DNA of 23,760 nt, taken from Verrucomicrobiales bacterium. Lineage in GTDB: Bacteria > Verrucomicrobiota > Verrucomicrobiia > Verrucomicrobiales > SLCJ01. Positions 1-23,760 of the stretch are shown piece by piece (the stretch's first letter is position 1; the number at the start of each line of letters is the position of its first letter). The DNA lies in the NCBI GenBank assembly GCA_046075565.1, contig JBJTQJ010000034.1, positions 1 through 23,760 of the forward strand. Direction: 5' to 3'. The notes beneath the pieces were generated by a model. It searched no databases, had not been told where the DNA came from, and worked only from the letters and a program-made list of their open reading frames with translations. The translations under genes were made by a program, and so were the position numbers.

Positions 1-2
1 CA

Positions 3-743
3 TCATCGGCGACGCCGGAAAGCAGCGAGACCACCAAGGAGAAGCAGCGCGGCCGAGCCCGGTTCGGGCACGACGAACCGGTAGGTCGCCGGAGCGCTCA
101 TGACATCATTACCGCCTTGTTTGGCGAAGGCCTCAAATTCAAGTTCGTAAACACCGAGGTCGGTGAAAGCGAAGTTGAAGTGCGTATGAGTCAACACATA
201 AGCGACATCCGTGGCATCGATGCCGTCGGATGTGGCCATCCAAACGATCGGGTTGCCCAAGCCGTCATCCTTCCAGAGGGAGAATCGCGGGTTGATGGCG
301 TGTCCGCTGTAAGTGAAATCGAGCAGACGCAGGCCGAACCATTTGTTGCTGGTGTTGGCTCCGCGGGCGTCTCCGGGGTTCCACGCGTCGAAGGCACCCA
401 GATCGGCTTCCTCCGCCCCAATACCGAGATACGGCAGGTTTGGTTCGGGAGCGTCGGGGATTTGGTAGTAGGTCTGACCCGCGCCGACATCGAGGAAATT
501 CCACTGGGCACCTGGCGGTCGGGTCGTGGTGGCGAACGCCGGGTTGACGAAGGCCTCCGCTTCTTCGGGTTCGTATTCGAGTACAGTGGTTTCGTCGTGC
601 CAATGCAGTCCCAGGTCGCCGGCTTCGGCAAGGCCGATATCAACATGTTCGGTGGTAAAGGTCGTGACGGCCATGAGTTTGCCTATGGCGAGGTTTCCCG
701 CGACGAGCGCGGCCAGCAGTGGTTTGGTATGTATGGTTTTCAT
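3..743 (-). CDS. PEP-CTERM surface protein with a choice-of-anchor M / TIGR03769-like His-motif domain (246 aa)
   Basis: Start taken at ATG 743 (MKTIHTKPLLAALVAG.. signal peptide). Motifs EHVDIGL, HWHDE, LPYLGIGAEE and THTHFNFAFTDLGVYELEF. C-terminus VPEPGSAALLLLGGLAAFRRRR is a canonical PEP-CTERM signal. The stop TGA (5-3) overlaps ATGs at 6-4 and 3-1, suggesting a coupled downstream gene outside the window. Confidence 0.85.
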   Translation of the reverse strand: MKTIHTKPLLAALVAGNLAIGKLMAVTTFTTEHVDIGLAEAGDLGLHWHDETTVLEYEPEEAEAFVNPAFATTTRPPGAQWNFLDVGAGQTYYQIPDAPEPNLPYLGIGAEEADLGAFDAWNPGDARGANTSNKWFGLRLLDFTYSGHAINPRFSLWKDDGLGNPIVWMATSDGIDATDVAYVLTHTHFNFAFTDLGVYELEFEAFAKQGGNDVMSAPATYRFVVPEPGSAALLLLGGLAAFRRRR

Positions 744-783
744 GATTGTGTCAGGTATTGAGATGGTGGCTTGAAGGAAAAAT

Positions 784-2046
784 TCAAGGTTGCCCGGTGG
801 GGCGAGCTTCGGGGGGCATGGCGAAGTTGATACCGCGGTCGAACCATTGTGCCTTGAGATCGGCTGCTTTGATGGTTTCCACTCGCCCGTCGGCATAAAG
901 GTAGTTGGCCGATCCCTCCAGATGCTGGGGCGTTGCTTCGCCGGTGCGGTGGCGATCCGGCGAGATGTCGGCCAACACGCTCGACCAGGATTTCCAGTTG
1001 CGGCTGTGGGTGTGATCGTTGGTGAAACTCAAGCCCACCCGATCGGCGACCGTAAAGAGCAGGGGAGTTTGCGATGGATATTGCAGTCGTGGCAGATGCC
1101 GGAAGGATTCAATCATGCCGCCGAGCCCATCGTCGAGGTCCACACTCGTGTATTCATTGAGCGTGTAACTCGTTCCTCCTTCCGCGAGCCGATCCTCCCG
1201 TTTTGGGTCCGCTGGACAGATGCGAATCCGATCATAGCCGTCGCCGAGATAGTCTTTGAGTTGGAAAATCCAACTCTCCCCGGGATCCAGATGGGACGTG
1301 GTGGGGAGCCAGCCCGAGTTCTCATTGGCATAGGCGATGAACGCGGTGCCAAGCGTGCGCATGTTCGACGCGCAGGCCGCCCGATTGGCCATCATTTTCG
1401 CACGGGCGAAGGCCGTCCATATCCCCGCTGCCAGCACCGCGATGATCGTGATGGCCACCAACAGTTCCACCAGAGTGAACCCGTTGCTTTTCCAGGGCCT
1501 CGATGCCCTGCGGAACCATTCCTTTGTTGACTCGGGTTTTGCCCAGGTCGGCCCAAGCGGGAGGCTCTTGAGTTTCTTCCAACAGAAGTCCCGCCAGGAT
1601 TCTCCGGCCAAGGTTTGCACGGATTCCTCATGCACCAGTGCCCACTGCAAAAGCGGCCGGGCCAGATCTGACCATTCTCCGGCAGGCACCGGGAGGAGCG
1701 GATTGGATTCCGCGTTCGCCGGGTCCCATGAGCTGACTTCCCCCAACCGCCGGCTACCCCGCTTGAAGACAAAGGACCGCCCCTCGGTTTCCCACCGAAG
1801 GTAGGTTCCATGTAGTTCCACCACGCTGCCGCCGGGCAGCTCGCGGCGGTATCTCGAACTCGTGCCCTCCCGAGGCCGGGGCAATCGTGTGAAGCCCGTG
1901 CGCAGGAACAAATTCCCGTCCGGATGCCGGGCATCCAATCCCCAAAAAACCATCTGCTGAGCCAGAACTCCCCGTAAATCCGTTTCCCGGACGCGCACCT
2001 GACCAGCACTTTTCAGTGAGAGAGGGCGTTGCGCAGTGAGGACCAT
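784..2046 (-). CDS. Fusion of an unknown N-terminal domain (189 aa) with a prepilin-type N-methylation / H-X9-DG-like C-terminal protein (420 aa)
   Basis: Internal RRASRPWKSNG|FTLVELLVAITIIAVLAAG class III signal (F codon 1479-1477), CASNMRTLG..Y.NEN.GWLP and C-terminal GSANYLYADGRV. Start at ATG 2046 chosen because the track's 2064 start lies inside the promoter. Confidence 0.8.
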   Translation of the reverse strand: MVLTAQRPLSLKSAGQVRVRETDLRGVLAQQMVFWGLDARHPDGNLFLRTGFTRLPRPREGTSSRYRRELPGGSVVELHGTYLRWETEGRSFVFKRGSRRLGEVSSWDPANAESNPLLPVPAGEWSDLARPLLQWALVHEESVQTLAGESWRDFCWKKLKSLPLGPTWAKPESTKEWFRRASRPWKSNGFTLVELLVAITIIAVLAAGIWTAFARAKMMANRAACASNMRTLGTAFIAYANENSGWLPTTSHLDPGESWIFQLKDYLGDGYDRIRICPADPKREDRLAEGGTSYTLNEYTSVDLDDGLGGMIESFRHLPRLQYPSQTPLLFTVADRVGLSFTNDHTHSRNWKSWSSVLADISPDRHRTGEATPQHLEGSANYLYADGRVETIKAADLKAQWFDRGINFAMPPEARPTGQP

Positions 2047-2066
2047 AATGCAAATTATATGCAATA
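2046..2066. promoter_or_regulatory. Imperfect 10-1-10 palindrome TAATGCAAAT-T-ATATGCAATA, Fur/Zur-family-like operator
   Basis: 8 of 10 arm positions are complementary. It is an AT-rich island in GC-rich DNA and covers the -10 box and the first base of the start codon of the 784-2046 gene. Regulator identity is inferred. Confidence 0.6.
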
Positions 2067-2081
2067 ACGGAGAAATTGCAA
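2054..2081 (-). promoter_or_regulatory. sigma70-like promoter TTGCAA-16-TATAAT (probably leaderless)
   Basis: Minus strand -35 at 2081-2076 and a perfect -10 at 2059-2054, 7 nt upstream of ATG 2046. Confidence 0.65.
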
Positions 2082-2160
2082 ATTGATCTGTGATTTTGCG
2101 GTTTTTTGCCGATTCCGTGGTTGTCGGCGACCCAGATTCATCCCGGCGGACGACACAAGA

Positions 2161-2189
2161 TTGTCTCCTGTCTGATCCCCGATTAGACT
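2161..2189 (+). promoter_or_regulatory. sigma70-like promoter TTGTCT-17-TAGACT (probably leaderless)
   Basis: -35 at 2161-2166 and -10 at 2184-2189, 7 nt upstream of ATG 2197, with no room for a Shine-Dalgarno. Confidence 0.6.
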
Positions 2190-2196
2190 GGCTTGC

Positions 2197-3675
2197 ATGA
2201 CCCGGCTGAATTTCTTCTTAGCGCTCGCCGCCCAACTGCCAATGGCTCCGGTTTGTTCCGCACAAGAGGCGGCGAAGCGACCACCGAACATCCTGTTCCT
2301 TATGGCCGATGACCTCAACACCCGGTTGGGATGTTACGGTGATGAGATGGTGAAAAGCCCCCGCCTCGACTCGCTGGCGTCCCGGGGAGCCCGGTTTGAT
2401 CGCGCTTACTGCCAATTCCCGCTCTGCGGACCGAGCCGCAACTCAATGCTCACCGGACGATATCCGGACAGCACGGGGATCCACGCCAACTCGCAAATCT
2501 TCCGCCAGACCATCCCCGAAGCCGTCAGTTTGCCGCAGGCCTACCGTCGCGACGGGTGGTTCGCGGCTCGCATCGGCAAGATGTATCATTACAATGTTCC
2601 CAAATCCGTCGGAACCGTGGGACACGACGACCCCGCATCCTGGGAGCTGACGATTCAGCCCGCCGGTGTTGATCGCGTCGATGAAGAAGGCGACATCTTC
2701 TCTCTGCGCGAGGGAGAATTCGGCGGCACGTTGAGCTGGTATGCTTCACCCCGCGGGAGTGAATTTCATACCGATGCCATCATGGCCAAGGATGCGGCAT
2801 GGGTTCTCGAGAGATGCGCCAGAGAGCCGCAACGACCGTTCTTTTTGGCCGTCGGATTTTTTCGCCCGCACACCCCGTATGTTTCGCCGAAATCTTACTT
2901 CGAGCACTATCCATTGGAGAAGATTTCACTCGTGCAAGGTGTAGACAAAGATCAGCAAGACATTCCACCCCTCGCGCTCGCCAGTCGCAAACCCGAACAG
3001 GAAAAACTCACCGACGATCTCCGGCGTCAAGCCATCCAGGCGTATTTCGCCAGCATCACTTTCATGGATGAGCAGGTCGGTCTCGTGCTTGACTCCCTGA
3101 AACGTCTAGGTCTTGAGGAAAATACCATTGTCGTATTCACCAGCGATCACGGATACCATCTCGGTGAACACGGTCTTTGGCAGAAGCAAAGTCTCTTCGA
3201 GGAGAGTGCGCGGGTTCCTCTTCTCATGGCAGGCCCCGGCGTGAAACCCGGCACCAGCATCGGAGCTCCCGTCGGATTGATCGACATTTATCCCACGCTC
3301 CGGAAAATGACCGGCCATGGCTCATCCGAACCATTGCAAGGCCAGAACCTCGTTCCCATGCTTGAGGACCCAACGACCACTGGTCGCGGCTACGCCCTCA
3401 CGCAGGTCAAACGGGGCAACATTTCCGGATGGTCCATCCGGACAACCCGCTGGCGATATATCGAATGGGACAATGGCACCAAGGGAGCCGAACTCTACGA
3501 TCACGACAACGATGCCGGCGAACTCACTAATCTCGCTGCCGATCCCGCCCATGCCGCCACCTTGGCCGAACTCACCACCCGTCTGCGCGAATCCGCCGCC
3601 ACCACCCGTCCGGCGTCCGGCCGAATCCCCGAAGTCATCCCCGAAACCTGGCCACCCAATCTGTTGGGTAGGTGA
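2197..3675 (+). CDS. Secreted Cys-type formylglycine sulfatase (S1 family, iduronate-2-sulfatase-like)
   Basis: Signal peptide; PNILFLMADDL; CGPSRNSMLTGR (CxPxR signature); GKMYH; RPHTPY; FTSDHGYHLGEHGLWQK; ELYD. Confidence 0.93.
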   Translation: MTRLNFFLALAAQLPMAPVCSAQEAAKRPPNILFLMADDLNTRLGCYGDEMVKSPRLDSLASRGARFDRAYCQFPLCGPSRNSMLTGRYPDSTGIHANSQIFRQTIPEAVSLPQAYRRDGWFAARIGKMYHYNVPKSVGTVGHDDPASWELTIQPAGVDRVDEEGDIFSLREGEFGGTLSWYASPRGSEFHTDAIMAKDAAWVLERCAREPQRPFFLAVGFFRPHTPYVSPKSYFEHYPLEKISLVQGVDKDQQDIPPLALASRKPEQEKLTDDLRRQAIQAYFASITFMDEQVGLVLDSLKRLGLEENTIVVFTSDHGYHLGEHGLWQKQSLFEESARVPLLMAGPGVKPGTSIGAPVGLIDIYPTLRKMTGHGSSEPLQGQNLVPMLEDPTTTGRGYALTQVKRGNISGWSIRTTRWRYIEWDNGTKGAELYDHDNDAGELTNLAADPAHAATLAELTTRLRESAATTRPASGRIPEVIPETWPPNLLGR

Positions 3676-3738
3676 AAATTTCGTTGCTTGCAGGCAGCAC
3701 GGTTGGTCCGCTCGAAAGCATCAGCTTCGAAGATGGTA

Positions 3739-3987
3739 TCATCCCTTCTTGGTCGCGATGAAGTGGGTGACGAGTGAGTCGAGGTCGTCGTCGCTGGCCT
3801 CGCGGAAGGCGGGAGAGAGTTCCTGACGGGAGAGGCGCTTTTGTCCTTCTTCGTGGCGGAAGATGATTCGGCATTCGACTTCGAAGCCATGGCGTTCGAA
3901 CTCGGCCACCCATTGGCTTTTGAGCCAGCGATTGTGCTGATCCCGTTGGCAGCCGAAATTGAGAGTGCCCCTTCCGCTTTGTTGTCC
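3739..3987 (-). pseudogene. Start-less coding remnant resembling the C-terminal part of a class I SAM methyltransferase
   Basis: Open frame not in the track: ..DQHNRWLKSQWVAEFERHGFEVECRIIFRHEEGQKRLSRQELSPAFREASDDDLDSLVTHFIATKKG* (TGA 3741-3739). No ATG; the only possible start is an internal GTG at 3909. Family assignment is from recalled pattern only. Confidence 0.45.
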
Positions 3988-4665
3988 TCAAGGCGCCGGG
4001 GAGATGCGGACGTTCCGGAACCAGACGGTCGAATCACCGTGTTTGCCTTGCAAGCCGATGTGGCCTTTGGAGGGAAGAGTGGCGGCGGGCTTCGAGAGCC
4101 AGCCTGGGATGTCCGAGCCATCGGGGTTTTTCTTCACTTCGGTCCATTTATCCATGTCCATGTCGGCGGTGAGTTCGCCGTTGAGCCAGACTTTGATGTT
4201 GCGGCCTTTGGCGAGGACGATCATACGGTTCCATTCGCCGGGGCGTTTGGTCATTTGTTTGGCGGGGGCAAGGCGGCCGAATACACCACCGCCGTGCCAT
4301 GTGGGCGCTGACTTCGCCCATTTTTCGGCGAAGGGGTCGGCAATCTGGAGTTCGATGGAATTTGGGATCCAGTTTTTCGTGTCGGTGCAATGGACGATGA
4401 CGCCGCTGTTGGTTCCGTCGGCGGTTTTAAATTCCAGATCGAGGAGGTAGTTCTCGTGTTCGCCGGCGAGCCAGAGCACTTGGTCGGCATTGGCGGTCAG
4501 TTCACCATTTTCAAACTTCCAGACGCCGTCCGGAGCTTTGACGTTCGAAAGATCGGGGGCGATCATTTCCTTGCCTGGCTCGGCGGGTGTGGGCGGGGCT
4601 TCGGCGAAAACGCTTGCAGAAGCGGCGAAAGCGAGGGCGATGATCGGAAGGACGGTGCGTTTCAT
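3988..4665 (-). CDS. DUF1080 (3-keto-disaccharide hydrolase family) secreted protein
   Basis: Signal peptide; WKFENGEL; LDLEFK..GTNSGV; ELQIAD; PGEWNRMIVLAKG.IKVWLNG; GHIGLQGKHG..VWFRNVRI. Confidence 0.92.
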   Translation of the reverse strand: MKRTVLPIIALAFAASASVFAEAPPTPAEPGKEMIAPDLSNVKAPDGVWKFENGELTANADQVLWLAGEHENYLLDLEFKTADGTNSGVIVHCTDTKNWIPNSIELQIADPFAEKWAKSAPTWHGGGVFGRLAPAKQMTKRPGEWNRMIVLAKGRNIKVWLNGELTADMDMDKWTEVKKNPDGSDIPGWLSKPAATLPSKGHIGLQGKHGDSTVWFRNVRISPAP

Positions 4666-4717
4666 GCCGCCTGTTACGCAACGCGAGTGTCGGGAATTTC
4701 AGTTTCTCGGAATCGTT

Positions 4718-4745
4718 TTGACTCTACTCGGCGGGGCATTAGGAT
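4718..4745 (+). promoter_or_regulatory. sigma70-like promoter TTGACT-16-TAGGAT (probably leaderless)
   Basis: The -10 ends 5 nt before GTG 4751. Confidence 0.5.
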
Positions 4746-4750
4746 AGGGG

Positions 4751-4978
4751 GTGGCATCTCCGGAAAATGATCGTTCGGACTGGACGGCCCGCCGTTGCGG
4801 GTCGTTTGACGAAATGCGTGCCTACCGGATCCGGCAATGGCAAGAAGCGGGTTGCGAGGCCCGTCTCAAAGCCGCTTGGGATTTGGTGCTCGATTATTGG
4901 GTGGGCCAGAAGGGAATCAATCCAGATGAACTCCGACTTCAAAAATCTGTTGCGCATCTTCGCAGAAGAGGGCGTTGA
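4751..4978 (+). CDS. Small hypothetical protein (75 aa), upstream partner of a nucleotidyltransferase in a TA-like pair
   Basis: SFDEM...WQ..G.EARLKAAWDLV...ELRLQKSVAHLRRR pattern; overlaps the start of an MNSDFK.. gene; has its own promoter. Confidence 0.65.
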   Translation: MASPENDRSDWTARRCGSFDEMRAYRIRQWQEAGCEARLKAAWDLVLDYWVGQKGINPDELRLQKSVAHLRRRGR

Positions 4979-4988
4979 AGTCACGTGA
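4926..4988 (+). pseudogene. Truncated nucleotidyltransferase (DUF6036/MNT-like), N-terminal stub only
   Basis: MNSDFKNLLRIFAEEGVE matches the usual M(N)xDFK(D/E)LL..(N)..xVEYLxVGG start. The frame runs into the stop of the convergent gene at 4981, just before the expected YLxVGG motif. Confidence 0.6.
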
Positions 4989-6474
4989 TGACCGGCAGCT
5001 TGAATTCCTCGCGGTAAGTGCCGGCCACGAGGGCATTGGCTTCGTCGGCGAATTCACCGGTGAAGACCTCCTTGTCGGGGTCGAAGGAAAGCAAGACACC
5101 GCAACGGATGGGGGATTTCGCGGGGTCGAGGCCGTTAGCGACGAGGTGTTCGAGGAAGGCTTCGTTGAGTTCAAGCGCGCGTTTGTCGCCTTGCAGGCGT
5201 TCGCGGATCTCATCCGGATTGGCGGATTTGCCGAGGCGGTAGGAGATGTTGGCCAGATGGGCGAGGGAAGCGGAGAGATGGCCATCGAGCACACCGTGAT
5301 CGGGACGGGTGAGTTTGCCGGCGCCGATCGCCTTGATCCAGTTTTCCATGTGCCCTTCTCCATCGGTGACGGCGAATTTCTTGATCGTCTTGCCGTTGGC
5401 ATCAAGGGCGCGGGATTCGGCGATGAGGCCGCCTTCACATTCAATGATGTTGGCGATACTCACGCCGTGCATGCGGGGTTCACCGATGGCCCAGTCCATG
5501 TTCTTGCGGGGCAGGCCGCGGTTGTCAAAGAGCAGGGGAGCGGGTTTGTAATCGAAAAGGGCGAACTGGGTATTGGGGGTCTCGCCATCATCCTCGTATC
5601 CGAAACGTCCACCGACACTCATGACGGCGGAGGGGAGTTTCATCTGGTCCAGCGCCCAGCGGGCGACGTCGAGTTGGTGTGGACCTTGGTTGCCGATGTC
5701 GCCGTTGCCGTAGTCCCACTGCCAATGCCAATCATAGTGGAATTGTTTGCGATGCAGCGGTTTCGTCTCCCTTGGCCCGCACCAGAGATTGTAGTCCACT
5801 GATGCCGGTGGTTGCACGGGACCGTTGGTTTTGCCGATGCTCTTGCGTGGTTTGAAATTGAGGCCGAGCGAGGTCTTGATTTTTCCGAGGTTTCCGGCTT
5901 TGACCCAGTCCATGATTTCATGCCATCCGGTGTCGGAGCGGCGTTGCATGCCGTGCTGGACGATGAGGTTGGGGCGTTTGGCGGCGGCTTCCGCGAGCAG
6001 GCGTCCTTCGCGGATATTGTGGGAAACCGGCTTTTCGACATAAACATGTTTGCCCGCCGCGATGGCGGTCATGGCCAGAAGGGTGTGGGTGTGGTTGGGC
6101 GTGGAAATGATGACGGCGTCCACGTTTGCAGACGCACAGCATTCGCGGAAGTCCCGGATGGCCTGGGGTTTGGCTTTTCCGGCATCCGTGCACATCTTCT
6201 GGTGCTTTTCCATCGCCGTGGTATCCGGGTCGCAAACAGCCGCGATGTTCACGTTCGGCTGTCCCAACATTTTTTTGATGGCGTGGGTGCCCTTGGAGCC
6301 GCAGCCGATGATGCCGACCCGCAGCGCCCCATTCGAACCGGTGGCCTGGGCCCGGACGGGAAAGGCCGGACCGAGCAAGGAGGCTCCAAGTGCGGCGCTT
6401 GCGGAGAAGACAAAGCGGCGGCGGTTGGTGTTTACGGTCGGGTTGGTTCGGGCGGTGAGAATCCTGTCAGTCAT
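4981..6474 (-). CDS. Tat-exported Gfo/Idh/MocA family oxidoreductase
   Basis: NRRRFV twin-arginine signal; RVGIIGCGSKG Rossmann motif; STPNHTH; GKHVYVEKP; GNGDIGNQGPHQLD. Confidence 0.93.
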   Translation of the reverse strand: MTDRILTARTNPTVNTNRRRFVFSASAALGASLLGPAFPVRAQATGSNGALRVGIIGCGSKGTHAIKKMLGQPNVNIAAVCDPDTTAMEKHQKMCTDAGKAKPQAIRDFRECCASANVDAVIISTPNHTHTLLAMTAIAAGKHVYVEKPVSHNIREGRLLAEAAAKRPNLIVQHGMQRRSDTGWHEIMDWVKAGNLGKIKTSLGLNFKPRKSIGKTNGPVQPPASVDYNLWCGPRETKPLHRKQFHYDWHWQWDYGNGDIGNQGPHQLDVARWALDQMKLPSAVMSVGGRFGYEDDGETPNTQFALFDYKPAPLLFDNRGLPRKNMDWAIGEPRMHGVSIANIIECEGGLIAESRALDANGKTIKKFAVTDGEGHMENWIKAIGAGKLTRPDHGVLDGHLSASLAHLANISYRLGKSANPDEIRERLQGDKRALELNEAFLEHLVANGLDPAKSPIRCGVLLSFDPDKEVFTGEFADEANALVAGTYREEFKLPVIT

Positions 6475-6583
6475 GTTGAAGTGGACGCGCCAGCCCGGAG
6501 CTTGCTTTCATTGATGTGATCGGGGGGAGGGGCGATCCCCTCCGGCCATGGGGATGCGATTCCGTGGCCGTTTGCGACCCTAC

Positions 6584-6612
6584 TTGCGTCCGGAGGGTTT
6601 CGGGTGCATGTT
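6584..6612 (+). promoter_or_regulatory. Possible sigma70-like promoter TTGCGT-17-CATGTT
   Basis: Correct spacing; lies 23 nt upstream of ATG 6636 in a divergent intergenic region. Confidence 0.35.
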
Positions 6613-6635
6613 TCCGGATTGTTCGGACCCCCCTC

Positions 6636-7541
6636 ATGATATTCTCCATCTCCCTTCGTATCCTCGGACTGGCATTGGTGGTGGCTCTTCCGCTGGCTTC
6701 CTGTCAGAAGAAGACATCCCCCGTCGAAGCCGCCGCCGCCTATCAGAGCCGCGGCTATCCCCAGGCCCAATACAATCCGGCCTACGGTCAGTATCAGGAC
6801 CCGCGGTATGGTGCCACGCGCCAACCCAATGCCCGTATCAATCCCAACCAGGCGGCTAGCCCGAAACCGCAAACCCCTTCCGCCCCGCGGGGCTGGAACG
6901 CTGATGTTGTCTCATTGCCCACGGGGGACGTGCCGAATGTTAGCTACACGGCCGGCAGTCGCGCCCAACCTTATGTGGCGCTCACTTTCGACGATGGTCC
7001 GCACGCCACTCTCACACCGAAGTTGCTCACTATCCTGCGCGACCGCAATGTAAAAGCCACCTTCTATGTTCTTGGTCCGAACGCGAAACGCAACCCCGGC
7101 ATCATGCAGAGGATGGTCGCTGAAGGACATGAACTGGGCAACCATTCTTGGACCCACCGCGTGATGAGCAAGGCGCCGACCGAAGCCATGATGAAGGAAT
7201 TCCAGGACACTCAGGATGCGATTGTCGCGTCCTGCGGTGTCGCCCCGAAATCCCAGCGCCCTCCCTATGGCGCGATGACCAAACCCCAGCGCGCTCTTTT
7301 GAAGGAGAAATTCGGTTACCCGTGTATTCTCTGGGATGTAGACCCGCTCGATTGGAAAAAGCCAGGATCGAGTGTGGTGGCTTCCCGGATTCTCTCCGGC
7401 GCGCGCAATGGTTCGATCATCCTGCTGCACGACATCCACGCCGGTTCGGTCGATGCGGTCCCCGCTGTGCTCGATGGTTTGCTCGCCAAGGGTTACACGT
7501 TCGTGACCGTATCGCAGCTCCTGGCCATGTCGGGCCAGTGA
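6636..7541 (+). CDS. Polysaccharide deacetylase (CE4/NodB) lipoprotein (301 aa)
   Basis: Lipobox LPLAS-C; Q/Y/P-rich linker; all five CE4 motifs: TFDDGP, HSWTH, RPPYG, DPLDW, IILLHD. Confidence 0.92.
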   Translation: MIFSISLRILGLALVVALPLASCQKKTSPVEAAAAYQSRGYPQAQYNPAYGQYQDPRYGATRQPNARINPNQAASPKPQTPSAPRGWNADVVSLPTGDVPNVSYTAGSRAQPYVALTFDDGPHATLTPKLLTILRDRNVKATFYVLGPNAKRNPGIMQRMVAEGHELGNHSWTHRVMSKAPTEAMMKEFQDTQDAIVASCGVAPKSQRPPYGAMTKPQRALLKEKFGYPCILWDVDPLDWKKPGSSVVASRILSGARNGSIILLHDIHAGSVDAVPAVLDGLLAKGYTFVTVSQLLAMSGQ

Positions 7542-7563
7542 GCCTCGAAAGGGAGCGCCTCGC

Positions 7564-9383
7564 ATGACAGACGCAAGAGAGCCAATCGGCACGGGGGCCG
7601 CAATGGGACCCGCCGAATCGGTTCTCGATTTGCGCCAGCGCCTCTGGCAGGTGCTCCGCCGGGCCGCCGACGAGGGCGCACGGGTCGGGCTCGAGGAGGA
7701 AAAATAAAACGGCCTCCTTCGGCTGGCTGAAGCGGCGAGGGAACCATTCCTCCTCGTGATCGCCGGCGAAGTGAACAGCGGCAAGAGCACGTTCGTGAAC
7801 GCTTTTTTCCGCGAGGAGGTCACACTCTCGGATGTGTTGCCGACCACGGAGACGGTTCTTTGGTTCCGCCACGGCGAGCCGGCCGATGAACCATGGCGGG
7901 ATGATGTGATTATCCGGCGGAGGCCCACGCCCTTCCTGCGCGACTTCCATGTCGTGGATACACCTGGAACCAATTCGATCGTGAGTGGGCATGACGCGAC
8001 GACCGAGCGTTTCCTACCGATGGCGGATCTGGTCGTGCTGGTCCTTCCGATCACCAATCCTTGGTCCGCTTCCGCGTGGGACTTTCTCGATCGACTCCGC
8101 CGCCAATGGCGCAAGCGAGTCGTCATCGTTCTGCAGCAGGCGGACTTGCTGGACGCCGAGGCGGTCGCCACGGTCTGTGGTCGTGTGCGCGGGCGTCTGC
8201 ATGCCAGACATGGTGAAGTCTTGCCATTGTTTCCGGTCTCGGCGAAGCTCGCCTTGCGCGCGCATGGTACGGCCAGCACTGAAGAGAAACGCGCGTTGTG
8301 GGAAAGCAGCGGATTTTCATCGGTGGAAACCTATCTGCGCGAGAGGGTCGGTCGATATGAATCGCGCCTGCTCAAGATGCGCAACACGGTCGAGGCGGGG
8401 CTGAGCATCATCCGCCAGGCTTCCGCCCAATCGCCCATCGAGGAAGTGGTAAATCCGAGAACGGACACCGTGTCCACGGAGGTCGATGCGGAAGAGAAAC
8501 TGGTGCAGGAAATCGACGAGCGAATCGACAGCGAGGAACGGTACGCCCTCGCCGTCGTGCCCACCGTGGTGGAGCCGCTTGTGCAACGCTGGCGCGAATT
8601 GGAAATTTTGCTACCCAGCCAGATCGAGGAACGCTTGGGAATCTTCGCCACCATCGGCGCGGTCTTGACGGGAGAGCGAACGCCCCGGCGTGTCGGGCGC
8701 CATCTCCGTGGCAGCGTGGGCGAGGCCGGTGAAAACTGCCATGCGAGCCTGCTCGCAACGCTGCGTGATGGGGGGAACGGGCGTGGGAGTCGCTGCGCTC
8801 CCATCTCGCGAATGCCTATGATTTTCCACTCCGGCTCGACACCCCGACCGGGCGACCTGATTTCGCAGAATGGGCCGCGGTCGCCACGGTTGATGTGCCC
8901 GGTCGCATTGCCGAGGCCGTGTCTGATTGCCAAATCGAGTTTTCTCTGGCCCGTCGGCTCTCCACCCGAGTCGCCATTCTGCGGGGTTTGCTCCTGTTGA
9001 TTTCCGCGCTTGCTGCCGCGGGCTGGTGGGCATGGGAATCTTCCTTGCCGATGCCATCCGTTATTGCCGCTGCCGTCGCGGTTCTTTCCGCTTTGCTTGT
9101 TGCTGCCGGAGTCGCCCAACAAGGCGAGGCGGCGACCATTGAGGAAAGTGGACGAGAATTGGAAAGCCATCGTACCCGGATCGCCGAAAGCGCGACCTCT
9201 GCCGCGGAGCTGGCCACGCGCGAATTATTCCGGCGGATGGGACGGGTTTTTGATCCGGTGCGGAAAATCCATCTCGGCGGTCCGGACGCGACGGGCGCAC
9301 CTTTGGGGGCCATCCGCCGGGAACTGGAATCCATCGGCATGACCATCGACGAGTGGACTGCCCTCGAAAACCACACGAATTAG
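7564..9383 (+). pseudogene. Bacterial dynamin-like GTPase with C-terminal TM hairpin, interrupted by an in-frame TAA and a 1-nt frameshift
   Basis: G1 GEVNSGKS, G2 LPTT, G3 DTPG, G4-like QQAD. ATG 7564 is in frame with the GTPase but has TAA at 7705-7707. The C-terminal frame (ERAWESLRSHL.. to 9383, two hydrophobic helices) joins at G6 run 8770-8775. The repaired product would be about 606 aa. The lesions may be real or assembly errors. Confidence 0.8.
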
Positions 9384-9453
9384 GGGTTGTCAGGCTCTCA
9401 GGGCGGGGTTGATTAAGCACACTTCTGGCAGTCCCACCGCCTTTCACCTACTC

Positions 9454-10392
9454 ATGAGTTCTCCCGATGCTCCCGATTCGCGGCCCCGGTCCGCCGCTTC
9501 CTCATTCGGGCGGAGCGGACTCGGGCCTCGTTCTCTCAGCACGGTTTTGCTGTGGTCGCTTGTCGTGGGTTTCTTCCTTTGGGGTCACGCTTGGGGATTT
9601 GCCATCCTGGTTGGAGGGTTGACGCTGCTCGGCACATGGGAATTCCATCTCATCACGCGGCGAGCCGGATTTCTTCCCATGCCGAGGCTCGGGTTGGCCG
9701 GAGCCTTCATCTACACCGCCGTCCTCTACTATTTGTTGCTGCAGGGGCGTCAGGATCAAACCCACCTGCTCGATGGAATGGCGTTGGCTGCCTTCACTGG
9801 TCTCGCCTTTTTCCTGCATCTGCGTTTGCCCGTGGATGGCCAACGACCCATCGTCGCCTTGGCCGTGACCTTGCTCGGATTTGTCTATCTTGCCATCGGC
9901 ATGAACTTCACCGGTCGCGTGCTCTTTTTTGATTACCCCGGCGAAGGCAAACCGGCTGGAGCATGGCTGGCTTTGTGGCTCGTTGCCGTCACAAAATTCA
10001 CCGACATGGGGGCGTATCTTGTCGGCACGGCCATTGGAAAGAAGAAACTCATCCCGCACATCAGCCCCGGGAAAACCCGCGAGGGATTGATTGGAGCTTT
10101 CGGTGCGTCGCAAGCCATCGGCTGTGGGCTCTACGCGTTGTTTCCCTCGCAACTCGCGCTGCTCGGTGATTGGAATCATGTGGTGATCCTCGGGTTCCTC
10201 ATCGCCTTCGCCGCCATCATCGGCGATCTCGCCGAGTCGCTCTTCAAACGCGGCCTCGCCACCAAGGACAGCGGCCACACCCTGCCCGGTATCGGCGGCG
10301 TGCTCGACCTGATCGACAGCCTGATCTTCACCGCACCGCTACTCTATTTTTACCTGCGCTGGTTGCATCACCCGCCCGTGTTCCACCCCTGA
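9454..10392 (+). CDS. cdsA: Phosphatidate cytidylyltransferase
   Basis: Polytopic membrane protein; TDMGAYLVG; ISPGKTREG; GDLAESLFKR..KDSG..LPGIGGVLDLIDS; adjacent to dxr. Start set to ATG 9454. Confidence 0.95.
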   Translation: MSSPDAPDSRPRSAASSFGRSGLGPRSLSTVLLWSLVVGFFLWGHAWGFAILVGGLTLLGTWEFHLITRRAGFLPMPRLGLAGAFIYTAVLYYLLLQGRQDQTHLLDGMALAAFTGLAFFLHLRLPVDGQRPIVALAVTLLGFVYLAIGMNFTGRVLFFDYPGEGKPAGAWLALWLVAVTKFTDMGAYLVGTAIGKKKLIPHISPGKTREGLIGAFGASQAIGCGLYALFPSQLALLGDWNHVVILGFLIAFAAIIGDLAESLFKRGLATKDSGHTLPGIGGVLDLIDSLIFTAPLLYFYLRWLHHPPVFHP

Positions 10393-10399
10393 TTCTTCC

Positions 10400-11548
10400 A
10401 TGGCCCGCCGCGTCGTTATCCTCGGAGCCACGGGTTCCATCGGAACCAGTGCTCTCAAAGTCGCCCGCGATATCCCCGATCGAATGGAAGTCGTCGGTGT
10501 GGCCGCCGGTAACAATGCCGATGCCCTCGTTGCCATCCTCAAGGAAACCGGTGTCAAAAACGCCGCCATGGGTGAGGAGGCCGCCGCCCAACGCTTGCGC
10601 GAACTCGCTCCCGCCGGAGTCAAGGTTGGTGCCGGTGAGGATGGTCTGGTCGAACTCGCCACTTTGCCCGAGGCCGACATGGTGCTTATCGCCATTGTTG
10701 GCACGGCCGGATTGCGACCGGCCCTGGCCGCGATTGAAGCGGGCAAGGATATTGCCGTCGCGAGCAAAGAAATCCTCGTCATGGCCGGCGAAACGATCAT
10801 GGAAGCGGCCCGCCGGAAAAACACGCGGGTGCTGCCCGTGGATAGCGAACACAACGCCATCTTCCAATGTATGGAAGGTGTGCCGGCATCGCAGGTCAGC
10901 CGGCTCATCCTAACCGCATCTGGTGGCCCGTTCCGCTCCTGGCCGATCGAGAAGATCCGCGCCGCCACCCCGGCGCAGGCGCTCAAACATCCCACGTGGG
11001 AAATGGGCCGCAAGATCACCATTGATTCCGCCACCTTGTTTAACAAAGGGCTCGAGATGATTGAGGCGCGGTGGCTCTTTGATATCCCCATGGACCGGGT
11101 GGATGTGATCATTCATCCGCAGAGCATCATCCATTCGATGGTGGAAACGGTCGATGGTTCGGTGCTCGCGCAGATGAGCGTGACCGACATGTGTTTTCCC
11201 ATCCAGTATGCCGTCACCTGGCCGGATCGCGTGCCCAACACGCTCAAGCCGCTTGATTTCGCCGCCCTCGGCAAACTCGAATTCGAAGCACCCCGCGAAC
11301 GCGACTTCCCCGCGCTCGCCTTGGCCCGCGAGGCCGGAACCACCGGCGGCACCCTGCCATCGGTGCTCAATGCCGCCAACGAGATCGCCGTCGCCGCTTT
11401 CCTCGACGGACGTTTGTCTTTCCCCGGTATTTGGGAAACCGTGGCCGCCGTCATGGCCCATCACGAAACGATGCATGATGGTGGGCTCGATGCCGCCGTC
11501 GCCGCCGATGCCTGGGCCCGCGAAGCCGCGGGTGCTTTGATTGGGTGA
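10400..11548 (+). CDS. dxr: 1-deoxy-D-xylulose-5-phosphate reductoisomerase
   Basis: LGATGSIG; ASKE; LPVDSEHNAIFQ; TASGGPFR; HPTWEMGRKITIDSATLFNKGLE; LNAANE. Confidence 0.98.
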   Translation: MARRVVILGATGSIGTSALKVARDIPDRMEVVGVAAGNNADALVAILKETGVKNAAMGEEAAAQRLRELAPAGVKVGAGEDGLVELATLPEADMVLIAIVGTAGLRPALAAIEAGKDIAVASKEILVMAGETIMEAARRKNTRVLPVDSEHNAIFQCMEGVPASQVSRLILTASGGPFRSWPIEKIRAATPAQALKHPTWEMGRKITIDSATLFNKGLEMIEARWLFDIPMDRVDVIIHPQSIIHSMVETVDGSVLAQMSVTDMCFPIQYAVTWPDRVPNTLKPLDFAALGKLEFEAPRERDFPALALAREAGTTGGTLPSVLNAANEIAVAAFLDGRLSFPGIWETVAAVMAHHETMHDGGLDAAVAADAWAREAAGALIG

Positions 11549-11569
11549 AATCCATTCGGGCCTTGGACC

Positions 11570-12634
11570 TTATGGCATCAGAAAATCCACGATCACCATG
11601 CGGTGGTCGGAATGTACACCCTTCACCGTGCCGTGGCGCACGGGCACGAGATCGGGCGAGAACCAGGCTTGATCGATGCGCTGGAGTGGAAAGCGGTTCG
11701 GGAAGGTGTTGCCGGGCCGCGATCCGGCGAGCTCGTAGCTGTCGCGCAAGCCGAAAGCCGGCAAGACCATCAGCCCGCTGTCGCGGGCGGGCGCGTTGAA
11801 GTCCCCGGCCACGATCACCGGTGCGGGCGGCAGCTTTTCCGTGATCGTCCGCATGGCCGAAAGAAGAAGATTGAGTTGGAAGCGTCGGTTGCGGCGGTTT
11901 TCCGCGTGATCCCGCCAGGTTTGCCGCGACCAGAAACTCCAGTTTCTTTCCGCCGGCAACAAATGGACATTCAGCAGATCCAGCGCGCGCCCGTCGGGCA
12001 AGGTCAACCGCCCGCAGGCGACCCACGGCACACCTCCGGGCAATGGGATCGGCCATTTGAACTCGAAAACTTGCAACGCTTTTCCCCGCGCGATGATGGC
12101 GCAGTCGGGGCGCATCACAAGCAACGCTTCGTTGCCGAACAACTCTCGGGCCAAGGGTTGCAAATCATGGGTCCATGGTGACTCCTGGAGGAAAACGATA
12201 TCGGGATTCCATGCTTTGACTTCGGCGGCGGCGGGAACCGATTGGCGGAAGGTATTGTAGGAAACGAGTCGCAAGGCGCGTTGCCCGTTGGTGGCATCAA
12301 CCATCGGACCAGTTTGCATCGGCGCGGGCCTGCCCCAATTTTTCCATGCCCGCAGTTCGTCGGACCAGAGAAAGGTCATTCCCCACAATGCGAGCACAAC
12401 CAGACCAGGGGTGGTGCGTTTCCATAGCAGAGACAGGCCGGCGACGAAGGCCCCGGTGGCGCACCAGATCGGAAAGGGAACGATAGTCACCATGGCCGCG
12501 CGATCCCAGCGGATGGCGAAGCAAAGCACGATCAACGCGTGCAGGGCGAGCGACACGGTGAGCACCATCAGCCAGCCATGGCGGCGGATGAAATCGCGGG
12601 TGACAGGCAGGCGCTGTTGCGAAGCTCCGCTCAA
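11570..12634 (-). CDS. Membrane-anchored endonuclease/exonuclease/phosphatase (EEP) family protein
   Basis: N-terminal TM helices; SYNT, DIVFLQE, NVHL, AGDFN, RIDQAW, SDH motifs. Start TTG 12634 overlaps the lpxA TGA (TTGA); the start is uncertain. Confidence 0.85.
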   Translation of the reverse strand: MSGASQQRLPVTRDFIRRHGWLMVLTVSLALHALIVLCFAIRWDRAAMVTIVPFPIWCATGAFVAGLSLLWKRTTPGLVVLALWGMTFLWSDELRAWKNWGRPAPMQTGPMVDATNGQRALRLVSYNTFRQSVPAAAEVKAWNPDIVFLQESPWTHDLQPLARELFGNEALLVMRPDCAIIARGKALQVFEFKWPIPLPGGVPWVACGRLTLPDGRALDLLNVHLLPAERNWSFWSRQTWRDHAENRRNRRFQLNLLLSAMRTITEKLPPAPVIVAGDFNAPARDSGLMVLPAFGLRDSYELAGSRPGNTFPNRFPLQRIDQAWFSPDLVPVRHGTVKGVHSDHRMVIVDFLMP

Positions 12635-13404
12635 CGGCAAACCCCCTTGCGGCTGGGTTCGCGGAAGAAGGCGAGGAATTGCCGCGCTTCGGCCGGCCAT
12701 TCCGGATCATCGGCAAGTCGGCCGATTTCCTCGGAAGGAAGCTTCGCCAGATAGACGAGATCGAAGGCTTTTTTCAGCATGGCGCGACCTGCCGAATTCA
12801 CTCTCGCGCGGCGAAGCCCGATCACGTTCAGTCCGGCGATCAAATTGATGCCATGGGCAACGACAAAGGGCGGCACATCCTGGCTCATGCCGGCGTTGCC
12901 CTGCACCATGACGCGATCGCCAATGCGGATAAACTGGTGGTAAACGGATCCGCCGCCCAGGAAAGCGTGGTTGCCGAGATGCACATGGCCGGCGAGCAGC
13001 ACGTTGTTCGCGATCACGTTCTCGTTTCCAATTGTCACGTCATGGGCGAGGTGGCTGCCGGCCATGAGGAAATTCTGATCCCCGATCATGGTATCCCGGC
13101 CTTCCTTCGAAGAGCGATGGATGGTCACGTATTCGCGGAAGGTGTTCCCTGTGCCAATGCGCACACCGCTGCGGACGGAAGAGTCGAAGGTCAGATCTTG
13201 CGGATCCGCCCCGATGATCGCGCCGTGGCCGATGGTGTTGGCATCGCCCATCACCACTTCGCCCTCGATGCAGGCGTGGGGAGCGATGCGGGTGTTGCGC
13301 CCGAGGCGGATGCTCCCCCTCAGCACGGCGTAAGGACCAATGTGAACCGAGCCATCATCCGGGTAGGTGATGGCTCCTTCGAGAATGGCGGTTTCGTGGA
13401 TCAT
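12631..13404 (-). CDS. lpxA: Acyl-ACP--UDP-N-acetylglucosamine acyltransferase (LpxA family, 257 aa)
   Basis: Starts MIHETAIL; hexapeptide repeats; PQDL, FREYVTIHR, HLAHD, LAGHV, HQF, QDVPPF, GLNVIGLRR. Confidence 0.93.
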   Translation of the reverse strand: MIHETAILEGAITYPDDGSVHIGPYAVLRGSIRLGRNTRIAPHACIEGEVVMGDANTIGHGAIIGADPQDLTFDSSVRSGVRIGTGNTFREYVTIHRSSKEGRDTMIGDQNFLMAGSHLAHDVTIGNENVIANNVLLAGHVHLGNHAFLGGGSVYHQFIRIGDRVMVQGNAGMSQDVPPFVVAHGINLIAGLNVIGLRRARVNSAGRAMLKKAFDLVYLAKLPSEEIGRLADDPEWPAEARQFLAFFREPSRKGVCR

Positions 13405-13417
13405 GGTGTGAGTGTGG

Positions 13418-14413
13418 TTAGACTTTTCGTTTGTAGTATTCCATGGCAGCGCCGGAGCAGGCCTCGGCTTTGGCGACCAGGGCATCCCGGGTCGCGGCAT
13501 CCATGGCCTTGAACTCACGGATGATACGCGTGTTCTCCATCACTTGCTCCGGGGTTTCGCAGCCGCTCACCAAAGCAGCCACCGGCAGCGAGCAGACATA
13601 GTGGAACATCTCCGCAAGCGTGACGCCGGCTTTTAGCAACGATGGCGGCGGGCCCTCCTTGCGCAGTGGCGCGGGCCCTTCGCCCAACAATCGTCCGAAG
13701 ACCAGCGTCTTCATGGCGAGGATGGCGTATCGGCGTTTCACGAGCACGGGCAGCACATTCAGGATGAAAGAATCGTAATGCGGATCCACGAGATTGATCG
13801 GCATCTGGCAGGTGTCGAGTTCGAGTCCGCGTTTTTCAAGTTCGGACAGCATGTGCAGGTGGGCTTCCTGGCTAACATGGCCGGTGAATCCGATGAAACG
13901 GGTCTTGCCGGCGGCCTTGGCCTCGAAGAAGGCATCGAAAATACCGCCATTGATACGCTCATCCACATCCTGGGGGCTGACGATGGCGTGGATTTGCCAC
14001 AGGTCCAGATGATCGGTTTTCATGGCCTTGAGCGAGGCCTCGAGATCGCGGTTGGCTTCCTCCTTCGTATTGCCGCCCGACTTGGTCATGAGAATGATTT
14101 GATCGCGGTGCTTCGGCACGAGGTATTTGCCATAGAGATCCTCCGCGCGGCCTCCCGTGTATTTGCGCGCGTTGTCGAAGAAGCGCACGCCTTGTTCGAT
14201 GGCCGTCCGGATCACCGCTTCGGCGGTGGGCTCATCGCGGGTTCTCGCCACGTGGTGGCCGCCCAGACAGAAGGTCGTCACGTTGATACCCGTGCGCCCG
14301 AGTGCCCGCACCGGGAAAGCACCGTCGGCCGATGGTGCGTCCGCCGCTTCGGCCATCGCGGGCAACGCGACCGTGGCCGATAGGGTTTTGAGGAAATCGC
14401 GGCGACTCGACAT
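13418..14413 (-). CDS. Tat-signal aldo/keto reductase
   Basis: SRRDFLK; RALGRTG; FFDNARKY (Asp/Tyr), MTK, DLWQIH (AKR catalytic tetrad); GKTRFIGFTGH. Confidence 0.9.
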   Translation of the reverse strand: MSSRRDFLKTLSATVALPAMAEAADAPSADGAFPVRALGRTGINVTTFCLGGHHVARTRDEPTAEAVIRTAIEQGVRFFDNARKYTGGRAEDLYGKYLVPKHRDQIILMTKSGGNTKEEANRDLEASLKAMKTDHLDLWQIHAIVSPQDVDERINGGIFDAFFEAKAAGKTRFIGFTGHVSQEAHLHMLSELEKRGLELDTCQMPINLVDPHYDSFILNVLPVLVKRRYAILAMKTLVFGRLLGEGPAPLRKEGPPPSLLKAGVTLAEMFHYVCSLPVAALVSGCETPEQVMENTRIIREFKAMDAATRDALVAKAEACSGAAMEYYKRKV

Positions 14414-14425
14414 GAGCTTGGTTTT

Positions 14426-15661
14426 TTAGGGATTGAGGAATTCATCCGGCTCCACGTCATCTTCCGGTGTATGCGTGTGTGGTAACTGGAACTGATGGGC
14501 GGCGGTGTGTTCGGCGTCGCGCATCACGCGGCGCAAGGGCACGCCGGTTGCTACGGAAGCGGCCCGGCAGTCCTCGTATTCCGCGGAAATTTTCGCCGTG
14601 CCATCTGGCAAGGTCGCCACTTTCACCCGGATCAAACCGTGGGGAGTGAGGATACACTGTATGACACGGGGCAACGAATCGCGTTCGAGTTCGAGCCGGC
14701 GGATGCCGAGTGTGGTAGTCTCGGTGAACAGGATGTTTTCCAGAGCGGCGACCTCGGAGGAACGCGCCAGCACCTCCACGCGCGTGCCCGGACGGTCCTT
14801 TTTCATCTGCGTGGCGGTCAATGTCACATCAAGGGCCCCGGCCGCGAGTAGCCGCCGCGAGACATGGCCTAACAACTCCGGAGTATCGCTATCGATGTTC
14901 GTCTCAAGTTGCACCAGCGGCTCGGTGATGTATCCCTTCGGCGCGGCGGGCGTTTCACCGATGACGAGGCGGAGAACGTTCGGAATGACCAGATCCCGTG
15001 TTCCCGCGCCGTAGCCGATGCCCGCGATGGTCATGGCGGGCAGGGGACCGAATCCATCGGCCAGTTCGACAAGCAAGGCCGCTCCGGTCGGGGTGACGAG
15101 TTCTTTTTCAATGGGACTGCCGGTCACCGGGCAGCCTTTGAGCAAGGCCAGCGTCGCCGGTGCGGGCAACGGAATGCGGCCATGTGCGCCGTTCACGAAT
15201 CCGCGGCCGAGCGGGAGAGGGGAAGAAATCACCGATTCGATGCCGAGTGCTTCCATGCCCGCGAGCGCGCCGCACACATCGACAATTGCATCGACCCCGC
15301 CGACCTCATGCAGATGCACTTCGTGAAGCGATGCCCGATGGATACCCGCTTCCGCCTCGCAGATGCGCGTGAAAACCCGGGCCGCGCGTTCTTTTACTTT
15401 CGGGGAGAGATCACTGCCCTCCACCACCGCAAGGATGTCGGCCAACCGACGTTCGGGCGCGGTGTCGGAAACACGCACATCAATCTTCGTGGCGGCGAAG
15501 CCATTTTTCAAAACCGCTTTCGCTTCGATGGAGAAATCCGTAATGTGGAGTTTTTCCAACTCCGCGCGCAGGGCTCCGATCGGCCATCCGGAATCCACCA
15601 GGGCTCCGAGGATCATGTCGCCGCTGGCACCGGCAATGCAATCGAAGTAGGCGGTCTTCAT
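14426..15661 (-). CDS. larC: Nickel pincer cofactor biosynthesis Ni insertase LarC (411 aa)
   Basis: Starts MKTAYFDCIAGASGDMILGAL; HLHEVGGVDAIVD; PAPAT; ELVTPTGAA; GYGAG; ETNIDS; MKKDRPG; ETTTLGIR; EYEDC. ATG overlaps the larB stop (ATGA). Confidence 0.96.
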   Translation of the reverse strand: MKTAYFDCIAGASGDMILGALVDSGWPIGALRAELEKLHITDFSIEAKAVLKNGFAATKIDVRVSDTAPERRLADILAVVEGSDLSPKVKERAARVFTRICEAEAGIHRASLHEVHLHEVGGVDAIVDVCGALAGMEALGIESVISSPLPLGRGFVNGAHGRIPLPAPATLALLKGCPVTGSPIEKELVTPTGAALLVELADGFGPLPAMTIAGIGYGAGTRDLVIPNVLRLVIGETPAAPKGYITEPLVQLETNIDSDTPELLGHVSRRLLAAGALDVTLTATQMKKDRPGTRVEVLARSSEVAALENILFTETTTLGIRRLELERDSLPRVIQCILTPHGLIRVKVATLPDGTAKISAEYEDCRAASVATGVPLRRVMRDAEHTAAHQFQLPHTHTPEDDVEPDEFLNP

Positions 15662-16419
15662 GATCGTGGAATCTTTTTCAGGATACGGTGGGCGAGGATG
15701 GCGGCCCCGTGGCCGTTGTCGATATTCACGACGGCGAGACCGGAGGCGCAGGAGGTCAACATCGCATGCAAAGCTGTCTTGCCTCCCTCCGCGCTTCCAT
15801 AGCCGACGCTCGTGGGAATGGCAATCACCGGGCAGGCCACAAGCCCGCCAATGACACTCGGCAAAGCTCCTTCCATGCCGGCGGCGGCGAGAATCACGTC
15901 GGCGGCGCGCAGGTCGACGAGGCGCGCTAACAAACGATGTAGTCCCGCCACGCCCGCGTCGTTGATGCGGAGCACGCGGTGACCGAGCCACGCAAGCGTG
16001 AGCGCGGCCTCGTCCGCGATCGGCAAGTCCGAGGTGCCCGCGCAGATGACCACGGCCAGCGGTCCATCGTTCGGAGCTTTGGGAAATTCGCCCAGCCAAA
16101 GCAATCGCGCCGAATCATCATAGCCAACCGCCGCATGCTGGGCGCGGACGGCAGATGCGGTTTCGGCGTTCACCCGCGTGGCGAGGGCGCGTCCGTGTTG
16201 GCGGTGCAACTCGACAAGAATATCGCCGATCTGCGCGGCAGTTTTCCCCGCCCCGTAGATGATTTCCGGGATCTCCTGGCGCAATTCGCGGTGGTGATCG
16301 ACGAGCGTGTGACCGAGGTCCTCGACCGGCCAGCGCGCCAGCTCTTCCATGGCCGTCTCGATGGACAAGCGTCCGTCGGCGATGGCCTGGAGGATTTGGC
16401 GGATGCGGGTTTCGGCCAT
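15658..16419 (-). CDS. larB: Nickel pincer cofactor biosynthesis carboxylase/hydrolase LarB (PurE-like)
   Basis: DHHRELR..PEIIYGAGK; AGTSDLPIADEA; DAGVAGLHRL; AGMEGALPSV; PTSVGYG; SCASGLAVVNIDNG. Confidence 0.96.
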   Translation of the reverse strand: MAETRIRQILQAIADGRLSIETAMEELARWPVEDLGHTLVDHHRELRQEIPEIIYGAGKTAAQIGDILVELHRQHGRALATRVNAETASAVRAQHAAVGYDDSARLLWLGEFPKAPNDGPLAVVICAGTSDLPIADEAALTLAWLGHRVLRINDAGVAGLHRLLARLVDLRAADVILAAAGMEGALPSVIGGLVACPVIAIPTSVGYGSAEGGKTALHAMLTSCASGLAVVNIDNGHGAAILAHRILKKIPRS

Positions 16420-16443
16420 TTAAAAAATGCGGTTTCGGTGAGA

Positions 16444-17289
16444 CTACGCACCGTTCGGGCCGGACTGTTCACGTTGCTGCGGGGCCAGTGCCGCATTGAG
16501 GCTGCCGGAGCGGAACCCTTCGAGGTCAAGGGAAACATAGAGGAAACCGGCGGCCTTGAGCACCTTGGCCATTTCGATCCGGCGGGCGAAAGCCAGATCC
16601 ATCTGGCTCGATTCGATTTCCACCCGCGCGACCTGATCGTGATGGCGCACGCGGCATTGGCGGAAACCGAGCGAACGCAAGGCAGTCTCCGCCGCTTCGA
16701 TCTGGGCGAGTTTGCGCGGCGTCACCTCCATGCCGAAGGGCACCCGCGAGGAAAGACAGGCGTTTGCCGGTTTGTCCCAGTTCGCGAGTCCAAGTTCCCG
16801 TGCCCATTCCCGAACATCCGCTTTGGTCAAGCCCGCCTCCTGCAACGGACTCAATACCCCATGCTCACGGGCGGCCCGGCGACCGGGGCGGTGATCGCCG
16901 GTATCATCGGCATTCGTTCCGTCCAACACTGCGGAAAATCCTTCCGCACTGGCCAGCGCGGTGAAAAGATCATAGGCCGTGTCCTTGCAGAAATAACAGC
17001 GGTCCGGACCATTTTTCTGGTATTCGGCTTTCTCCGTCTCCGCGCTTTGGATCAGGCGGTGTTCAATCCCGATGGCCGAGGCGAGCGCGCAAGCCTCCTC
17101 CAAATCGGCCTTGGCCAAACTGGGCGAAACTGCCGTCGCCGCGATGGCCTCGCTTCCCAAAATATCCCGGGCGACTTTTGCCACAAGAGTGCTGTCAATT
17201 CCTCCGGAAAAGGCCACCACCACCCGGCCCGCTTCGCGGATAATCTCCGCGCAACGCTCCCGTCGTGATGTTCTGGCCTCGGTTTCCAT
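16444..17289 (-). CDS. larE: Nickel pincer cofactor ATP-dependent sulfur transferase LarE (281 aa)
   Basis: PP-loop AFSGGIDS; RCYFCK; DGTNADD..DHRPG; SPL; ACLSSRVP; RVRHH; DLEGFRSGSLN. Start ATG 17289 supported by promoter spacing. Confidence 0.96.
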   Translation of the reverse strand: METEARTSRRERCAEIIREAGRVVVAFSGGIDSTLVAKVARDILGSEAIAATAVSPSLAKADLEEACALASAIGIEHRLIQSAETEKAEYQKNGPDRCYFCKDTAYDLFTALASAEGFSAVLDGTNADDTGDHRPGRRAAREHGVLSPLQEAGLTKADVREWARELGLANWDKPANACLSSRVPFGMEVTPRKLAQIEAAETALRSLGFRQCRVRHHDQVARVEIESSQMDLAFARRIEMAKVLKAAGFLYVSLDLEGFRSGSLNAALAPQQREQSGPNGA

Positions 17290-17296
17290 GCCCGCA

Positions 17297-17325
17297 ATCA
17301 TGCGCGTGCCCCGGCCTACTGGCAA
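17297..17325 (-). promoter_or_regulatory. sigma70-like promoter TTGCCA-17-CATGAT for the larE operon (probably leaderless)
   Basis: -35 at 17325-17320 and -10 at 17302-17297, 7 nt upstream of ATG 17289. Confidence 0.55.
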
Positions 17326-17390
17326 GGATTTCCGCCTTTCATCTTCCGAGACCTCCAAAGCGATTTCGTAAACTGCTTCGGTATCCGCGA

Positions 17391-17837
17391 TTACAAATCG
17401 GGCGGGAGCAGTGCGGGGCCGGCGTGTTGATCGAGCCAGTGCTGGAGAAGCACGGTGGCGGCGGTCTGATCGATAACGGCTTTTCGTTCCCGGTGGTCGC
17501 GTTTTCCGGCGCGGCGGAGGTGCTGGTCGGCTTCCACCGTGGTCAGGCGTTCGTCGGCGAACTCGATGCGAACTTCCGAGGGCAGGAGTGCGCGCAGTTT
17601 TTCCGCCCAAGCGCGGGCCTTGGCGGCGGCCGTGCCTTCGCGGCCATCCATCCGCACGGGCAGGCCGATGACGACGACCTCCACGGCGTGTTGGCGCGCG
17701 AGTTCGGCGACGCGGGTTTCTGGATGGGGCGTGGATTCCCGATGGATGGTTTCCAGCGGTCGGGCGACCACACCGAGCGGGTCGGAGAGGGAAACCCCCG
17801 TCCGCGCCTCACCGGGATCGATACCGAGCGCTCTCAT
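17391..17837 (-). CDS. ruvX: RuvX/YqgF (putative pre-16S rRNA nuclease / Holliday junction resolvase-like)
   Basis: MRALGIDPGEARTGVSLSD; VVIGLP; DERLTT; IDQTAATVLLQ. Confidence 0.95.
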   Translation of the reverse strand: MRALGIDPGEARTGVSLSDPLGVVARPLETIHRESTPHPETRVAELARQHAVEVVVIGLPVRMDGREGTAAAKARAWAEKLRALLPSEVRIEFADERLTTVEADQHLRRAGKRDHRERKAVIDQTAATVLLQHWLDQHAGPALLPPDL

Positions 17838-17863
17838 GGTTTTTGTCCTAAGTAGGAATATGG

Positions 17864-18004
17864 AACCACGAATGGACACGAATGAGCACGAATTTTCAAA
17901 GGAGTATGACTAAAAACCGCTTTCTCGGGTGGGTGAGTGGGCTCATTGCGCGCATTTCCGATTTTTGGTTCCCTATTCGTGTTACTTCGTGTCGATTCGT
18001 GGTT
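17864..18004. repeat. Inverted-repeat element with 30-bp arms, each made of three 10-bp nnnCACGAAT units (MITE/REP-like)
   Basis: Left arm AACCACGAAT GGACACGAAT GAGCACGAAT (17864-17893). Right arm reverse complement AACCACGAAT CGACACGAAG TAACACGAAT (18004-17975). Confidence 0.85.
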
Positions 18005-18011
18005 TTCAGGA

Positions 18012-19088
18012 TTATTGCAGTTCGGGGCCGACTTTGTCCACGATGGCCTTGATGCGTTCGGCCTGATCGCGGCGGGCGACGAGCAGCGCATCGTCGGTTT
18101 GCACGATGATGAGGTCGTCCACACCGAGCAGGGCGATGGTGGTGCCTGGGCGGGCATTAAAAATGATATTGCCGCCGGATTCGATGGTGGTGACCGGGCG
18201 ATTGGCGCGGTTGTCGGTCTCGTCGGCAGGCAGGTGGTTGGCGACGCTGGGCCATGAGCCGACATCGTCCCAATCGAAGGGCGCTTCGATGTTCAGCACC
18301 CGCGATGCTTTTTCCATGAGGGCGAAATCGATGGAGATTTTCGGCAGCGCGCCGAAGCGATCGGGCAAATCTGCGGGCAGGGAAGGGGAAGCGGCCAAGC
18401 CGCGGGCGAACTCCCCTAGCGCGGGTGCATGGGCGTCGAGTTCGGCGAGCACATCCGGGATCGACCAGACGAACATTCCGGCATTCCAGCAGAAATTCCC
18501 CGCTTCGAGATAGGTGGCGGCGGTGGCGGAATCCGGTTTTTCCCGGAATCGGCTCACCGTGAAGGGGGCGAGGGATTCCGGCACGCCGGGCACGGTGAGG
18601 CGTTGGCCACGTTCGATGTAGCCGTAGCTGGGGCAGGCCCAGGTCGGCTTGATGCCGAGGGTCACGATGGCGTGTTCGGCGCGGGCGCAATTGGTGGCGG
18701 CGGCGAGGGCGGCCCGGAAAGCGGCGGCATCTTGGATCAGATGGTCGGAAGGCAGGACCATCATCACGCCTTGCGGGTCTCGGGCGGCGACCCAACCAAT
18801 CGCCAGCGCGATGGCCGGGGCGGTGTCGCGGCGTTCCGGCTCGGCGACGATGTTTTCCGGCGCGAGCAATCCGGCGCAGGCCGCGCGGGCGGCGTCGAGC
18901 TGGATGGGGTTGGTTAGAACGAGGATATTTTCGGCGGGCACGAGTCCGTCGAGTCGGCGCACGCTCTGTTCGAGGAGGGTGGTTTCGCCGAAAAGTGGCA
19001 GGAGTTGTTTCGGGCGGGCATTCCGGCTCAGCGGCCAGAAACGGGTGCCGCTGCCGCCGGCGAGGATTAAGGCGAATGGGGCGCTCAT
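18012..19088 (-). CDS. manC: Mannose-1-phosphate guanylyltransferase (monofunctional, no isomerase domain)
   Basis: LILAGGSGTRFWPLSR..PKQLL; EPERRDTAPAI; PSDHLI; YGYI; FREKP; WNAGMF; ISIDFALMEKA; WDDVGSW. Confidence 0.94.
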   Translation of the reverse strand: MSAPFALILAGGSGTRFWPLSRNARPKQLLPLFGETTLLEQSVRRLDGLVPAENILVLTNPIQLDAARAACAGLLAPENIVAEPERRDTAPAIALAIGWVAARDPQGVMMVLPSDHLIQDAAAFRAALAAATNCARAEHAIVTLGIKPTWACPSYGYIERGQRLTVPGVPESLAPFTVSRFREKPDSATAATYLEAGNFCWNAGMFVWSIPDVLAELDAHAPALGEFARGLAASPSLPADLPDRFGALPKISIDFALMEKASRVLNIEAPFDWDDVGSWPSVANHLPADETDNRANRPVTTIESGGNIIFNARPGTTIALLGVDDLIIVQTDDALLVARRDQAERIKAIVDKVGPELQ

Positions 19089-19182
19089 GGTGAATTGGTC
19101 GCCTATTTTCGCAGGAGTGGCTGGAGTCGTCCAATTTCAATTCCCACGGGGAGCAAATTTTTCGGGACAAAGCAGCGGAAAA

Positions 19183-20172
19183 ATGCCATTCTCGCGGGAA
19201 ATTGTGAAATCGTCCCCCCCGATTGTCCGCCATCTCAGCCTTTTCCTCCTTCTGGGAGGGTCTGGCAGCCTTTGTGCGGAATCCGGAAAAATCCCCTACA
19301 CCCATGGGGATCCCACGCCGCTCGAGCAATTCGCCCTCGAAATGGCAAATCGGGCTCGTCAGGCTCCGCTGACCGAGTCCGGAGACTTGGGCGTCGACCT
19401 GAATGCCGGACTCTCCCCGAACCAAATTGGCGGTGAAGCGAAGCAGCCCTTGGCTTTCCACCCCGACTTGTTGGCGGCCGCCCGTCGGCACAGCCTCTGG
19501 ATGCTCGAAGCAAAACAATTCAGCCACACTGGTTCCGGAGGCTCGAATGCCGGCGAACGCATGGGAGCGGCGGGATACCGCTTTCTCGCCCCCTATCTGT
19601 GGGGGGAAAACATCGCTTGGCAAGGCGTCAAAGGAATCGGAAATCCGGCAGAACTCGTCCGCCGACTTCATCGCTCGATTTTCGCTAGTCCAACCCACCG
19701 CCTCAATCTGCTCGATGTCGACCACAACTCGGTCGGTCTCGGATTGCAGGCCGGGAACTACCAATTTGAGGGCGAGGTCTATCAAGCCTGCTTTTTGACC
19801 CAGAATTTTGCCCGTAGCGCCGGTTCACCGGAAATGGCCGGGCCGTTTGTCACCGGGGTCGCCTACCGCGACAGCAATGGCAATGGCCAATACGACCCCG
19901 GTGAGGGCAAACCGGGCATCCGCCTCAGCATCGAGGACGGCCTATATGAGACCTACACCACTTCCTCCGGCGGGTATGCCCTGCCTATCCTGGGGCCTTT
20001 CGGGGTGCGTTTGCGCCTGATTGCCGAAGAGCCGGGTCGGCCACGTCTCGTTAAGGAAATCGAGGTGCTTGATGTCCGGAATGTAAAGGTGGATTTCGTT
20101 GAACCGGTAATCCCCAGAAGGGTCAGGGTCGGGGCGTCCTCTTTCGGAGCTCCCGTGATTCGCGGCGATTGA
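19183..20172 (+). CDS. Secreted CAP (SCP-like) domain protein with a C-terminal SdrD-B-like Ca-binding Ig domain
   Basis: Signal-like LSLFLLLGG; NRAR, AARRHS.WM..FSHTG, GENIA, SPTHRLNLL, GLG, TQNFA; GVAYRDSNGNGQYDPGEG. Start is ATG 19183 or GTG 19204; the track's extension to 18649 is antisense to manC. Confidence 0.88.
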   Translation: MPFSREIVKSSPPIVRHLSLFLLLGGSGSLCAESGKIPYTHGDPTPLEQFALEMANRARQAPLTESGDLGVDLNAGLSPNQIGGEAKQPLAFHPDLLAAARRHSLWMLEAKQFSHTGSGGSNAGERMGAAGYRFLAPYLWGENIAWQGVKGIGNPAELVRRLHRSIFASPTHRLNLLDVDHNSVGLGLQAGNYQFEGEVYQACFLTQNFARSAGSPEMAGPFVTGVAYRDSNGNGQYDPGEGKPGIRLSIEDGLYETYTTSSGGYALPILGPFGVRLRLIAEEPGRPRLVKEIEVLDVRNVKVDFVEPVIPRRVRVGASSFGAPVIRGD

Positions 20173-20202
20173 TACAAAAAAGCCATCGAATTGGCTCGAG
20201 TG

Positions 20203-20310
20203 TGGAGTGCGGTGGCAAGCCTTGGCGCGACACCGCTTTGGGGATGGTCGATCCACCCAGGAAAGCGCCGTCGCCGCTCGCCAAAGGCTTCCTCTGCCGG
20301 CGCAGTCCAA
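20203..20310. repeat. REP-doublet-like palindromic element (TGGAGTGCGG..CCGCTTT / AAAGCG..GCGCAGTCCA)
   Basis: Imperfect inverted arms 20203-20239 and 20262-20310, each internally palindromic, 30 nt after the CAP gene stop. Confidence 0.7.
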
Positions 20311-20700
20311 CACATTTGCTATCCGTTTGCCCCACGACAAGGGCTGGTGAACCCTTGGCTTTAGTCAGAAGGTCCGAACCGTCCGGGCCTGCGAAAGAAT
20401 CGGGGATGTCTTCCCGCTCTTGCCCCGCGCACGCGTTGCCCTTGGCTGACTCCTGCGTTAATCCAACGGCATTGGGCGATCCGGCGGCGGTTGACCTCAC
20501 CGAAATTGCCGAAAAAGATCGCCGAAATTTTCACAAAATCATTAAAAGCATGTTGACTCTCCCATTGCCAACGGTTAGACCTATCTTTACATCGATAGGA
20601 CGCTGAAATTTTGACGGCAAAAACTGTCTCATGACGAGGAGTCCGCTCCCATACCGAATATTCAGCGTTGCGCGCAGCTATTTCCTTAAATCACAACACC

Positions 20701-23700
20701 ATGAAAACCATCAAGTCCGGTTTCCTCGCCCGTTTGTTTCTACTCGGGGCCATCATCGCGGGACAAGTCCACGCCCAACACGACCAGGTCCAGCAGGTGC
20801 GCAACCCGTTCACTCTGAACATCACGACGCCCTTCAGTCCGTTCGGGAACCGGCCCGATGTCAACAAATTCTGCGATGACGGGTCGTCCCTTCTGCTGGA
20901 TGTGAATGGTGCACTCATTTGGCAGGATCCCATTACTCGGGGGACAAATCAAAACTATGCCACCATTCGATTGATGCCGAATTCCGATTTGGCCAGCCCG
21001 CTCGCTGTTTCCGCGACCGAAGCTCTGGTGTGGGACAACGCCTTGGTTCCTCATGATGGCTATTACTCCCGCCCAAACGTGGCCGTTTCCTTGAATCGTC
21101 TCGATGCCACGACCGGCCAAACTACACCGCCGATCAGGCTTCCGAATATTTTCGGCAGAGAGGTCTTGGCCACTTCTCCGGTGACCATCGCAACCGGTTC
21201 TTACACGTTTGTCACTACCGAAAGGATCGACCAATACCCTATAGGCAATCAAAATCTTTTGCGCGACACTGGCTCAATTCGAATTTATCGGGTTACGGTA
21301 GGTGGGCAACTCCAGCAATTGGCAACACTGCCATCGCTGCAGCTCGATGAGGACGATTTCCGCGGCCCTGAGGTCAACGCTCTTGGCTACGGTTCGGATG
21401 GTTCGGTGGTCTTCCGTGTGGAGACATCCGGTGGGCCGGAAACCTACTGGGTCGATGCTTCGCGACCTGGCACCCCAAACACGGTCATTCGCGTCAATGG
21501 TGGCTTTGGTGGCGCGGTGGATGTCGATCAGGTTCTTTACACATCGAACCGCAGGTTGGTATACATCTCAGGCGCGGGCGTTGTTCAGGTCGTGAATCGC
21601 AACATCACCACAGGTGCGCAACAAGGATTCCCGGCCAACCTGGGCGGTGAGCCCGCTTTGCTGGCCGAAGCGGTGAACAAACTCGATTCCGGAATTTACA
21701 CGCATGTAGGAGAAACCCAGGTTTTTTATGCCGCCAGTGCGGCAAATGGTATCGTTGCGATACAGATCGCGGGGTCCTCTCTCATCGAGCTCTACCGGAC
21801 CGGCCCTCTCGGAGTAACGGTGGATTCCTGCTTCATCGAGAAGCGCAATCCAAACGATTTTTCGGCTGTGGCATACTTGGATGGTACCGGGGTGATATGG
21901 TTGCGCGACACGGGAGACCCGGCTACCAATGCCAGCGTCTTGACGCCCCAGGAGGTATCCGTCGAATCAGCTTCCCTGTTTGTATCCGAGGACGAGTTAG
22001 TCGTGTGGAACAACGGACGCCAACCTATCCCCGTCAGCGGACAGCCCAACCCAGCGGAGGTCACTCATTATTTCAACGATCTCCTCACGGATACGGACTT
22101 GTCGCCTTCAATTGAAGGCCGATTTATGCTTTCCACATCGCCCCGCTCCCTCGACTACTCCAGTTGGTATTTTTCGACCGCCGATAAAAGCACGTCCACC
22201 AGCATCATTTTCCGGGACTATCTTCTTGTGGATTCGAGCTTCCAACCAGACACAGACAACGACGGTCTCACGGATGCCGATGAACTTGGGGAGCACTTCA
22301 CCGATCCATCCGATCCTGACACTGATGACGACGGCCTGACCGATGGCCGCGAGGTCAACCCCTATGAGATTATCAACGGTGCCTACACCTGGGAACAAGC
22401 CCGTCAGGACGCCGTCGCCCGTGGCGGCCGCCTTATGGTCGCAGACACTGGCCCCAAACAAGATGGCCTTGCCCAGCAACTGGGAGGTTCGATCGCCGGA
22501 GCCAGTCTCTGGATTGGTGGCCATGACAAGATTACTGAAGGGAGTTATCGCTGGGTTGACGCGACTGGAAATCTGGCTGGAAGTAACGTCGTCGCGCCCT
22601 TGAACTGGGGCCCCGGCCAACCCAACAACCTGAACGATGCCGACGGCATGCGAATTCTCTCAGATTTCAAATGGGCCATGGCTATCGAGACCACGCAACT
22701 CGGTTATGTCATTGAATTTCAACCCACCAATCCGCTGGTGGCCGACATCATCACCTCTCCGGACGTGGACGGCGACGGGCTGACCTATGACGAGGAGACC
22801 CTCACCTTTAATACCTCACCCGTGCTCGCCGACACCGATAGCGACGGTTTGTCCGATGGTCGCGAGGTTCGCCCGTGGGAGGTTCTTCTCGGAGCCTACA
22901 CCTGGGAAGAAGCTCGTCAGGACGCCATCGCCCGAGGTGGCCGCTTGGCTGCTCCCGATACGGCCGCCAAGAATACGGAAATGTCCCGGCGTTTGAGTTT
23001 CCTGAAAACCCAGTTCTCCCTTCCCGCTACGAACAAATACTGGACTGGCGGCCATGACTCAATCACCGAAGGCGCTTACCAATGGGTTGACTCGGCTGGC
23101 AATACGGACGGCCCGGCTTTCGGCGGCGTGCCCCCGTGGGCGGTCGCCCAACCGAGCAATCTCGGCAATGCCGATGGCGTGCTCTTGCTGGCCGACTTCA
23201 AGTGGACGATGTCCGTCTTGGATGCTCTGAACCCCTACGTCATCGAATTCCCGGCCACCAATCCGCTGGCCAAGGACATTCCGAGGCACCCGGATGTGGA
23301 CAAAGATGGGCTCACCTATGACGAAGAAATAGCTGCTAGCACCGACCCCCTCGACTCCGACTCGGACAACGATGGATTGCTTGACGGGCGTGAAGTGAGG
23401 CCGTTCGAGGTGGTGACCGGCACGTTCACTTGGGAACAAGCACGACTTGATGCCATTGCCCGGGGCGGACGCCTCGCCGTGCCGGATACCTCTGCCAAAC
23501 AGATTCTGATGGAACGCCGGTTGGCTTACCTGAAGAGCGTGCAAGCCCTTCCGCTTGACGCCTCCTACTGGATTGGCGGGCACGATAAAGTCACCGAAGG
23601 GACCTACCAGTGGGTCGATGGCGGTGGGAACCTCGATGGCAGCAACCTGGCCTTCTTCAAATGGGCGAGCGGCCAGCCCAGCAACCTGAACAATTCCGAT

Positions 23701-23760
23701 GGCATGCTATTGCTTCCGAACTTCACCTGGGCCATGGCCGTGGAAGCAACCAAGTTGAGC
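20701..23760 (+). CDS. Large secreted adhesin-like protein (partial, >1020 aa): beta-rich N-terminal region, then Ca-binding (TSP3-like) repeats carrying C-type-lectin-like domains
   Basis: Open frame from ATG 20701 to the window end, absent from the track. Signal MKTIKSGFLARLFLLGAIIAGQVHA; DTDNDGLTD repeats; TWEQARQDA..RGGRL, WIGG.D..TEG.Y.WV, W..GQP(N/S)N. Confidence 0.9.
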   Translation, partial: MKTIKSGFLARLFLLGAIIAGQVHAQHDQVQQVRNPFTLNITTPFSPFGNRPDVNKFCDDGSSLLLDVNGALIWQDPITRGTNQNYATIRLMPNSDLASPLAVSATEALVWDNALVPHDGYYSRPNVAVSLNRLDATTGQTTPPIRLPNIFGREVLATSPVTIATGSYTFVTTERIDQYPIGNQNLLRDTGSIRIYRVTVGGQLQQLATLPSLQLDEDDFRGPEVNALGYGSDGSVVFRVETSGGPETYWVDASRPGTPNTVIRVNGGFGGAVDVDQVLYTSNRRLVYISGAGVVQVVNRNITTGAQQGFPANLGGEPALLAEAVNKLDSGIYTHVGETQVFYAASAANGIVAIQIAGSSLIELYRTGPLGVTVDSCFIEKRNPNDFSAVAYLDGTGVIWLRDTGDPATNASVLTPQEVSVESASLFVSEDELVVWNNGRQPIPVSGQPNPAEVTHYFNDLLTDTDLSPSIEGRFMLSTSPRSLDYSSWYFSTADKSTSTSIIFRDYLLVDSSFQPDTDNDGLTDADELGEHFTDPSDPDTDDDGLTDGREVNPYEIINGAYTWEQARQDAVARGGRLMVADTGPKQDGLAQQLGGSIAGASLWIGGHDKITEGSYRWVDATGNLAGSNVVAPLNWGPGQPNNLNDADGMRILSDFKWAMAIETTQLGYVIEFQPTNPLVADIITSPDVDGDGLTYDEETLTFNTSPVLADTDSDGLSDGREVRPWEVLLGAYTWEEARQDAIARGGRLAAPDTAAKNTEMSRRLSFLKTQFSLPATNKYWTGGHDSITEGAYQWVDSAGNTDGPAFGGVPPWAVAQPSNLGNADGVLLLADFKWTMSVLDALNPYVIEFPATNPLAKDIPRHPDVDKDGLTYDEEIAASTDPLDSDSDNDGLLDGREVRPFEVVTGTFTWEQARLDAIARGGRLAVPDTSAKQILMERRLAYLKSVQALPLDASYWIGGHDKVTEGTYQWVDGGGNLDGSNLAFFKWASGQPSNLNNSDGMLLLPNFTWAMAVEATKLS
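22246..23760 (+). repeat. Three tandem intragenic modules of about 171-177 aa (2 DxDxDG repeats + lectin-like domain)
   Basis: Units start at 22246 (PDTDNDG), 22759 (PDVDGDG) and 23290 (PDVDKDG); the third is cut by the window end. Confidence 0.9.

Follow-up and report, generated by a model that had tools for sequence, protein, structure and literature searches.

In DNA from an uncultured freshwater bacterium (a stretch of 23,760 nucleotides, hereafter the window), a single open reading frame encodes a prepilin-like protein in which a whole cytoplasmic protein of about 180 residues stands in place of the usual short leader peptide, and this layout looks functional rather than erroneous. Our preferred explanation, to which we give somewhat better than an even chance, is that the frame is a conserved gene fusion expressed as one precursor, which a peptidase cuts after G189 into a cytoplasmic domain and a pseudopilin. 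The features of the locus are as follows.

784..2046, minus strand: whole fused open reading frame, with domain, linker, class III signal and pilin-like head (420 amino acids plus stop)
1504..2046, minus strand: N-terminal domain, residues 1-181, with a conserved core at residues 20-177; unnamed family
1480..1503, minus strand: basic linker or proximal leader, residues 182-189, ending at G189; predicted coil
1408..1479, minus strand: predicted membrane anchor, formed by the hydrophobic alpha1-N (F190-A213; +5 is E194) of the class III signal
787..1407, minus strand: pilin-like head, residues 214-420, predicted periplasmic, with an NDHTH motif; relative of DUF1559 / H-X9-DG proteins
2054..2082, minus strand: candidate sigma-70-like promoter, TTTGCA-17-TATAAT, matching the consensus at 10 of 12 positions
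3..743, minus strand: downstream gene of the same operon, encoding a PEP-CTERM-anchored choice-of-anchor M / TIGR03769 protein

From the ATG at 2046 to the stop codon at 786-784, the minus strand holds one reading frame of 420 codons. It contains a single class III signal, at G189|F190 (nt 1482-1480 and 1479-1477), where residues 186-209 matched both the N_methyl family PF07963 (34.8 bits, Pfam cut-off 21.2) and TIGR02532 (28.5 bits, NCBIfam cut-off 16.3). A preliminary description of this DNA had placed the signal from residue 190 onwards, behind a basic patch, RRASRPWKSNG; the profile matches agree with its coordinates, and the patch is where it was said to be. The signal has Gly at -1 (G189), Glu at +5 (E194) and a hydrophobic stretch, F190-A213. 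What it does not have is a short leader. In the available part of a review (PMC4471445), prepilin leaders are described as hydrophilic and 6-26 amino acids long, with a maximum of about 30 in type IVb, and the review passages at hand call an 18-amino-acid leader 'very long'; the leader in the window, counted from the ATG at 2046, has 189 amino acids.

The preliminary description had also found no in-frame ATG or GTG close upstream of the cleavage site. Indeed, the nearest start codon of any kind is the TTG of L146, 43 codons upstream of G189, followed by the GTG of V143 (46 codons) and the ATG of M32 (157 codons), and codons 147-189 contain no in-frame ATG, GTG, TTG, CTG or ATH. The nearby AAGGA-ATG is out of frame, as described: its ATG lies at nt 1519-1517, AAGGA abuts it without any spacer, and the motif is made of the codons for K175-E176-W177, of which W177 is nearly invariant in an alignment of 41 sequences of the N-terminal domain family. 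The window's genome has 18 class III motifs; for 16 of the 17 others, the distance back to a start is 2-22 codons, and the remaining one lacks an in-frame start. The fused frame is the sole outlier in start distance among these 18 motifs, which argues against chance.

These start codons would nevertheless permit another reading, in which GTG V143 or TTG L146 serves as a separate start for the pilin part, giving a leader of 43-46 residues, and the long frame is incidental read-through from the upstream gene. A GAGGAA lies 4 nt ahead of GTG V143, and a second single-frame protein, P0112, retains the pilin's own Met 12 residues before the Gly, so that some single-frame forms could initiate internally. 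However, V143 sits in a conserved helix of the N-terminal domain, which explains its conservation, and the window's own frame offers no start of any type between L146 and G189. A leader of 43-46 residues would still be longer than any given in the available parts of the reviews. Between positions 600 and 2400, the only promoter-like site was the candidate at 2054..2082 (two overlapping matches, against a shuffle mean of 0.6), and an internal one was not found. In addition, no Shine-Dalgarno sequence was seen in the start region of the downstream gene, so such a signal says little about start sites here. We therefore regard separate translation of the pilin part as very unlikely. The -10 box of the candidate promoter ends 7 nt before the ATG at 2046; if this predicted consensus match is used, the mRNA would have little or no leader. 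A palindrome-like TGCA-N7-TGCA over the -10 box had no other copy in the genome, and a shared operator thus gave no evidence of a regulon.

The junction was compared with contigs from sequencing runs, four in number and all from one study. One contig of run X1 (6555 nt, depth 20), which is possibly the run of the source sample, spans positions 700-2400 with one difference, and a contig of a second sample, X2 (210 nt, depth 5.8), spans 1439-1648 with none. No indel was listed at the junction in either contig; an indel there had been named in the preliminary description as a sign against a fused gene. All three coding variants in the N-terminal domain between the samples are synonymous and fall at third positions. 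The junction was seen in contigs from two samples, which confirms that the fusion is a genuine feature of the DNA.

The N-terminal part belongs to a family of its own. A phmmer search related it to 105 further clusters (E<=1e-3), 20 of them at E<=1e-10, with residues of about 20-180 of the query covered. Among the 106 representative clusters, 105 are free-standing proteins of 49-317 amino acids, the typical stand-alone member having about 190-230, and the window's cluster alone has 420. A tblastn-type search found the domain in 6 of 40 related genomes, and it occurs in only 4 of 401 genomes of the phylum, where the window holds the only fused copy. In the 41-sequence alignment, the window's domain keeps all the family-invariant residues (G36, D38, G51, Y66 and P171) as well as the near-invariant ones (>=90%; Q31, S64, R96, W135, E140, R152 and W177). 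Judged by eye, H41, H79, E140 and C155 are among its conserved residues. Its alignment to the family stops at about W177-P184, and the basic C-terminal 'P..PR.R' tail of the family is missing, with the linker and the pilin in its place. The AlphaFold2 (AF2) model of this part (pLDDT 91, pTM 0.85) indicates that it is a folded domain, much as its sequence had suggested to the preliminary description.

Searches with this domain gave no clear match to a named family or a solved fold. Comparison with Pfam and NCBIfam gave no match (best E 0.07), Foldseek against the PDB gave none at E<=0.001, and the ESM Atlas returned only clusters of 'hypothetical protein' of about 200 amino acids with scores of 0.80-0.81, below the meaningful level. 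A wide VIA-align search gave a best Z of 7.0, in a range that is common without a true match, for 6pwb (122 residues, rmsd 3.8). This entry is for a flagellar coiling protein; the next Z values, 6.1 and 6.0, belonged to unrelated proteins, and the best one did not rise above background. Relatives of the corresponding domain from metagenome locus L027 were, among the matches listed (at least 120), all annotated 'hypothetical protein', with no precomputed Pfam domain; one of these relatives comes from a Luteolibacter MAG.

The C-terminal part resembles a pilin in its predicted structure. The full-length AF2 model (mean pLDDT 86) consists of the domain at residues 21-181, a coil at 182-191, a helix at 192-242 and then a mixed alpha/beta head; this predicted 'lollipop', a long alpha1 helix carrying a globular head, is the shape expected of a pilin. 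Orthologues of the head from four genomes (G002, G008, G026 and G005) are 37-46% identical and 240-260 amino acids long, and have short leaders wherever the reading frame was read. The window's protein scored 12.6-15.1 bits against PF07596 (cut-off 23.3) and 12.8-13.3 bits against TIGR04294 (cut-off 19), whereas the orthologue from G008, at 32.8 bits, exceeds the PF07596 cut-off. Since the window's protein is below both cut-offs, we treat it as a diverged relative of these families and do not count it as a member.

The fused architecture is not confined to the window. It also occurs in P0108, P0109 and P0110, three clusters on four further contigs, which are known from protein sequences alone, so internal starts are possible there. 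Thus not all relatives have two separate genes; two genes in all of them, together with the lack of a full-length product, had been named in the preliminary description as a sign against its reading. All four proteins (231-735 amino acids) that match residues 1-189 within the range of the window's cluster are fused and bear PF07963. The four fused proteins are 64-80% identical in the core of the domain and 80-88% in the head, compared with 18-45% in the linker at residues 178-188. G189, T191, L192 and E194 are invariant in all four; P0108 has Y instead of F at +1, and R at the H position of H-X9-DG, so this H is not conserved in the fused clade.

Unfused relatives indicate how the fusion arose. 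In the metagenome loci L024 and L027, the N-terminal domain and the pilin orthologue are encoded by separate neighbours: the domain gene comes immediately before the pilin gene, and its stop codon overlaps the start of the latter in an ATGA. Identity between these loci is 71% and 73% for the two genes. In G008 and G026, the genes for domain and pilin lie within one cluster. A deletion of about 1.9 kb that removes the FeoB-like gene, as the gene order in G008 would call for, was considered as the route to the fusion, but the ATGA-coupled genes of L024 and L027 show that it need not have been. P0112 falls inside the L027 clade, being 74% and 66% identical to the two genes of L027, and its fused form is apparently independent of the window's clade; known from a single contig, it may be the product of a frameshift error. 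The preliminary description had offered a recent fusion of two neighbouring genes as one of its alternatives. An origin by fusion of neighbours is supported, both by the free-standing relatives and by the coupled gene pairs, but the three further fused proteins speak against 'recent': the fusion is old and conserved rather than a mishap in a single genome. No clear sister group of the fused clade emerged from the tree, nor, with it, the ancestral arrangement. In this tree, the stem branch of the fused clade's N-terminal domain has 2.82 changes per column, compared with a median of 0.72 for end branches, and, measured against the head, the domain has changed more quickly than it has in the unfused pair L024 and L027. 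Together, these suggest that the function of the domain may have changed or relaxed.

With these relatives at hand, an artefact can be weighed, that is, an assembly or sequencing error that merged two genes, or else a decaying relic of a recent deletion that stays open only to supply a start codon. The lost C-terminal tail of the domain would fit such a relic, as would the failure to find in this genome two usual partners of the family, the Pyr_redox_3 flavoprotein and the FeoB-like protein, which gave only weak partial matches; P0112, from its one contig, could itself be a frameshift error. Against this stand the identical junction at depths of 20 and 5.8, the fused proteins of the three other clusters, and the marks of constraint, namely a core far better conserved than the linker, the retained invariant residues and the purely synonymous variants. 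We consider an artefact or relic extremely improbable.

The neighbourhood of the family points to metal homeostasis. Its genes sit in islands with CobW/COG0523, ZnuA, FeoB-like and choice-of-anchor-M surface proteins, and likewise adjoin genes for TonB receptors. These islands probably serve metal limitation in PVC-type bacteria, the metal probably being zinc. In the window, the gene downstream of the fusion matched NF038134 (80 bits, cut-off 55) and TIGR03769 (42.1 bits, cut-off 30.9), and it probably starts at the ATG at 743 rather than at the ATG at 896 given in the list of reading frames. The order of a pilin gene followed by a choice-of-anchor-M gene recurs in G008, G026, G002, L022 and L027. 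Literature searches found nothing on TIGR03769, nothing relevant on H-X9-DG and, in the parts of the sources available, nothing evidently relevant that ties COG0523/Zur to pilins.

We propose the following course of events. The upstream, free-standing gene would have lost its basic C-terminal tail and stop codon, and the downstream pseudopilin-like gene its own start, the two becoming joined via an 11-residue basic linker. The precursor would be made as one translated chain, whose internal hydrophobic helix would insert N-in/C-out via SRP/Sec as in any prepilin. An A24 prepilin peptidase would then cut after G189 at the cytoplasmic face, so that each translation event would yield one free cytoplasmic domain of about 21 kDa and one mature pseudopilin. 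In the envelope, this pseudopilin may work together with the choice-of-anchor-M PEP-CTERM proteins encoded downstream. The fusion would have been tolerated, and 1:1 co-production fixed, because cleavage of the leader would give back the same pair of proteins that coupled genes provide in relatives.

Whether the precursor is cut is the point at which this proposal meets its main competitor. As far as the available part of the review goes, prepilin cleavage requires G at -1 and takes place on the cytoplasmic side, and G-1 and E+5 have been connected with cleavage and with methylation or assembly (PMC4471445). The window's genome encodes a Peptidase_A24 protein (G000:C119; 31.3 and 30.3 bits, cut-off 26.5). 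Release of a soluble domain of about 21 kDa by prepilin peptidase had been the main inference of the preliminary description, which saw in it a polyprotein or a signal coupled to pilin maturation; the latter idea drew no direct support from the data. The release itself is compatible with this gene, with the conserved G-1 and E+5 and with a flexible linker, and judging from the sequences, cleavage by the A24 peptidase that frees the N-terminal domain into the cytoplasm is plausible. On the other hand, a folded domain beside the membrane could block access of the peptidase, and the Y at +1 of P0108, the long stem branch and faster change of the domain, the partner genes not found in the genome and the head's scores below the family cut-offs also weigh against the proposal. 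The fusion may then be real and conserved and yet stay uncleaved, as a bitopic single-pass protein that couples a cytoplasmic metal-homeostasis factor to a periplasmic pilin-like binding module and never enters a filament. Such a protein would account for a leader that is a compact folded domain and seven times longer than any quoted in the available parts of the reviews. No filament has been demonstrated for DUF1559-type proteins, the long stem branch of the fused clade fits a change of role after fusion, and in another relative, P0113, a further 268 residues, with hydrophobic segments among them, precede the motif, which suggests that the family tolerates permanent N-terminal additions. Against a permanently uncleaved protein stand the invariance of G-1 and E+5 in all four fused proteins while the adjoining linker drifts, the A24 peptidase encoded in the genome and the predicted coil at the linker. 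We regard the uncleaved form as possible but rather unlikely, and keep cleavage after G189 as our preferred reading.

If the precursor is cut, a further idea can be put forward, tentatively and as an unlikely one. Prepilin peptidase might act as a polyprotein processor, so that the pseudopilin could not be inserted without one copy of a cytoplasmic metal-limitation factor being set free; assembly of a zinc-scavenging envelope structure from the pseudopilin and the choice-of-anchor-M surface proteins would in this way be reported or matched to a cytoplasmic response. Should this hold true, the window would contain the first natural prepilin with a functional protein as its 'leader', and the substrate range of A24 peptidases would extend to folded leaders of about 21 kDa.

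The fused prepilin departs from the assumption in type IV pilin biology that the leader is short and disposable, and would test how large a load in front of the cleavage site A24 peptidases and SRP/Sec targeting can still handle. It also connects, in the manner of a Rosetta stone, an uncharacterised cytoplasmic family with the pair of a pseudopilin and a choice-of-anchor-M protein, a link suggesting that Verrucomicrobia-type bacteria have a metal-acquisition module not yet described. It is also a warning for annotators and for pilin finders that scan the N-terminus only, because such proteins will be missed or taken for mis-called starts.

No domain-sized prepilin leader was described in the literature searched, where a match for unusually long leaders concerned the conjugative pilin TraA. 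The protein in the window shares G-1, E+5, an alpha1-N of about 20 residues, the helix-plus-head architecture and a genome that encodes an A24 peptidase with class III type IV pilins and pseudopilins, including those of type IVb and Flp; these have a short peptide as leader, whereas the 189 amino acids here include a folded protein that is conserved in its own right. A pilin and a second functional module are likewise combined in one polypeptide in bimodular type IV pilins, for example PilB of Streptococcus sanguinis. In the available part of the source (PMC8179133), however, that extra module is C-terminal and extracytoplasmic and travels with the filament, while the module in the window precedes the cleavage site and is cytoplasmic, which bars it from a filament. 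With the prepilin-type proteins of the DUF1559 (PF07596) and H-X9-DG-CTERM (TIGR04294) families of Planctomycetota and Verrucomicrobiota, the window's protein has in common N_methyl followed by a region of the 'ACxSNLRxxG' type and a C-terminal 'SNYLxxDG', but ordinary members have short leaders and the window's protein scores below both cut-offs. Finally, the locus resembles Rosetta-stone fusions of coupled operon neighbours, with separate, ATGA-overlapping genes in L024 and L027 and one reading frame in the window. It differs from usual gene fusions in that the downstream partner begins with a processing site, so that the fusion may be undone after translation.

The fused open reading frame (ORF) and its neighbours lie in the window as follows.

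2046..784, minus strand: fused ORF, ATG 2046 to stop 786-784, 420 codons
743..3, minus strand: downstream choice-of-anchor-M (CoA-M) gene, listed start ATG 896, overlapping the pilin ORF by 113 nt
2197-3675, plus strand: sulfatase-like protein, divergent from the fused gene (by eye)
3988-4665, minus strand: small secreted protein (by eye)
4981-6474, minus strand: Gfo/Idh/MocA-like oxidoreductase with a Tat-type signal (by eye)

The open frame also takes in a TTG at 2064, six codons upstream of ATG 2046, but in the alignment none of the three closest relatives begins before the position of ATG 2046. The only prepilin-type (class III) signal of the ORF is internal: residues 186-209, with G189|F190 and E194, match Pfam N_methyl with 34.8 bits (cut-off 21.2) and TIGR02532 with 28.5 bits (cut-off 16.3). 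By sequence and predicted fold, the C-terminal two thirds of the ORF are those of a type IV pilin-like protein, lacking one defining feature, the short N-terminal leader. The full-length AlphaFold2 model (mean pLDDT 86) consists of the domain (21-181), a coil (182-191), a 51-residue helix (192-242) and an alpha/beta head; as modelled, this is the architecture of a prepilin with a domain attached via a short flexible basic linker.

The preliminary description had placed the signal exactly (F190 is nt 1479-1477), and its observation that no in-frame ATG or GTG lies close upstream was borne out by a codon scan, which found no ATG, GTG, TTG, CTG or ATH from codon 147 to G189. The nearest in-frame candidates are TTG146, GTG143 and GTG138, and the nearest ATG is that of M32. 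The nearby AAGGA-ATG is out of frame, as had been stated: it is built from the codons of K175-E176-W177, the AAGGA abutting the ATG with zero spacer, and W177 is near-invariant across the domain family. Judged from these codons, it is a by-product of the coding sequence and not a start. Across all six reading frames of the genome to which the window belongs (G000), the class III motif occurs 18 times. A start codon is found 2-22 codons upstream of the Gly in 16 of the 17 other occurrences, and the seventeenth, which has no in-frame start, is probably spurious; the window's motif is the only outlier among the 18 for start distance. Internal initiation at GTG143 or TTG146 appears improbable to us.

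The junction was checked in public contigs from four freshwater-metagenome runs of one study (X1-X4), aligned to window 700-2400. A contig of X1 (6555 nt, depth 20, possibly from the source sample) covers all of 700-2400 with one difference, and a contig of X2 (210 nt, depth 5.8), from a different sample, covers 1439-1648 with zero differences and thus bridges the junction. Both are continuous across 1480-1600, the stretch for which the preliminary description had proposed a check of reads, and no insertion or deletion relative to 700-2400 is listed among the contigs of the four runs. The X3 and X4 contigs do not bridge the junction; two short ones from X4 match 1430-1479 only, at 90-95%, then diverge into unlike sequence, and are evidently paralogous pilin genes. 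All three between-sample variants in the N-terminal part (1714, 1918 and 2017, at N111, D43 and S10) are synonymous, at the third codon position.

Since the representative library merges sequences of >50% identity, we searched 90% clusters for proteins of 231-735 aa matching residues 1-189. All four matches were fused and carried PF07963: the window's own protein, P0108 (419 aa), P0109 (405 aa) and P0110 (421 aa), together 9 member sequences from 5 contigs. Their layout and linker length are identical in the alignment.

Pairwise identity among the four fused proteins
Domain core, residues 20-177: 65-80%
Linker, residues 178-188: 18-45%
G189 and transmembrane helix, residues 189-213: 80-92%
Head, residues 214-420: 80-88%

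G189, T191, L192 and E194 are invariant, and the +1 residue of P0108 is Y, not F. The contrast between core and linker shows the domain to be under purifying selection in the fused state, and thus more than an open spacer.

Neither Pfam nor NCBIfam has a match to residues 1-189. With these residues as query, an exhaustive phmmer search against 1.84 billion representatives gave 106 clusters at E<=1e-3; with the window's own cluster counted, 21 reach E<=1e-10. The window's own cluster has 420 aa; the other 105 have 49-317 aa, with the match extending near the C-terminus, so that the family is a free-standing protein of ~190-230 aa. Among 41 aligned members, the five invariant columns (G36, D38, G51, Y66, P171) are all retained in the window, as are the near-invariant Q31, S64, R96, W135, E140, R152 and W177. 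Its similarity to the family stops at ~W177-P184; the basic tail with which other members end (consensus P..PR.R, then 10-40 further residues) is absent. The suspicion that this part is a folded protein was right: the AlphaFold2 model made from the same alignment is confident (pLDDT 91, pTM 0.85) and predicts, besides a six-stranded beta-meander (53-104), one long helix and three further ones. Foldseek returned nothing at E<=0.001 with this model and the best VIA-align score against representatives (Z 7.0) was inside the tool's stated background, so neither search gave a known fold; a protein atlas search returned unnamed ~200-aa clusters only. Single-copy in G000, the domain is sparsely distributed: of 401 genomes sampled from the phylum, 4 have it, and of 40 related ones, 6.

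Orthologues of the pilin part (240-260 aa, ordinary short leaders) occur in the related genomes G002, G008 and G026, each orthologue lying beside a CoA-M protein as in the window (743..3). With a 37%-identical match in G005 counted as well, identities are 37-46%. The pilin gene is also present in 5 of the 17 non-window domain loci scanned for the class III motif. Gene orders around the two halves are:

G008: domain, FeoB-like, pilin, CoA-M, same strand throughout
G026: cluster as in G008, except that pilin and CoA-M are inverted as a pair
L022: pilin, CoA-M, domain
L024, L027: pilin gene directly behind the domain gene, stop and start overlapping as ATGA

The ATGA overlap means that elsewhere the parts joined in the window's ORF are translationally coupled neighbours, and the alternative of a fusion of neighbouring genes was therefore right about the origin. 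The window's pilin part is related to the DUF1559 / H-X9-DG group, yet it scores below both curated cut-offs and is thus not filed there. A conserved H-x-H motif, by eye a candidate metal-binding site, occurs in the pilin head ('NDHTHS', window 1000-1030) and in the CoA-M partner ('HTHFNF', window 3-743), and likewise in their orthologues (NDHTHS/NDHVHG and HSHMNW/HTHMNW).

A search for 407-2000-aa proteins matching the pilin part gave six matches: three of the four fused proteins (P0109, with 405 aa, is outside this length range), P0111, P0112 and P0113. P0112 (458 aa, one contig), a member of the L027 clade, carries domain and pilin in a single ORF, is 74% and 66% identical to the two genes of L027, and still has both the domain's complete tail and, 12 residues ahead of the Gly, the Met of the pilin. 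It is either an independent early-stage fusion or a frameshift error, and illustrates how small a step leads from an ATGA overlap to a fused ORF. P0111 (502 aa) joins a CoA-M PEP-CTERM protein and a pilin with its own Met, the same gene pair as in the window in reversed order, and may reflect a lost stop or a sequencing error. P0113 (572 aa, DUF1559-like prepilin-type) has a 268-residue N-terminal extension before G|FTLVE, with two hydrophobic segments and a proline-rich stretch, by its sequence another, different oversized 'leader'. For the window's ORF, with its bridged junction and conserved domain, an artefact or relic seems very improbable.

Domain genes almost always adjoin metal-homeostasis genes (L008, L014, L015, L017, L018, L022, L023, L025, L028, L029, L035, L036), their stop often overlapping the start of the next gene.

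Genes beside domain genes
CobW/COG0523 GTPases: L014, L018, L028, L029, L035, L036 (in L028/L029 the CobW start overlaps the end of the domain gene)
ZnuA-type binding proteins and ABC ATPases: L028/L029; a partial one in L015
FeoB-like GTPase-permeases: L014 (Pfam), L015 (by eye)
Pyr_redox_3 flavoproteins: L008, L014 (Pfam); L015, L017 similar by eye only
MerC and ArsR: L018
TonB-dependent receptors: L022, L023
PhoX: L025/L026
CoA-M / TIGR03769 proteins, often PEP-CTERM: L014, L015, L022, L023, L024, L027, L036, window

Since CobW/COG0523 together with ZnuA is a mark of zinc-limitation (Zur) regulons, we read these neighbourhoods as metal, probably zinc, limitation islands, and the ~190-aa family looks like an undescribed component of them in Verrucomicrobia-type bacteria. 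The genes on the other side of the fused gene (2197-6474) are, by eye, non-metal-related. The domain genes L027 575-1150 and L028 2871-3443 are nearly the same in sequence (branch lengths 0.034 and 0.017 in the tree) and differ downstream, with a pilin gene in L027 and CobW-WD40-ZnuA in L028; they may be two copies within one organism or reflect recent downstream reshuffling.

In a midpoint-rooted maximum-likelihood tree of 37 rows (the 4 fused N-parts, 15 sequences taken from loci, and 18 representatives out of the 105), the four fused domains form one clade with support 100/100, for which this tree resolves no sister group. Its stem has 2.82 changes per column, versus a median end branch of 0.72. 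Relative to the head, the domain evolves faster in the fused clade than in the unfused pair L024/L027, whose two genes are 71% and 73% identical. Orthologues of the Pyr_redox_3 and FeoB-like partners were not found in G000, which gave weak partial matches only. The long stem, the faster domain and the missing partners count against an unchanged role of the fused domain.

The sole sigma-70-like site in 600-2400, TTTGCA-17-TATAAT at 2082-2054 (a consensus match only), ends 7 nt before ATG 2046, which would give the mRNA little or no 5' leader. A near-palindrome, TGCATATAATTTGCA (window 2049-2063), overlaps the -10 box, and a direct repeat of AATTTGCA spans the promoter (window 2049-2084); from their sequence they may be an operator. 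Neither pattern had a second occurrence in the 3.9 Mb genome, and regulon evidence was not found. In the CoA-M gene, ATG 743 lies 41 nt past the pilin stop and begins the signal-peptide-like MKTIHTKPLLAAL..., and is therefore a likelier start than ATG 896; no Shine-Dalgarno sequence precedes it. Over its first ~135 nt (1-140) the window has the same sequence as the end of contig C77 (G000:C77:15807-15941, L038), so the two contigs abut. The operon extends on C77 to a second CoA-M paralogue (L038 7874-8734, minus strand) that shares 40% identity with the one in the window.

As described in two reviews (PMC4471445, PMC10191384), prepilins are inserted by SRP/Sec with the leader remaining cytoplasmic, are cut at the cytoplasmic face after the Gly, the critical residue, and have quoted leaders of 6-26 aa. 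Nothing in this topology rules out a bigger leader: on insertion, the internal helix would serve as an N-in signal anchor. Cleavage of the single precursor after G189 would give two products, the domain free in the cytoplasm and the mature pseudopilin, and so reproduce at a fixed 1:1 ratio what the relatives' coupled genes make. G000 encodes a Peptidase_A24 (prepilin peptidase family) protein with a Cys-rich N-terminal region; its gene (G000:C119:90544-91197, L032) has two matching stretches split by ~104 non-matching residues, by sequence a sizeable insertion within the peptidase domain. The main rival is that so bulky a leader is left uncut and the protein stays bitopic in the membrane. A leader so far above the quoted lengths speaks for it. 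The conserved fusion and the kept cleavage residues better motivate the polyprotein idea of the preliminary description, which is plausible; we consider the uncut form unlikely, if deserving of serious attention. That the precursor is cleaved after G189 into domain and pseudopilin, which would make the fusion self-resolving, is the reading we lean towards, at slightly better than even chances.

No description of a domain-sized prepilin leader was found in the literature searched, which was covered in part and does not prove absence from print. In the known modular pilins (PMC8179133) the extra module is reported to be C-terminal, whereas in the window it is N-terminal of the signal. The conjugative TraA pilin, which belongs to a different system, has an 'unusually long leader' of ~50 residues, compared with 189 residues in the window.
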